NCBI RefSeq assembly: GCF_963853765.1
Contig: NC_088859.1
Span: forward strand, 34,596,001 to 34,660,000
Direction: 5' to 3'
DNA length: 64,000 nt
From: Magallana gigas
Lineage: Eukaryota
In this document: positions 1 to 64,000 of the stretch, piece after piece
Position numbering within the stretch: the first letter of the stretch is position 1
How the letters are laid out: every line of letters starts with the position of its first letter
The notes under the pieces: generated by a model
Seen by the model: the letters and a program-made list of their open reading frames with translations, nothing else
What the model was told of the DNA's origin: nothing
Database searches by the model: none
Translations under genes and position numbers: made by a program

Positions 1-11247: not shown

Positions 11248-14236
11248 ATGCGGGGCCCCGCCGGCCTATGGCTGGTCGCGTGGCTGACCGCCGCTGTTCT
11301 GTCCTCCGCCCTAGGCCAGACTTGTCAGAGGTCGACGCTTCCTTGGCGAATAGCCGACGGAACCGACCCTGTGAAAATGGCGCGAGGAAACGTGACGGTG
11401 GTGGCGCTGCTGTTGGCCAGCTGACCTATGTGTCAGCAGCAGGCAGAAGGGTAAATAAAACCCAACGCTAAAGATCATTGTATGACATAGCATTGCATTA
11501 CCTCAAATTGTAGCAATACTATAGGCTCCTCCAAACACAGTTTCATATTTCCTTTTCTAAAGCATGTACAATTATCAGATGCAGTTATCAAAAGTTTTCC
11601 TAGACTTCTGTTTAAATGCTTGTCAATGATTATGGTAAAAAAGTGACCTGCAAAACCTTTTTTTATCTTCTTCAGAGAGCTAAGTATGATATTCTGATTA
11701 AAGTTAATCTTGAATCTTAAACACATTTTAGAAATCTGTTACCTTTATAGAAACATTTCTTTAATTTATAAAAAAACAATTATAATGACCTTTAATTACA
11801 CTTGCCAAAAAATAAAATTAAAAAAAATGAAAAAATATGAAGGGAATAAATTTTAATGTTGTTGGACTTTTACCTATATTTATTAAAATTCTTGTATTCA
11901 AGTTCAGAGTTTCATAAAACACCACAGAATTAAGTAGAGCAGTTCTATATGTTTAGAATTAAGTAGGCCCTGTGAAATACAGATTCATTAGCATATCTAT
12001 TATGTGCGTCTTTTGTCGGTCACAAACCCCGTCCCTGTTTTAATTTGATACAGATGTCACTTTCCTGACATACATATATACAATGTATTTAAATAGCCGT
12101 TCACATAAATATATCATGCAAATTTCTTTTTTGCAGAAAATAGGTTTACCGATTAGATTAATTTTTGACACGTACACCTGCACATAGCAGTAATATTTTA
12201 CTTTTTTAAATTCATATTCTAAACGACAATAACGTTTTCTTTTCATTCATTTTTGTATTACCAACATACTGAAATACTGATACAGGTAATTATATTTTTT
12301 GCAGTTTGGAAAGATTGAAGACATCATATCAACAGATAGGTAAAAGAGACATCACATTCTTAATTGTCAACCATGTCGCAGGAAAGGACTCAATTAACGA
12401 ACTGACTAGGCGAGTGTCATTTCCGGTCTACCAAGATGACCATACTTTGTCGATACAACAAAAACTCAACGCTAGCATAGACGACCTATTCCTTTATGAC
12501 AGGTACAAAGTAATACAAGCTGTGTATTAACGACAATCTTGTTCAAATTGATGCGGATTGGGGTCGTAAATATTTGATACGTATTCATAATTTGTATATA
12601 AATCAAGTGCAAAGTTTGGCCATTTGGTTTATGACTGATTACTGTACAAAAAAAAAAAAATAGTGCAATATAAAACCCCATGGCCAACTAAAATGTATAA
12701 TTAATTTATATTGTTAATAACTCAATCAATGGCATCTCTTTTTTTTCTTTTTTTTAAAGATGCAGTACACTCGTGTATCACTTAAAAAAACCTGAAAGTC
12801 TAGTGTCCCAGGGGACCATGCAAAGCAACTTGCTGACCACCTACTTAAACAACCCTTGCAATTGCACTAACAACTCTAACTCAAATGTAGCGACTGAGCC
12901 GACACCAAAAGAGCAACTAACAGGATCTGGCAGTTCACATACTTCCATCACTCGCAGAAAAAGACATATTGTAAACAACTTTGGTTCATCGTTGGTATCG
13001 ATGAACAGCGTTGTTTCTCATAACGGTCGTGTTCCAAAGTGAACTACTCATAGATGAGTTGCCATGCGTCGAAATCGAGCGCTGCGATACCTTTTGGTGC
13101 GAAGACTATGAAAATTTATTAAGAAGTATCGGTCAAATTATGAACCTCAACACTCATGTGTCTGTCCCAATCCATCGCCTGCTCTGAAACAAGAGTGCAC
13201 CTGATACGGTTATGGAATCTCAAATTCAGTCAGTTTCTGATCATGTCAAGAGCGCAGTAACACTGTTTATAGCGAATGTATTTGCAATAATTGTCCTGCG
13301 TTTCGGAGACGGCATCGTCAGCAGTTCGTAGATGATGACACCAACTGTGAACTTCTGACGAGCTGACACTGTAACCAGGAAAATGGTTTGTCGGCAACAG
13401 AATGCTCGTGACAACATCAGCTCGCGGCGTTAGAGCAACATCCGAGCTGACATTGTCACCTACAAGCAGACGATTCCTTGCAAGACTGTCAGTGACAAGG
13501 GTCTCGAGGATCCTGATCCTGACAGGAAGTTGGTACCAACATCCAGTGACAGTGACCGTCCGAAGGCGCTTCCTGTCTCTGAGAGAGTGGGTCATCAACT
13601 TGACAATGACAACAAATGCCAGTAAGAGACATTTCCTGACAGTGACAAGTAAATCCCGGGGAAACGAACTCGCAGACCTGACAATGACACCATGATGATG
13701 GCGACTGTCTTTGACAGTGTCAACAGTCTATCAACAATGTTGTCACGTGACAGTGACCCATGGGAAATACGGTTGATGCATATGTCAGCTGCTCTAATCC
13801 CAGTGCGTTGACTGGCCACTGACAATGACCGCTGGAAACAAGCAGTACGCGTAACTGACAGTGACTGAGTGACCAGTCAGGTGTTAACTCCTGATCCTGA
13901 CAAAACAGCATAGGGTCTTGACAATGACACACTGTGGACGACACTAATCTTTCTTGACAGTGCCAAGACTCAACACAGACTACCGAGACCTGATACTGTC
14001 AGACACCTGTAGACTCCACCAATGATTCTGTCTGACAGTGTCGTGCAATCAACGGGTCTTGACAGTGACAGACTCAGACCTCAGGAGGCATTGTTTGACA
14101 GGAAAAAGCCGGTCGCTCCTGAAATTGACATCCTATGTGACACTGACAAGTCAGTACCTGATACTGTCGAACAGGGACATATGACGACCGCGCCCACTGT
14201 CTTTGACAACCACAGACCTGACAGTGACAATATTAG
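11248..14236 (+). CDS. SELENOP: Selenoprotein P, copy 1 (46 Sec, 625 aa); exons 11248-11450, 12305-12502, 12760-14236
   Basis: Signal peptide MRGPAGLWLVAWLTAAVLSSALG; VVALLLAS-U-PMC (UxxC, TGA 11422-11424), cf. vertebrate VVALLQASUYLC. GT-AG phase-2/phase-2 introns join in frame to ...LNASIDDLFLYDR|CSTLVYHL (cf. human LNGSKDDFLIYDRCGRLVYHL). From 13040 the frame has 45 further TGA and no TAA/TAG until TAG 14234-14236. Total 1878 nt. Two SECIS in the 3' UTR. Confidence 0.97.
13040..14236 (+). CDS. SELENOP: Sec-rich C-terminal domain of SELENOP copy 1 (UGA2-UGA46)
   Basis: In-frame TGA at 13040,13055,13109,13202,13238,13364,13409,13448,13493,13514,13520,13547,13553,13580,13601,13607,13637,13643,13679,13685,13712,13748,13754,13820,13826,13856,13862,13892,13898,13919,13925,13955,13991,14033,14060,14066,14096,14120,14126,14138,14144,14159,14204,14219,14225; mostly in U-x-U, U-x-C or C-x-U motifs. 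Confidence 0.95.
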
Positions 14237-14441
14237 AGAGTAGGGTCTCGTCAAATCAAATCGTCAAATCGTCTCTACTGGTAAACATGTTTTAGGGTCG
14301 AAATGCAAAGACTGTCTTAAGTTTGACCAACGATTCACTTGCAATAATTTTCTTATTGCAATGTGTAATAATTTCTTTCCAATGTTGTATAGCGCATCTG
14401 TAATCAGTGCCATGAAGATCGATTTGCTGCACATTCCGTTT

Positions 14442-14512
14442 CGTCCTCTGTCAATGACGATTTCCAGATAAAACCCAACAGGTCTCCGGGGGTCTGATCC
14501 AATCAGAGAACG
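14442..14512 (+). promoter_or_regulatory. SECIS1 (form-2-like) of SELENOP copy 1
   Basis: AUGA 14454-14457 and UGAU 14495-14498; helix II GAUUUCC/GGGGGUC plus AGA/UCU; unpaired AAAA 14470-14473; mini-stem CC/GG; helix I CUCUG/CAGAG. Confidence 0.9.
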
Positions 14513-14819
14513 GCGGAATATGTGAAATCTTTCTGATGACATTGACTAACTAGATGCGTTATACAACATATTGTTTATATATGTACCTCATCTCATTGTT
14601 TTTTCTACGGCTTTTTTTAATGATTAACACGGTAAAGAATTGTATACTCTAAAACCTGTATAAAAAAATTTCCGAAATATTTTTGTTCTGAAGAAAATTG
14701 ATATTTTTAACTAACTTCCAGCCTATTTTGTTTTCTGTTACTTCTTTTTTGTTTTTGTTTTTGTTTCAAGTAGACGCTATATCATGTCATCATATTTTCA
14801 GAAAAAGAAAAATTCTAAC

Positions 14820-14918
14820 AATGTAGACCCTGCTATATCCGGCCATGAAATGTCACCCTGAAACTTTAAAAAGAGGGGTGGTTTTGAATAATTTGGATCA
14901 ATAGGCAGCATCTACATT
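14820..14918 (+). promoter_or_regulatory. SECIS2 (form-2-like) of SELENOP copy 1
   Basis: AUGA 14845-14848 and UGAA 14885-14888; helix GUCACCCU/GGGGUGGU; AAA 14861-14863; mini-stem CUU/AAG; basal AAUGUAGA/UCUACAUU. AATAAA follows at 14994-14999. Confidence 0.92.
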
Positions 14919-17640
14919 GCTACTTTTTTCTTCAGTATGATCAATATTCATCTTTACAATACAAAAAACTTAATATGTATAATGTAACTACAAAATAAAC
15001 ATGAAAACTAGACTTGTTTTATGTACATGTACATAGCTTTCCAAAACTGTTCTATCTTTTATTCCAGTGATAAGAATGTACTACTATTGCACTACTAAGT
15101 ATATAGTCAGATAACAACCATAGGGTATCATTGATTAATGACCGTCGTAATCCGGAAATTTGGACATTTAATTCTTAGATAAAAAATAAGATGCACTAGA
15201 TTAAAGGATTCGCAATTTTGATTGACATGCAACATACATAATAAAGCAACAAATTTTCACTTTATTTAGGTAAAAATGGTCTCTCAATGAATATTTCTAT
15301 TGCAATCCAAAGCGTTATATTATCATGATTAAACTTCGTCGCATTTGAACGAAATATTCAAAACGAACATAAACTGCCAAAGAACATAGTTTTCTCTTTT
15401 CCTCCTTAAATAAAGAATACTGAAACATTGCACGTGTATCTACAAGCACACAGGCAATTTCACATTTAGTTTCAACACACCAGTATCATACAATTATAAT
15501 AAATTAATATATATCATAATACTTATCTTGAAACTGGTTATAAAACACTACTCGTTTTCAGTTGAATTTTTTAAAATGAGGATGTTTATTAGTATATTAT
15601 AATTAAATAAATAATATTTGAAAATCAAGTAAAGGAAAAAAGTACATAAAACAGTAAATCCCCAAGCAAAATATAGCATAGTTTGTGCATTGTTCTTGGT
15701 GAGTTTGCCTTGGTGGTAGTGAGGAGAGCCCATAACGAGGTCAAGGCGCCTGTCTCTCTTTTAATCCATACATGTAGTTCAAAGTTCATTTTAAATTCCA
15801 CTTTCCCCATGGATATTAAAGTACGTGTATGTGATAACTGAAAATCAAATTCAAGTATCTTTGAAAGAAATTCAAAATAAAAAAAGGCGGATCAAGTATG
15901 TTTCACAGAGTTGAGTCATGCTGCCATTTATTTTTATTTTTCTATGAATTCCAGTTACAGTATTCGACGTTATCTTAAATAAAATATTTTAAATTTCGTT
16001 CGGTACCACAAAAATAAAAACCGATGTTGCAAATATGTTAATGATTAATTTCCTTAGACCTAAGCATCGCCATCTTGTGTAAAATTGTTGGAGAATTGCT
16101 ATTACAGAAAGGAGAAAACTCAGTGTTTTAAAAATCAAAATGAGTTATTTCCCTTTTAGATAAAAAAAAAATAATAAACAGTTTGCCTGACGCATTTTTC
16201 TCGAAATGTTTTGGCCTAAAAACCAAATGATTTTTTTGTTTTTAAAATGTGATTCTGTAACCCCTTTCAAGATATCTGCAGTAGTTCTCTATTGATTGAC
16301 TAATCTATAAACTTTTGCGAATTTTTATTTTCAAATGACCAATTGCTTTCATACCATATAGCACACCAAATTTTAAATTGACCTGCGAGTGACCATGCGC
16401 AGTTTTTGAATCACAATAACTGTAAAACAGTAGATTCATTCTGGTATGATTCTTCTGATAATTTCTGTTAAAAAAATGAATGTTAAATATTAAACGTCAT
16501 ATAATTTGTACAAACCGCTCATGTAGCCCTAGAATATTATTTTGCAATTTTTTGCCACCATCATAAAATCACAAAGTGAAAAGGTAAAGTTTAAAGATAT
16601 TCAAATTTCGGATATTGTGATGAATATGCAACTGAAATCATTTTAAGGGGAATAATTTAATTATGCTTGATTATTGTGATTGAAAAGATAAAAACAAACA
16701 AACAAACAAAAAATCAAACAAATGCATTATATTTACATTTACATCACCCTTATAAAGACACATGGCAAATAAGTTTATTTAATTTCTTTAAAATACAAGT
16801 GATAGTGTTGAATTTCGTAAATATTATTTTATGCATTTTTTATTTCAGCTTTACAAATTAACGTTTATCATTACAATAATAAAATCATTCATATTAAAAA
16901 GTTGTGTTATACGTGTTATCCCTTAAAGTTAAAAATAGCAAATGGTCAGTTCTATATTTAATTCTGGTTGTTGATTGGCTGAGAGAATTTTCCCGCGGTG
17001 CGTGGCAGGTAGTTTTCTGGTGAGGGGTAGTTTTTGTCGAGCTCAGGAGAGGTGGACATTATATGATTGAGATTACACAACTAAATACGACTTCTGACAT
17101 GACTTTATACTGTAAGTTCTTTTACTTTTTAATTCACAGGTAAACTCTAATTAAATAGCGTAATATTTTTGATTGTCTTTAGTTTTTACATAAAAGTGAG
17201 AATGCTAAGTGTGAAAGCAGATAATGAAATTATTATTTGCTGGTATTTATCAAAAATAGTGTTCTATACGCACACATTTATCTAATGTTTTACAGGATCC
17301 TGACTTGATTAACAGCATTTGTCATAATTATTTGAAGTGGACCCTGATCCACAATCAGGTTTTACAAAATTTTGTTACCTAAATAAATCTATAAATTGTT
17401 GTTATTATAGAGATGCATATATATGATATATCTCTAAATGTATAAATATATGATTTAGTAATGTTGCATATGTACGTGTAGAAATTACATGGATGAAGTA
17501 ATTGTTTATGTAAGAGCGATAACTCATATAATTATGAACATCGTGTAATTGTTGTGTATATATTGTTTATATCATTATCATGTTATGCATATTATAAGGC
17601 ATACTCTCATTGTAAATTTCAGGGTTTTCATGTTAATACA

Positions 17641-17642
<2 letters not shown>

Positions 17643-17715
<73 letters not shown>
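17643..17715. repeat. (AT)n microsatellite
   Basis: Uninterrupted AT run. Confidence 0.95.
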
Positions 17716-17719
<4 letters not shown>

Positions 17720-19523
17720 AACCATCAGTATTGTTATTCTTGGTACAACGCCCAATAGTAACGCTACTTCATACACTCAAGGGAAGTTCAGGCAAAATAA
17801 CACGTAAACCTACGAAAGAGAGTAGACTATAATTGTTAACAAACCACAATTCACATCTAATATTCATACTTCTTTACCTAATAATCAAATGTGTGCAAAT
17901 CAGGACCACATCTATGGTAGAGCCCCATAGATCTACATAAATTAGCAAACACATTTTAATTTCTCAAATCAAAACGTTTTAAAAATTGATTTTTTGTTAT
18001 TAAAAAAGAAAAGTTCATTTATTTGTAATGCTTTGATTTGTATAAAACATTAAAAATGTAAACAGAAACTTTACTAGTTGGTAAGTTTGATCAGCTGATG
18101 CTTTAAATCTCTCTATTGAGGCGAAAGTTATTTCAAATCTTACTGAGAAATAATTCATTTTTGTTTTTATCATAAATAATTTTGTTGTTGTTGATCATTA
18201 GTATTTTTTTGGTTTGAATGCATCATTAATGTATCAAATAAATTTTTTAATTGAATTTGTTTCCCATTTTAGTGAAAATTTATCATTTCAGCGTGACAGG
18301 AAATTCAGGTATATACAACTGTAATTTGTCTTATCCTGATGTAATGTTAATGAAAATTTTAAATATTAAGAGTTTAAATACTTAGATATTGATTGATTAA
18401 ACATGTATGATGATATTTTTTCTCTTTTTTTGAAAAGAGGTGGGGTTGGAGTACCAGAGTTGAGGAAGTTTAATTTGATGTAGAGATGTTTAAAACATTT
18501 GTAGTTGCATAAGAAAACATTCACTAACAAAACTATATAAAAATGCAGTACATCGTAATTTGTTACGGATATGGCAAATTCAAATCACATTGAGAATGTT
18601 TTTAAAGTTATATGAATATTAAATTTTTAGTTTCCAACAGAGTGATTTAATATTACTCATTACAATTATTCCTATAAGACAATAAATCAAAATCGTTTCC
18701 TGCTTTAGATACATGTACATTGCTTCATTAAAGATATACACAAGAAAGAAAATTAACTATTGCTTAATAAATTTTGAAAGTCTTATGAAACTTGATAATA
18801 AGTCTTGTAACCTTTTTGTTTATTTCTATCGTGATATTTTATATCCTGACGCCATTAATTGTCCATTTTTAACACTCAGTGAAAGGTTTATAGAGGTAAG
18901 TCAGTTTTTCCTGCATGTATCGTTTCTCTGCTCTGACGTAGATAAGCTGGTGATTGGGTCAATGTTTATATAGAGTTGATAGAACATATTGAGAAAAATT
19001 ATGCCTGGATGAAGCAAACTTTTGTACTGTCATGAAAAAACAAGGATTCAATATGTTTCGATTATTGACCCTTAGTTATATTTACATGATTTGCGCAAAA
19101 AATGAATATAATTTGTGAAATATGAGACCATCGCAATCCCAATTTTTGTACAGAAATGTGGTTAATGTTTACATAAATAAATTGCAGTTTATAGATTACA
19201 AATAAATATAAATAGGTAATTTCACTTTTTGTTAGGTGTCTTACCGTTCCTTTTTATTTAAATGCTATGGAAATCTTTCTCGGTGGTCTGAAACATAAAA
19301 TATCATTATACTTTCATGTTAAATACTGTAATCTGATGGGTTTAAACGCAGTTGGTAATCCGTTCTATTACCCCCCGCTTTAGCAACGCACTTGGCAACG
19401 AGTAACACAACGAATTGTTACATGCGCGTAAAGTATGCGCGTACGGTTCGCTGTAGAATTCACTTCATTTCTAGATAAAAGCAGTACATTTTCTTTAAAA
19501 ATAAGACATTCAGTATAATAAAA

Positions 19524-19670
19524 TAAATAGTGCCCGTTTGGGAGGGTAACCGTTGAAATTGACACCCCTCGAAACCCATTGTCAACCTCGGCTTCGCGTC
19601 AGTTGACAATGCATATGGTTTTCTCGGGATGTCAATTTCAAAAGATACCCTCCCAAACAGGCACTATTTA
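19524..19670. mobile_element. Palindromic hairpin mini-element
   Basis: TAAATAGTGCCCGTTTGGGAGGGTA...TTGAAATTGACA pairs with TGTCAATTTCAA...TACCCTCCCAAACAGGCACTATTTA; inner ATTGTCAAC/GTTGACAAT. Confidence 0.8.
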
Positions 19671-20656
19671 TATAATTGTACAATGTCTGAAAATGAAAAA
19701 ATGACTTCAATAGTGTCTAAAATAGTAAGAACCTTTGTTGTCAGGTGTGAAGAAATTAAATGATTTGTTCACTAGTCCTTTATATGTTGTTTTATTTTCT
19801 GATTAAAGCTTTCAAGGCTGGTAAAAAATGACCAATGGCATGTTGCAATGTTAAGCTGAACCTAACTCTGTTTCTTGATTACCGAACTGTCTATAAGGAA
19901 ATGTTGGAACTGTAAATTTTTAACTGGACCTCAGCTTGTTTTGGAATTTAAAGGGTGATAGACCCTCTACGATGTCATAAGTGATTCGATTTATCTCTTT
20001 TCTGTACGCTAAGACTTTTAAAAACTGTTGAAAATGAAATATTTTCTTGGCAGTATAAATTAAATCATGAAAAAACTAATCTGGATACCTACACTCAATT
20101 TAAGATTTCCATTGAGGATGTCAACAGAATTTTTAATACTGTTTTTGTATAGACTGTATGGATTCTAGATAAAATTATGTAATTAAAAATGTTCAAATCT
20201 TCAAGTTTTGTAACTATCTAATATTCATATTTCATTTAAAATGTCAGTTTAAAACATGATTTTTTGTTGTGTTTACCAAAAGATAAGCCCCGATACATCT
20301 TACCAAACAAAGCAATTATTATGAAACATCATTGAAAAAATATATAACTTATATTTCATAAACCGTTAGGCACCTTTTAATTTGCTAGGTCTTCACTTGT
20401 GAGCGTTAGTGTTTCAAGATTCGTATGCCACATTTACCAGCCGCACCACCTTGAAAAAATAAAGACCGAAATTGATCTGATTTGTGCTAAACTTATTAGC
20501 TCAGTAACAAGCACAAGGTCGATCGACTTAGCAGAAATTGTTTTCTTTCTTTTTTGCATTTGAATATCTGACAAGGCGACAGAATTAAGTGTCAAACAAG
20601 CAAACTAATTATCTACCAGTCAACTTATCGATAATTTTCATGGTTTTTTTCTATAA

Positions 20657-21116
20657 GGCCATTCCAAGTTTTTTCTATGTTTAGCGTCCGCGGATGGATT
20701 GGTTTTCAGATGTAAAAAAAAAAAAAAAACCACAATGGTTGTTCATAAAATTCGATCGTTTTTTTTTCGAATATCGGGCTCGGGATCGCATTTTTAAATC
20801 GGGATCGGAAATCAAATATTTATAAACAACATTCAAAATGTAAACTGTCAGTTCTAACCATACTATAATGCAGGGAATTTATTTGATTTTTATTTCTTAT
20901 ATGAAGTTTTGTGCCAAAGATATGGATTTTTAAAATTATATTATTTGTTATTTTTGATACAAAATGAATAAAATACTTCAAAATATATAATAAATTTTAT
21001 TTTGTTGAACCTTTAAAGTTGTATGTTATTCTCAGGTTTGTGGGTTTTTTCCTGATAGAAAGATAGGTTTTTGAGTTTTGGGTGGACGCTAAACAAAGAA
21101 AAAACTTGCAATGGCC
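20657..21116. mobile_element. PIF/Harbinger-type MITE
   Basis: TAA|GGCCATTCCAAGTTTTTTCTATGTTTAGCGTCC ... GGACGCTAAACAAAGAAAAAACTTGCAATGGCC|TAA (3-bp TAA target duplication). Confidence 0.85.
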
Positions 21117-21122
21117 TAACCT

Positions 21123-21345
21123 GAGGCCAGGCTCCTCAGGGTCAACTTTGGTTTTACTGTTTTTCACGAGGCCAGTCTCCTCAGTCATTTTAATGTCAGA
21201 AATTGTTTTACTGTTTTTCACGAGGCCAGTTTTCTGTCATTTTAATGTCAGAAATTGTTTTACTGTTTAACGAGGCCAGTCTCCTCAGTCAAGTCCAGGT
21301 CAGAAATTAGTTTACTGTTTTTCATGAGGCCAGTCTCCCCCGTCA
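21123..21345. repeat. ~54-bp minisatellite, ~5 units
   Basis: GAGGCCAG recurs at 21123, 21168, 21222, 21272, 21326. Confidence 0.85.
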
Positions 21346-21489
21346 TGTCAGTCTGTAACTATTTCCTGTTTATCCTCGAAAACTTCCGCCGTGGTATCTA
21401 CAAAAAAAACCCCTTATATATAAAGATCATAAAATGTCATGCAAAGACCATGGTTTTTTTTAGGGCGTTTGGACTGTGAAAATAAAACG

Positions 21490-22530
21490 AACAAGATGTA
21501 ATTATAATTAGGGCAATTATAAAGTCTCCCGAAAAAACGAGACCATCATTGGGGGTAGGGATGACCCACATGGGTCAAACTTTACAGACAAAAAGAGTAA
21601 AGACTTAAATATTTCTATTTGTGAAATTTCATGAGGTTCCCGGGTCGTCATTTACTGTAAGTCAAGTGAACCAACATGATCTAAGGAACAAAAATATACA
21701 TGGTTTAGGGAGGGGTGATATCAACCGTTTTTCAAGATATTTGGGCACTTCCTGTTCGAGGGGAGTCAGGACTACCCAAGGGGCTTATGACCTACAGACC
21801 ATTTGATGCCCCTTAACACAATGATCAAGAATATATGTGGTTTAGGGGGGGGGTGATATCAACCGTTTTCAAGATATTGGGGCTCTTCCCGTTCAAAGAG
21901 AAGTCAGGACCACCCCCGGGGCCCATGACCTAAATAACATTTTATGCCTCTTAACACAAGGAACATGAATATATATGGTCTAGGGGTGGGGATCTCAACC
22001 GTTTTTTAAGATATTGGGGCACGTCCTGTTCAAAGAGGAGTCAGGACCACCCCCAGGGCCTATGATCTACATACCATTTGATACCCCTTAACACAAGAAT
22101 CAAGAATATATATGGTTAAAGGGTGGTGATCTCAACCGTTTTCAAGATATTGGGGCACTTCCTGTTCGCTGGGGGTCAGGACTACACCCGGTTCCCATGA
22201 CCTACATACCATTTGATGCCTCTTAACACAAGAATAAAGAATATCTATGGTTTAGGGGTGGGGACCTCAACCGTTTTCAAGATATTGGAGCACTTCCTGT
22301 TTGAAAGGGGGGGGGGGGTCATGACTACCCCTTTGGCCCATGACCTACATACCATTTGATGCCTCTTGATATAAGGAATAACAATATATATGGTTTAGGG
22401 GTGGGGACCTCAACCGTTTTCAAGATATTTGGTCATTTCTATTTTCTGGAGGGTAGGGTTGACCCAACGGACGTCAAGATCTAATAAACTAAATCATATA
22501 TAATTACCAATAATTTATATGGTCTCCACT
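21490..22530. mobile_element. Helentron/HINE-like element carrying a ~137-bp tandem array (6 units, ~21690-22440)
   Basis: CAACCGTTTT..AAGATATT recurs at 21722, 21860, 21996, 22133, 22268, 22411; AACAAGA start; short subterminal inverted repeat GAGACCAT/ATGGTCTC. Family assignment is inference. Confidence 0.65.
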
Positions 22531-23087
22531 ATTATAAACGATTGTTGTTTACCTGGCATGAACTTCTGTGACTTTTTGTAACCTTACTCACCTGATCGAT
22601 GAATACACTTGAGAGGGAAAAATGTTGTCACATGATATGTTAAAGAGCTATTTAATGTATTAACTGGCATATTGGTAATTTCTCTAGTGTACTAAGGACC
22701 ACCCATTATTTTCATCTTTATTTAAAAGAAAACAAAAACAAATGGCTACAAACCAAGATGATTCTCAATTGCAATGTTTACTTACGAACAACGATACTTT
22801 AGATATCATAATTAAAATGTGTCAGAACTACAGAAACTGTTTAAAAGACATCGTTTTTATTTACTCTTGCTAATTACTATCAACATTGTTGTAGATTTCA
22901 GATAATTATTTGGGTAAGAAGGGGCCCCACAAAGTAGTTATCTGTAACACATCATTCTTTTAATTTTTTTGTATACAAGTATGTAATGTTTGGTAAGGCA
23001 TTTCTAATGTCAACCAAAATTTCAGCATCAGTCTTTGAATCATAAGAAAAACACAGAGCCAACAATTCTGCTAGGTTTCAGTCACAA

Positions 23088-23677
23088 ACACCTGACTTTA
23101 TATTTTTCTCATAATAAAAATATATACCGTATATTTAATAATACACAAGGTACCCATTGGCTCCATTTTGGATTTATGTCAATCTGTCACATAAGCTGGA
23201 AGTTCTGCATGAAACTCATCGGTAAAATTATTTTGCGACCCTCTCCGTCTCAAAAGGCTAAACGGTGGATAGAAGTTGACATAATTCCGGCATACTTTGG
23301 GTTATGCTTCCAAATATAGCATTGATACGAATATTCAAAAGACGTCAATTTTGAATTTGATCAAAATACAAGTTATATTCTGAAATATTGGAACAAACAC
23401 ACAGTGTAGGGAAATCTCATTTACATGTAGGCGTCAACTTCAGTACACCCTTTAGACATTTATCGCTTATCGTTTATTGGTTGTAAACTTAGATGTTAAA
23501 TGACTGATCGGGAGACGGAGAGGGTCGTAAAATAATTTTACCGATGAGTTTCATGCAGAACTTTCAGCTGATGTGACAGTTTGAAATAAATCCAAGATGG
23601 TAGCAATGGGTACCTTGTGTATATTTAGATTCAAGGTATTTATTTTTATTATGTGAAAAATATACAACTTCAGGTGC
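23088..23677. mobile_element. Foldback element with ~165-bp inverted arms
   Basis: 23088-23250 (CACCTGA...GAAACTCATCGGTAAAATTATTTTGCGACCCTCTCCGTCT) is the reverse complement of 23513-23677. Confidence 0.8.
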
Positions 23678-24329
23678 CTATGGTTTGTATATTGCTAATA
23701 ACTTGAAGCTTGACATTCAATTATGGTTAGTAAATAAAGAATTGTAAACAATAAAACAGAAAAAATGCACCATAACAAAGACAAATCACAATTTATTTTC
23801 CAAATCATACATACAGCTACATATATCCATCAGCGAAAATAATGTCTGTTTAGACTGAATAGATTCGAAAAAATGATAAGCATATTCACATAACACATTG
23901 CATAAATCTACCATTGCGCAGAGAATATACCGATTTACCAATTGCATGAATCGTCTTTTCACATGTTGTTGATGCATCAGATTTTGCTCATTTTGCGCAG
24001 GTAAACAATCAGCTGCCTGATTTAAGTTTATGTTTGATTCAATTCGTAAAAATTCCCAAATACAGGCGATGGTTTCCCAACCAAACCACAATGAAAATGA
24101 AACAAACTAAAACCACCGTCACAATTGAAAATGTCAACGCAATGAAATATTTAACCTCAATTTACTTCATATAATAATCGGCAGCAATATATCTTGCAAG
24201 TTTCAAACATTACCTTTGCGCGTGAACTGTTCCACAGCAAACAAATCAATCTTTTGCAAGAGTGCATCAAAAATGGCCGCTTCGAACAAAGAACCTCGTT
24301 TCCGAGATGGAATGTCATCATGTATGAAT

Positions 24330-24734
24330 CTGGAATAATGCACCCGAACTTATAAACCGATTAAACCCCCTTATTTTTTTCGCTATTACTCAAATTTGGA
24401 ACCAAATTAGCCCTTAATTTTTTCAATTTATATTTTCATTCCTATAGGGATGATTCATGCTCAATTACGTTGCATTTGACTCAGAAGTTCTTGAGAAGAA
24501 GATTTTTAAAAATGCACCACCCTTTTTCTACAGTTTTGAGGTTTTCTCCGCTTTGAATAAAGATCGTTCTTTTATTTCGGCAATTTATATTTGCTTTCCC
24601 ATAGGGATGCTTTGTGCCAAATTTTGTTAAAATTGGCTAAGCGGTTTTAGAGAAGATGTTCAAAATGTAAAAAGTTTACAGGCGGACAGACGGACGGACA
24701 GACGGACGTACGACGGACAAAATGTGATTAGAAT

Positions 24735-24767
<33 letters not shown>

Positions 24768-24768
24768 T
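24330..24768 (+). mobile_element. HINE/Helitron-N-like non-autonomous element
   Basis: (GACG/GACA)n microsatellite at ~24681-24718 followed by the 3' hairpin AGCTCACTTGAGC-TTTCA-GCTCAGGTGAGCT (24735-24765); 5' boundary approximate. Confidence 0.7.
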
Positions 24769-24899
24769 AAAAATAGTGAGTTCTATATCTCGCTTATTAT
24801 TCAATCGATTGACAGCTGACATCAATGTTTTGGTTAAAAAACAGAAATACCTTAGAAAATGATCGTCTCTTGTTGTTAGACGAAAAGTTTATCGGAATG

Positions 24900-25039
24900 C
24901 ATGCGCGGATCTAGAGGGGGGGGGGGGGGTCGGGAGGGTCCCGACCCCCCCCTGGAAAATGAAAATTTATTAAATTTACATAGACAAATTATCGCGAAAA
25001 TATGCCTCGGACCCCCCCTGGCAAACACAATTATCCTTC

Positions 25040-25073
<34 letters not shown>

Positions 25074-25076
25074 ATG
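24900..25076. mobile_element. MITE with 6-bp flanking duplication
   Basis: GGAATG|CATGCGCGGATCTAGA ... TCTGGATCCGCGCATG|GGAATG. Confidence 0.85.
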
Positions 25077-25397
25077 GGAATGTATAGAGTCTAAATAAGA
25101 TCCTTCTGGTTACATATAAAATGTGCATAGGATCTATAATAAGGAAGTTGAATCAGACAACTTTGCCATAGTAATTGTCTCACGGAAGAGTTTATAATAT
25201 ATGGAAACATTTTAGCTCTTGTTTGTTTCAAATATAGTAATCGATAACATATCACTTGTGTAATTTTACAATAAAACGTATAGAAAAACTTCCTCATTCT
25301 CAAAACTAAAAGAATAGTAAAGACACGCACTGTATAGTTGAGCAAGGTAAGGAAACTGTTTCTGTTGTAAGTTTGTCTACCCTAATTGAAATCATTT

Positions 25398-25465
<68 letters not shown>

Positions 25466-27154
25466 TCTTGCATGCATGTGTATATAATAGTAAATAAATA
25501 GAATATGACCAAGTTTATCTCTTTTCATTTGCATACTATAAATTTATAAAAAAAAAAAATATGCTTTAATTTTTCCAAATTGAAAAAATTCAAAATGATT
25601 TTAAAATGTCTCACAAATTTATTTTCGATTTAGTTTCGGGTTAAATATTTTAATAAAATAGTCCTCTTTTGTAGTTCAGGCGATTTCATTTGAAGTATAC
25701 ATTATCAAGGTGTCTTCTTAAATTTCTAAGGTCATTTGATTTTTTGAAGGTTTTTTATCCCCCTTTTCTCAAGTATGAGGTCTTATATCTCAAAAACGAT
25801 AAGATATAGAAAAACGTTTATGCTGACAGATTTGTACAACTTGACAAGATACATCTTATTCCAAAATTTGAATGCTCTAACTTGTAAAAACCGGAAGTCA
25901 CGGAACCGGAAGTCCACATCCTTACATACGCTTGTCATCAACAATTGCTTTAATACTTTTGCATAATTGTTTCATTATGTCTTTCCGTTTTCAAAAAATC
26001 GCTGACACAAATCCTGTCGAGAATAATAATAAAAAAAGACGAAAACAACAAGTATGTTCGATCAAAAGCCCTAATAATATATAAAACACCGGATATGAAA
26101 GTGGCAACTGCATCTTTGTATTAAATATAATACGTCCGAGAAAGAAAACTCGCGTCTGTGTAGGAGTCACAGTCACTCTTAGACAGACCGTTCACTGCGT
26201 CGGTTAATTTAAGTGCTTATTGCAGAAAAAGTACGTAATCTGCATCAGTTATTTATTTTTCTGCAACAATCGCTGCCTTCATAACTAGTATGAAACACAT
26301 AACGAAGCATTAAAATGTTTTCACTCCGACAACACTCTTTCTGAGTATTTCCGTGTAAGCAAAATAAAAAGTACGTTAATTGTCGGTGTTGATAAAAAAG
26401 GTTCATTAGCAAATTTTTCAATTTAACAATATAAAAGTGTTTCCTGCTTTCAGTTTTTATGTTCAATTTTCGATCGATCTAGATATAATTTTTCGCAAAA
26501 TCTACCTACCATGAAATAAGTACCTAATTTTAAGCGATAGTCTTGAATAAAAAGTGACATTTAAGAATTTAACACTTCTATATAGCTAGCTGAATAACAC
26601 GTATGAAAGCAGTTTGCCAAGTCCAAGTTGATAAGTTTACTTCCATACTACAATGAATATAAATTGTTTCCCATTATTGCTAATTTTGAATTTTATGATT
26701 CTATTTATAAATATCATATGCAGAGGACATCCATCAATTCAACGTAATGTTACTTACAATGGAATTGGCTGCTTTTATAGCTATACTTCAATTTTTCATC
26801 GGTTTCAAAATAGTTGAAGGTAAGATAGATTATATCAAAAGTAACCTCTAATGATTAAGTTTAATACACTTGAAATGTAAATTAAACATATAATAGAAGT
26901 GTATTAGTTTGTTAATTAAAAAAATGAAAATGAATGATCGACAAAGGTTAATAAAAAGAAATAGCTTACATGGTTTTGTTTTAATGCATTTTCACGTCGT
27001 GAAAGGCATTTAAAAAAAAAGAGATTGTTTCAAAAATACATTATATGCTTTTTGTACAATGCATGCATTTTTACGTCGTAAAAGGCAAATTTAAAATAAA
27101 GAGATTGTTTAGAAATGTTTTGACTACTTCATTGTGCTGTTGAATTCTAATAAG

Positions 27155-29520
27155 GTCAATGTGATAACAATGGTACATGTGTCTGTCACTGTGAAAACTG
27201 TATTTCCGGATGCATCACCTGTTTACCCGGATGGAGCGGATCTACCTCCAACTACTGTCAAAAATGTAGAGTATATAGAGTATTATTTTGAAATGCTATG
27301 TTCGGTGATAAATACAAGATTTTAAATACAAAGAATATATTCGATTACAAAACTTTTCAATATATTTTTATGAAATGACATTTTTTTTTAGCAAACACCT
27401 TTTTTCAATTAAATGCAACGGATAAACTCTTTGATGGTGATCTAAATACTTACCAAATGGCTGAAGGTCGAGTTCCATTTGTTCGAGTTCAATATAACTA
27501 TTCCACAGAAATTGATCAACTAGACATTACTGCTGTTCTTGGTATGATGATAAAAAAGGAATGATTTTAAAATGGCTTTCAAAATATTAGTGACAAAGCG
27601 TTTTATTAAATTCAATTTACATCTCTTGGTAGCAAATGGTATACACTACACAGTTTTTGTTAAGCAACTGCAATATACACGTGATGAGCTGGATATTTGC
27701 AGCAAATTTACATACAACAATAGAAGTATCAAGAAAACTGTTACAGTCATATGTAACCGACCACTACAAGGGAAATACATTGAAATTGTTGCCTCAAGTT
27801 CCACAGAAACAACTCTAAAAGTGTTTGAAATTGAGCGGTTTGGTAGGTTCAAAACATTTAAAATAGCCATTATATAGATACATATGAACTTAAACTGGTG
27901 TTGATTACTTAAGTCATATATGCTGAGAAGTATTAATATCTGAATTTAATAATTTATAAATGCGATTTAAAGTAAATCTTATGTCATGCATTGTCGTATT
28001 TCATTTGTATGATATTTTACAACACAAAATATATTTACTATTTATTTTGTCACTTTGTCCAACTGTAGAATGCTCGAATGGTACTTATGGTGTAAACTGT
28101 AGCAAAATTTGCTCGGACGGCTGTAACAAACAATGTGATAAAAATACGGGCGACTGTATTTGTAAAGGCGGTCGCTGGGGAAACTTTTGTAATCGGACAT
28201 GTCCTTCGTTTTGTGATAAAAACACGTGTAATTCTAATACAGGTGATTGTTTCAGTTGTATTTCTGGATATTATGGAGTGAGGTGTGACAAGAAATGTTT
28301 TTATGGATGTCAAGACTCTTGTAACATGACATCGGGATTCTGCGTGTGCAAACCGGGGTTCTATTCAACCAATTGCTCATTGCAGTGTCCAGCAATGTGT
28401 TTAAATAGCGAGTGTCATCAAGAAAAGGGAACTTGCCTGGCTTGCAGTTATGGAACATATGGCGACCGTTGCGAACTGAAATGTCTCGGTAATTGCAATG
28501 GTCAGTGTGATAGAAGAAAAGGCATCTGTGGAATTTGTGCCAAAAATAAGTACGGTACTTACTGTAATCAAACATGCCCTATAAATTGTGAAGCAGGTGC
28601 CTGTTTTAGGGATACTGGCAATTGTGAGAAATGTAAGATAGGTTACATGGGAGATATATGTAGTGAAAGCTGCCCGGATCATTGTGTGTATTGTGATCAA
28701 AACGGTTACAAATGTAAAAGTTGTGTTAATAAATGGTATGGTGTTAAATGCGAATTAGAGTGTCCTCCAAATTGCGGGGGAAATGGTTCCTGTATTATTG
28801 AAACGGGTATCTGCAATGTGTGTCCTGCTGGATACTTTGGGAAATCATGTACTCAGAAATGTAGTAAATTGTGTGACTCGAGCAACATTTGTGACCAGAT
28901 CACTGGACAATGTCGAAACTGCAAAGCTGGTAGGTACGGACGAGATTGTTCGGAACTTTGTAGAACTCAATGTATGAATTCAACATGCTTTAGTAATCAG
29001 TCATGTGTGTATGGTTGCGAAAATGGTTATGCTGGTGAACAATGCGAAATTAAATGTAGTGCTGTTGTTCTAAATTGTGTTCAATGCGATTTGGGGGACA
29101 ACGCTCCGATCTGCCGACATTGCGCCAATCAATGGTATCTGAAAGGAACAAATTGTTTCCAATGTCCCATAAACTGTTTTTCTTGTCTGTCAGGTGTGGA
29201 ATGCATGGAGTGCAAAAACAACTTTAACTATGGCAAGACTTGCAACTTAACGTGTAACACAGCCTGTATAAATAAGACATGTGATATAACGGGGATCTGT
29301 GAACACGGCTGTGACAACAGTAAGTACGGAAAGGATTGTGACAAGGATTGTATGAAACACTGTAAGACCTGCCTCAATTCAACAATGTGTTTGGAGTGTG
29401 AAGCTGGATATTTTGGGAAAACGTGTACAATGTGTTCAAAGATTTTTGATGGCAGCATCCGTGACCACGGTTGTCCAATTGGCTCTAAATCGTGTAGCAG
29501 TCTTGCAGTATGTTTAGAAA
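27155..29520 (+). CDS. Fucolectin(FTP)/F5-8C-like domain plus multiple EGF-like repeats (MEGF10/SCARF-like), partial; exons 27155-27265, 27392-27541, 27633-27842, 28069-29520
   Basis: All four exons are phase 1-1 with GT-AG and join in frame: GQCDNNGTCVCHCENC..., ...LFDGDLNT..., ...ICNRPLQGKYIEIV...LKVFEIE, then ~480 aa of Cys-rich GxYGxxC repeats. Start exon and transmembrane/terminal exons not found. Confidence 0.8.
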
Positions 29521-32500
29521 GTAAGCTAGTTTCTTTATTAATAATTTTTTTGGCCTCAATAATTTTTAGGTTGTGAAGATCTTTTGATTCATTGATATTT
29601 TTTGAAAAGGTTTAAACTCAATTCATTAATCTCAATATTTCTACACCAAGTCAGACTTTTTTCCAGTACTTGTATTTGATATACACAATGCAACACTGTT
29701 GATGATAAATTATTTTAAAGTATACTATAACAAGCAATCACAAAGGTTCACTAGCTCATATCATTACACATATACGTTTGCCATTTGTATAGAATTTGAC
29801 ATAAGCTGTATCCAATGCTTCAAAGAAGAATTTTTTGCTTATGCCAATCCCCTTAGGAAATGAAATCTGAAAGTCAAGATGATACCACTAGGAAGAATCA
29901 GACTCAATTGTTAAGAAGTTTCAGACAATTATGAAATAGCTTTTTTATGATCACAAGTCCAGGTTGACACTTATTGGTCGAAACCTTTTCAAAGTTAACT
30001 AGATGTGAACAGATTACACTGACGTATGTAACTGTAATGCATAAAAAAATAGACAATTACATGAATTCCAACCACAAAAATATATATATATATATATACA
30101 CTAAATGTAAGAATGAAAAAAAGTTTTAAAAAGCGAAATGGTGAGGCATGTGAGTAATGGTGAGTAAACATATTGTACGGGAGAAAGTAAATGAGGATCA
30201 GCGGCCTCGGACGGTATTGGTCCAAGCCCCTCGGGCTTGGGCCGATACCAACCGCTCGGGCTGATACCAGGGCCGAGATAAAAAAAAAATAGTGTGATAT
30301 TCTATATATATTCACTTTTGATTTGTCTGTATTTCATACACAAAAATCTTTTGTAAAGCTATTTGAACACTATTTCTAGATTTTAAAAATATTAATCATT
30401 TTAAAAGCAGCCCTTGTTTAAAAAATGTCGTAGTTAAAATAGAGTATATAATCGATATCTTCTGCGAAAAAATAATACATTCTTGTTTCTTTACACCTTT
30501 AGATTATTTTACAAATATGATTCACGACATTTTGATTATACATGAATTTACTTCGACTTATTTGATTCCGGTAAAATGCGTTTTAACTGTCTCTTATCTA
30601 AATTTCAATTTAAGTAGTTTGCTCCATATTAAGACATTTAAACCAGTTTAAGTGTTCCCTATACCGTTTTGATAAATGAACATAATTAAACCAACCTACA
30701 TGTTCAATTGATCTATGAATAACCGGAAGAGTCCACAGCATCTATATGTCTGTATGTGGTGCAAGTGGCTAGAAAAGGATAATCTTTTAAAATCCTGTAA
30801 TTGCACCAGCGGTTGTTCTGAAATCATTTAAATATTTACGTAAACCACGGAATTGTGTATTGTTACACCAATGTGAATTGAGAATCGTCTGAAGAGCCAA
30901 GATCATTGCTAATTTTTACATGTATTTACAGATGCGCCGCCTTAAAGCTATATTGGAGTCATCATTGTTCGTGGGAGACCAATGTTCGTGGCATTCGTGG
31001 GTAACCCTTGTACACGAATTTAAATCCCCACGAACGTGTATACAAGCATTTGTTAAGATTTTTTTTTACAAAATAGAATTTGCTACCGACGAAATCACGT
31101 CCCCACGAACCAGGAAAATTTTTGGCTACCCACAATCATTGATCCCCACGAATAAAAATGATTCCACAGTGTATCACATGTTTAACGAATGTTTACAACT
31201 AAGAATTGTTTGTGATTTTTCATCAAGCTACATTAGTTAGAAATTGTCTGCAAATTATACAGTTTAATTCAAACGAATTTAAAAGAATTTAATTACCTGA
31301 ATATGAGAGTGAGGTGAAAAGTAACGGATTAGTTAGACAACTTGTATCTTGACATTTTTCTTTCAACTCTATTTCTCCTTATCTCAGACTAACTCATCCT
31401 ACGATTATTAGACTACAGAGATTATTGATATTTCGGTATCTCTTAACTGACCATCGCCATGATAAACGCTAATCTATTCTTTTAATCCGCTGGTGTTATG
31501 AAATAACATTTTCTCTTTTAGACAGATAGTCAAACAAACTTGTAATCTTAAAAACATTTTCATTTTATCCTAATTTTATCCTAATTTTCAACACTTTCTA
31601 AAAGATACATCTGATTACTTTGATGAATATTTCTTTATCACTATTAAAACTTTAAATAACATTTATTTAGTTATTATTCTATCTATCACACAATTTTTAT
31701 TAAAGGGGGTGTTGAGGTGAAAATAAGTGGTATTATGTACATGTACGCATGCAGAATTCTTCTTCAGAGGCAATTATAATATTCGGGCCCGTCTAAAGAT
31801 CAACAGTATCTGTAGAGCAAAATCCTTGTGGGGTCAAGGGGACTAATCATTTGGAAGTTCTTAATTTTTTTTTAGATTTTAAATGGGCAATGTCACGATT
31901 TTTGTCAAATATTATTTTTTTCATTTTATATTTGTTAACAATGCTTAAGAAATTTATTTCTTATGATCAACAAAAATTTAAGTGGCAGTTGTATAGTTAT
32001 AGGCAAGATATATACAGAGCTAAAAGATTTTTGTTATGTAGACAAGGTTGGTGGAATGTTTTTGTTTACATGGGTTCAACTAACCGATAAAAGTAATTTT
32101 TAAGCACATGCTTCTATTTCCTAGTTTGTATTTAACATTAATAAACAAGTAATGCAAATTGCAACTCACGATAGACTTTTTTGTAACAAATCTTGTTTTT
32201 TAACAACAACTCGATGGTTCTCTCTCTCTCTCTCTCTCTCTGAAGCATTTTTCAAAATGGAGGTTGCAAGCCCCATAACCGCCCCCTTTTTATCCGCCAC
32301 TGAATACGCTAAGTAATTTTTAAAAAACAACAACTACGACTGTGGCATAAAGATCAAACAAAATGAAGAAAAGGTAATCCCGAAAATCATAGGTAAGTAA
32401 ACAGTGTATATCTCAAAACTTTTTTGAACTAGCGTTAACATTTTTACATTATGTACTCACTTCCTTGGCACTTAATAAAACATACAAGTGCGCATACCAC

Positions 32501-34342
32501 GACAGGACATAGCACTTTTTTGACCGGAAGTGAATGCACAGACCTGGCTGGAACATAAATGTACGTTGTTATATGGTATTTATAACCCTGCAAAAGATCA
32601 CCGGTAAGTATATAGAAATCATTATGCCATTCAGTCTGTTTGTCTGCAACCTTTTTTTTTTTAAAATAACGATGTCCTGCAAACTTTAATTGTTTTAATT
32701 GTAAATGGATTCGTACTGTTTATTGTTTCGTAATTACCAACATACGTGTACAATGAATACACAAAAGTCATTTATTGTAGTAAACATTTCATTACAAATA
32801 TTACATTAAATTCATTACATATAATGTAAATGCATGAGAAGCTTAAAAAACATTCAAGTATGATTAATTACAGATGGATTCGATTGTTTTGCTACATGTA
32901 CTTCAATTATTCAACATTTTTTATATTACCCAAGGTAAGACCGCCTGACAAACTCAACTATTAACAAAATAAAGTGAATATTTTTATAGAAAAGTAATTA
33001 AAAATTAATTAGTTTGCATGACCATTTATTGGCAAGTGTAACGAAAAATGTTGACCCATGTTAAAAACTGACACAGGAGTGTTTTTTAACGTTGAAAACT
33101 GAGACCAAAAGTCGTTGAAATAATACTCGGGGTCATTTTTCAACAGCTTGATTTTTTTCTAATCTCATAATCTTTACCCGTTGAAAAATGGCCTTGTTGA
33201 AAACTGACCCCAACTACGTGTACACAGTTTTGAACTGTCTTTAAACTGAAATTTAAGGTGGTATTGAACATTTCTTAGGCACTAGATATAACAATTTCTT
33301 TAACGGAATTTTGAACTGTAATAAATATACAGAGGGGGACTGCGCCTAATAGCAACATTTACGCATGATCATCTACTTAAAGCAACAAGAGCTTCAATTT
33401 TTAATGCATTAAAAAACTGTAATTTAGTGACCAAAAAATAGTAATAAAATCGATGTAAAAAAAAGTAAAAAAAATCTATTTAGAGTTTTAAATTTAAGCA
33501 AAATTACATAATTTTTATCATGTACAACAGTTATATTGCTATAGATTAAAAAAATATCTCACAAGTTGACTTAAATATCTCACAAGTCAACATAAATATC
33601 TGACTACAGATAAAACTATGCTTCCATAATAAACAAACCGAAGATAAACTTTATAAAAAAAATTTGAAGATTACTCTTTACAATCAATCATATGCATGGC
33701 ATTGCATTCAGCTTGCATTTCCCTTTCTTCTGCGCCTGTCAAACAGTAACCGATGCTGTTGTTTTTTCTGTGGTTTCAGCGCACTGTTTAATTCAGACGC
33801 AACTCATGATTAAATACCGACAATGCATTATTCACAATTTTTTGCCAATGTGCAGACAGAATGTAAGTTTCTTTTCACGTCCCTTAGAGTTTTCTAATTT
33901 ACTGAGTCGCTGGACCGAGCAGACGTGTTTTTCACAAAGCATTTTTTGAAGGTAAAGTTAGAAGTAAAATTCTCTTATCATTATTTAAAAACACTAGATT
34001 TTGTGAACTGCATATTTTTTTTGTACTTGTAAATGCACTAAATTAATAAAATATTTTTATGTTGCACGTGACACTGTTTTTTTTTAGAAGAAAATATATA
34101 AATCATATATGAATGATAAATTCATGTACAAGTTTAATAGTGAACAAAAACGAATCAGAATCCTTGCTTATAACAGGACACTGTCATAAGATATACACAT
34201 ACTACATCGTCCGGTTTTCTAAGAATAGTTGATGACCGACTGTGTTCATCTTTGTTTAACACGTCATTAAAAAACAGTTTGAATTCAATCAATAATTTTA
34301 ATAATGATTTTTAAATTTTAAGTTTCAGTGACAAAGCTCCAG

Positions 34343-36749
34343 ATGCGGAGCCCCGCCGGCCTTTGGCTGGTCGCGTGGCTGACCGCCGCTGTTCTGTCCT
34401 CCGCCCTCGGCCAGACTTGTCAGAGGTCGACGCTTCCTTGGCGAACAGCCGACGGAACCGACCCTGTGAAAATGGCGCGAGGAAACGTGACGGTGGTGGC
34501 GCTGCTGTTGGCCAGCTGACCTATGTGTCAGCAGCAGGCAGAAGGGTAAGAACCTAAACCGAATTTAAAAAATATCAATTTCGAAGATTTTCTTTGCCCC
34601 TTCCTAGAAAATGCATTATTTTAAGATACTACACTTACCTTATGCTTAAATATACCCCCGTCTGAAATATTATTTATATAATGTGATTTCTTTCGTTTGA
34701 AGAACGAATAAGACATGGTAATTGTAATGAATGTATTCCGGAAATATAAAGTTTTCAAATCGAATACCTTTATTGATATGTTTAGTCACGCGGTTCAATA
34801 GAATCGGTTTCTTTAGGGCGACACGTAGAGATTCAGTTTGATGAGTCCAACTTATAACTTCATTTTGATATTTAATAGTGTATGTATCAGTAAATACATT
34901 AAGGCTGTTGCGTGTCGTTGCTAGTCCATTGAATGTGTTGTTGTTTTATTGCTGATTCGTATTAGAAATGAATGGGTTTTAAATGAGAATTAGTGTGTAA
35001 GCGTAATAATTAGAAATACAATTAATAAAAACAGATTACATCATGCCTTACTTGAGTCGCAATCTTCACACTCCTATTTAGCTTGTTACGCTGTCATTTT
35101 CTTGACAGTTATGTTGTACATTTATCAAATATTATGCAATTCTCGAATGCAAAATTTTAAGCTATCAACTTAATTTAATTCCAAGCCTTAAAAGTCCTTC
35201 AGTAATAAAGGATAACGCCAATTTCAGAAAAGGAAACGATTTTCATGAATCAACACTATATTCATTCTCTCAAATCAAAAAACTTACTATTTACTTTCAT
35301 TCTTTTCACAGTTTGGAAAAATTGATGACATCGTATCAAAATATAGGTAAAAGGGACATCTCATTTTTCATTGTTAACCATGCCAGAGGAGAAGCTTCTG
35401 TTAACGAACTGACTAGGCGAGTGTCATTTCCGGTCTACCAAGATGACAACACTTCGATGATACAACAGACACTCAACGCTAGCATAGACGACCTATTCCT
35501 TTATGACAGGTACAAAGTAAAGCCAATACTTTGGATAGATTTCAAAGTGAAAATCATTTCCCTGGTCGTAATAATTGAACGAAAAACAAAAAACCCAACA
35601 AACAAGAGAAAAAATGTCAATGTGACAGCAAACCTGGTTTTTCTTTTGTGTGAACAGTATCCATAATCTATTTGTCAATCCTGAATTGATAAACACTTCC
35701 TCTCCTAAGGAATGGGGGTACTATGTATGCAATATTTTGCGAAAAAAAATAACTTAGATAAACAGCTGGTATTTTTTTTTCATAAGTAATCAAAAATCAA
35801 AATCCAAGTAATATGCACATCTCTGCTCTATTTACTACTGATCTGCGTTTGGAGTATCCTTCCGACAGCCACCCGCCATTTTCTCCACTTCAATAACCGG
35901 GTTTTCCTTTTTGGAAAAAAAACGATTAAAAAGGGGCCAACATAGAAAGCCTTTTAAAAAGGCATTTGCTTACTAGAGCTAACGAGTTTTCAAATGTTAA
36001 AATTTATCAACATTTTAGTAATTATTTTTTTTTTCTTTTTTAGATGCGGCACACTTGTATATCACTTGAGAAAACCTGAAAGTCTCGTGTCTCATGGAAC
36101 CATGCAATCCAACTTGCTGACCACCTACTTAAACAACCCTTGCAAATGTACTGATAAGTTTAAATCAAAGGTTTCAACCAAGCCAACTCTATATCAACTC
36201 CAAAGACAGGCGGGCAGTTCGCTATCTTCCATTATTCGTCGACGCAGGCATGTATTAAACCACTTCGGTACATCGTTGGTGTCAACAAACAATGTTCCTT
36301 CTCGCAACGATCGTCCTTCAGATTGACCGAACAACAGATGACGCAGGCAAGTGTCTAACATAGTTGGTACACAAAATCGCGTTCCTTCAGACAATGCTCC
36401 TCAAGAATGACCGAATAGCAGATGACGCAGGCATGTGTCTAAAATAGTTGGTACACAGAATCGCGTTCCTTCAGACAATGTTCCTCAAGAATGACCGAAT
36501 AGCAGATGACGCAGGCATGTGCCTAAAATAGTTGGTACACAAAATCGCGTTCCTTCAGACAATGCTCCTCAAGAATGACCGAATAGCAGATGACGCAGGC
36601 ATGTGTCTAAAATATTTGGTACACGGAATAGCGTTCCTTCAGACAATGTTCCTCCTGTAGAATGACAGAATAGCAGATGACGCAGGCATGTGTCACGTAT
36701 ATTTGGTTCATCGTTGATATTCATGAACAACGGTCGCGTTGCAAACTAA
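34343..36749 (+). CDS. SELENOP: Selenoprotein P, copy 2 (11 Sec, 368 aa); exons 34343-34545, 35312-35509, 36044-36749
   Basis: Same exon sizes (203, 198 nt) and phases as copy 1; UPMC with TGA 34517-34519; ten more in-frame TGA (36324,36339,36408,36423,36492,36507,36576,36591,36663,36678); ends at TAA 36747-36749; total 1107 nt; both SECIS intact. Confidence 0.92.
36324..36700 (+). repeat. Coding tandem repeat, 84-bp unit (last 87 bp), ~5 units; unit U-PNSR-U-RRHVSKIVGTQNRVPSDN(A/V)PQE
   Basis: First TGA of each unit at 36324, 36408, 36492, 36576, 36663; units nearly identical and frame-preserving. Confidence 0.95.
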
Positions 36750-37253
36750 ACGGCCTGCGGATGCATTGCCCTACGTCAAATTGAGTAATATTCTGACCAT
36801 GTCAAAAGCGCTTTTTTGTCTCTTAGAGAGTGGTTCACTGCCTTAAAAAAATGAAGCAATTACCAGTACCAGTACGAGACATTTTAAGACAGTTACAAGT
36901 AAATCCCCTGGAAACGAACTCGCAGACCTGACAGTGATATTAGGATTATGGTGACTGCAATGGCAGCAGTTCATCAACACGTTACAGTGACCCCATTCAT
37001 TGATTCATATTTCAGCTCCTGTTATCCAATTGCGTTGACTGGCCACTGACAATATGACCTATTCAAACAGACAGAACGCGTAACTGACAGTGATAGGGCG
37101 ATCATGTGTTAATCCCGATAAACAGCGTAGAATCTTTCAATGTCAAAAGGTCTTGACAGTGGCAGACCCAGTCCTCGTGATGCTCTGTGTGACAGGAAAG
37201 AGCCAGTCACGCCTTTAAGTACTGTCTTTGACAACCGACAGTGGCAATATTAG
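36750..37253 (+). pseudogene. Decayed remnant of the ancestral Sec-rich domain in the 3' UTR of SELENOP copy 2
   Basis: Collinear blocks match copy 1 13043-14236, e.g. GTAAATCCC..GGAAACGAACTCGCAGACCTGACA, GCGTTGACTGGCCACTGACAAT, CGCGTAACTGACAGTGA, ACTGTCTTTGACAACC and the old stop CAATATTAG (37251-37253). About 500 nt versus ~1190 nt, with deletions and TGA changed to AGA/TTA/TGG/CGA. Confidence 0.88.
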
Positions 37254-37460
37254 ATAGCAAGATCGAACTCGTTAAATCGTCTCTACTGGTATCTACGCTT
37301 CATGATCGAGAGGCAATGATAATGTAAAGTCTGCCCGAATGTTGACGAAGGCAATACATGTAATTTTTTTTACTGAAATGTGTAATGAATCTTTACTTCC
37401 ATTTTGTATGACGCATCTGTAATCAGTGCCATGAAGATCGATTTGCTGCACATTCCGTTT

Positions 37461-37531
37461 CGTCCTCTGTCAATGACGATTTCCAGATAAAACCCAACAG
37501 GTCTCCGGGGGTCTGATCCAATCAGAGGACG
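37461..37531 (+). promoter_or_regulatory. SECIS1 of SELENOP copy 2
   Basis: AUGA 37473-37476 and UGAU 37514-37517; almost identical to copy 1; helix I CGUCCUCUG/CAGAGGACG fully paired. Confidence 0.9.
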
Positions 37532-37888
37532 GCGGGATATGTGAAATCTTCCTGATGACATTGAATTTCGAGATACTTTATACAATACATTTTATATACT
37601 TCACCCCAGTGCCATTTTCCTGAGGCCTGTTAGAAAGTAGTTTAAAGCTTTGTTAAACTATACTCTGAACTAATTTCTGAAACCTCTGTAAAATTTTGTT
37701 TTAAGTTATCAATTAAAAAAAATCAAAAAGAAATTTAAACTACCTTTCACCTCATTTTAATTTCTGTTAATAACTCCTCTTTATTTGTTTTAAGTAGAAT
37801 CTATCTCCTGTCATCATATTCTCAGTGTAAAAGTTGTAATAGTTTTATGCTTGAATGTTTTTATCAATGAGAAAAAATCATATCTATT

Positions 37889-37979
37889 CGGATCCTGCTG
37901 TATCTGACCATGAAATTTCACCCTGAAACTTTAAAAAGAGGGGTGATTTTGAACAATTAAGATAAATAAGCAGTATCCA
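37889..37979 (+). promoter_or_regulatory. SECIS2 of SELENOP copy 2
   Basis: AUGA 37910-37913 and UGAA 37950-37953; UCACCCU/GGGGUGA helix; AAA motif; CUU/AAG mini-stem; AATAAA at 38062-38067. Confidence 0.9.
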
Positions 37980-40657
37980 CATAGCTACGTTTTTTCTCTG
38001 TATGATCAGTGTACTAGTACATGTATTTCTTTCCAACGGCAAAAATGTTGTATACTTGAAAAATAAAGATAAAAACTAACAATTGCTTTGTGTAGATGGT
38101 TTCCTTCAATAATCTGTATTTTATTCCTGCGAAATGAGTGTACAACTTGGGACTACATCCAAATTAAGTTTATGAGGGCCATATGCAAATTACATAGGGG
38201 TTATTAATTAGACTGATATTTCTTAAATTCAAACGAAAAAATGCAAAGGAGCAAAAATATTACAATTTTGATAGAGGCTTACATGCTATTATAATACACA
38301 AGCTTTAAGTAAAGAATAAATACAATTCGTGAAAAATATGGTCCCTTATCAAATCCATTGCAAAGTGTACTTGAAGTAGAGATTAAATTTAGTCTTATTT
38401 GAATGAAATATGCAGAACCTGTAAAAATAACCAAAGAAAGCTGCTTTCATCCTTTTTATTTGCCCCTTAAATAATGAATACAAATACATTGTGTTTGTAT
38501 CTAAAAGCACATATTATCTTACATTTAGTTACAACACATCTCATCACTATTATACAGTCTTACAAGATTCAAGAGAAGATATTGATAAATTTCAAAAAAT
38601 ATACATGATATGCACGCTATACACAGAACATTTTCAGATTCATTTAAAAAATGGTGATGTCTAAATATATAGAATTATATTACACTTTCAATGCATTTAA
38701 ATACAATGCAGTTCTTGTTATAATTTGTATTATTATGTAACTATGTATTTCACTCATACACACTGCACTAAAACAACCAAGAAGTCTGAAGCTGAAGGAA
38801 ATTTAAGATGTTTCCATTTTGTTGATAAAATCACCGTACAAAATGTACATGGGACTAGAAAATTTCATCATTAAGTGGGTATAGGGTCACAATTAATGCA
38901 CGTTTACTGGTACATAATGAAAAAAAAAAGATGTCTTCGTGCATCTGCAAATCTCGATGACCCCAAAGAATGCAAGCATTTTATAAGTAGATTGTTTCTT
39001 AAGTATATAAATTCACCTGAATTGATTAATCTTGACATCATTCTTTATGCCAGATACCATGTTACAAATATGTAATAGCCAGTATTTACAACAAATCAAA
39101 ATTGAAAAATTTCATTAAGGAGGCTAGGTACAGTCAACAAATAAACCATCAGATCGTCCTTAAGGTAGTCCTATACTCGGCAGTAAATGGTCTCAATCAT
39201 TGGAGGCTTAGCTTTAAAAGACAGATATGCATTATAGCAAATTGAATACATGCCTAAGAAATCTGTATGTTTACATGCTAGATTTTTTGTTATCACCTCT
39301 CAGAAAGGTGTACCCCCTTGCAAATATCATTAACAATGACGAAATTTGCCAGACGTCCATTTTTTCCTAAAAAAATTATTACCAATTTTGGGGAAATTAG
39401 AACTGGATATACAAAATGGAGTACGAACATTTACTTAAACCATGTCACATCAAAATTTTTGTGCAAGTTGTTTGAGTAAGTATCCTTTAAGGGACTGATG
39501 CATCAAAATAAAATACAAAAAATGTGATGCTGGTATCGTGTGTGGTCATTTTTTATTTTTTCATGGACTCAAACCTAAATTCATGGTGTTTATTCTGTAG
39601 AATGCATCTTAGAAAAAGATTTGGTAAAATAAACCATAGGTTGACGGATTACTTTTAAGGCCATAAGTTCTTAACCAAAGAGACCCTAAAGAAAAAATCC
39701 GTAAAAATCACATTTTACTACAGTTTTCTGCAGAGGTATGTCAATAATGTTGGATATTGTTTAATCATTAATTAATCATTGCTTAATTAAATATGAATTA
39801 GCTTCTGTCTCTAAATTTTAACCGGTTTTATTAAAAAAAGAGAAAAATTCGGGGCGGGGGGACCCATCAAAACAAAGAATAAAAGCATACCTGTGATCAT
39901 GGTTAATTGAAAATTTCGTTTTTCATTTTACTCTTACAAAATCGAGTTTCTCAACATTTCATTTCTATCTCTCATACAATACATACATTACCATTCTAAT
40001 AGCTAATTATTGTCATTGTTTACAACAGGGATGCATAGCAAAATCAATACCGGGTATCTAAATCACTATGTAAAATTCGAACCAAGATTGTAAAATCCAT
40101 ATTATGACGTAGTGTGATACTGGGGCTACTTTAAATTTTTAAAAAATGATTTTTCATAAGCTGTAAACTTTTGTTTGGTAAAGAAAAATTCCATTTACTT
40201 TTGCTTTAAAATTTGAATACTTTCTCATATCTTTATATAAAGCTCTTCTTTTTAGAGTTATAGAATGATAAAGAGTGCAGTCTATAGTACCACAGAATGT
40301 GAGAAATTGGACAAAAATTGCTTTAGAGATATTCATACAACGTTTCTTCATGTATAGCCATAATAGGGATTATCATCCTTTTCAAATAAAATCATCGTTA
40401 AAGATATTCATACAACATTTCATATGTATATCATGTAGAGGTTATCACCCTTTTCAAATTAAACCACTGTTTTTCACACCTACACATGTATCAACCATAC
40501 AAAGTTTTGTAAAAATATATATGATAAAAGCATTATCAACAAAATTGGGGGAGGGGAACTTATAGATAAAAATAATGGAAAATTCAAATGAATTAGTAAA
40601 TAATGAACTCAATACACACAAAAAATTATATCATTTTATGTTGACTACACCTAGTGT

Positions 40658-43600
40658 TTATAGTTCTCCCCTCTTCCTCGACTTGATAGAGTAGTTTCCC
40701 TCCATGACATCTATAATATCCTGAGTGATATCCTCCACAGATATCCAAGGGCCCCACGCCTCCACAACATGTCCATTCTCATCCACCAAATACTTCCAGA
40801 AATTCCATGTTGGCTGTTTGATATTCTCTGAATATAGAAATAATGTAGTACATGTATTAGTACATGTAATAGATACACATCATGCATGGTGTGTTGCCAT
40901 TAAATACTTAATCAGAAAAGTAAGCAAGCTTGCACATACCCCATGCTCCCCCTTACCTGACAATACAATTTGTTTACCAAAAAAGTTCATCTTAATTACA
41001 TGAATCATAAGCTTACTAATATCTAAATTTGTTGGAACATAGAAAAAGACAGACATGGAGATTCCAATGCAACCTCCCTAACCCCCCCCCTCCCCTCCCC
41101 AAAAAAAATTATTAGCCAGGGTAAGGATATAATGTATACAATTGTCATATATATATTTACAATACAAGCATCAATTTTGCAACCAGGACATTTTATCGTT
41201 ACACATTTATTGTTTATAATGCTATTTGATTGCTTGATTTTTGAAATATGAAAGAGAATATTGATCAACATTATAAATATGGTAGCACCACAAAGCAAGC
41301 AACTGTAAAGAGTCTTAAATTCTCTGTAAATAAACACTCAGTATGCAAATAGAGTGGGTATTTTATTCAAACACTGTCAATGAATTATGTTTCCAACCAA
41401 ACATTTAACTCCATTCATCATTTCAGTTTCTAGTTGAGTGCCCTTTACTACTGTGCTTTTAAACATATTAAAGCAGTAAACATTTTCCTGCTATCCATAC
41501 ATTGCTAACTTAAGCGTTACATACACCCCACATCTTACCTGTTAAATATGACCACACATCTGGTGCATTATCTCCCACTACATCTACTTTCGAAAATATG
41601 GGAAAGTTGACGTTGTAGTTTTTCTTTGCAAATGATAAAATCTCATTGTAACTCTGAAAAATAAAAGTATTTTATATATTGTTGGACTACTAGCATTAAA
41701 TACCACACAAAAATAGTTAAGTCCAAAAAAAAATTTATTTATTGTTTTGAATTGCCTCCTGTCTAATTGAAATACCCCTTGATGATAAAATTTTATTTTA
41801 TAAATTCTATTTATATAAAGAACTTTTTTTTTATGGAGATTTCTACTTTTTACTAATAAGATAAACTTCGATTTTTGAACAAAAAAAAAAATATCTTAAT
41901 TTGATATTTATGTTCATATAATATAAAGAGGTTGTAATGTTCAATACTGGTAGTCTATGTCATGCTTTTCTTCATGCTTTCCAACAGATCTCTGATCAGA
42001 TTTCAGGCATGTAGCATGATTAGCATCACTACTGTAAATTCCTAATTAAACGCAAGGAATTGATATCCGCGTAAAATCGCGAGAGGCCCATCTCGCTAAT
42101 TTTAAAATCTCACTTTTAATTTTTAAACATATGTAAACTACATAAAACTATGATAAAATTTTGACATTAGCGATTTTATGTTCTCGCGATTTTATGGAAA
42201 ACCGTTGAATCGCGAAACTAAGTACTCACGTAAAATAAGGAATCTACAGAATTGAAAGATTCAGGAGGTCTGGTTCATCTTTATGTATATTTAGCAAAAT
42301 GTATGATGAAACAAGATATGTTTGTGAAACACTCCCTTTGAAGCAACCATGAAAAAAATAAACAGAAACTTCAAATAATTGGAATTTTTCTAAGTCAAAG
42401 GGGCATAACTCTTTCTAAAACTGCTCGATCGTACCAAACATCAAACTTTTTAGTATAATAAATCTGTAAACCATATTTCAATTCAATACGTGCAACCTCT
42501 GGGAAGAAAATGAACAGAAACTATGGTGGACTGACCAACCGACAGATGGACTGCAGCAAAGCAATATACCCTCCCTTCTTCGAAGGGGGGCATAAAAATA
42601 CAAAGGGGCCCCCCCTTGTTGCTATAAATCAGGCTGTCAAATTACAATTTTGCACAAAATGTTAAGAAAATAACAAAGATCAGTGAATGCAGACAGAACT
42701 GTAGATTCCTTATTATACAATAGTACGTAATTTTGAAATTCATCTGTTTTTTTAATCAAAACATTGAATATTTATCATAGTTTCATATAGTTTACATCTG
42801 TCTGAAAAATAAAAGTGATATTTTAAAATCTAGGAGATGTGCTTCTCATGATTTCATGAATATTTTTCATTTCTCGGGTTTAATAAGGAATCTACAGTAA
42901 TCATATGCTATACATACCCCTGGTTCTTGGTTACCAAACTGATTACAAGGGAAGGCTAGCACGGTAAATTTTTCAGTGGATCCCAGCTTGTCCTGGAGTC
43001 TGACTAGGGCTTTGTAGTGACCATCAGTGTAGCCACACTCAGATGCTCTGATTGTATTATACATGACATTGTATGTTCGACACTTTTGACGATCGACCCA
43101 AATCAAACATCAACCCCCTCTTACCATTGGCAAGATTAGAGCCATTTTTATAAGAGCTTGGACTTTGGGTAGTTGTGTTAAACAGCAATGTGTATAATCC
43201 TGTCTATTTCATTGTAAGCCACTGGGCAATAGCTCTTTGAAATCAACAAGATTTGTCTGGCTTTTGACCTAAGACTATGCAATCTGCGCATATTTTGCTT
43301 GAAACTGCTTCATTTTTAACTTGTTTTGATGCAAGAATTAGATAGCTTGTTAAAATGGTTTTATTTCATGTGTATTCCTCTTTAGCTTGTGACCTGGAGA
43401 CTGTATGCTGACTTCTTGGTGGGACTCCAAGGCTTCAAGCTTAGATGAGAGTCATCACAAGCCAAGACCCACTGGCTAACAGAACCAAACCCTCTGGAAT
43501 CTGGCTTCCATCTTGCAGGTTACCTTGGCTTTGCCTGGATCCCTCCAGCAGTTCCCTTTCCTGAACAAGTCATTCAGTCCTCCTTGAGATAATTCACCTC

Positions 43601-46600
43601 ACTGTACTGGTAGCATCTGTCAAATCAATGGGCACAACCTAGCCTACAATGTGTCAATGCCAGTGTGGGGTCATGTTTATTGATTCTCAAGGCCAGCTCC
43701 AAATCATCTATCCTACTCCTGGGGCCCGTTTCTCAAAAAGGCGTAAATTTGGGCCTAAGTTAGTCCGACTAACAAAGTTACGCCAATATTTAGTCGGGTC
43801 TAAGTTGCGTTTCTGAAAGATGCGTAAGTTAGGGTTTAAATGTTTAAGAACTTAGACATCTCCGCTGAGTACTAAGCATGCGCATATCATATTTTGTTTT
43901 GCTTTGAGGCTATGATTATATGTGGTGGATCAATTTTCCAATTCATAGTACATGTAGTACCCGAAAGTACGCATGTTATACCACTGAATGTGCATAGTTC
44001 AAGCTGTTCATGACATTTTATATTAGTAAAAGTAGAACAAATGCCTATACACTTCTTAACATAATGAAATGTTAGAGAAAAACAGTTGATATGAAAGCGT
44101 CATATATAAGAGGTTTCAGAAACCAAATATGTGACAATTAAATGCATTGTAGATGATATTGAGGCACAATCTTACATATTAATTGAACGAAACAATACAT
44201 AGAAATTAACTTCAATGTTAGTGTAAACTTCAAATATTTATAGAATACAGGGACAAGGTACAGTGGATATGCCCCAATACGTCTGCAGAATAAGAAGTAT
44301 GCTTCATAGACACTGTAGATCTTTAGACATTTTCAGATGCTGGGATAAGGCTTGATTCTTTTTTATCAATTCACTATATTATTTATAGAAAATAATATGA
44401 CAATGAGTAACCAACAGCAACCAACTGAAATCGAAAATATCTTTTGTATAAATAATTAACCCCTTCACGGTAACTGCGGTACTGCTCTTTTGCAGGGCAA
44501 AATGACATGGTTTGGTGAAATATGACGTAACGTCAATTATTTCATTTACGTCATTTAATTATCTACCTACTGAAATTTCGGCAAAGTATATCATTTTGCC
44601 CTGCAAGAGAGCAGTACCGCAGTTATCGTGAAGGGGTCTATATTACATGAACCTTGTCCATCCTCTGTTCCAATATTGAAAGAATGTAGTCAATGACATG
44701 GAAACGATTCTTGATTTTCTGCGATTCAAATGATAATAGTTTCGAAAGATATTAATAGTCAACAATTAACAAGACAGGAATTATCAACATTTGAGGCCGA
44801 GGTCTCCCCATCTCCCTTTCCTGTATTTTGGTTTAATCGATCGATTGTTTTGTTTTGGTTTTTTTCGGGGGGGGGGGGGGAGATTGAAAGTAATATACAC
44901 CATACATAAACAGGGAATAATTCGCCCTGTTTAATTTACAATCATTACACCCTCGTTGTCAGCGGGCGAATTTATGTTGATTTTCAATATCTAATATTAA
45001 ATAACTTAAGTAACAGCTGTGACTTGGCGAAGTCACGACAGAGTGAAACTGTTTGCAAGTGTAGAAGGACGGATATTACACGGGACCAAAATAACCCTGT
45101 ATACAGTATCTTGATTAAAATAAAGATATAAAAGCAGTTATCTAAGAACACCCTTCCTATTTAAGGAAAGTTTTATAAATAAAAGGTTTTTACAAGTTTA
45201 ATGGAAAAGGCATCGAAAAATCCCCTACCCCCTTCCGGATAAGACATTTTGCATCTTTGCGGTTTTAACAAGTGCATGTGAGTTTTACTTTTTTCCCTAT
45301 TTGCTTTGGGTTATTGGGGTGGGGGTGTATACAATTGGTTATATAATAAGTATGACAAATGCAAGCTAGTTAAATTTGTAAATAATGCACACTGTTGTAA
45401 AACTGCTATAACAACGCTTTTGTATTGCAAGTCGACAACTTCGAAATTAAAAAAAAATCCCTTGATATACGTACATTTTAAATATGATGAAACAAAACTA
45501 TCATGAATTCATGTAATTAAAGATCCATTCAATTATATGAGTACAAATAAACAATGCATATGAATATGCACGAAGATCATTGATAGTACATGTGCCCCAT
45601 ACCTATTTTAATAGAATTACGATCGATGTTAAATATGAACGCAATTGATCATTTCATCCTAGAATTAATAAGATAAATGAATTTGATTTCCAAAAATTCA
45701 AGGTGTGCATGTAAAATTTTATAATATTCGATAACCTTGACAAACGCTTGTCAACAGATCTAAAATTGATGCACACTCTGCACGCTTCTAAAACATATTT
45801 ATAAGTAATATTTTAACAAACAAAAATTGATTGTATCTAAATGTATGCGAGTTCATAAACATTCCAAAATACATGTAGCTTTCATACGGTTTTGTAAAGA
45901 TACTAGGAGTAAAAAAAATGAAAATGAGAATGCATACGTGTTGTAAAGTTTTCAGTAATACATGTATAGGTAAAGAACAAACAACCACACACAAGGACAA
46001 ATTACAAATGTAAACGTTTTGAGTTGCTCCTATTCATAATTTTGAAATCAGTTTCGTTTCACTGGTTCAAATTTGATTAGAAACATTAAATTCTAGTACA
46101 TGCTTACTGAGTATTGATTAAAAACATCAATAATATATTCGTACTTATATACATCTATCTTGTTGGGGAATACATGTTTAATTTAGAAATAAAGCATCTT
46201 TTTAATTATTGTGTTTATATCATTTATCGGGGCATACCCATTCTTCACAATTTAGGTAAATTTCATTACGAGTAGTAATGTATATTACATACGTTTAATG
46301 AGGTGAGCCCATTATTTATCAAATTGATTTAATCTTAATTTATTTAGAAATAGAAACAAAAGGTATTTTCTAAAGTTATATGTACATGTACAAATATTTA
46401 AATAAATGTGAATGTTTTCTTTAATAACACATAAAACAAACCAAAAAATAAAATTCTCCGTACATTTTGCCTTAGAAACAAAACACTCGCCATTTTTGTG
46501 CACAGACTAAGGACTTACGCCTACCCATTAGCAGGCGTAGATTTAAACCCGAATTTAGTCCCGACTAAGTTTCCGCCTTTTTGTGAAACGCAACTTAGTC

Positions 46601-49600
46601 TGGTTTTGAGGTTTAGCCCTTGATTTAGTCCGGACTAAGCTTACGCCTGGACGTAGGCCTTTTTGAGAAACGGGCCCCTGAGGAAGATCAACTCCACCAC
46701 AGAAGACTCTTTGTGATTGTGCTCAGCGCAGGATGACATCTTCCTCTGACACTGCACTGGTTGGTCTGTGCTAGTCTACCACACTGGTAGTACAGCATGC
46801 AGTCAACAGCAACTTCTACAGTCCTAGGCTGACCATCAAGTGCACACAAGCCAGAGTCTTAGTTTTCAGCTCCAAAGCACAGGCAAGGTATGGTGTAGAC
46901 ATGTACATTTGGCACAGAATAGATGGCCAGAGTAAGGACTGTAGGCCCAATGGTACAGAGACTCTCTACTTTGCTGCATTGCAGACTGGAAGTTCATCTG
47001 GTGCATCAGACAAGATCCAGATGATCCAAACTGCTTACTGATCTTGCACCTTCAAAGCCAATATCCATGGAACATGTAGACCTTCAGGCAAGCTCCTTAG
47101 GAACACCCAAGTGACTACCTAACGGTGTGCATGCACTTGGTAGGCAGAGAAGTGTAAGAGGGGACACCAAAGCAGGTCAATAAACTGACACAATCTAACC
47201 TCACCCAGGGGATTGTGTGAAAGAACAGAATGGCCTTCATGTGTAATGGTGGCACTACTACAAGTCTACACCTGCCCTAACTATTAAGAGGACATGCATG
47301 AAGTACAAGTTAAATTTTTGTTCATCATTAGAAATGTATTACTTTTTTACTTAAGTATTAAGGTAGCTCCATACTCGTAAAATTCTCTGAGGAAAGTTGA
47401 AAAACCGAACTGATTTCGACTTAATAGACTTAAATGTCATCAATTGTTAGAAAAAATATACATGTCATCACACTTTTTGAGATGCCAGATGAACACAAAC
47501 TAAAGCATATTTAAGCATTAGAAAAATGTGTTTTTTTTCTGTTAAAAGTAAAATCTTGTAGGCAGAAATTTGTTTTTCTTGTTTAATTTTAATGTCAACT
47601 TTATCAGAAAACTAAAATTACAAAAATATTTTAAAATTAATCGTTGGAATAAGAAAAACTATAGCATTTAGACATACAACTGAGAGAAAAGTCAGAAAAA
47701 GAGTTATTTCCCCTTTGCATAGATAAAATATATAAAAATTTGGAAATTAAGTATAAAATTAAGTGCGAAAATATCTTTAACCAACCAATAATTCTAATTA
47801 CATCCATGTGATTATATTCACATAAAATAAATAAAACTATCTTGCACAATTTTTAAAGAATTCAAAGTTTTACAAAAAAGTGTGACGTCACAGAACACTG
47901 GATCTACTTTAAACAATAGAAAAACTAAGAAAACTTAAATTTGACCGTAATCATGACCATGCCCCCTTTGAACTGCACAATGCTAGTAGATACATATACA
48001 ATACTTCAACTTAAGTCACTCAGGGCATTATATCTCATGCATGTGGGTTCTGTAAAAGAATTCACTTTCAATTGAAAATTGAATGCTTTTCCCCCCAAAA
48101 TCCAATTGAAAAACTCCCAAAATTACAGTGTTGTATTGTGCCATAAAATTTTGTACCTATGCTGAGTGAGACACCCTTATACAATGTCAATTAAAATATC
48201 TGAGTGTAATGCCCCATATCGTTAGTTATGATGAAAACAATACTTTAATGATTTAAAAATATGTAATATGCAAATGAAAAGCGAGAAAACTGTAGAATTT
48301 TTGTTTTCTGTCAACTTGTGTTGAGTATATTTGTTAAACCGTTTTTCATAAAAGAGCATTTTGTCAACCATAAATTTCCAATTGAAAGGGTACAGGACCC
48401 TGCACCTAAAAGGGTAAATCAAGCCCTGTCACTGTCACAAAGACTTCCATAACAAGTGAACTATAAATGAGAAATGAAAAAAATTTTAAAAATCCATTTC
48501 ATATCCAAAAAAAATTTATAATTTGAAAATCAAAATATTAGACAAGATTTGCCAATGTCTGAGACAAACTTTTTTCAGATGTTATACAGTATCATAAAAT
48601 GGCACAAAACTTGTGTCTGATGTATTCTGACTCAGAATTGGATGATTTTAGTAATTTCCTCTCTTTAAAAAAAAAAATCAATATGATTTTGGTATTCAAT
48701 ATCCTTCACAGAAACAGAAGTCCATGTTGCATATAAATTAAAAGAATTTTAATACTAGAACCAGACATGGGTATAATAACTATAATGATAGTTATAAAAG
48801 GAGAAGGTGGAAAAGCATAGTGTCCCTAAATATAGTAGTTCTATACTATATAATAGTCTGTCCCAGGATATTTATGCAGCGCATTTTTTAACATTATTTG
48901 ATATTTATAAATACCTGAGGGTTAAAACGATGTTCATTCAACAGTATGAAAAAATCCCCTGCCAAGATTCCTCCTTTGAAACACCCCTTTTACATGTAGT
49001 TTGTCTGGTTTTAATATACACAGCTAAAAAATAAAAAGTCTATGGGGACTTTGAATTGCAACAAATTTTAAAATGTAAGTACCCGGATTATAACATTGAA
49101 AACTTGTGCAAGGCATTCTGAGTGGCTTTCAAATGTAAATAAGATCTAATAAAACATTTACCATTATAAATTTCCATGTGAAATCTGTTTTTGGTCCTTT
49201 GAATTTTTCCGATTAAAAAATGATAATGTGTCAATGAAGATATCTTGGATATTTTCCCTTTAAACGATCTCAAGTGCACTTATTTCACAGATTTTTGTAT
49301 TTTTATCAAATATTGTTCAAATGTGCTGCAAAAATAACAGACTATATATACAGATAGATGTAGTTTCCCTAAGGGAAAAATGGGCCCATGGTTATTCTTC
49401 CTAAAGGGAAATACCAGGCCAATATTTCTGGGGGGGGGGGGGGAGTCTAACCCTGGGGAAAGTCTATGCTACAACACCTGTGTTAACAAAAATGAAAGCA
49501 TTCGCTAACAATGTAAGTAAAGTAACAATACAATAACTGGAAGCAGCTAGTATTCTCAGTACTTTGATTATTACCAGTGGCATTATTAAGGTTATTTCCC

Positions 49601-49893
49601 CTAGCACTAGTTCAAACGTAGTGGATTGTTTACGTTGTTTTGTGAAGGATTGTTTACGTTGATTTTTTTTTAAAATTAAATCTACACTTTAGTAAATTGT
49701 AGGCCTACAGATCGATGCCGATGGCTGGCCTGAAATGAATGCTCGAAAATTTTACCTTTCCTGCATAGTGACTTAATGGAACTATTTTCTCTCCTTGCTT
49801 TACACTAAAGCTGAAAAAATTATCGGAGGTTTCTACAGTTGTCAAATAGAACAACATTAGGAGCATCATGACGGGGTTGATGATGTTGACCAT
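40658..49893 (-). CDS. GPX7: Glutathione peroxidase 7-like (Cys-type, ER); exons 49893-49756, 43047-42918 (5' edge uncertain), 41653-41539, 40827-40658
   Basis: Signal peptide then ...PLSHYAGK|; ASECGYT...FTVLAFPCNQFGNQEPG; SYNEILSFAKKNYNVNFPIFSKVDV; PTWNFWKYLVDENG; C-terminal RGEL* (KDEL-like). Active-site codon is TGT. The expected V-x-LVVNV between exons 1 and 2 was not found. Confidence 0.85.
42310..42596 (+). mobile_element. HINE-like element in a GPx7 intron
   Basis: AACAAGA start, GACC/GACA repeats, 3' hairpin CCCTCCCTTC-TTC-GAAGGGGGG. Confidence 0.65.
43722..46677. mobile_element. PIF/Harbinger-type non-autonomous element (~2.96 kb) with nested MITEs
   Basis: CTG|GGGCCCGTTTCTCAAAAAGGC ... 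GCCTTTTTGAGAAACGGGCCC|CTG (3-bp CTG duplication); subterminal TTAGTCCGACTAA-type repeats at both ends. Confidence 0.85.
44460..44636. mobile_element. Palindromic MITE (piggyBac-like ends) nested in the Harbinger element
   Basis: TTAA|CCCCTTCACGGTAACTGCGGTACTGCTCT... pairs with ...AGAGCAGTACCGCAGTTATCGTGAAGGGG. Confidence 0.75.
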
Positions 49894-50416
49894 CTTCCAC
49901 GTGTGTCATTACATTGCGGTGTGCGAAACGTTTGTTTATGCTATATTTTCAAGAGTCGAATCAAAGCATTTTTGCACACTGACAATGCACTTCATAGGCG
50001 GATCTAAAGGTATTGTTGTAGGTTATAGCAAATTAATATTTTTTGCGGAAGCAGCGATTATTCGGTATTGTTCAAATATGTGACTGCCTATTTAACAGTT
50101 TAAGTCAATCAAACCTGTAATCTGTAATAGGTTAATTCATCTAACAACTCTCAACTCTCAATATATAAATCTATTTTAATCACGTAAATGTAACATACAT
50201 GTTAACATAAACATCGCTAGAAATGCGCACTTATTGAAAAAAAAATTAAAGAGCATTTGCAGATCCAGAATTATCTTTTTCCCAGGATGCCAAGGGGCGG
50301 GGATGGGCGGGTTGGTAGTCCTAAACCTTTTTCGGTTTTCGGGGTGGGGGGGGGGGGGGGGTCAGAAGTCACCCCACCGAAGCCTCTCTCTTTATATCCA
50401 TGCATAGAGAGTCCTG

Positions 50417-50629
50417 GGCTGCGTTTTACAAAAGAACTTATGACTTACGACCAAATTAATGAATGCTTATTAATTACAAACTAATCAATATTTGGTGAAT
50501 TTATTGGCTATTAAAGATAAGAACAGCAATCAAAATGAGGGTAAAATAATGATTTTTTTTTTTAAATATTAACATTCTGTGAGACTGAAAATATTTACGA
50601 CCCTGTCGCAAGTTCTGTAAAACTGACCC
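50417..50629. mobile_element. Harbinger-type MITE
   Basis: CTG|GGCTGCGTTTTACAAAAGAACTT ... AAGTTCTGTAAAACTGACCC|CTG. Confidence 0.65.
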
Positions 50630-50879
50630 CTGAATTCGAAGTTACTTAAAAAAAATTAATTAATAAAGAATGTTTAACATGCATGGCTGTAATTCAATGT
50701 ATTAGTTGGTTCCTCAAACCTGTTTGGCACATCCAATGAAGAGCAGTGAAATGGTAAAAATTTTCTTTTCAATGGAATGTTCTAAACTTTGTATCGAACG
50801 TCAATTGTTACACAAGTCACGCCCATTTCTTTTAAAACGAGGAAAATAGTATTCGTTTCAATGTATATGTACCTTCTTG

Positions 50880-51723
50880 GACGTACCGTTTCCATTTTTT
50901 AGGACGGTTTTAACATGCACACACTTCGAATTTCCTTGCGGGAAAATACTCCCCATTGCACTTTACGAGTTACACTATTTTGCCATTCTCTATTAGTTAC
51001 CGAATTTATTTAACAAGAATCTTAGAACATTTTGGCATGAATAACTGGGTTATGTTTGATATTTAAAATGCAAATGAATGTAAGAACATTTTCACTTTGA
51101 AAGAAAAAAAGGGGTATTAAAATCGACATACATGTAAAACATGTTTTTAACTCATGTGGTTTATCAAATGTTTGGCATAGTCAGTTTTTAAATATTGTTA
51201 ACCAAAAATGGGTTTCAACGGCAGTCAAACAAAGATTACAAGATCAATTTATTCCAAAGTGGCATGCTGATATAAATAACTCATCAAAAGGAGTAATATA
51301 TAAAACCTTTAAAACAAATTTTGGATATGAAAAATATTTAGATATTTTACCCCTGAATTTCAGAAAAATTCTTAGTAAATTTCGTACTTCAAATCACCAT
51401 CTACCAGTTGAACTGGGAAGATGGAAGGGTATCCCATTTTTCGGTTAGACCAAATGTGTTAAAATATTCGTATCTTATGACAACATGTAATATGAAATTG
51501 TTGAGAAAATTATGTATATTTATAACAAAGATATACGAGGTAGTCTGTCCTCCATGAGTTTCATTTTGTATAACTTTTCCTAACTCTCTAACCCTTATAT
51601 TTATATATGTTTATCTCTGACCAATTTATAATTTATATGTATATTTTAATGTTATTTTTTGTCCTCATGTACCATATGTTTGAAATGGTTTTGAGCGAAT
51701 AAATGAACTGAACTGAACTGAAC
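50880..51723 (+). mobile_element. 5'-truncated LINE fragment (L2/CR1-group ORF2 C-terminus plus tail)
   Basis: Translates as DQFIPKWHADINNSSKGVIYKTFKTNFGYEKYLDILPLNFRKILSKFRTSNHHLPVELGRWKGIP; ends AATAAA(TGAAC)n at ~51698-51723. Confidence 0.8.
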
Positions 51724-52791
51724 CCTTGGACCCTGGACATGTTGACAAAAGCTGCATCCCGATTTTTAATTATATGTAATTATGTCTTTTATGTTGTTTA
51801 TGAAATCATCTTTATAGCATTAAACGGTGTACTTTCAAAATATTGAATTGTACATTCCTCGTTTCAAAAGAGATGGATGTGTCTTATGTAACAATAATTT
51901 TTATTGACGTTCGATACGAAGTTTTGAACATTGCATTCAAACGAAAAATTTTACCACCTCAATGCGCTTCATTGTATATAACCATGTTATGTAACATGGC
52001 AGCATTTACGTCCGCTCCGGTACTTAGTGAGCCTAAACAGTGTATGTCTCAAATAAGTGCTTCATACAGATAGAATAACATAAACACTTTTTAAGGCCAA
52101 CCCGATTTGCAGTTACTCTTAATTTCAAGAACTAAAACTTCATGTTCATGTAGTACATGTCTCTACAGATCGGGGAGAGGGCATGCATGTATGAAACAGG
52201 GAGTCAAATAGGTTTCGTCGTGAAGATCCGTCTAGAAATATGTATGACTGCGTTGCCATAGAAATGATCATTGTAACGTGTAGTAAAAGCATCATCATTA
52301 AAATATTGATTGCCGTTCGTATTGATTTTCCTCTATGTTCGGAGCTTAGCATATTGCAATAAGTATGCCACTAGGTCTCATGATGAAAAAGACTGTCACC
52401 AAACGAAGTAAGGGATAACTTCGTCGGTGAAATTGATAGGGTAGAACAATTTTAATTTGTTCTTTTTATTCATACTTGACCGGACAGTTCTCCTGGGTAT
52501 AGAACCGGAACGGACATTTAAAAACACAGCATTTTACTGCTCTATTGTCATTCTACTCGAATCCAACACAACATACGGGTATGTGAAATCATAGCCATTG
52601 AATTGGGATTTAATTATTCGTTAAAATGTGTTAGTTCTACTCGCCTACTGAACTCTCCGAGTTGTCCATGTGCGTACTTGTAAGATATGGATTATACGTG
52701 ATTGCTGGACATCAGAAATAATGTTTGATATGCACAGGTAACCTTTTTACCTTTATACCACATCTCTCTTTTCAATTGTAACCTTAACAAG

Positions 52792-52796
<5 letters not shown>

Positions 52797-52860
<64 letters not shown>
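52797..52860. repeat. (TC)n microsatellite
   Basis: Uninterrupted TC run. Confidence 0.95.
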
Positions 52861-52863
<3 letters not shown>

Positions 52864-53817
52864 CCACCCATAAGATAAACAAAAAATAGTCATAAATTTT
52901 ACTGTTTGATGATCACACTTCCTGAGTGCTTTTAATTTATGGCCGAAGAGTAATCTGGGAAAGTTTTAATGCAAACGCTTTAAATGCATTACTTATAATA
53001 ACCTTAATTGACTTGTACGAACAAAGACGTACTGCATATTGACATCATGTATCAACGCATTAGGTTGATACTAGAAGTGGGTGTGGAAGGGAGGGGGTTA
53101 AATAGCTCAAGGAGTAATATTTCTACATGTACATTCTCATACACTCATTTCACTTTCAGTATCATTCATATCAAGTGGAGAGCCACTTTGCCTCAATAAT
53201 GATATTTTTCCACACCCCAATGTTTCGAGACCAAATCAAGAATAATAAGGCACAGCAAAATAGCAGGTCTTGCTCGACTTGATTTAGTGTTGGGAAATTG
53301 AAGCGTTTCTATGACAGGTGGACCATATCATTGGGAGTTTACAATTTCCCTCGGGTACCCCTGTCAAATTAAAATTCACACTCGCGTCCCTTCTACAATA
53401 ATCTGCATTGTTTCTTACAATTCAGGGTTTTCAAAGGAATGCCTATGGGTTTAGGTAAGTTCGAGTTCACTTTTAAGTCTTATTTCCGGTTGGCATATAC
53501 AAGCGTTGATCCAACAGTAATGTCAAAGATGCGATAAAAATTAATGTCAAAGATGCAATAAAATCGTGATAAATCAGCGTAAAGTGACAAAAAAGTATGG
53601 TTTGAGATTTCTAAATATTTCAATTCAGATCTTACGATAATTTTTTCTTAAGATAATATATTTTATAGAGCGTGAGGAGAGGCTACACGTTGCACACTAG
53701 CAACCTCCTTTTTGGATCCACGGCGCTCAGCTATACTTCATAATTAAGTACATTATAAAAATTGGCCACGATGCTCTGTTCACATATTTTTTATAAACTA
53801 TCTTTTTCCATATTCAA

Positions 53818-54474
53818 CATTGTGCCGGATATTATGCCAGTGCTAAGGTGGCATTTTATGCACCCGCTTTAGATGCAGTTTCGTAAAAATCCATAAATAT
53901 CATATGATACATTCTCTATAGAGTATACACCTGTATAACCACTTTTGTTTTAGCGTGTCTCACCTGGCAGGGGAAATCTTTACCTTTAAAAATTATTATC
54001 CCATGCATAGGAAAATAATAATTCCCTAGGAGAAATGATTTTCCTACAGAAAATAATGAAAATCCTAAAGGATTAATATTTCCTGCAGGAATATGCTTCA
54101 AACAAGTAGTTTTCTCATTGGAAATTAAGATTTCCCATCGGATATTAAAATCCTATGGGAGTTTTGTTCAAACTCTTATGTAATTAAAATTCCTAGAGGA
54201 AGTTCTTTTATTCCGGTAGGAAATTCAAAATATCCAATAAGAAAATTGTTTTTCCTATGAAAAAATTATTTCCTGCAGGAATTTATTTCTTAAAGGTTAC
54301 TAGTATTAAACATATCGCCGGACAGGTGAGATATATCAAAGACAAAGGTGGTTATAGACTCTTTAAACAATGGTCTATCATATGGCATATTTTTAATTTT
54401 CCGATACATGTACATGCAGCTTACACAGGTGGAAAAATGCCACCTTGGCACTGGCATAATTATTCGGCACAGTG
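53818..54474. mobile_element. TIR element (non-autonomous DNA transposon)
   Basis: CATTGTGCCGGATATTATGCCAGTGCTAAGGTGGCATTTT ... AAAAATGCCACCTTGGCACTGGCATAATTATTCGGCACAGTG; no clear target duplication. Confidence 0.8.
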
Positions 54475-56182
54475 TTATTTCTCGAGCTCATCAGAACAAC
54501 TTTTATGAGTATTTATATAAAATATAGTATTGAGTTTCTCCTCAATTGGTAAAGCAGCTGTTCTCAAAATTGATTTTATCTTCTGTAGGTTTTCTTAGAT
54601 TTTACTTTTTTTACTCTTGATCTTGTATCTTAGTATTGTAAGGTTCAATATGACGATATATTTCATTTGTGTATTAGATTTAGCGCTGTGTAAGGCGTGT
54701 TCCAGTGTGTCCAATCTTTAATGTGGCCCTGGCCTATGAAAACAGAGGACTGTCGTAGTCATCACACAATTAATGCAAACTAATTGTAATTTTATGCATT
54801 CAGTTTGTGAATGCACGATTAGGACTCTGCTAAAGTACTTAAGCAGACGTTTGTCTTACAATTTTGGATATTTTGTTACAGTACTGGTTTGACAGAAATA
54901 AACATGATATAGTGGATAGTTCGGAAAAATGATTAAATTGCGACAGAGGGAAAATAGCGATTGATTTTATTCATTTCTATAGCAATGGCTATACATGTGT
55001 ATGTATATATTGTTACGATGAGTCAATACCAGACAGCTTACTTTTTGTAGTTATCATTATTTGAAAAGCAGCAAAAGCTACATGACACTTTATCTTGGTA
55101 ACAATTGAATCACCTTCCTACTCAATATCACATCCTTATAAGAATGGACATAAAAAGCATCGGGTATATTGGTAAATTTACTGTGTACATAAGAGAAATC
55201 AGCATGTTTGACGTCCTTATTATTATGTATATCTAGAAGCAAACGGTTCTGGGGCTGAGAAGGAGGTGATCCCAGTCAAAGTACATGTACATGCATGTAG
55301 AAAATGCACGACTACTGAGGGGAGTCCATTATTGCTGTAACGACAGAGTATGTGTAAAGACATCTTCCCAAGTCAAGGGCTTCTGATCCGCTCCGCTGTA
55401 CATAAATATAAAGTAGAGCGGATCAGAAACCACTGACTTAATTGGGAAGATGGTGTATACATATAAAGAAAACGAATACAATCTTATTCAGCTTTTAGTA
55501 GATTTCAATCACCATTTAAGTTTAGTCCTTATATTTTGCTATCAGAGATAGATTTCAGTCTTCTATAAAACAACATATAATATGAATTTACTTAGACGTA
55601 TGCTTTCATTGTATTCATATTGTTTGTGTGTATATAAACGATATTCATGCATTTTACTTATCCGGGAATTTCATGAAATGATGGGGAGGTTACTGAATGG
55701 TGGAAATTTAAATGAAATGTTTGAAAAAAGAAAAAGAAAAGCCAAAGCACTTACTAACCCTGGGGAATTTCCGTTTCCATGAATTTTTTTTTATCAAAAT
55801 ACTAATTAAACCTCTTTTTTTTTTTTAAGGTATAAAACATGAATTTGTTTGTACATGCAGGGGTTAACATGAACGCGAAGTTTGAGATTTCTTTCACAAA
55901 TATGTGAAGTAGCCAATCAAAACATAGCTTGAATTATAAATTTATGATGAATTCTGATATTGTATATTCTATAATCACATTAAATCACACGTTTAAGTTA
56001 AAAGCATATTGCGATGCAAATTTATTCATATAACTGTTATAAAAAAGCAAACATCTATATTAAAAAAAGTGAAAACAGATGGGTGCGAAGATAAAAACAC
56101 TTCAGTTAATGATTATTTTCAGTTTATTTTTTCTCTCTTTTTTTCAGAGTTATCAGACAGCATTTATAAACACCGGAGTTGA

Positions 56183-57472
56183 ATGACCGGATGCACGATA
56201 AAGATGCGGTGTCTCAAAATCTTACTGGGCAGAACGCTACGGAATACTCTCATTCTTATGGCTATTTGCCTGTCATTGCTCAATATGATGAACTGGGTCT
56301 ACTATACCTATTCAGAAGAGCTCATTGAAACATACAACAAATACTCACCGCCGACAGGTGCAGTCTTTTTAACACGTTTTGCATCGAATTCATCGACTCC
56401 GAAATCGATTTCAAAACATCAAACCGCCACTGTGATACCCCAGAGTTTCGAAAGACGTTATCCGTTATTTGACCCAGGGGATAGCTATGACGATAACGGA
56501 ATCTACATGGAAGTGGGAGCCCCTCTTGATACCAAAGATGTGCGCAAAAAGAAACTAAATTTTGACCCTTCAAAGTATCCGCTGGAAGTAGATCTTGTTA
56601 AATTAACAAATTATATTTTTGAGGGAAAAAAGATTAAAAACAAACCGATCAACCCTCATCCGTATCAATTTGTGCACGAAGCTGCTGATGCGTGTCATAT
56701 TAAAAATCTCCATCTAGTTGTTATAGTGAAATCTAGAGCCAATAATACTAAGACCCGGGAAGTCATAAGGAAAACATGGGGCAACCCAACGATATACAGT
56801 GGGGTGGCTGTAATTTTTCTTCTGGGACAAATGCGTGGATGTGAGAAAAATATCTCTGAAGAAGCTCAAAGGCACAAAGATATTGTACAAGAGAACTTCG
56901 TCGACGATTACTCCAACAACACGCTAAAAACAATAATGGGGTACAACTGGGTAGTTCGCCATTGTTCCAACGCAAATTTCAATCTTTTCGTGGACGATGA
57001 TATCTTTGTGGTGGTGAAAAACCTCGACAATTACAGAAACAACAAAGACAAAGAACCCCGGATCATGGCCGGGAAACTTCTTCCTCGCTCGACCCCCTTC
57101 CGGGACAATGGGTCGAAGTGGTTTGTGAGTTGGGAGGACTACCCCTTTGACAGGTACCCGCCGTATCTCGCCGGCGGGGGCGTTCTAATGTCTTGGGACG
57201 TTACAAGAGCATTTGCAGCGGCCTTTCCCTATGTGAAAACAATATCAATTGATGATTCCTATCTAGGAGTCATTGCTAAAAAGCTCAATATAGCGCCTAG
57301 AAACCATGCTGGCATGGTGATCAGGAACCCTGGCAAAGACACAAAGTCCGCCATGACCATGAATTTTGGCAGCGTTGTTGCATTTCATCGCATTCCGTCC
57401 AGTGAGTCGATGCAGGCAACGTGGAATCAGTATACAGCTAAATATCCTATTACACCCAAGCCGAAAAGGTAA
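56183..57472 (+). CDS. Beta-1,3-galactosyltransferase family (GT31; brainiac/B3GALT-like), single coding exon, type II membrane protein
   Basis: 429-aa ORF with N-terminal TM segment and motifs VKS...REVIRKTWG, VIFLLG, DIVQENFVDDYSNNTLKT, FVDDD, YPPYLAGGG, IDDSYLG; strong acceptor (poly-Y CAG) at ~56147 in the 5' UTR. Confidence 0.93.
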   Translation: MTGCTIKMRCLKILLGRTLRNTLILMAICLSLLNMMNWVYYTYSEELIETYNKYSPPTGAVFLTRFASNSSTPKSISKHQTATVIPQSFERRYPLFDPGDSYDDNGIYMEVGAPLDTKDVRKKKLNFDPSKYPLEVDLVKLTNYIFEGKKIKNKPINPHPYQFVHEAADACHIKNLHLVVIVKSRANNTKTREVIRKTWGNPTIYSGVAVIFLLGQMRGCEKNISEEAQRHKDIVQENFVDDYSNNTLKTIMGYNWVVRHCSNANFNLFVDDDIFVVVKNLDNYRNNKDKEPRIMAGKLLPRSTPFRDNGSKWFVSWEDYPFDRYPPYLAGGGVLMSWDVTRAFAAAFPYVKTISIDDSYLGVIAKKLNIAPRNHAGMVIRNPGKDTKSAMTMNFGSVVAFHRIPSSESMQATWNQYTAKYPITPKPKR

Positions 57473-59368
57473 CGAGAGGCAATGCTAGCTGCCATAAAAT
57501 CTCTGGTCGTGTTAACTTATTGATGTCTGCAGTCTTTCGTATGATGGCGTTTTTATGATGGTCTAAGAATGGTGTTCCTAAGATTGTTATTGATTTTTCT
57601 CATTTACAGCCTTTTTGACGTTCCAGTTTTCATAATCGATAAGTTTTAATGTTTTTGTAACCCATTTTTCATCAAATCTGTGATATTATACTGTAGTCGA
57701 TCATGCAATGTTGCATGCCGTAAGACATATTTTGTTTTCCTGTGTACGACTTGTGTTCATTTAAAAAAAAAAATTCTACCAAATGAATACTCAGGAACAA
57801 GAAATAGGTGAGAATTATGTGACCAGATAGTCGTCAATATTATTGTAGTGACTGGACATTGGTTATGACTACCTTTAGATAAAGTCCTCAGATTTGAATT
57901 CTTTCTTAGGTCTATAGCCCAGTGTTACAGGATGCTGCTACTAATGCCCAGATAAAAAAAAAAAAATAAAACATGCAGGGTGTATTTACTCGCAATGATT
58001 TTTTACAAAAAATATTTTTTTGGCAAAATGGCATGCAAACTTCTTTTGAATCTTATGAATAGTAATTGTCACTTCACATGCTCAATTAACCTCCCTTGTG
58101 CATGCTTTATCTATTTCGACCGAGAAAGTGGAACAATAGGTACATTTATAAAGAGAGTATTTTGCCTCTTCTCTCTAGTTTCTCTTCGCTGCCCCTCCCC
58201 CCATTACCTTGCATAAACTAAATAATTCATATACTATATCAAGCTGTGACTGAAGAGAAGGCTAATGAGTTAATTGCCCGACCTTAAGTTATTTACATAC
58301 AAGTAAATATGTATAACGACACTCCAAGGTAACTTTTTTACTTTTGAGAATTATAAAATCAATCGGTTTATCCATAATTTAAGAGCGGAGCTTCTACTAT
58401 ACAGTAAAAATTGTAAATTTATACAAACTTCTTGATAAAAAAAATTCTTGCTACACGATAAACGCCTCATTTGAATTCAAACTGCAATAAAAATCATTGA
58501 ATAGTGTTGATACATCTTGCAATTATACTGATTTGTGTGCTGGTTTATGTCGTAAGAAGAAACTATACAAATGGTTGATCAATGGTATCCTGAGAGTAGG
58601 GGCATTCAGCATGCACTTTCCTAATTACTTACCATGCATTATTAACAGCCATATCCAGGGTTTTATTAAGCCCCTGTGAATGGCACTTTGTACAATTCCC
58701 TGCTAGTCTTCTCTAAATGGAGTAGAAAGTTCAAGAAGTGTTGGCGCGAGTTTCAATCGAACATGCTTGATGGTTTCATCAATTTTCGTAGATTTAAGGA
58801 GAAACACGGCGTCAAGAATACATAAATTCGTAGACAAGGAACTATTCAATACAATATTTTATTAAAAATGAATTCAATTTCGTGGACTAACTAAACAACG
58901 ATATTCACGAACATTAGCATTCAACAAATACTGGTGAAACCACAGTGGAACACTACCGCATTATGGGATGTATAGTACTATTAGTATTACATTTGCTCAT
59001 TACATGTACTTGTACCTGTCAGTGTATGGACGTCCCTGTTTTTATACCAAGTCTGTTGTTTTGTAATACACTTTATGATGACTACCACATGATATTTATA
59101 ACTTAAATTTATACATTGTATTTTGATAATAAAACATTCAAATCGTGAACAAATGTCACTTTTTTAATGTCAAATTCCTTTTTAAATAAAAAATTACTTA
59201 AAAAGAAAAGGACATCATACACTCAGTCCACTGGGCATACCAGCGTTTTGACTTAGTAATAGCTGTGGACAACTTACATGACATGTAGCTATTGGCTGTA
59301 GACGTCTTGTACTGAAAACATGTAATTCTGGGGCATGGGCATGGAAATATTGCCACACGGACGCACGC

Positions 59369-59406
<38 letters not shown>

Positions 59407-60784
59407 GCTTTGTATAAAACTTGCTTTTGATGATAGTGTCACAAAATACACAATCTACTATTAATTTGATACATGCAGTGAATTTGAGAGGCCGTGACGG
59501 TGGTAAAGCTCGATTATAGGGAATTGTTATGTGTATTATATACCTTTTAACTCCACAAAGGGCATGTGTATGTTTATTTGAGAGCTATTGACCATCACTG
59601 CGCTGTAACATTTTGAATCTTCAGCTGCTATTAAACGATCTTTAACCAGGTTAAATGCTAGAAATCAATGGATTGCAGTGTTTCTATGGCGACAAAATAT
59701 GTAGTTGCAACAGAAGAAATAAACCCGTAAAAGGAAACCAAGCTTTCTTTGTACAGGCTTTATGGACACAATCACCCATTATTTGCAAGTCAACTAAAAA
59801 ACCCCACCGAAAAACTGGAATGTATATACACGTATACAATATCATAGATACAAAAAACCCCCAAAACAAAATGAATTTTGATTCAAATTTATCAGGTCTT
59901 TTGTTATAACATGCATGATTAAATGCAGTAACAATATTCTTCGACAAATTAGTGGAGAACCTTGTATACAACTGCTTCAACGCAGTCGCTGGATGTTCTA
60001 AATAAAAAACAATAACAGAGAAAAGTACAAATAAAGTTCATAACTAGTTCTTGTATTAATAGATAGTAAATAGAGAGTGTATACACTCTCTGCGTTTTTG
60101 ATTTAACAAGACAAACAATCACTATGATTTATTGATGTTCAATACAAGTTTAAACTTCCCAAAGCGAAACGTATAAAAGCACATTACACTGTGCTTTGTG
60201 TGTACACTGAAAATCAATGGCTCGGGTTTATATCAAATATTGATATCAAGTTTCAGTCGTTGCGAAATTTCCATTTTATGCTTCATACACAAAGATGAGT
60301 TAATTTTTAAAAGAAATGCAGGATATCACATAAAGATCTAGAAAATCCTATTATAAAATTTGAATCTGTTTTGCTAGTTGCATGCATGAGAGATCCTAGT
60401 ATGTGCATCGATTTCAGAATACTGTCATAGATCAATGGTAGGCATATTCTGGATAAATACTAAACAAATATTCAACAATAGAGGTAAAGGTTGCCGTAAG
60501 CTTTGCCATCTAGTCATCCTGATCATCTGTATTATAGTACAAAAAGATCTGTAGTGACGGGGGGACCATCGATGTATCCTAAAACTCACTGAAATGCAAA
60601 CAAAACCAAATAAACAATCAACAAACATCCTAACAAATTAATACCTTTTTCTGATAAACTATAAAACACGCAAGCTGTTGGTACCAGAAAATGAAACAAA
60701 TTTTAATATGACTATGTTTCATTATGACATACTTAGTACTTTGCATGTCATCACATTAAGTAACGAACCTACATTGTACAAGAA

Positions 60785-61510
60785 AGCTGCATGTCATCAC
60801 ATAAGGTAGCAAGCCTGTAAGTAAGCTACAAGTCATCATATTAGGTAGCAAGCCTACGAGTAAGCTACAAGTCATCATATTAGGTAGCAAGCCTACGAGT
60901 AAGCAACAAGTCATCATATTAGGTAGCAAGCCTACGAGTAAGCAACAAGTCATCATATTAGGTAGCAAGCCTACGAGTAAGCTACAAGTTATCATATTAG
61001 GTAGCAAGACTACCAGTAAGCTACAAGTCATCATATTAGGTAGCAAGCCTACATGTACAAGTAAGCTGCAAATCATCATACAGTGTATTAGGTAGCAACC
61101 CTGTAAGTAAGCTGCAAGTCATCATATTAGGAAGCAAGCCTATGAGTAAGCTACAAGTCATCATATTAGGTAGCAACTCTACAAGTAAGCTACAAATCAT
61201 CTTATTAGGAAGCAAGTCTACGAGTAAGCTACAAGTCATCATATTAGGTAGCAAGCCTACGAGTAAGCTCATCATATTAGGTAGCAACCCTGTAAGTAAG
61301 CTACAAGTCATCATATTAGGTAGCAAGACTACCAGTAAGCTGCAAATCATCATATTAGGTAGCAAGCCTGCGAGTAAGCTACAAATCATCATATTAGGTA
61401 GCAAGCCTACGAGTAAGCTACAAATCATCATATTAAGTAGCAAGCCTACAAGTAAGTTACAAGTCATTATATTAAGAAGGAAGCCTACAAGTGGGTTGAA
61501 AGTCATCATA
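60785..61510. repeat. 39-bp minisatellite, ~18-19 units
   Basis: Consensus GTAAGCTACAAGTCATCATATTAGGTAGCAAGCCTACGA. Confidence 0.93.
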
Positions 61511-63094
61511 GAACAATATAAATGATGTATCTATAAGCTTGGCGTTTTACAAATCATTTTGGAAGCCAATCTGCATACAAACTTTTACCCATGATCTTTT
61601 TTTTTTACAATATTTTAGTGTTTATGTGTAGTTTTAGGAAACGATCTTGTATATTTAGATTTAACCGCGATAGGCGATCGAGGGTTGTAGCGAATTTCCC
61701 GAGAATTATGAATGCGGGTCCCGAGATCTCACCAAAATTATTTAGATTTTTCGACAGCCCCATCTATCCCATACGGAAGGCCTTATTGACATTTTTTTCA
61801 TGAAATATGGAAGCAAAATGTATAAGTGTACCCTTAAGAAAAACAACAAAGAACAGATACATTTCTTTTAGGATAAATACAAAAGTTATAAAAAACGACA
61901 AGAATTTGAATTGGGTTCGTCATCTGTAAAGCACAAAGGGCTCTCAAGGTTCTACTCCAAGTACCATTTTGGAAAAAGGTCCCCTTTCGGAAAACGACAC
62001 CTTAAAAAAAACAATGTAAAAGAGAGTACATTATTTAAAAAATATTAACATCGTTATAAATATACAAATTCTACAATTTTTTTGCCAATTGCATTGCTAT
62101 TCATAAGACCTATATTAGATTGAGACAATAAAACTGCGAAAATAACGTATTCATGAACGTTAACTATGTACGTGTAATTCATTATAATTATTTTTTAAAG
62201 ACAAATGCGTGCCTAATTAAATTGAATGTCATTTTATATGATCGATACTCATTCAATAGGTCATACTAAATGTGTGCAGGAACTTAGCAAACAAAGAGAG
62301 ATAACTCCAATTTTGCACAGTATATGTAAGCTGGAGTAGCAAGCCAAAGCTTCCCCCCCCCCCCCCTTCCCGTTGGGTTACTTAGTATCAATTACTTTGA
62401 ATGTGTCATAATATATAGTAATATCTGAAATAATGGTTTTCTCTGATCTATCAAATTCGAGTTTGGCACAGTGGTCTCCCCTTCACTATTATTCGGAAGA
62501 GAAAATGCTCATATATTTATTTAAAAATTAATAAGGAAAATAAGCTTATATTCAAAACTTTAAGATACGATTTGTTGCCCTTTGTAACTGTGACCAAAAC
62601 TAAGATACGTTGAAAGGCAGACGGAATATAAAACAAAAGGAGAGATGGGTGTCTAAGGTATAAAAACGTGATAGAAATCATGAGAAAAAGGTACATGTCT
62701 TCTTTCTCAATAGATGAACAGCAATGGAAACATGACACTTATCAGTGTTTTTTGTCACACAATTAAAAAAAAAATTGATATTCTTTTCTTCTTTGTTGTT
62801 TGGTATGTTTTGCATCTGATTAGTGAAATTTGGTTTGTAAGAACAAATGTAGCCAACGTACTTTCGCATAGAAAAAAATATTCTAAAACCTTTAAGCTAC
62901 AATGTAGCATATTGATCTGCACCTTGCCATATCACAGGTAATATTTAGAGTACCTTTGAGCGAGCATCTTTTGATACCAGTCGACAGGCATGCACAGACC
63001 CAGAATTTTTTTCTAGGAGGTCAGATAAATACTTAAGTTTTTTTTGTTTTTTGTTTTCTTTTGTTTTGTTTTATTTTTTGCTTTATTTTTTTTT

Positions 63095-63998
63095 TGGGGG
63101 GGGGGGGGGCATATTTTCGGTAATCTTACTACGTAATTTAAGAAATTGGAATTTTCCCGAGGTGTCTGGAGCATCTCCCCGACCCCCTTCTAGACCCGTG
63201 TGTGTCAGGAATATATGCATTAGAAGTTTTTAATTTTTTTTTTTACAGTCAAGTAAATATTGTTTTATGAAGCAGTCTGGAAACTGAACGTTTACCTACA
63301 TTTGATGGGCGTTTCTAGTCGCACAATCTGATTAACGTTATCAAACGATAAAATCTCCTACGTGTACATACATGTAGTAAAAATTATGACGATGTTTTTG
63401 TCTCATTATGTCTGCACAAAATATCGCAAACAGCCATTCTGGGGTCCATTGTGGAAACTTTAAAATAGTTTTACATTGGTAGAGTGATTAGGATAGGCAT
63501 TTTTTTGCCCTATTGTAAAAAAATGGGTTTTCCGTTGCTTTAAATGTTTTGATAATAAGACATCGGGGCTTTCAGAAGATTAGAAGATCATGCTAGTAAA
63601 AGTGGAATACCATTGGTCGAATGAAAAAGGATGAATAAAACGCATTACTGTTAATCTCCAAATGACAGAGTATTTATGTCTGTTTATTCATTTATTAATT
63701 CAATTAAAAAAAGGAAACCGAAATTTTTTCACGGAGGTCAGACAAAGTTGTCTTTTTTTTTTTATTTTGGCGGGGGGGGGGGGGGGGGTGGGTGGGGGTC
63801 CGAGACATATTTTCGGTAATCTTACTATAAAAATTAAGAAATTGGAATTTTCCAGAGGTGTCAGAACCATCTTCCCGACAAAAGTACAGTACGTTTATAT
63901 TGTTTTATGAAGCTGTCTGGAAACTGTACGTTTACCTACATTTGATTGTTTCTAGTCGCACAATCTGATTAACGTTATCAATCGATAAAATCTCCTAC
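63095..63998. repeat. Diverged direct duplication (~63095-63360 and ~63770-63998)
   Basis: Both copies share CATATTTTCGGTAATCTTACTA and TTTCTAGTCGCACAATCTGATTAACGTTATCA...GATAAAATCTCCTAC. Confidence 0.85.
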
Positions 63999-64000
63999 AA

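What the first reader, a model, noticed from the sequence alone, without database searches (positions are those of the whole stretch)
11248..14918. Hidden 46-selenocysteine SELENOP gene that the ORF track breaks into fragments
Seen: three exons splice into one 626-codon frame with 46 TGA; the last ~400 codons contain 45 TGA but no TAA/TAG, and two SECIS follow. Known: SECIS-dependent UGA recoding and the two-SECIS design of SELENOP; I recall a 46-UGA SelenoP being published for Pacific oyster, so this copy is probably not new. Inference: it is a selenium storage/transport protein with ~7% Sec.
Basis: partly seen in the sequence, partly recalled or inferred. Interest (0 to 1): 0.75.

Follow-up and report, generated by a model that had tools for sequence, protein, structure and literature searches.

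The report
Oyster selenoprotein P gene, 46 UGAs
This is a real, expressed oyster gene for selenoprotein P in which 46 in-frame UGA "stop" codons are read as selenocysteine with the help of two SECIS RNA hairpins, and a 46-selenocysteine oyster selenoprotein P was already published in 2019, so this is a confirmation, not a discovery.

Summary
Three coding exons (11248-11450, 12305-12502, 12760-14236; GT-AG introns) give 625 codons and a TAG stop, with 46 in-frame TGA. The last 398 codons hold 45 TGA and no TAA or TAG.

A public transcript contig (L008) carries exactly these two junctions.

- **Family:** the spliced product matches Pfam SelP_N and has a U-x-x-C motif.
- **SECIS:** two SECIS_1-like hairpins (14446-14508, 14836-14899) follow the stop. 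They recur in a tandem paralogue and in a related species' mRNA, and SECIS1 also in a more distant one, with compensatory changes.
- **Conservation:** full-length mRNAs of two related bivalves carry 49 and 47 UGAs. All 46 window UGAs align to UGA in the nearer one. Nearly all exchanges are UGA to UGU/UGC (Sec to Cys). Tail dN/dS is about 0.11.
- **Machinery:** the genome has tRNA-Sec and SepSecS.

A review credits Baclaocos et al. 2019 with 46 Sec in oyster SelenoP, so novelty is "already known". The scan had already noted this same stretch (s1-375706) and its paralogue (s1-375613).

Translation through all the UGAs and the selenium-transport role rest on inference.

The parts
10776..10798 (+). 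3' end of a non-coding 5' exon. Its start is not determined. Donor GT at 10799-10800.
   Evidence: Transcript contig L008 bases 28-50 match 10776-10798 exactly, then continue at 11228. The block 10754-10806 is also conserved in the paralogue.
11228..11450 (+). Coding exon 1: acceptor AG at 11226-11227, ATG at 11248. It encodes a signal-peptide-like N-terminus and the U59-x-x-C62 motif, with UGA1 at 11422-11424.
   Evidence: SelP_N profile positions 4-36. GC is 65%.
12305..12502 (+). Coding exon 2, the core of the thioredoxin-like SelP_N domain.
   Evidence: GT/AG boundaries. SelP_N profile positions 47-116. The junction 11450|12305 is present in L008.
12760..14236 (+). Coding part of exon 3: the end of the N-terminal domain, an RRKR polybasic site (codons 199-202), then the Sec-rich tail. 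Stop TAG at 14234-14236.
   Evidence: The junction 12502|12760 is present in L008. SelP_N profile positions 118-168.
13040..14233 (+). Sec/Cys-rich tail of 398 codons with 45 UGA, 21 Cys and 14 U-x-U pairs (10 of them UQU). Of all 46 UGAs in the gene, 35 are followed by C.
   Evidence: All UGAs are conserved in L009 and tail dN/dS is 0.106.
14446..14508 (+). SECIS 1. It has a mini-stem above the AAA, so it is form 2-like.
   Evidence: SECIS_1 29.3 bits and fold. It is identical in the paralogue. Compensatory changes against L009 and L010, with AUGA, AAA and GA invariant.
14382..14569 (+). Extended hairpin of about 190 nt that carries SECIS 1 at its tip.
   Evidence: MFE -69 kcal/mol, z = -6.05, 0 of 200 shuffles as good. 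Three changes in about 160 nt against the paralogue, where the flanks are mostly diverged. Kept in L009 with 7 pairs changed on both sides.
14836..14899 (+). SECIS 2. It has an open apical loop, so it is form 1-like.
   Evidence: SECIS_1 26.4 bits and fold. Counterparts in the paralogue (37901-37964) and in L009 (2599-2660). One C-G to U-A compensatory change in helix I between the paralogues.
14994..14999 (+). AATAAA, the likely poly(A) signal. This is inferred only.
   Evidence: Read. Similarity to the paralogue's 3' UTR ends near 14943-14960. No read-level evidence for the 3' end.

Best explanation
This is the selenoprotein P (SELENOP) gene of an oyster, most probably the published 46-UGA Pacific oyster gene.

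**Product.** A four-exon mRNA (one non-coding and three coding exons) encodes a 625-residue secreted precursor. It has a signal-like N-terminus, a thioredoxin-like SelP_N domain with a Sec59-x-x-Cys62 redox motif, a conserved polybasic RRKR site, and a 398-residue tail with 45 further selenocysteines, mostly in U-x-U pairs.

**Mechanism.** The UGAs are decoded as Sec, not stop, because two SECIS hairpins in the 3' UTR recruit the Sec insertion machinery (SBP2, eEFSec, Sec-tRNA). By analogy with vertebrates, one SECIS serves the isolated UGA1 and the other the processive decoding of the tail.

**Shown here:** the gene structure, the spliced transcript, family membership, the SECIS elements and their conservation, purifying selection on the tail as protein, and presence of tRNA-Sec and SepSecS in the genome.

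**Inferred:** that ribosomes reach the TAG, secretion, the division of labour between the two SECIS, and the selenium storage/transport role.
For: - **Frame:** 46 TGA and no TAA/TAG in 625 codons, while the other frames of exon 3 have mixed stops; 0 of 20,000 shuffles lacked TAA/TAG.
- **Transcript:** contig L008 is 98-99.5% identical and has the exact junctions 11450|12305 and 12502|12760. It holds 33 in-frame UGAs before the contig ends.
- **RNA runs:** RNA runs from several studies hold 0.60-0.68 of the sampled words of 11200-15000. My count of the exonic share is 0.68. Runs of unstated library type hold 0.85-0.93.
- **Family:** SelP_N matches run seamlessly across the junctions at profile positions 4-36, 47-116 and 118-168. 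P0001 scores 66.2 bits.
- **Relatives:** L009 (49 UGA, 73% amino-acid identity) keeps all 46 UGAs. L010 (47 UGA, 36% identity) shares 38. Fifteen of the 17 exchanges with L010 are TGA to TGT/TGC.
- **Selection:** dN/dS against L009 is 0.19 for the N-terminal domain and 0.106 for the tail, at pS about 0.6-0.7.
- **SECIS:** hits occur at matching 3' UTR positions in the window gene, the paralogue, L009 and L010, with compensatory pairs and invariant AUGA/AAA/GA.
- **Stop context:** 35 of 46 UGAs are followed by C. UGA-C is a weak termination context (established knowledge).
- **Machinery:** two tRNA-Sec genes (77.3 bits, anticodon TCA) and a multi-exon SepSecS gene.
- **Literature:** 46 Sec in oysters, cited to Baclaocos et al. 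2019. Multi-Sec SELENOP with UGA-only stops is reported in hundreds of metazoan genes.
Against: - There is no direct evidence here that ribosomes pass UGA2 or that Sec is inserted.
- Both SECIS hits are below Rfam's gathering score (29.3 and 26.4 against 35). Folded alone, the SECIS segments are no more stable than shuffles (z -0.05 and -0.35).
- L008 stops at 13958, so a single-molecule record of the whole mRNA in this species was not obtained.
- The species name is coded, and the 2019 paper is not held. Identity with the published gene therefore rests on the matching count of 46 and the oyster labels.
- The protein alignment used Cys as a placeholder for Sec, which favours Sec/Cys columns.
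Confidence: 0.93

Rival explanations
1. The gene is a real SELENOP, but the main product is the short N-terminal protein made by stopping at UGA2 (227 residues). On this reading the 45-Sec tail is translated rarely, or only when selenium is abundant, so it acts as a selenium-sensing or conditional extension and not as a constitutive store.
For: Sec insertion is generally inefficient for most selenoprotein mRNAs (review text). Truncated isoforms ending at UGA2 are known for mammalian SELENOP (my knowledge). Nothing here measures decoding efficiency.
Against: The tail has a lower dN/dS (0.106) than the N-terminal domain, keeps 46 of 46 UGAs in a relative at saturating synonymous divergence, and exchanges Sec only with Cys. 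That pattern requires the full tail to be made often enough to be selected. In addition, 35 of 46 UGAs sit in the weak UGA-C context.
Confidence: 0.2
2. It is the SELENOP orthologue of a different oyster species, or a divergent strain, and not the published Pacific oyster gene. In that case it would be a new member of a known kind.
For: Names are coded. L008 differs at 1-2% of bases and at 8 of 167 residues. The 2019 sequence could not be compared.
Against: The UGA count is exactly the published 46, whereas the nearest relative found has 49. Runs are labelled oyster. A 564-Mb genome in 29 contigs fits a chromosome-level Pacific oyster assembly (and my memory). Oysters are highly polymorphic, so 1-2% divergence fits alleles.
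Confidence: 0.15
3. The tail is a decayed or untranslated region (a pseudogene or 3' UTR) whose TGA richness comes from a TGAC-rich simple repeat.
For: The TGACAGTGAC motif recurs. The tandem paralogue really does carry a fossil of such a tail behind a TAA.
Against: No tandem repeat is detected in the tail. There is no TAA/TAG in 398 codons while the other frames have them. dN/dS is 0.106 and UGAs are conserved position by position across species. The paralogue's fossil tail shows what decay looks like: TAA/TAG stops and indels.
Confidence: 0.01

Closest known systems
Pacific oyster (Magallana/Crassostrea gigas) SelenoP, Baclaocos et al. 2019, J Mol Biol 431:4381
   Same: Both have 46 Sec-UGAs in an oyster SelenoP. 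Both are bivalve SelenoP genes with very many Sec. From memory of the paper, the published gene also has two SECIS.
   Different: Nothing demonstrable. The paper and its sequence are not held, so identity was not tested base by base. I could not check whether the paper covers the non-coding 5' exon, the tandem 11-Sec paralogue or the extended SECIS1 hairpin.
Vertebrate SELENOP (human 10 Sec, fish up to 37, lamprey more than 130)
   Same: [quoted passage not shown]
   Different: The tail is far richer in Sec than in mammals and is built mainly of U-x-U (UQU) pairs. There is no long His-rich stretch. The tail sequence is not alignable to vertebrate SelP_C, but that was not tested because of the stops.
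Related bivalve SelenoP mRNAs found here (L009 with 49 UGA, L010 with 47 UGA)
   Same: The same architecture, a similar length (623 and 590 residues against 625), the same Sec positions (46 of 46 and 38 of 46) and the SECIS arrangement.
   Different: Three window Cys (codons 330, 547, 561) are Sec in L009. Only one SECIS was detected in L010.
Tandem paralogue in the same window (34343 to about 36690)
   Same: The same exon structure, the same UxxC exon (94% identical), and the same two SECIS.
   Different: It has only 11 Sec, 10 of them in five R-U-R-R-containing repeats. A TAA then precedes a decayed remnant of the long tail.

Membership tests
Selenoprotein P (SELENOP; Pfam SelP_N PF04592) | N-terminal SelP_N thioredoxin-like domain | tested here: met
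   The three exon pieces hit SelP_N at profile positions 4-36, 47-116 and 118-168 with 18.9, 22.3 and 21.1 bits. Each is just under the 23.2 cut-off, but they are colinear and gapless across the junctions. The transcript ORF P0001, about 95% identical to codons 61-227, scores 66.2 bits, E 3.8e-18.
Selenoprotein P (SELENOP; Pfam SelP_N PF04592) | Sec in a U-x-x-C redox motif in the N-terminal domain | tested here: met
   U59-P-M-C62 in '...ALLLASUPMCQQQ', conserved in the paralogue, L009 and L010.
Selenoprotein P (SELENOP; Pfam SelP_N PF04592) | C-terminal tail with multiple in-frame UGA and no other stop type | tested here: met
   45 TGA, 0 TAA and 0 TAG in 398 codons. UGAs are conserved or exchanged with Cys codons in relatives.
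Selenoprotein P (SELENOP; Pfam SelP_N PF04592) | Two SECIS elements in the 3' UTR | tested here: met
   Two SECIS_1 matches (29.3 and 26.4 bits, below the gathering score of 35) at +210 and +600 nt from the stop. The same pair is present in the paralogue and in L009. Covariation is seen, with invariant AUGA/AAA/GA.
Selenoprotein P (SELENOP; Pfam SelP_N PF04592) | Secreted protein (signal peptide) | not tested
   The N-terminus MRGPAGLWLVAWLTAAVLSSALG|Q looks like a signal peptide, but I ran no predictor. This is inference from the sequence.
Selenoprotein P (SELENOP; Pfam SelP_N PF04592) | Actual insertion of selenocysteine at the UGAs, and selenium delivery or storage | not testable with these tools
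   Only indirect support is available: the Sec machinery is in the genome and the tail is under purifying selection.
Eukaryotic SECIS element (Rfam RF00031) | AUGA...GA non-Watson-Crick quartet, helix II of about 9-12 pairs, and unpaired AA(A) in the apical loop or bulge | tested here: met
   Both elements align to the model from end to end, with AUGA, AAA and UGA in place. Scores are below the curated threshold, so membership rests on position, conservation and covariation.

The most novel reading that the evidence does not exclude
SECIS 1 is not a free-standing 60-nt element. It forms the tip of a hairpin of about 190 nt (14382-14569). This hairpin is almost invariant between the two paralogues, while the flanking UTR has mostly diverged. 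It is kept in a related species by compensatory changes in the basal helices. It might be a dedicated extension needed for processive decoding of dozens of UGAs. I have not seen such an extension described, but I could not read the 2019 paper.
Probability: 0.2. Interest if true: 0.5.

Novelty: already known. Interest (0 to 1): 0.22.

Why it matters
SELENOP with dozens of UGAs is the extreme case of stop-codon redefinition. One mRNA makes ribosomes ignore a stop codon 46 times in a row. That was established for oysters in 2019, so the value here is practical. The report gives an exact, transcript-backed gene model, including a non-coding 5' exon, both SECIS and all 46 Sec codons, for a locus that ordinary gene callers cut into fragments or truncate. 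It also shows that the tail is among the most constrained parts of the protein. This model is the reference against which the neighbouring 11-Sec paralogue and its fossil tail, which are separate findings, should be read.

Tried and rejected
- **Read laying:** No read-level junctions, ends or depth were obtained. Queries to tools and local BLAST queries stopped at 11799 and resumed at 11842. The window file served only as a local BLAST subject in scripts.
- **Exact search of JGI metagenome contigs** for the exon 2-exon 3 junction: no match.
- **The search for homologous proteins** with the 93-residue exon 3 piece: no candidate. The length window excludes the 167-residue transcript ORF, which the exhaustive HMMER search then found.
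- **The 2019 paper** could not be opened by DOI, PMC id or PubMed id. What it showed experimentally is therefore cited only through reviews or marked as memory.
- **RNA structures at the start codon and just after UGA1** in the spliced mRNA are not more stable than shuffles (z about -0.4). I make no claim of an SRE or ISL.
- **Tandem-repeat origin of the tail:** TRF finds no array in it.
- **The mir-1303, mir-4529 and cow-rumen-1 hits** lie far below their thresholds, in a T-run or inside the coding tail. I treat them as chance.
- **The pseudogene reading** is rejected (see rivals).
Full report
**1. What is in the sequence**

The window is AT-rich (about 32% GC), intron-bearing animal DNA. An ATG at 11248 opens a frame that runs to a GT donor at 11451. 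The frame resumes after an AG at 12305, leaves at a GT at 12503, and resumes after an AG at 12760. Joined, the three pieces give 625 codons and then TAG at 14234-14236. There are 46 in-frame TGA: one at 11422 and 45 between 13040 and 14225.

In exon 3 the coding frame has 45 TGA and no TAA or TAG in 491 codons. The other two frames carry 6 TAA/6 TAG/6 TGA and 11/2/12. None of 20,000 shuffles of the 398-codon tail was free of TAA/TAG, and shuffles gave about 6 in-frame TGA, with a maximum of 19.

**2. It is transcribed and spliced as proposed, with one more exon**

- An exhaustive HMMER search with the 65-residue exon 2 piece found P0001. P0001 is a 167-residue ORF that begins MCQQQAEG, runs through exon 2 and ends at ...GRVPK. 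That is exactly codons 61-227 of the spliced product.
- Its source, L008, is a 1670-nt Logan contig of run ERR3564172.
- L008 aligns to the window at 98.3% (exon 1), 99.5% (exon 2) and 98.4% (exon 3 as far as 13958). It reads GCAGAAGG|TTTGGAAAG and TTTATGACAG|ATGCAGTAC across the two junctions.
- L008 holds 33 in-frame UGAs and no other stop before the contig ends.
- After an Illumina adapter remnant, L008 bases 28-50 match 10776-10798, which is followed in the genome by GT. The contig then continues at 11228, which is preceded by AG.

Two further observations support the exon structure.

- Similarity to the tandem paralogue is confined to blocks that coincide with the exons: 10754-10806, 11196-11454, 12296-12513 and 12739 onwards. 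The introns have diverged beyond detection.
- RNA-labelled runs from several studies hold 0.60-0.68 of the sampled 31-mers of 11200-15000. Runs of unstated library type (kind shown as '?') hold 0.85-0.93. My count of words lying wholly inside the exons is 2572 of 3771, or 0.68. If transcripts ended at 13958 the share would be about 0.41.

**3. It is a selenoprotein P**

- The three exon pieces match Pfam SelP_N at profile positions 4-36, 47-116 and 118-168. The gaps are exactly the ten residues UPMCQQQAEG and the codon split by intron 2.
- P0001 scores 66.2 bits against a cut-off of 23.2. The full-length relatives score 117 and 131 bits.
- Sec59 lies in a U-x-x-C motif.
- Only two SelP_N loci exist in the 564-Mb genome, and both are in this window.

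**4. The UGAs behave as sense codons in evolution**

Two full-length relatives were recovered from public assemblies: L009 (2730 nt) and L010 (2875 nt). Their gene callers had read UGA as Trp.

| Relative | In-frame TGA | Other in-frame stops | Amino-acid identity to window | Window UGAs aligned to UGA |
|---|---|---|---|---|
| L009 | 49 | none | 73% | 46 of 46 |
| L010 | 47 | none | 36% | 38 of 46 |

- The three extra UGAs in L009 are TGT (Cys) in the window.
- Against L010, 15 of the 17 exchanges are between TGA and TGT/TGC.
- The alignment used Cys as a stand-in for Sec, which favours such columns. The result of 46 out of 46 at 73% identity does not depend on that.
- Leaving out the UGAs, dN/dS against L009 is 0.19 in the N-terminal domain and 0.106 in the tail, with synonymous sites near saturation.

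The tail is therefore translated in this frame and strongly constrained.

**5. The recoding signals**

- Rfam SECIS_1 matches the + strand from end to end at 14446-14508 and 14836-14899, which is 210 and 600 nt after the stop. Both scores are below the curated threshold.
- The same pair is found behind the paralogue, at 37465-37527 (identical) and 37901-37964, and in L009. One element is found in L010.
- Across these sequences AUGA, AAA and GA are invariant. Helices I and II and the mini-stem change on both sides while staying paired.
- SECIS 1 has a mini-stem above the AAA and SECIS 2 an open apical loop. From my knowledge, this is the same order of forms as in vertebrate SELENOP.
- SECIS 1 sits on a hairpin of about 190 nt (z = -6.05). 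This hairpin is nearly invariant between the paralogues and is kept in L009 with seven doubly changed pairs. The second 'AUGA' in its lower part reads AUCA in L009, so it is not conserved.
- Of the 46 UGAs, 35 are followed by C.
- The genome encodes two adjacent tRNA-Sec genes (77.3 bits, anticodon TCA) and a multi-exon SepSecS gene.

**6. How it most likely works**

Shown:
- the gene model and the spliced transcript;
- membership of the SELENOP family;
- two conserved SECIS;
- a protein-level constraint on a 45-Sec tail;
- Sec machinery in the genome.

Inferred from established knowledge of SELENOP:
- The SECIS elements recruit SBP2 and eEFSec with Sec-tRNA so that ribosomes insert Sec at each UGA.
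- One SECIS serves UGA1 and the other the processive stretch.
- The product is secreted and carries or stores selenium.
- The conserved RR[KR]RH site between domain and tail may be a convertase site that separates the two parts.

**7. Comparison with what is known, and novelty**

- Review PMC8230778 states that SELENOP has 46 SeCys in oysters and credits Baclaocos et al. 2019.
- PMC8557442 summarises the same paper as finding the most Sec-rich SelP in bivalves.
- The 2019 paper itself is not held.
- The nearest relative I found has 49 UGAs and this gene has 46. The runs are labelled oyster. I therefore take this to be the published gene, or an allele of it, and rate it 'already known'.
- The scan had already noted the same stretch and its paralogue.
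- I could not check against the paper whether three things are covered there: the 5' exon, the extended SECIS 1 hairpin and the tandem paralogue. Of these, only the hairpin would be of wider interest.

**8. Limits**

- I have no direct evidence of translation past UGA2.
- No read-level data could be obtained.
- The species name is coded.
- No single contig from this species covers the whole mRNA.

Noticed in passing
window 34343-38010: A tandem SELENOP paralogue lies 23 kb downstream on the same strand. Its exon 1 is 94% identical and its exon 2 is 87% identical. It has only 11 Sec, 10 of them in five repeats containing U-P-N-x-R-U-R-R. A TAA follows, then a decayed remnant of the long tail (36817-37214), and its own two SECIS (37465-37527 and 37901-37964).
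   Followed up: partly
window 11248-11450 versus 34343-34545: Coding exon 1 is 65% GC in a genome of about 32% GC. It is almost unchanged at synonymous sites between the paralogues (pS 0.038, against 0.217 in exon 2). That suggests either gene conversion or an RNA-level constraint around the start codon and UGA1. A 6-bp hairpin (GCUGAC...GUCAGC) embeds UGA1, but the region is not more stable than shuffles.
   Followed up: partly
window codons 199-203 (about 13000-13015): A polybasic RRKRH site sits between the SelP_N domain and the Sec-rich tail. It is conserved as RRRRH in both related species and in the paralogue, and looks like a proprotein-convertase site.
   Followed up: no
L003 1501-1587 and 2681-2766 (G000:C3, about 53.011 Mb): Two tRNA-Sec genes (anticodon TCA) lie in tandem about 1.2 kb apart.
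   Followed up: no
L010 2708-2875: After its 3' UTR, the distant relative's contig ends in another TGAC-rich stretch (GACAATGATTGACATTGACAAGGACTGACAG...). It resembles a SelenoP tail. It may be a chimeric assembly or a second gene.
   Followed up: no
L008 1-26: The Logan transcript contig starts with an Illumina adapter remnant (GAGTTCAGACGTGTGCTCTTCCGATC). By coincidence, 9 nt of it also match window 10767-10775, so the contig says nothing about the true transcription start.
   Followed up: yes
window 27960-29576 and 56183-57472: Two long + strand ORFs lie between and beyond the two SELENOP copies. One is an EGF-repeat protein with weak teneurin/laminin EGF matches. The other is a galactosyltransferase (PF01762, 149 bits).
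   Followed up: partly

Follow-up and report, generated by a model that had tools for sequence, protein, structure and literature searches.

The Pacific oyster carries, next to its selenoprotein P (SELENOP) gene with 46 in-frame TGAs (copy 1), a three-exon tandem paralog on the plus strand (copy 2, 34343-36749). We read copy 2 as a functional, transcribed SELENOP gene whose tail UGAs are putatively decoded as selenocysteine (Sec) up to a TAA stop, and assign this reading a probability of roughly 0.7. The window, the whole stretch of DNA that was analysed, comprises 64,000 nucleotides of Magallana gigas contig NC_088859.1, and all positions refer to it. SELENOP serves as the main model of processive UGA recoding, with the 46-UGA oyster gene as the main invertebrate test case. 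The locus pairs this gene with a natural sister that has similar expression, the same promoter-proximal exons, near-identical SECIS elements and only 4-10 tail UGAs, set in a plain repetitive context. The sister pair thereby offers a built-in comparison for the number of UGAs per SECIS pair, for the effect of UGA context, and for the loss and rebuilding of a Sec tail. Were the tail translated, it would also provide a case of one protein whose selenocysteine number differs within a species.

Gene model and expression of copy 2

The start codons of the two copies are separated by 23,095 bp, and a genome search returned these two as the only SELENOP loci. The introns of copy 2 are bounded by GT..AG, and the spliced frame contains 11 in-frame TGAs, one in the UxxC motif (34517) and ten in the tail (36324, 36339, 36408, 36423, 36492, 36507, 36576, 36591, 36663 and 36678), before it terminates at TAA (Table 1). 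Exon 1 codes for a hydrophobic, signal-peptide-like N-terminus (about 23 residues long and ending in A-L-G in the translation, a putative secretion signal), followed by the start of the SelP_N domain. Protein P0004, which is 98% identical to the residues of copy 2 after the first Sec and served as its stand-in in the Pfam search, matched SelP_N (PF04592) with 72 bits (cut-off 23.2), and the exon pieces of copy 2 in the window cover profile positions 4-36 and 118-174. The model bears out the sequence-only reading of this DNA, which had described a tandem paralog with a UxxC domain 23.1 kb downstream. Exon 1 is 97.4% identical to copy 1 (11220-11454), and gene conversion between the two copies is evident from this 97-98% identity together with a mosaic exon 2 in some variants. 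The 46 TGAs of copy 1 equal the Sec number given for oyster SELENOP in reviews; in papers citing the 2019 oyster SelenoP study, the figures are 46 Sec and 32 selenoprotein genes.

Table 1. Features of copy 2 and of copy 1 in the window.
Feature	Position	Strand	Basis or remark
Copy 2, further upstream exons	32219-32603, 32867-32934	+	one transcript contig only
Copy 2, 5'UTR exon	33886-33951	+	transcript contig L004 matches at 98.5% and runs on into exon 1
Exon 1	34323-34545 (acceptor ~34322; CDS 34343-34545 from ATG 34343)	+	translation; RNA junction
First in-frame TGA, Sec codon of UxxC (U-P-M-C)	34517-34519	+	identical codon at the same position in copy 1
Exon 2, middle of SelP_N domain	35312-35509	+	translation; copy 1 alignment; RNA junction
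Exon 3, pre-tail: end of SelP_N and linker closing in multibasic RRRR	36044-36242 (exon 3 CDS 36044-36749)	+	translation
Coding tandem array	36243-36749	+	Tandem Repeats Finder; codon register; copy 1 alignment; RNA reads
u0	36243-36341	+	99 nt; codon register
u1	36342-36425	+	84 nt
u2	36426-36509	+	84 nt
u3	36510-36593	+	84 nt
u4	36594-36680	+	87 nt
u5, partial	36681-36749	+	69 nt; ends in TAA
TAA stop	36747-36749	+	pairs with copy 1's first tail TGA in the alignment; TAA kept in the related species
Decayed remnant of ancestral U-x-U Sec tail, now 3'UTR	36750-37208	+	blastn; frame check
SECIS 1 (candidate)	37465-37527	+	Rfam SECIS_1, 29.3 bits (copy 1: 29.3)
SECIS 2 (candidate)	37901-37964	+	Rfam SECIS_1, 26.1 bits (copy 1: 26.4)
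AATAAA polyadenylation signal, transcript end	38062-38067	+	sequence; RNA depth ends in bin 38069-38215
Copy 1	11248-14236 (exons 11248-11450, 12305-12502, 12760-14236)	+	625 codons, 46 in-frame TGAs
Copy 1, SECIS elements	14446-14508, 14836-14899	+	Rfam SECIS_1

Copy 2 sequence was found in 20 runs from 14 studies, RNA included. In the stranded polyA library X21 (raw reads), the first mate lay on the minus strand, which in most stranded libraries corresponds to plus-strand RNA. In X21, the repeat was read at a depth of 33-36x, intron bins outside a repeat-like stretch of intron 2 had zero depth, and coverage ended at ~38070. The X1 contigs reached depths of 500-1200 on all exons, with none in the intron bins outside the same stretch, and spanned 36116-36389 and 36585-37412. 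The first coding junction (34544>35311, GT..AG) was covered by 66 X21 reads and by an X1 contig of depth 461, and the second (35507>36042, GT..AG) by X1 (contig depth 617), X2 and 4-5 X21 reads. The end of the 5'UTR exon was joined to the exon 1 acceptor in 35 X21 raw reads, and the homologous 5'UTR exon of copy 1 (10766-10795) was present in 31. Copy 2 and copy 1 reads in X21 stood at 35:31 for the 5' junction and at 66:78 for the exon 1-2 junction; copy 2 was about as abundant as copy 1 in one library. The RNA reads from X21, X1 and X2 show that copy 2 is polyadenylated, transcribed from the plus strand and spliced as predicted, the outcome for which the sequence-only reading had proposed an expression check.

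Two candidate SECIS elements lie in the 3'UTR. Rfam at gathering thresholds gave no SECIS match in the window; the elements of both copies, all of which score below the SECIS_1 gathering score of 35, were found in E-value mode. Both candidates of copy 2 show AUGA..AAA..GA features and stem-loop folds and are homologous to the two elements of copy 1, with nearly equal sub-threshold scores; on grounds of homology and motif, though below the Rfam threshold, the earlier claim that copy 2 kept both elements is supported. SECIS 1 matches copy 1 at 104/106 positions, folds with an AUGA..GA core and lies within a nearly invariant block of ~125 nt (~37411-37540) common to copy 1, copy 2 and copy 2 of the other species; against the latter, the flanks of the block are visibly much more divergent than the block itself. 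Gene conversion could explain part of the SECIS 1 identity. SECIS 2 is 91% identical to its counterpart in copy 1, keeps the core and has a compensatory C-G to U-A change in the lower helix. Elsewhere in the window, a tRNA-like Rfam match (9445-9518) was unconfirmed by ARAGORN and was set aside.

Public databases carry just a 167-aa piece of copy 2, located between two UGAs (first Sec to first tail TGA) and named selenoprotein P-like (RefSeq XP_011427856.1, UniRef A0A8W8KDB8), an annotation error that the present gene model exposes. The suggestion that the paralog had not been described therefore fails for this database fragment and stands for the literature searched, in which queries for a second oyster SelenoP or a Crassostrea 'selenoprotein P-like' returned nothing relevant, the 2019 oyster SelenoP study lying outside the scope of that search. 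The label 'selenoprotein Pb-like' on oyster proteins is assigned automatically by NCBI.

The repeat array and the ancestral tail

Tandem Repeats Finder reported an 84-bp unit in 4.4 copies with 92% matches (36320-36694), and in the codon register the tail resolves into five full units and a partial one. A U-x4-U motif closes every full unit, so that five full units give ten tail TGAs. The tail TGAs at 36324-36680 lie in one open frame, whose first TAA or TAG is at 36747. The base following TGA is C in 11/11 cases in copy 2 versus 35/46 in copy 1. The units align to copy 1 from its RKRH motif through its second tail TGA, in agreement with the earlier proposal that the unit derives from copy 1. 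The proposal that ten distal Sec codons come from five units also stood, its 'five 84-bp units' being a slight simplification of real lengths of 84-99 nt. A furin-like multibasic site, R-U-R-R, opens every unit and is derived from the conserved RRRR/RRKR that precedes the tail of all oyster SELENOPs. The array repeat occurs nowhere else in the genome in our search. A recoding-stimulating hairpin was sought in the units, which showed no excess stability (z-scores +0.2 to +0.7).

The next tail TGA of copy 1 after the one aligned to the TAA corresponds to TGC in copy 2, and this TGC is shared by the related species. Comparison of copy 1 with copy 2 by blastn aligned 13619-13895 with 36869-37119 at 75% identity and 14049-14114 with 37143-37208 at 80%, with deletions. 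TAA or TAG interrupts all three frames of the remnant (36750-37208), and most of its indels relative to the related species have lengths not divisible by three. These alignments support the loss of the ancestral U-x-U tail as coding sequence in copy 2: a TAA stands in place of the first tail TGA, and what is left of the tail at 36869-37208 keeps only 75-80% identity to copy 1, with deletions. The TGA>TAA change is older than the separation of this oyster from at least one further species, and the truncated design predates a species split at dS ~0.22-0.25.

The array differs in size among variants. In the related oyster species, copy 2 consists of u0, u4 and u5, with two full units, four tail TGAs and the same TAA and TGC. 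Six sequence variants of the other-species cluster keep four TGAs, and 5/6 end at the same stop; one other-species variant has a different C-terminal end, probably through a frameshift. Two-unit forms include L006 and L004; two variants that closely match the window sequence contain two units each, and in L004 the second tail TGA is followed by an in-frame TAG. X21 reads revealed a 183-nt in-register skip, which fuses u0 to u2, and a 99-nt back-join; the u0/u2 fusion is an unequal-exchange hybrid. Several structural variants exist, of which the five-unit array is one, and the existence of two-unit and five-unit forms means that the Sec-codon count varies with repeat number. With in-frame tandem units of variable copy number, the array is a coding minisatellite (VNTR). 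Of the 'loss and regain' of a Sec store put forward by the sequence-only reading, the loss holds, and the regain is modest and unstable, as seen in the two-unit forms with four tail TGAs.

When the N-terminal domain was placed in a tree, as called for earlier for the Trx-domain exons, a polytomy comprising copy 1, copy 2, C. virginica and two further sequences left the duplication undated. The tree shows only that both copies arose after the branching of Saccostrea and Ostrea. Within the length range searched, the SELENOP proteins of Saccostrea echinata and Ostrea edulis have a copy 1-like end, and that of C. virginica ends unlike either copy; a search of these three species, limited by length range and shared words, found no copy 2-type tail.

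Decoding of the tail and competing readings

The ancestral long Sec tail was cut by the TGA>TAA change, leaving the old tail to decay in the 3'UTR, and the segment just upstream of the cut, including the multibasic motif and the first two Sec codons of the tail, underwent tandem duplication. The array behaves as a coding minisatellite with units of 28-33 codons, each containing U-x4-U. Ribosomes would decode UGA-C as Sec, aided by the conserved SECIS 1, and would terminate at TAA. The product, predicted to be secreted and to contain between 5 and 11 Sec according to variant, may act next to the 46-Sec copy 1 as a small and variable carrier or store of selenium.

From the conservation of the frame and of the TGAs, we infer that the ten tail TGAs are probably decoded as Sec. 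Small indels between species were multiples of three in 5/5 cases in the tail versus 1/11 directly downstream of the TAA (Fisher p=0.0014), and non-3n indels numbered 0 in the 252 nt of tail versus 3.9 expected (P=0.02). Over 11 unit copies, 22/22 TGAs were invariant, whereas 55% of the other columns varied (P ~0.008-0.02). These patterns argue against the view that copy 2 is a functional, SelenoPb-like gene with a single Sec, in which translation stops at the UGA at 36324 and the array is a 3'UTR minisatellite with merely inherited TGAs. The same view is at odds with the weak UGA-C termination context of every TGA, with the retention of two SECIS-like elements including the nearly invariant SECIS 1 block, and with the TAA that closes the open frame and is conserved between species. 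It gains from the substitution pattern of the tail: dN/dS between species was 0.52, indistinguishable from the 0.57, 1.11 and 0.67 obtained by frame in the non-coding control past the TAA, and identity was alike throughout (tail 86%, intron end 86%, post-TAA region 83%). Given this control, we rejected the tail dN/dS as a sign of purifying selection. The variant with an in-frame TAG and the one with an altered C-terminal end fit a single-Sec protein as well, as does the strong structural polymorphism of the array, since large copy-number variation is also expected of a neutral 3'UTR minisatellite. A unit length divisible by three keeps the frame automatically through unit gain and loss, without selection, and the public annotation likewise ends the protein at the 36324 UGA. 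We consider termination at 36324 unlikely, albeit a serious alternative.

Decay towards a pseudogene, with the tail lost first and the repeats and variants as neutral debris, would account for the loss and decay of the ancestral tail, for the disruptive variants and for the fast evolution of exon 3 (dS 0.71 versus copy 1). This is improbable for a gene that has preserved its start codon, splice sites, UxxC motif and frame in all variants and in the other species. The dN/dS between the copies is 0.43 over the whole pre-tail region, 0.35 in the pre-tail part of exon 3 and 0.35-0.47 in each of the three exons, the mRNA level is comparable to that of copy 1 in X21 and X1, the SECIS elements are conserved, and the design has persisted from before the species split. 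Still less credible, to the point of being almost negligible, is an assembly artefact, either a collapsed or expanded repeat or a haplotype placed in tandem. Units are uncountable from short-read contigs and unit numbers differ in other variants, and the exact unit count (five) in this individual is the only point taken from the assembly by itself. Against an artefact, however, the copies are 13-27% apart in exons 2-3, with unalignable introns and separate 5'UTR exons; copy 2-specific sequence recurs across independent runs; the u0-u1 and u3-u4-u5 junctions appear in independent contigs; and another species has an orthologous copy 2. The claim of a separate tandem paralog was upheld.

An extension of our preferred reading, in which copy 2 is translated through its tail UGAs, is that the tail constitutes a Sec-coding VNTR in which unequal crossing-over alters the Sec number (5 to 11 or more), the array being perhaps a polyprotein; we regard this extension as speculative and rather doubtful. 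The array could be a cleaved polyprotein because a furin-like multibasic site stands at every unit start, and cleavage there would release peptides of ~28 residues that contain one U-x4-U pair apiece. A Sec-coding VNTR would imply that the selenium load of a secreted protein varies heritably within one species, and a polyprotein would imply that SELENOP is used otherwise than as a single long Sec tail.

Comparison with known systems

Baclaocos et al. 2019 (J Mol Biol 431:4381) reportedly described a Pacific oyster SELENOP with 46 Sec codons, which is copy 1 of the window. Both copies share a three-exon structure, a signal-peptide-like N-terminus, a UxxC-bearing SelP_N domain, a multibasic motif ahead of the tail and a homologous pair of SECIS-like elements; copy 1 sits 23 kb upstream of copy 2 at this locus. 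The tail of copy 1, in contrast to that of copy 2, extends over ~400 codons and includes 45 Sec codons, mostly arranged as U-x-U pairs. Copy 2 has TAA at the position of the first tail Sec, and its ten tail TGAs, variable in number, come from copies of the pre-tail segment (U-x4-U). Single-Sec SelenoPb genes have only one Sec and one SECIS, with no further frame; copy 2 departs from this type by its two SECIS-like elements and by an open frame through 4-10 more TGAs. It resembles teleost SelenoPb (sepp1b) and the four salmonid SelP paralogs (PMC6301783) in being a SELENOP duplicate that lost the Sec-rich C-terminus and kept the UxxC domain.

Bivalve SELENOP tails have up to 132 UGAs, according to papers that cite this figure. 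As in copy 2, the Sec content of these tails shifts greatly between lineages; in copy 2, unlike in them, the change took place within a lineage, through a variable coding repeat on top of a truncation, and resulted in a short tail. Coding VNTRs in secreted proteins share with copy 2 their in-frame units, allele-dependent unit number and unequal-exchange hybrids. We know of no VNTR that varies Sec number. Unlike other coding VNTRs, the array of copy 2 carries two UGAs per unit, which would need SECIS-dependent recoding.

Gene structure and transcription of copy 2

The sequence-only reading had placed a tandem SELENOP paralog (copy 2) with a UxxC motif and 11 TGAs 23.1 kb downstream of the 46-TGA gene (copy 1), and this is borne out by an open frame of three exons with GT..AG introns and 11 in-frame TGAs. 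Copy 1 is 625 codons long, 46 of them in-frame TGAs, which matches the Sec number that reviews give for oyster SELENOP. A genome search returned these two copies as the only SELENOP loci and the copy 2 tail repeat at a single location.

Positions of the features in the window
Feature	Position	Strand	Remarks
Copy 2 open frame	34343-36749	+	closing TAA 36747-36749
Copy 2 exon 1	34343-34545	+	gene model
Copy 2 exon 2	35312-35509	+	gene model
Copy 2 exon 3	36044-36749	+	gene model
Copy 2 first TGA	34517	+	inside U-P-M-C motif
Copy 2 ten tail TGAs, exon 3	36324, 36339, 36408, 36423, 36492, 36507, 36576, 36591, 36663, 36678	+	
Unit u0	36243-36341	+	99 nt, codon register
Unit u1	36342-36425	+	84 nt, codon register
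Unit u2	36426-36509	+	84 nt, codon register
Unit u3	36510-36593	+	84 nt, codon register
Unit u4	36594-36680	+	87 nt, codon register
Unit u5, partial, TAA at end	36681-36749	+	69 nt, codon register
Copy 2 SECIS 1	37465-37527	+	Rfam SECIS_1, 29.3 bits
Copy 2 SECIS 2	37901-37964	+	Rfam SECIS_1, 26.1 bits
Copy 1 exons	11248-11450, 12305-12502, 12760-14236	+	
Copy 1 SECIS 1	14446-14508	+	Rfam SECIS_1, 29.3 bits
Copy 1 SECIS 2	14836-14899	+	Rfam SECIS_1, 26.4 bits
mir-124 precursor match	479-549	+	Rfam RF00239, 57.3 bits (gathering score 49), full-length model
tRNA-like Rfam match	9445-9518	-	36.3 bits, not called by ARAGORN; probably a tRNA-derived repeat (SINE), not a tRNA gene
Tandem array, unrelated to SELENOP finding	21683-22429		137-bp unit, 5.4 copies
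Tandem array, unrelated to SELENOP finding	60777-61510		39-bp unit, 18.6 copies, 189-bp higher-order period

Two SECIS-like elements, homologous to those of copy 1, are retained in copy 2, as had been claimed. All four elements of the two copies score under the Rfam SECIS_1 gathering score of 35, and a default Rfam scan therefore gives no SECIS match; the scores of copy 2 are on par with those of the established 46-Sec gene, and each of the four folds into a stem-loop with the AUGA/GA core. Between the copies, SECIS 1 is identical at 104/106 positions; SECIS 2 is 91% identical and keeps its core, and one pair of its lower helix has undergone a compensatory C-G to U-A change.

Twenty runs from 14 studies contained 50% or more of the words sampled from 36044-37600, and reads or contigs of four runs were aligned to window 34100-38500. 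In X21, a set of raw stranded polyA RNA reads, the first mate lies on the minus strand, which in most stranded libraries indicates plus-strand RNA. Its depth was about 33-36x across the repeat, 7-53x across the 3'UTR and zero in intron bins except for a repeat-like stretch in intron 2, and coverage stopped near 38070, directly past an AATAAA at 38062-38067. Junction 34544>35311 was spanned by 66 X21 reads and, at depth 461, by a contig of X1; junction 35507>36042 was spanned by 4-5 X21 reads and by contigs of X1 (depth 617) and X2 (depth 8.8). The X1 contigs covered all exons at depth 500-1200 and left unique intron sequence uncovered. A lack of expression had been named as one of the results that would overturn the sequence-only reading, and the reads and spliced junctions establish copy 2 as a transcribed, real gene.

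In X21, copy 2 is about as abundant as copy 1, judging from paired counts at three markers, namely the own 5'UTR exon of each copy (33886-33951, 35 reads; 10766-10795, 31 reads), the exon 1-2 junction (66 and 78) and diagnostic base 34408 (79 and 89). The comparison is possible because exon 1, 97% identical between the copies, also attracts reads of copy 1. In X2, copy 2 reached a few per cent of the copy 1 level. In intron 2, the stretch 35570-35863 had low X21 depth from reads whose first mate was on the plus strand, opposite to the gene's own reads, and was also matched by contigs of X1, X2 and X13 that have unrelated flanking sequence. The stretch resembles a repeated element or an antisense transcript. 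At 37628-37774, X21 depth was only 0.4x against 18-44x in both adjoining bins, with X1 contigs covering it at depth 313; either the X21 allele differs or lacks the segment, or the neighbouring signal is partly copy 1 cross-mapping to the conserved SECIS blocks.

A variable tandem array and the fate of the ancestral tail

Tandem Repeats Finder reported an 84-bp unit with 4.4 copies and 92% matches at 36320-36694. The ten distal Sec codons had been assigned to five 84-bp units; ten TGAs do lie in five full units, but the unit lengths are 84-99 nt. R-R-H/Q-V opens every full unit and U-x4-U closes it. The proposed origin in a copy 1 segment holds, since the units align from the copy 1 multibasic motif through its second tail TGA, with u5 the closest to copy 1. 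The u5 TAA aligns with the first tail TGA of copy 1, and the following copy 1 TGA is TGC in copy 2. Further downstream, 36869-37119 is homologous to the copy 1 Sec tail at 13619-13895 and 37143-37208 to 14049-14114. Because identity is only 75-80%, much sequence has been lost and TAA or TAG interrupts all frames, the ancestral U-x-U tail of copy 2 is dead and now lies within the 3'UTR.

A multibasic motif (RRRR, RRKR or RKRR, then H/A) occurs at 12949-12963 in copy 1 and at 36231-36248 and each unit start in copy 2. It precedes the Sec tail in all retrieved oyster SELENOPs (including P0002 and P0006-P0011), R-U-R-R stands at each copy 2 unit boundary, and the motif before the tail may be a proprotein-convertase site.

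Protein searches returned Logan contigs and database entries. P0004 (UniRef A0A8W8KDB8, RefSeq XP_011427856.1, 'selenoprotein P-like [Crassostrea gigas]', 167 aa) is 98% identical to copy 2 and spans exactly its first Sec to its first tail TGA. Copy 2, which the sequence-only reading did not know to be described, is thus already in public annotation, but only as this truncated inter-TGA fragment. The genomic contig L006 (~94-97% identical to the window) carries the array u0+u1+u5 with four tail TGAs. L004, a transcript contig with the 5'UTR exons of copy 2, has an array that begins with a u0/u2 hybrid unit; a TAG stands straight behind the second tail TGA, and a u4-like unit and u5 follow. X21 reads showed the 183-nt in-register skip of L004 and a 99-nt back-join, and X2 a u0-u0 arrangement.

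Contigs L007, L008 and L009 and six protein variants (P0005, P0048-P0052) represent another, more distant oyster (~84-87% nucleotide identity). Its array, u0+u4+u5, contains four in-frame TGAs, and its TAA and TGC match those in the window. The truncation and first unit duplication predate the split from this oyster because these features are common to both. Past the shared TAA, its old tail (L008:764-1250 and L009) is 84.5% identical to copy 1 and still largely in frame, with many TGAs that match those of copy 1 and no more than two additional stops ahead of a frameshift, and is far less decayed than in the window genome. Growth to five units, absent from the other variants seen, is recent. 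Of the suggested loss and regain of a Sec store, the order stands, the old tail having been cut by the TAA and the tail then in part rebuilt from a different segment; unit number varies, and the five-unit state is recent.

In a tree of the N-terminal domain, both copies fell among Crassostrea/Magallana sequences, on branches that arise later than those of Saccostrea and Ostrea; copy 1, copy 2, C. virginica and two further sequences formed a polytomy, which does not date the duplication. Between the copies, dN/dS was 0.35 in exon 1, 0.47 in exon 2 and 0.35 in exon 3 before the tail, and dS was 0.04 in exon 1 but 0.71 in exon 3; together these indicate an old duplicate, rather than a pseudogene, that has undergone conversion at its 5' end. 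Exon 1 (34316-34549 and 11221-11454) is 97-98% identical despite the exon 3 divergence, exon 2 is mosaic in some copy 2 variants (P0012, L004:736-934), which have a copy 1-like second half or whole exon, and RNA contigs show a difference cluster at 35448-35470 (region 35440-35475). These features suggest that the two copies still exchange sequence by gene conversion.

Probable decoding of the tail

Between the window and the other oyster, dN/dS was 0.52 for the tail, 0.55 for pre-tail exon 3, and 0.57, 1.11 and 0.67 by frame in the non-coding control past the TAA; nucleotide identity was 86% in the tail, 87% before it, 86% at the intron end and 83% past the TAA. Tail dN/dS was therefore rejected as a sign of translation. 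This lack of distinction from the control is what would be expected if translation ended at 36324, leaving a single-Sec protein and a 3'UTR minisatellite, and two variants, one with an in-frame TAG and one with an altered C-terminal end, point the same way.

Four other observations do discriminate. All five small indels in the tail frame are multiples of three (15, 3, 3, 12 and 3 nt), against 1/11 directly past the TAA (Fisher p=0.0014), and the window and L008 tails differ by zero non-3n indels where 3.9 were expected (P=0.02), although unit gains and losses preserve frame automatically. None of the 22 TGAs has changed in the 11 unit copies compared, which come from four sources, whereas 55% of the 78 remaining aligned columns vary (P ~0.008-0.02). 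The base after TGA is C in 11/11 cases in copy 2 versus 35/46 in copy 1. Finally, copy 1, copy 2 and the other oyster's copy 2 share a nearly invariant ~125-nt block that contains SECIS 1 and lies between clearly more divergent flanks, an identity to which gene conversion could add. Termination at 36324 is judged unlikely, and we put the probability that the tail is decoded through to the TAA at about two in three, judging from sequence comparison.

Proposed mechanism and comparison with known SELENOPs

Copy 2 is a SELENOP paralog that is transcribed, has a UxxC domain and carries two SECIS-like elements; its tail consists of variable tandem units, and its ancestral tail is cut off by a TAA. 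SECIS-dependent decoding of its UGA-C codons would yield a secreted protein with 5-11 Sec, a number presumably set by unequal crossing-over. More speculatively, the array may be processed to di-Sec peptides, because R-U-R-R at each unit start, from the RRRR/RRKR motif, fits a furin-type site.

The SELENOP family is known, and fish have SELENOP duplicates without a Sec tail. Copy 2 is a variant in two respects: after truncation its tail was restored in part from another segment, and the copy number of its Sec-codon array differs between closely related variants.

Follow-up and report, generated by a model that had tools for sequence, protein, structure and literature searches.

The second of two tandem selenoprotein P (SelenoP) genes in the Pacific oyster is expressed, and it very probably descends from a gene with a full-length Sec tail, now ends at the UAA at 36747, carries a dead remnant of the old tail behind this stop and owes 10 tail UGAs to a tandem array. 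This reading is based on the homology of the two genes, the lesions of the remnant, transcription, splicing and the conservation of the stop and the SECIS elements, which were all observed. The ancestor of copy 2 would have had the architecture of copy 1, and the reading frame would end where the gene's own module once had UGA2. The old tail would be transcribed, untranslated and decaying in the 3' UTR ahead of SECIS1. Copy 2 would have retained UGA1, both SECIS elements and the N-terminal thioredoxin-like domain, and the 10 tail UGAs of this assembly would stem from tandem duplication of an 84-nt UGA2/UGA3 module ahead of the stop.

Positions refer to the window, the whole stretch of 64,000 nt of Magallana gigas that was analysed (GCF_963853765.1, contig NC_088859.1, 34,596,001 to 34,660,000, forward strand), and the features are collected in Table 1. 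The two tandem genes on the + strand, copy 1 at 11.2-15 kb with 46 UGAs and copy 2 at 34.3-38.1 kb, are the sole selenoprotein P genes of the Pacific oyster genome; a search of the 564-Mb genome gave 2 SelenoP loci only. The UxxC motif of copy 1 has its TGA at 11422 in the same context as in copy 2. Three copy 1 orthologues (L008-L010) keep the tail length and 45/45 tail TGAs without any indel, and in the oyster orthologues compared the ancestral state is a long tail with 45-51 UGAs, as the earlier note on this DNA had supposed. Saccostrea and Ostrea have one long copy each within +/-10 kb. The introns of copy 1 and copy 2 do not align (z 1.4 and -0.2 against shuffles).

Table 1. Features of the two oyster SelenoP genes and of the short Crassostrea virginica paralog (positions within the window unless a locus is named)
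Feature	Position	Strand	Description
Copy 2 coding exon A	34343..34545	+	ATG, signal peptide, UxxC motif; 97% identical to copy 1 exon A 11248-11450
Copy 2 UGA1	34517-34519	+	within ASUPMC
Copy 2 coding exon B, SelP_N domain	35312..35509	+	87% identical to copy 1 12305-12502; PF04592 on P0003
Copy 2 last exon, 5' coding part ahead of array	36044..36229	+	open frame
84-nt tandem array from UGA2-UGA3 module	36230..36733	+	five complete units and start of a sixth
In-frame TGAs of array (n=10)	36324, 36339, 36408, 36423, 36492, 36507, 36576, 36591, 36663, 36678	+	
Copy 2 stop TAA	36747..36749	+	aligned to copy 1 UGA2, TGA 13040-13042
Remnant of Sec-rich C-terminal tail, now 3' UTR	36750..37253	+	504 nt; ends at former stop TAG 37251-37253
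TGC at former UGA3 position	36762..36764	+	copy 1 TGA 13055-13057
SECIS element 1, copy 2	37465..37527	+	Rfam SECIS_1 29.3 bits, E 0.007
SECIS element 2, copy 2	37901..37964	+	Rfam SECIS_1 26.1 bits, E 0.05
Copy 2 transcript end	37965..38124	+	3' end near 38037-38124
Copy 1, comparison gene	11248..14899	+	exons 11248-11450, 12305-12502, 12760 onward; 46 UGAs
Copy 1 stop TAG	14234-14236	+	45 in-frame TGAs in last exon before TAG
Copy 1 SECIS elements	14446-14508 and 14836-14899	+	Rfam SECIS_1 matches
C. virginica short 'selenoprotein P-like' paralog	L007:4367-7466		P0007 / A0A8B8CHD9

Two introns of copy 2 were seen in polyA RNA, both GT..AG, with 66 reads across the joint 34545>35312 and 14 across 35509>36044. 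Stranded polyA reads span the exons, the array, the remnant and the SECIS elements, and expression is about on par with that of copy 1 (66 junction reads against 81 loose ends matching the copy 1 junction). A hidden intron skipping TAA 36747 was looked for and not found, the polyA reads having no canonical joint inside the last exon. At the 3' end a molecule ends at 38037, where a contig runs into adapter sequence and the depth drops from 14 to 1; this transcript end showed no canonical AATAAA. The remnant, with an RNA depth of 10-54x on the sense strand only, is part of the 3' UTR between stop and SECIS1 of an expressed and correctly spliced mRNA; the two lie 716 nt apart.

The stop was described in the earlier note by aligning a string of copy 2 that runs from AAC GGT CGC through TAA to GGA TGC with a string of copy 1 that runs from AAC GGT CGT through TGA to AGA TGA; these were located at 36729-36764 and 13022-13057. 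The placing of the stop at the UGA2 position stands insofar as TAA 36747 aligns with TGA 13040, but copy 2 has six such positions. The TAA sits in the sixth, partial unit of the array, which runs collinearly into the 3' flank, and the five complete units upstream keep their UGA2- and UGA3-derived TGAs in frame. The change of UGA3 to TGC was found as claimed, opposite TGA 13055, as was the second in-frame TAA 13 codons on (36786-36788). The collinear but deleted copy 1 tail of ~500 nt, said to run to the old TAG at 37251, was recovered by blastn and by global alignment (z = 43.6 against shuffles). The blastn matches pair 13574-13929 with 36817-37145 (E 3.7e-44), 14049-14120 with 37143-37214 (E 6e-10) and 14196-14943 with 37221-38008 (E 2.5e-103). 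The old stop, CAATATTAG, is preserved at 37245-37253, and homologues of tail segments extend as far as the old terminal QY-TAG.

Related species had been named as a check on the position of the UAA, and a relative ~20% diverged (L003/L005/L006) has TAA and TGC at the homologous sites. The lesions present when M. gigas and this relative split comprise the TAA, the TGC, deletions of 151, 313/314, 5, 122 and 8 nt, a 6-nt insertion and a TAG. The truncation is old, since both taxa have the TAA and the TGC along with the other seven tail lesions. The assertion that one substitution silenced the payload is not demonstrable, because nine lesions, any of which may have come first, were already shared at the split. 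It is a serious possibility, somewhat below an even chance, that the TGA-to-TAA change did not kill the tail, and that another lesion cut it first, the UAA arising later in sequence already untranslated. Such a first lesion could be one of the large deletions, or else the TAG with the 5-nt deletion in the region of 13865. The common ancestor already had the five deletions, the 6-nt insertion and the TAG besides the TAA; an intermediate state was seen in none of the sampled lineages; and the short copy of Crassostrea virginica ended elsewhere, 4 codons past its own UGA2, so that other routes exist. Against this order, the two large deletions of the relative sum to 465 nt (155 codons), and its TAA frame therefore re-enters the old tail frame and continues there for ~110 codons with 13-14 in-frame TGAs and one extra stop of its own. 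This pattern is as expected for a primary stop followed by slow decay, although the match of frames could be a 1-in-3 coincidence.

Copy 2 has the PF04592 domain, the in-frame UGA in UxxC and the two 3' UTR SECIS elements of a SelenoP gene. PF04592 (SelP_N, thioredoxin-like) is precomputed on P0003/XP_011427856 and is also carried by the relatives of P0003, which corresponds to the stretch of copy 2 that starts at the Met behind UGA1 and ends at UGA2, with three Pro-for-Leu/Ser/Arg differences from the window translation. Between copy 2 and copy 1, dN/dS is 0.47 for exon B and 0.35 for the 5' coding part of the last exon. Only TGA stops occur in frame over 234 codons including the array. SECIS1 is identical to its copy 1 counterpart at 63/63 positions in flanks of about 80% identity, and SECIS2 at 56/64 with the core kept. 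Both matches are collinear with the two of copy 1, and the predicted folds have a stem with an internal AUGA/GA core (z -2.4 for SECIS2). The copy 2 matches lie below the Rfam gathering score for SECIS_1, which is 35, and required E-value mode; at gathering thresholds, Rfam gave no SECIS within the window.

Given these features, it is improbable that the whole of copy 2 is a transcribed pseudogene in which the array UGAs are plain stops and any product ends at UGA1 or UGA2. Such a reading can draw on the last-exon coding part, which is weakly constrained given its dN/dS of 0.62 between M. gigas and the relative, on a non-UGA stop within the array of the related contig L001, and on the public annotation P0003/XP_011427856, which ends at UGA2. 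It is opposed by the conservation of the SECIS elements and UxxC, by TGA being the sole type of in-frame stop, by coding indels of 15, 183 and 3 nt that are in frame where those behind the TAA are not, and by expression about equal to that of copy 1. Loss of constraint over the whole gene and lesions in the conserved domain were not found in copy 2. Because the N-domain is open (dN/dS 0.35-0.47), the SECIS elements are conserved and the gene is spliced and expressed, copy 2 is no whole-gene pseudogene, and pseudogene-like behaviour is confined to the sequence that follows the TAA. At a dS of 0.24, M. gigas and the relative have kept the stop, the frame and the 4 UGAs that they share, with a single one-codon indel. 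On this sequence evidence copy 2 would be a working multi-UGA selenoprotein gene, in which the array UGAs are presumably read as Sec and the UAA presumably terminates translation.

The tail of copy 2 is replaced, not merely lost. The earlier note had most of the Sec payload silenced; the old tail is dead, but the 10 new in-frame UGAs upstream had been overlooked. The array units are 84-91% identical among themselves and have no in-frame TAA or TAG; Sec peptides predicted from them would contain ..PQE-U-PNSR-U-RRHV... The relative's array is 2 units long, and its 4 TGAs coincide in position with TGAs of M. gigas. An in-frame allele with an array shorter by 183 nt was found in raw RNA reads, and the number of units appears to vary among M. 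gigas alleles; this junction is the sole length variant backed by raw reads, and the copy number in Logan contigs L001 and L004 may reflect repeat collapse in short-read assembly. A wider reading, to which we give just short of an even chance, is that the Sec-rich tail of copy 2 regrew after its death by tandem amplification of the 84-nt UGA2/UGA3 module, that alleles variable in copy number encode roughly 5 to 11 Sec per protein, and that the tail of one tandem copy in the C. virginica lineage died independently. If so, oyster SelenoP would offer a natural series in which the loss and rebuilding of Sec-rich domains could be followed.

Behind the stop, all three frames of the remnant are closed by 3-7 TAA/TAG each. 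These stops, together with numerous frame-shifting indels, make the remnant untranslatable; the indels specific to M. gigas are -7, -9, -7, -7, -1, -71, +7 and +2 nt. In a MAFFT alignment, TGA persists at 11 of the 45 tail positions where copy 1 has it; 19 have been lost by deletion and the others have mutated, and in the pairwise alignment the survivors fall in frames 0, 1 and 2 by turns. Decay at former TGAs against other positions, a comparison that the earlier note had proposed, gave unique changes at 13/71 and 42/340, respectively. The former UGA codons are unprotected, as 13/71 changed in the remnant, whereas the two functional copy 1 lineages had 0/89 each. The remnants of M. gigas and the relative have diverged by K = 0.19, with a dS of 0.24 in the adjacent coding part and 0.059 for the functional tail between species. 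As a neutral yardstick for this pair the intron offers just its last ~90 nt, because a repeat insertion within the M. gigas intron limits the alignment. The remnant thus appears to be decaying by deletions, frameshifts and loss of TGAs at about the synonymous rate, and it is presumably without function.

It is very unlikely that the remnant still functions, either through translation by recoding or readthrough, or as an RNA spacer or structure before SECIS1, although a function would account for its being recognisable to this day. It is preserved far above the introns, the relative's unique changes are no faster in it than in the flanking UTR (22/508 against 14/215), and the short copy of C. 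virginica also has about 850 nt between stop and SECIS1. These points are countered by six further TAA/TAG in the frame of TAA 36747 before the old TAG, by a divergence near dS, by an M. gigas branch with no codon-position bias (19:11:12), and by the alleles of the population, in which a 146-nt deletion and indels of 1, 1, +1, 2 and +4 nt segregate in the remnant; those seen in the coding part, 15 and 183 nt, are both in frame. The decay is uneven: M. gigas has 55 substitutions and about 8 indels of its own in the remnant, the relative 22 and about 0 (p = 2e-4). The flanks evolve evenly (12 against 9 and 11 against 14), and the slower decay leaves room for some constraint on the relative's remnant. 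Gene conversion from copy 1 as the source of this well-kept remnant was rejected because derived substitutions and indels are shared along its whole length; its distances to two copy 1 orthologues, neither of them the relative's own, are 0.161 and 0.169, no closer to either. It is scarcely credible that faulty assembly, or a rare allele in the reference individual, explains the TAA or the remnant, as TAA and remnant both occur in independent contigs of five other runs (L001, L003, L004, L005 and L006), the variants listed in 4 runs (contigs of three, raw reads of the fourth) include no difference at the site, and no support for such an error was found.

The gain and loss of Sec-rich domains have mostly been deduced from end states alone. 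Here, an intact 46-UGA gene and a paralog cut at its first tail UGA and still legible stand side by side. The locus provides a dated list of lesions, some common to the species and some lineage-specific, a direct contrast of the fate of UGAs with and without selection, and a view of a new array of Sec modules arising through tandem duplication. It is also a natural test bed for the permissible distance of a stop from the SECIS elements, for processive Sec decoding on a short repeated tail, and for whether evolution has favoured a short SelenoP more than once, as the vertebrate SELENOP2 may illustrate. The public models end both oyster proteins at UGA2, which gives the locus relevance for annotation.

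Baclaocos et al. are said to have described in 2019 (J Mol Biol 431:4381) a Pacific oyster SelenoP with 46 UGAs, which we take to be copy 1 of the window. That gene has the UxxC motif, 45 tail UGAs, two SECIS elements and three coding exons, and copy 2 derives from the same architecture. Copy 2 differs from it in the UAA at a UGA2-derived position, the dead old tail and the tail UGAs that come from a young 84-nt array. No mention of a second oyster SelenoP gene was found in the literature searched, which covered works other than Baclaocos et al. 2019 itself.

In vertebrates, SELENOP2 (SELENOPB) is a single-Sec paralog of the multi-Sec SELENOP1, and the invertebrate homologues of SelenoP stand outside this split, according to the SELENOP section of PMC13134290. 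On that account the oyster pair is similar, with one duplicate keeping the Sec-rich tail and the other keeping the N-domain, UGA1, SECIS and few or no tail Sec. Unlike SELENOP2, the oyster duplication is independent, and copy 2 has a dead tail followed by re-expansion to 10 tail UGAs. Copy 2 does not descend from the SELENOP1/SELENOP2 duplication at the vertebrate root and is no member of the SELENOP2 clade, since the oyster copies are tandem, Saccostrea and Ostrea have one long copy and invertebrates fall outside the vertebrate split as that source describes it. A weakly resolved protein tree also puts the oyster copies together. By analogy, copy 2 would work like SELENOP2 outside its clade.

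The short C. virginica paralog resembles copy 2 in standing in tandem with a long copy (51 tail UGA) by the same GPx gene, in keeping both SECIS and in having a faint tail remnant from stop to SECIS1 (62% identity, z = 20). In contrast to copy 2, with its stop at the UGA2 position, it kept one tail UGA and stops 4 codons later; it also lacks the 84-nt array, and its remnant is almost erased. The short copy is GPx-distal in C. virginica and GPx-proximal in M. gigas. The N-domain protein tree did not resolve orthology between the two short copies, and position relative to GPx was taken as the guide instead. The C. virginica truncation is most simply independent and hit the other member of its own tandem pair.

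Lobanov et al., as reported in PMC3473315, have described the interconversion of stop and UGA at the end of the SelP tail. As in that idea, a single-base change between TGA and TAA or TAG would move the end of the SelenoP frame. There it lengthens or trims the far C-terminal end by a codon or a few, whereas copy 2 stops right where the tail begins, which leaves about 1.2 kb of formerly coding ancestral sequence orphaned.

The window (G+C 33%) contains two plus-strand genes with the metazoan selenoprotein P structure, and a genome-wide search of the 564-Mb genome found SelenoP loci at these two copies and none besides. After UGA1, the last exon of copy 1 carries 45 more in-frame TGAs before TAG 14234-14236. 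A protein entry of Magallana (Crassostrea) gigas, "selenoprotein P-like" (P0003, XP_011427856), is the N-part of copy 2 save three residues, and the sequencing runs containing this DNA come from oysters. The exons of the two copies are 97%, 87%, and 75% identical, and alignment of their introns was not above chance (z 1.4 and -0.2). The dS was 0.04 for exon A, 0.26 for exon B, and 0.71 for the 5' part of exon C; the low exon A value is compatible with gene conversion at the 5' end or with constraint at the RNA level near the start codon and UGA1.

Features of the two SelenoP genes, their neighbours and the C. virginica pair
Feature	Position	Strand	Remark
mir-124 precursor hairpin	479-549	+	Rfam 57.3 bits, above gathering
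tRNA-like match	9445-9518	-	36.3 bits
Copy 1 exons A, B, C	11248-11450, 12305-12502, 12760 onward	+
Copy 1 UGA1	11422	+	in ASUPMC
Copy 1 SECIS-like elements, two	14446-14508, 14836-14899	+
Copy 2 exons A, B, C	34343-34545, 35312-35509, 36044 onward	+	three as in copy 1
Copy 2 UGA1	34517	+
High-copy repeat, copy 2 intron 2	35600-35830		DNA word depth up to 9450, many loose ends
84-nt tandem array	about 36230-36733
Copy 2 SECIS-like elements, two	37465-37527, 37901-37964	+	collinear with copy 1 pair
Glutathione peroxidase (GPx) homologue exons	40658-41620	-	downstream of copy 2
Further tandem arrays (self-comparison)	21683-22439, 60744-61510		units roughly 137 nt, roughly 39-40 nt
C. virginica SelenoP short copy	L007:4367-7466
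C. virginica SelenoP long copy	L007:10001-14400		51 tail UGAs

The earlier note had placed the stop of copy 2 at the UGA2 position, a TGC at UGA3, and a second TAA 13 codons on, and alignment located each of them. Its two strings lie at 36729-36764 (copy 2) and 13022-13057 (copy 1); TAA 36747 stands opposite the copy 1 TGA at 13040, TGC 36762 opposite the TGA at 13055, and the other TAA is at 36786. The collinear copy 1 tail claimed behind the UAA, down to the old TAG, was also recovered. This remnant matched the copy 1 tail with blastn E values of 3.7e-44 and 6e-10 and a global alignment z of 43.6, and 36817-37253 is collinear with 13574-14236 as far as the old-stop CAATATTAG common to both copies. 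An ancestral tail of about 1.2 kb has been reduced to 504 nt, and the stop-to-SECIS1 distance is 716 nt in copy 2 versus 210 nt in copy 1. In the MAFFT alignment, the remnant keeps 11 of the 45 tail TGAs of copy 1 as TGA and lacks 19 by deletion; the others are mutated (TAA, TGC, TTA three times, AGA, CGA, TGG twice, and others). The TGAs left alternate among all three frames in pairwise alignment, and every frame of 36750-37253 contains 3-7 TAA or TAG codons.

On the sense strand only, stranded polyA RNA reads (X24) covered copy 2 exons A-C together with its array, remnant (10-54x), and two SECIS elements, with coverage ending near 38037-38124. Both introns were spliced out at GT..AG (66 and 14 reads), and the polyA RNA reads held no canonical splice joint within the last exon. 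Copy 1 and copy 2 are similarly expressed in those samples, because 81 reads joined the exon A end to exon B of copy 1, versus 66 across the copy 2 junction. Between the copies, SECIS1 is identical at 63/63 positions, with flanks at about 80%, SECIS2 is identical at 56/64, and dN/dS is 0.35-0.47. By the polyA reads, splicing, SECIS identity, and dN/dS, copy 2 is an expressed selenoprotein gene, and the remnant belongs to the stretch of its 3' UTR from the stop to SECIS1.

Logan contigs with copy 2 orthologues were retrieved using the stop-free N-part. They comprised the M. gigas-like L004 (94-97% similar to copy 2 of the window), a spliced mRNA, L001 (about 90%), and the genomic contigs L003, L005, and L006 of a relative (79-86%; three runs of one study). 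The TAA occurs at the homologous position in all five, and the TGC too in L003, L005, and L006. The coding part of copy 2 in L005/L006 differed from L004 with a dS of 0.24, a dN/dS of 0.62, and one indel of one codon; intron 2 is 534 nt in the window versus about 270 nt in L005. In another species, the orthologues of copy 1 (L008-L010) have retained all tail TGAs (45/45), with no change in length. The long copies of C. virginica, Saccostrea, and Ostrea carry 51, 48, and 47 tail UGAs and have a common ..UQPQTUQUQY end. Because long copies occur in all of these, the long tail is ancestral.

M. gigas and L005/L006 share the TAA (UGA2) and the TGC (UGA3), and both lost 12 UGAs through deletions of 151 and 313/314 nt. 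Near the position of 13865 both have a TAG with a 5-nt deletion after it; further deletions of 122 and 8 nt and an insertion of 6 nt are also common to them. Changes of -7, -9, -7, -7, -1, -71, +7, and +2 nt are found in M. gigas only, and one CAA>TAG in the relative only. Because of the common lesions, the copy 2 tail was dead, with about nine lesions, before the two split. The earlier note was right in kind: the fossil of a Sec-rich tail is transcribed, follows a UAA whose site derives from UGA2, and is old and shared between species. Its proposal that one substitution did the silencing gives only a possible cause, as any of the about nine lesions that predate the split may have come first. 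Frame continuity in the relative gives a hint in favour of a primary stop: because the two large deletions total 465 nt, the TAA frame runs into the frame of the old tail and stays in it over about 110 codons, which include 13-14 in-frame TGAs; such a match has a chance of 1 in 3. In M. gigas, an indel of 1 nt at 36812 disrupts this frame and is still polymorphic. Segregating indels of 1, 1, +1, 2, +4, and 146 nt lie behind the TAA, and those before it (15 and 183 nt) are both in frame. The 146-nt deletion allele (37028-37175), with GACCCAG between its sides, was seen in RNA contigs of X15 and X20.

Over 508 shared columns, the functional tail differed by 5.7% between M. gigas and another species, and the remnant by 16.9% (K 0.19) between M. 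gigas and the relative; dS in the adjacent coding sequence was 0.24. Unique changes in the M. gigas remnant affected 13/71 former TGA columns and 42/340 other columns; those in each functional lineage affected 0/89 TGA columns. Remnant changes were flat by codon position (19:11:12). In the remnant, unique substitutions numbered 55 on the M. gigas branch and 22 on that of the relative (p = 2e-4), and almost all of the private indels fell on the M. gigas branch; rates in the flanks were equal (12 vs 9 and 11 vs 14).

TAA 36747 sits in the final partial unit of the 84-nt array, each unit of which repeats the module RRHV..FG..N.VPS..-U-...R-U, where UGA2 and UGA3 of copy 1 lie. Five full units supply 10 in-frame TGAs, and the sixth carries the TAA and TGC and is collinear into copy 1 sequence downstream of UGA2/UGA3. 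Because these 10 TGAs are in frame with no other stop in 36044-36746, copy 2 as assembled would encode 11 Sec instead of 1 or 2. Two units (4 TGAs) are present in L004 and in L005/L006, which have a partial unit besides and TGAs placed as in the first and the last unit of M. gigas. An allele shorter by 183 nt (61 codons; junction 36278>36462) was found in 7 raw RNA reads and L001, and unit-number variation is firm for this allele only, as short-read contigs may collapse repeats. L001 also has a non-UGA stop within the array (L001:1200-1260, RRH*SK), and its exons A-B resemble copy 1 (94%) more than copy 2 (90.6%); it may be chimeric as assembled, the result of gene conversion, or an allele truncated further. 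The earlier statement that most of the Sec payload was silenced is incomplete, because it overlooks the new UGA-bearing array that arose before the stop.

A tandem SelenoP pair is also present in C. virginica, adjoining a GSHPx gene with which the GPx homologue of the window is syntenic. There the order is short copy, long copy, then the GPx gene on the other strand, whereas in M. gigas the GPx homologue comes after the short copy. Because of this opposite arrangement, different members of the pair have lost the tail in the two species. In C. virginica, the short copy carries a single tail UGA with a stop 4 codons on, and retains both SECIS regions and a faint tail remnant (L007:6504-6716; 62% over 228 columns, z = 20). 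Known cases of relevance here are the multi-Sec SelenoP of molluscs, the single-Sec SELENOP2 of vertebrates, and the modular evolution of the tail (PMC13134290, PMC3473315).

What the first reader, a model, noticed from the sequence alone, without database searches (positions are those of the whole stretch)
36237..36690. Each copy 2 repeat ends in R-U-R-R, a furin consensus with Sec at the X position: possible precursor of Sec peptides
Seen: AGA TGA CGC AGG (R-U-R-R) occurs five times, and R-R-R-R at 36237-36248 precedes the array. Known: furin/PCSK enzymes cut after R-X-K/R-R in secreted proteins, and this protein has a signal peptide. Inference: processing would release the Trx domain and ~28-aa peptides with two Sec each, as in a neuropeptide or antimicrobial-peptide precursor. 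The site forms only if UGA is decoded, which would couple cleavage to selenium supply.
Basis: inference. Interest (0 to 1): 0.72.

Follow-up and report, generated by a model that had tools for sequence, protein, structure and literature searches.

The report
Furin-type sites in oyster selenoprotein P
An oyster's second selenoprotein P gene has a tail of five repeated units, each with two selenocysteines and each ending in Arg-Sec-Arg-Arg; the motif is real and copies a conserved protease-type site, but whether anything is cut there is untested.

Summary
AGATGACGCAGG (R-U-R-R) occurs five times at the stated places (0.06 expected by chance), and R-R-R-R lies at 36237-36248.

The gene is an expressed, spliced oyster SELENOP paralog. 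It encodes 368 aa with 11 Sec, a signal peptide, a UxxC motif and two SECIS candidates. Its sister copy in the same window has 46 Sec.

The motif recurs because of tandem duplication, not independent selection. The repeat boundary lies inside the R-R-R-R|H-V site. Each junction therefore joins the R-U at the end of a di-Sec unit to the R-R-H-V of that site.

New here: the parent tetrabasic site is conserved.
- It reads RRKR, RRRR or RKRR in oysters and RRRRRR, RPRR or RARR in more distant bivalves.
- It sits at one alignment column in 8 of 9 bivalve SELENOPs.
- It lies in a linker modelled with very low confidence (pLDDT below 30), between the Trx-like domain and the Sec tail.

A furin-type cut there is plausible, and it would parallel the kallikrein cut of mammalian SELENOP.

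Points against a neuropeptide- or AMP-like precursor:
- the unit bodies evolve almost neutrally;
- unit number varies between alleles;
- a sister species has R-U-P-R at one junction;
- the proposed coupling to selenium supply adds nothing, because failed decoding simply ends the chain.

Cleavage is an inference (about 45%), and released functional peptides are unlikely (about 10-15%). The scan had already noted both paralogs on this window.

The parts
34343..34545 (+). Copy 2 SELENOP, first coding exon: start codon, signal peptide and the UxxC motif (LLAS-U-PMC).
   Evidence: Translation. The splice joint 34544>35311 (GT..AG, cut +1) is seen in 66 and 77 polyA RNA reads.
35312..35509 (+). Copy 2, second coding exon (middle of the SelP_N domain).
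   Evidence: The joint 35507>36042 (GT..AG, cut +2) is seen in RNA reads. Fragment P0010 matches Pfam SelP_N at E = 6e-20.
36044..36749 (+). Copy 2, last coding exon: end of the N domain, the linker, the di-Sec array and the TAA stop at 36747-36749.
   Evidence: Stranded polyA RNA covers it at depth of about 5-45.
36237..36248 (+). Linker tetrabasic site R-R-R-R, followed by H-V. This is the parent of the R-U-R-R junctions.
   Evidence: It is homologous to RRKR at 12953-12964 in copy 1 and to RKRR or RRRR in orthologs. The codons change but all four residues stay basic. It falls in one alignment column in 8 of 9 bivalve SELENOPs.
36249..36347 (+). Unit U0 (33 aa, two Sec, ends R-U-R-R). It is the oldest duplicated unit and the closest to the copy 1 module.
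   Evidence: It is shared with the sister-species contig L004, where it ends R-U-P-R.
36348..36599 (+). Units U1-U3 (28 aa each, two Sec each, each ending R-U-R-R). These are a recent expansion.
   Evidence: They are not found in the sister-species contigs, which have two units.
36600..36686 (+). Unit U4 (29 aa, two Sec, ends R-U-R-R). It is orthologous to the second unit of the sister species.
36687..36746 (+). Terminal 20-aa piece without Sec (HVSRIFGSSLIFMNNGRVAN). This is the original in-place module, whose first UGA is now TAA.
   Evidence: The alignment to copy 1 is. The sequence behind the stop still aligns to copy 1's TTHR-U-VAMRRNR.
36750..37253 (+). Decayed remnant of the ancestral long Sec tail, now 3' UTR.
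   Evidence: The self-comparison with copy 1 is. The frames are broken by TAA and TAG. The remnant is transcribed.
37465..37527 (+). SECIS candidate 1 of copy 2.
   Evidence: Rfam SECIS_1, 29.3 bits, E = 0.0035, below the gathering score. The aligned sequence is identical to the copy 1 element at 14446-14508.
37901..37964 (+). SECIS candidate 2 of copy 2.
   Evidence: Rfam SECIS_1, 26.1 bits, E = 0.027. It is the counterpart of 14836-14899 in copy 1.
12953..13057 (+). Copy 1 (46-Sec SELENOP): RRKR site plus the single ancestral di-Sec module HIVNNFGSSLVSMNSVVSHNGRVPK-U-TTHR-U. It is followed by VAMRRNR, not RR.

Best explanation
The stretch is the C-terminal tail of a second, expressed selenoprotein P gene of an oyster (Magallana/Crassostrea gigas or a very close relative).

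All bivalve SELENOPs examined carry a tetrabasic R-x-K/R-R site in the linker between the Trx-like N domain and the Sec-rich tail; that linker was modelled with very low confidence, which suggests disorder. The site is followed by a conserved module of about 30 aa that ends U-x-x-x-R-U.

In this paralog the first UGA of the original module became UAA, and the long tail behind it decayed. The module had already been duplicated in tandem. The duplicated segment starts inside the tetrabasic site (c|GA CGC AGG CAT) and ends inside the second Sec codon (AGA T|GA). Every junction therefore reads R-U-R-R-H-V: a full furin-type consensus with Sec at P3, inherited from the parent site.

Most likely mechanism (inferred, not shown): furin-type convertases of the secretory pathway cut at the linker site. 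This would separate a roughly 20-kDa N domain from the tail, much as plasma kallikrein does in mammals. They would probably also cut, at least partly, at the junctions. The products would be di-Sec fragments of about 3.2-3.9 kDa that carry selenium rather than act as signalling peptides.
For: Identity of the gene:
- A signal peptide, a UxxC motif, SelP_N, ten in-frame UGAs in the tail and two SECIS candidates.
- NCBI's 167-aa fragment XP_011427856.1, 'selenoprotein P-like [Crassostrea gigas]', belongs to the same 90%-identity cluster as the copy 2 fragment.

Expression:
- Stranded polyA RNA covers the array, and both introns are spliced as modelled.

Origin of the motif:
- Homology between the units and the upstream sequence begins at 36241, inside R-R-R-R.
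- An allele read 'goes back 99' with 10 shared letters at exactly this junction.
- Copy 1 has R-U followed by VAM at the homologous place.

Conservation of the parent site:
- Four different codon sets all encode four basic residues with Arg at P1 and P4.
- R-x-[KR]-R lies in the same alignment column in 8 of 9 bivalve SELENOPs and almost nowhere else in these roughly 600-aa proteins. One of them reads R-S-R-A-R-R|S, which has no polybasic run and no His.

Accessibility and enzyme:
- An AF2 model of the copy-1-type protein gives pLDDT 60-80 for the N domain and below 30, with no secondary structure, for residues 166-229 around the site.
- The genome has nine exon-level matches to the convertase P domain.

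Constraint on the junction:
- 0 of 12 junction columns vary, against 44 of 87 elsewhere in the unit (p = 5e-4). With the sister species added, 1 of 12 against 51 of 87.
Against: - No data here show any cleavage.
- The five sites are copies of one event, and unequal crossing-over at the junction would itself keep them identical.
- The base after UGA is C in 10 of 10 tail UGAs here and in 34 of 45 in copy 1. Part of the constraint on CGC after UGA may therefore be a decoding context, not a protease site.
- The sister species has R-U-P-R at one of its two junctions, in six contigs. Pro at P2 is poor for furin.
- In distant bivalves the basic run is followed by a His-rich stretch (RRRRRRHNHERHSHR), which looks like the heparin-binding His/basic linker of vertebrate SELENOP.
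- The two Sec of a unit (U-x-x-x-x-U) probably form a diselenide ring spanning P8-P3, which may hinder binding to the enzyme (inference).
- The low pLDDT comes from a nine-sequence alignment, so it is weak evidence of disorder.
Confidence: 0.45

Rival explanations
1. The basic junctions are binding patches, not cleavage sites. The tetrabasic and His-containing linker would be the bivalve counterpart of the heparin-binding or receptor-binding His/basic region of vertebrate SELENOP. Repeating R-U-R-R-H-V-S-K five times would then multiply the binding sites, and the protein would stay intact.
For: In the more distant bivalve SELENOPs the Arg run is followed directly by HNHERH(S)H(R). His follows the basic run in 7 of the 8 full-length sequences that carry the site and in every copy-2-type sequence; a convertase site does not need this. 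Vertebrate SELENOP binds heparin through His-rich and basic stretches (general knowledge).
Against: One ortholog has R-S-R-A-R-R|S, with neither a polybasic run nor His, yet it still fits the convertase consensus. In oysters Lys appears only at P2 or P3, never at P1 or P4 (only two cases). An exposed R-R-K-R in a secreted protein is usually cut wherever it is accessible (general knowledge). The two readings do not exclude each other.
Confidence: 0.25
2. The R-U-R-R motif is a neutral by-product. It is only the scar of the duplication junction, kept by concerted evolution and by the need for UGA followed by C. The tail is simply a selenium load of variable length, and any cutting is incidental or absent.
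For: Units are 92% alike. pN/pS of the units is 0.56-0.97, and the divergence of the units (10-19%) resembles that of the dead 3' UTR (18%). Unit number differs between alleles and contigs, from two to five or more. R-U-P-R and S-U-R-R variants exist. The +4 C bias is strong.
Against: The junction is significantly less variable than the rest of the unit, even between old units and across species. The parent site is under clear purifying selection. A by-product that fits the consensus would still be cut if it is exposed.
Confidence: 0.2
3. The array is not translated. The first tail UGA (36321-36323) acts as a stop, so copy 2 makes a single-Sec protein like vertebrate SELENOP2, and the R-U-R-R sites never exist as protein.
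For: No ribosome or protein data were available here. The SECIS matches fall below Rfam's gathering score. One transcript contig carries a TAG inside the array (L001).
Against: Both SECIS candidates are retained, and the first is identical to that of the 46-Sec copy. All ten tail UGAs are in frame and followed by C, and no TAA or TAG interrupts 141 codons, while the other two frames are full of stops. The four UGAs and the open frame are kept in the sister species. Behind the TAA, decay set in quickly.
Confidence: 0.1

Closest known systems
Limited proteolysis of mammalian SELENOP by plasma kallikrein (as stated in PMC8230778 and PMC12138407)
   Same: [quoted passage not shown]
   Different: The enzyme there is extracellular plasma kallikrein, acting at single Arg residues in a His-rich stretch. 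Here the site is a tetrabasic furin-type consensus that would be met inside the secretory pathway. It is repeated at every unit of the tail, and cleavage has not been shown.
Oyster 46-Sec SELENOP and the multi-Sec SELENOPs of molluscs (Baclaocos et al. 2019, J Mol Biol 431:4381; cited from reference lists and PMC8230778, full text not held)
   Same: The same family and the same gene architecture: signal peptide, UxxC, UGA-rich tail and two SECIS. Copy 1 of this window is that gene, and copy 2 is its tandem paralog.
   Different: Copy 2 lost the UQU-rich tail through a UGA-to-UAA change. It rebuilt a short tail from one di-Sec module. R-U-[KR]-R occurs in none of the copy-1-type tails examined.
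Multi-copy peptide precursors cut at R-X-K/R-R or dibasic sites (FMRFamide-type neuropeptide precursors, multipeptide antimicrobial precursors; general knowledge)
   Same: A signal peptide followed by tandem units of about 28 aa, each ending in a convertase consensus.
   Different: In those precursors the peptide body is conserved, the spacers drift, and Gly often precedes the basic pair. Here the body drifts, the junction is conserved, there is no Gly, and the unit number is polymorphic.
Furin substrates in general (R-X-K/R-R, Arg at P1 and P4, no aliphatic residue at P1'; Nakayama's rules, from memory)
   Same: The site reads P4 R, P2 R, P1 R, P1' H or Q, P2' V, with polar flanks.
   Different: Sec at P3 is unprecedented to my knowledge, and it probably sits in a diselenide ring with P8.

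Membership tests
Selenoprotein P (SELENOP) | N-terminal SelP_N (thioredoxin-like) domain with a UxxC motif | tested here: met
   LLAS-U-PMC lies in the exon at 34343-34545. Pfam SelP_N matches the copy 2 fragment P0010 at E = 6e-20, and matches the last-exon piece weakly.
Selenoprotein P (SELENOP) | Signal peptide | tested here: inconclusive
   A hydrophobic N-terminus, MRSPAGLWLVAWLTAAVLSSALG, precedes QTC. I judged it by eye; no predictor is available among the tools.
Selenoprotein P (SELENOP) | Several in-frame UGAs in a C-terminal tail, with no other stop codons | tested here: met
   Ten UGAs lie in 141 codons, and the first non-UGA stop is the TAA at 36747.
Selenoprotein P (SELENOP) | Two SECIS elements in the 3' UTR | tested here: inconclusive
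   Two SECIS_1 matches (29.3 and 26.1 bits) fall below the gathering score of 35. Both are conserved in position and sequence between the two copies.
Substrate of furin-type proprotein convertases | R-X-K/R-R consensus with Arg at P1 and P4 | tested here: met
   R-R-R-R at 36237 and five R-U-R-R sites.
Substrate of furin-type proprotein convertases | The site is conserved in orthologs | tested here: met
   The linker site is present in 8 of 9 bivalve SELENOPs and in all copy-2-type sequences. The junction sites are only partly conserved: the sister species has R-U-P-R plus R-U-R-R.
Substrate of furin-type proprotein convertases | The site is exposed or disordered | tested here: inconclusive
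   The AF2 model of the copy-1-type P0012 has pLDDT below 30 and no secondary structure around residues 199-202. The alignment is shallow, and the copy 2 tail itself was not modelled because Sec cannot be represented.
Substrate of furin-type proprotein convertases | A convertase is present in the organism | tested here: met
   Nine matches to the P_proprotein domain PF01483 lie over the cut-off in the own genome.
Substrate of furin-type proprotein convertases | Cleavage is observed | not testable with these tools
   This needs protein work.
Multi-copy bioactive peptide precursor (neuropeptide or AMP type) | Repeated peptides flanked by convertase sites behind a signal peptide | tested here: met
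Multi-copy bioactive peptide precursor (neuropeptide or AMP type) | The mature peptide sequence is under purifying selection and is more conserved than its flanks | tested here: not met
   pN/pS of the units is 0.56-0.97. The variable columns lie in the peptide body and the invariant ones at the junction.
Multi-copy bioactive peptide precursor (neuropeptide or AMP type) | Typical maturation signals (Gly before the basic residues for amidation) | tested here: not met
   The units end ...N-S-R-U-R-R, with no Gly.

The most novel reading that the evidence does not exclude
Oyster SELENOP-2 is a true polyprotein. Convertases would cut at the conserved linker site and at every R-U-R-R junction, and carboxypeptidase would trim the Arg pair. 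The haemolymph would then receive 26- to 31-residue peptides that end in a six-residue diselenide ring (U-x-x-x-R-U, the ring size of oxytocin). These would act as small, diffusible selenium carriers or redox peptides. The same linker site would split enzyme domain and transport tail in all bivalve SELENOPs.
Probability: 0.12. Interest if true: 0.8.

Novelty: new variant of a known kind. Interest (0 to 1): 0.5.

Why it matters
SELENOP is the only protein family that decodes many UGAs as Sec in one chain. How its two halves are separated and used is known only for mammals, where plasma kallikrein makes the cut. A conserved furin-type site at the same domain boundary in bivalves would point to an old, convergent need to split the protein. 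It also gives a simple, testable handle: mutate or inhibit one site. The repeat array is a natural experiment as well. It shows how a Sec tail is rebuilt after loss, by unequal crossing-over at a 10-base homology, with unit number still varying in the population. If the junctions are cut, this would be the first case of Sec inside a convertase site and of small genetically encoded di-Sec peptides.

Tried and rejected
- **Rfam at gathering score:** it found no SECIS. Only the E-value mode showed the two candidates per gene.
- **RNA structure in the array** (a Sec-redefinition-type hairpin as the reason for the conserved junction): rejected. The array folds no better than shuffles, z = +1.47.
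- **Other copies of the array in the genome:** none.
- **Literature:** three full-text searches pairing SELENOP with furin or convertase terms found only receptor (ApoER2) or PCSK9 contexts. The key paper on mollusc SELENOP (PMC6885538) and my guessed PMC id for the kallikrein paper (PMC1133894, from memory) are not held. I therefore cannot say whether copy 2 or its basic sites were described there.
- **Protein search with the 92-aa exon piece:** the word-index search gave only two hits. The exhaustive search and two follow-up searches gave the ortholog panel.
- **P0017:** its DNA could not be found.
- **ProP/PiTou scoring:** not available.
- **Selenium-coupled cleavage:** considered and rejected as uninformative, because failure to decode a UGA ends the chain at that codon.
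Full report
**1. The observation**

The 12-mer AGATGACGCAGG occurs five times in the 64-kb window. All copies are on the + strand, at 36336, 36420, 36504, 36588 and 36675. Shuffled sequence gives 0.06 expected matches. In the frame of the surrounding exon each copy reads R-U-R-R if UGA is Sec, and CGT CGA CGC AGG (R-R-R-R) lies at 36237-36248. Tandem Repeats Finder calls an 84-bp unit, 4.4 copies and 92% matches at 36320-36694. The description is therefore correct. The five sites are recent copies of one another, so their number says nothing about selection.

**2. What the gene is**

The window holds two tandem paralogs on the + strand, at about 10.7-14.9 kb and 33.9-38 kb.

Copy 2:
- Its coding exons are 34343-34545, 35312-35509 and 36044-36749. 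It encodes 368 aa with 11 Sec, about 39 kDa without the signal peptide.
- It has a hydrophobic signal sequence, the LLAS-U-PMC (UxxC) motif and the YDR|CGTLVYHL motif across a splice site. Its fragments match Pfam SelP_N.
- It has two SECIS_1 candidates at 37465-37527 and 37901-37964. These fall below Rfam's gathering score, but both have counterparts in copy 1, and the first is identical in aligned sequence.

Copy 1:
- Its last exon stays open from 12761 to a TAG at about 14232, interrupted only by 45 UGAs. With the UxxC Sec this makes 46.
- This matches the 46-Sec oyster SELENOP cited in PMC8230778.

Organism and expression:
- One run that holds the stretch is labelled 'oyster metagenome'.
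- NCBI's XP_011427856.1, 'selenoprotein P-like [Crassostrea gigas]', is a 167-aa fragment that clusters at 90% identity or more with the copy 2 fragment.
- Stranded polyA RNA-seq covers the copy 2 array at depth of about 7-45. It confirms both introns with GT..AG joints and runs on through the 3' UTR. The gene is therefore expressed.
- Counts of exon-junction reads suggest a level within about five-fold of copy 1. Reads of the two copies cross-map in the first coding exon, so this is rough.

**3. Anatomy of the tail**

Behind R-R-R-R come these pieces:
- U0: HVLNHFGTSLVSTNNVPSRNDRPSD-U-PNNR-U-RR, 33 aa.
- Three units of 28 aa, of the form [HQ]V[SP][NK]IVGTQNRVPSDN[AV]PQE-U-PNSR-U-RR.
- U4: 29 aa.
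- A 20-aa end without Sec, HVSRIFGSSLIFMNNGRVAN, followed by TAA.

Copy 1 has a single such module behind its RRKR: HIVNNFGSSLVSMNSVVSHNGRVPK-U-TTHR-U. It continues VAMRRNR and then runs into the long UQU-rich tail.

The 20-aa end of copy 2 aligns with the start of that module, and the TAA aligns with the module's first UGA. The bases behind the TAA still align with TTHR-U-VAMRRNR, and further on with the old tail, which is now broken by TAA and TAG. This agrees with two earlier notes of the scan on this window.

**4. Where R-U-R-R comes from**

Similarity between the units and the sequence upstream of U0 starts at 36241, inside the tetrabasic codons: cgt c|GA CGC AGG CAT GT. Each unit ends AGA T|GA. 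The duplicated segment therefore runs from the second half of R-R-R-R to the second Sec codon. Each junction joins R-U, already present in copy 1 as THR-U, to R-R-H-V.

One allele in the RNA reads repeats U0 with the same joint: 'goes back 99', with 10 letters shared by both sides. Another allele skips 183 bases inside the array. That skip is also seen in the transcript contig L001.

Contigs from other samples show two units (L005, L001). De Bruijn assembly may collapse repeats, so only the read-supported alleles are safe evidence. They show that unit number is polymorphic.

**5. The parent site is conserved**

This is the main new result.

At the DNA level the linker site takes four forms, each encoding four basic residues with Arg at P1 and P4:

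| Source | Codons | Residues |
|---|---|---|
| Copy 1 | cgc aga aaa aga | RRKR |
| Copy 2 | cgt cga cgc agg | RRRR |
| L002, copy-1-like | cgc aaa aga aga | RKRR |
| L004, copy-2-like | cgc cga cgc aga | RRRR |

A panel of full-length bivalve SELENOPs was recovered from ORF calls that print UGA as W. I checked that W stands for TGA in L004, L005 and L010. In this panel R-x-[KR]-R falls in the same alignment column in 8 of 9 sequences, just behind the CxC that ends the N domain. It occurs almost nowhere else in these roughly 600-residue proteins. The forms are RRKR, RRRR (twice), RRRRRR, LRRRR, RPRR, RARR and NRRRR. The ninth sequence has only a His-rich stretch there.

The AF2 model of the copy-1-type protein gives pLDDT 60-80 for the N domain. 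Around the site it gives pLDDT below 30 with no secondary structure (residues 166-229). This is weak support for an exposed linker.

The genome has nine exon-level matches to the convertase P domain.

By the usual rules for furin (Arg at P1 and P4, basic P2, no aliphatic P1'; from memory), both R-R-R-R|H-V and R-U-R-R|H-V qualify.

**6. Is the junction motif itself constrained?**

- Within the window's five units, 0 of 12 junction columns vary, against 44 of 87 elsewhere (p = 5e-4).
- With the two units of the sister species added, the figures are 1 of 12 against 51 of 87 (p = 0.001).
- The single change is CGC to CCC, giving R-U-P-R. It is present in all six contigs of that species.

Three causes other than a protease site could keep the junction constant:
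- homogenisation by unequal crossing-over at exactly this homology;
- the need to keep UGA;
- a strong preference for C after UGA, seen in 10 of 10 UGAs here, 34 of 45 in copy 1 and 34 of 48 in a distant bivalve.

An RNA hairpin is not the cause (z = +1.47).

**7. What argues against a peptide precursor in the neuropeptide or AMP sense**

- Between the window and the sister species, pN/pS is 0.97 for U0, 0.56 for the last unit and 0.43 for the end piece.
- The nucleotide divergence of these pieces (10-19%) is like that of the dead 3' UTR (18%) (counts are small).
- The body of the unit is the variable part and the junction is the constant part. This is the reverse of bioactive-peptide precursors.
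- There is no Gly before the basic pair.
- Unit number is not fixed.

If fragments are released, they are better seen as selenium cargo.

**8. The rival reading of the basic site**

In the more distant bivalves the Arg run is followed by HNHERH(S)H. This recalls the His/basic heparin-binding linker of vertebrate SELENOP. His follows the run in 7 of the 8 full-length sequences that carry the site. A binding patch is therefore a serious alternative, and it may coexist with cleavage. Against it as the only function: one ortholog has R-S-R-A-R-R|S, a plain convertase consensus with neither a basic run nor His.

**9. Comparison with what is known**

- The closest known process is the kallikrein cut of mammalian SELENOP in the same linker (PMC8230778, PMC12138407).
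- Full-text searches found no report of convertase processing of SELENOP.
- The paper on mollusc SELENOP could not be read, so prior description of copy 2 cannot be excluded.
- R-U-[KR]-R occurs in none of the copy-1-type tails.

**10. Verdict**

| Claim | My estimate |
|---|---|
| Motif and its origin as a duplication scar of a conserved tetrabasic linker site | about 0.85 |
| Array is translated | about 0.8-0.9 |
| Convertases cut at the linker and at least some junctions | about 0.45 (inference) |
| Released peptides have a function of their own | about 0.1-0.15 |

This is a new variant of a known kind of gene, with a testable but untested processing hypothesis.

Noticed in passing
window 479-549 (+): A mir-124 precursor match lies above Rfam's gathering score (57.3 bits). 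It sits about 10 kb upstream of SELENOP copy 1.
   Followed up: no
window 9445-9518 (-): A tRNA match (36.3 bits) lies just upstream of copy 1.
   Followed up: no
window 36278-36462 and 36241-36339: RNA reads of one pooled sample show two further array alleles. One is a 183-base in-frame deletion joining U0 to unit 2. The other is a 99-base tandem duplication of U0 with a 10-base shared junction. Unit number is therefore polymorphic.
   Followed up: partly
L001:1203-1230: A copy-2-like transcript contig from another run has S-U-R-R at its first junction and an in-frame TAG two codons later. Its middle exon looks like copy 1. It may be a truncated allele, a chimeric assembly or a gene-conversion product.
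   Followed up: no
window 35640-35900: Low-level reads of the opposite orientation (first mate on +) lie inside the second intron of copy 2. This may be an antisense or independent transcript.
   Followed up: no
window 37636-37699: Many RNA reads replace 62 bases of the copy 2 3' UTR, between the two SECIS candidates, with AAGGT. This is probably an indel allele rather than splicing, since the skipped stretch ends GT..TG.
   Followed up: no
window 12761-14232; L010: The base after an in-frame UGA is C in 34 of 45 UGAs in copy 1 and in 34 of 48 in a distant bivalve SELENOP, against about 25% C at first codon positions. This explains the dominance of U-Q, U-H, U-P and U-R in these tails.
   Followed up: partly
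L004:774-972: In the sister species the dead tail behind the shared TAA still reads UQUQENPGERNSQTUQUHHDDGD in frame. It is far less decayed than in the window. The truncation predates the species split, but decay is slow or uneven.
   Followed up: partly
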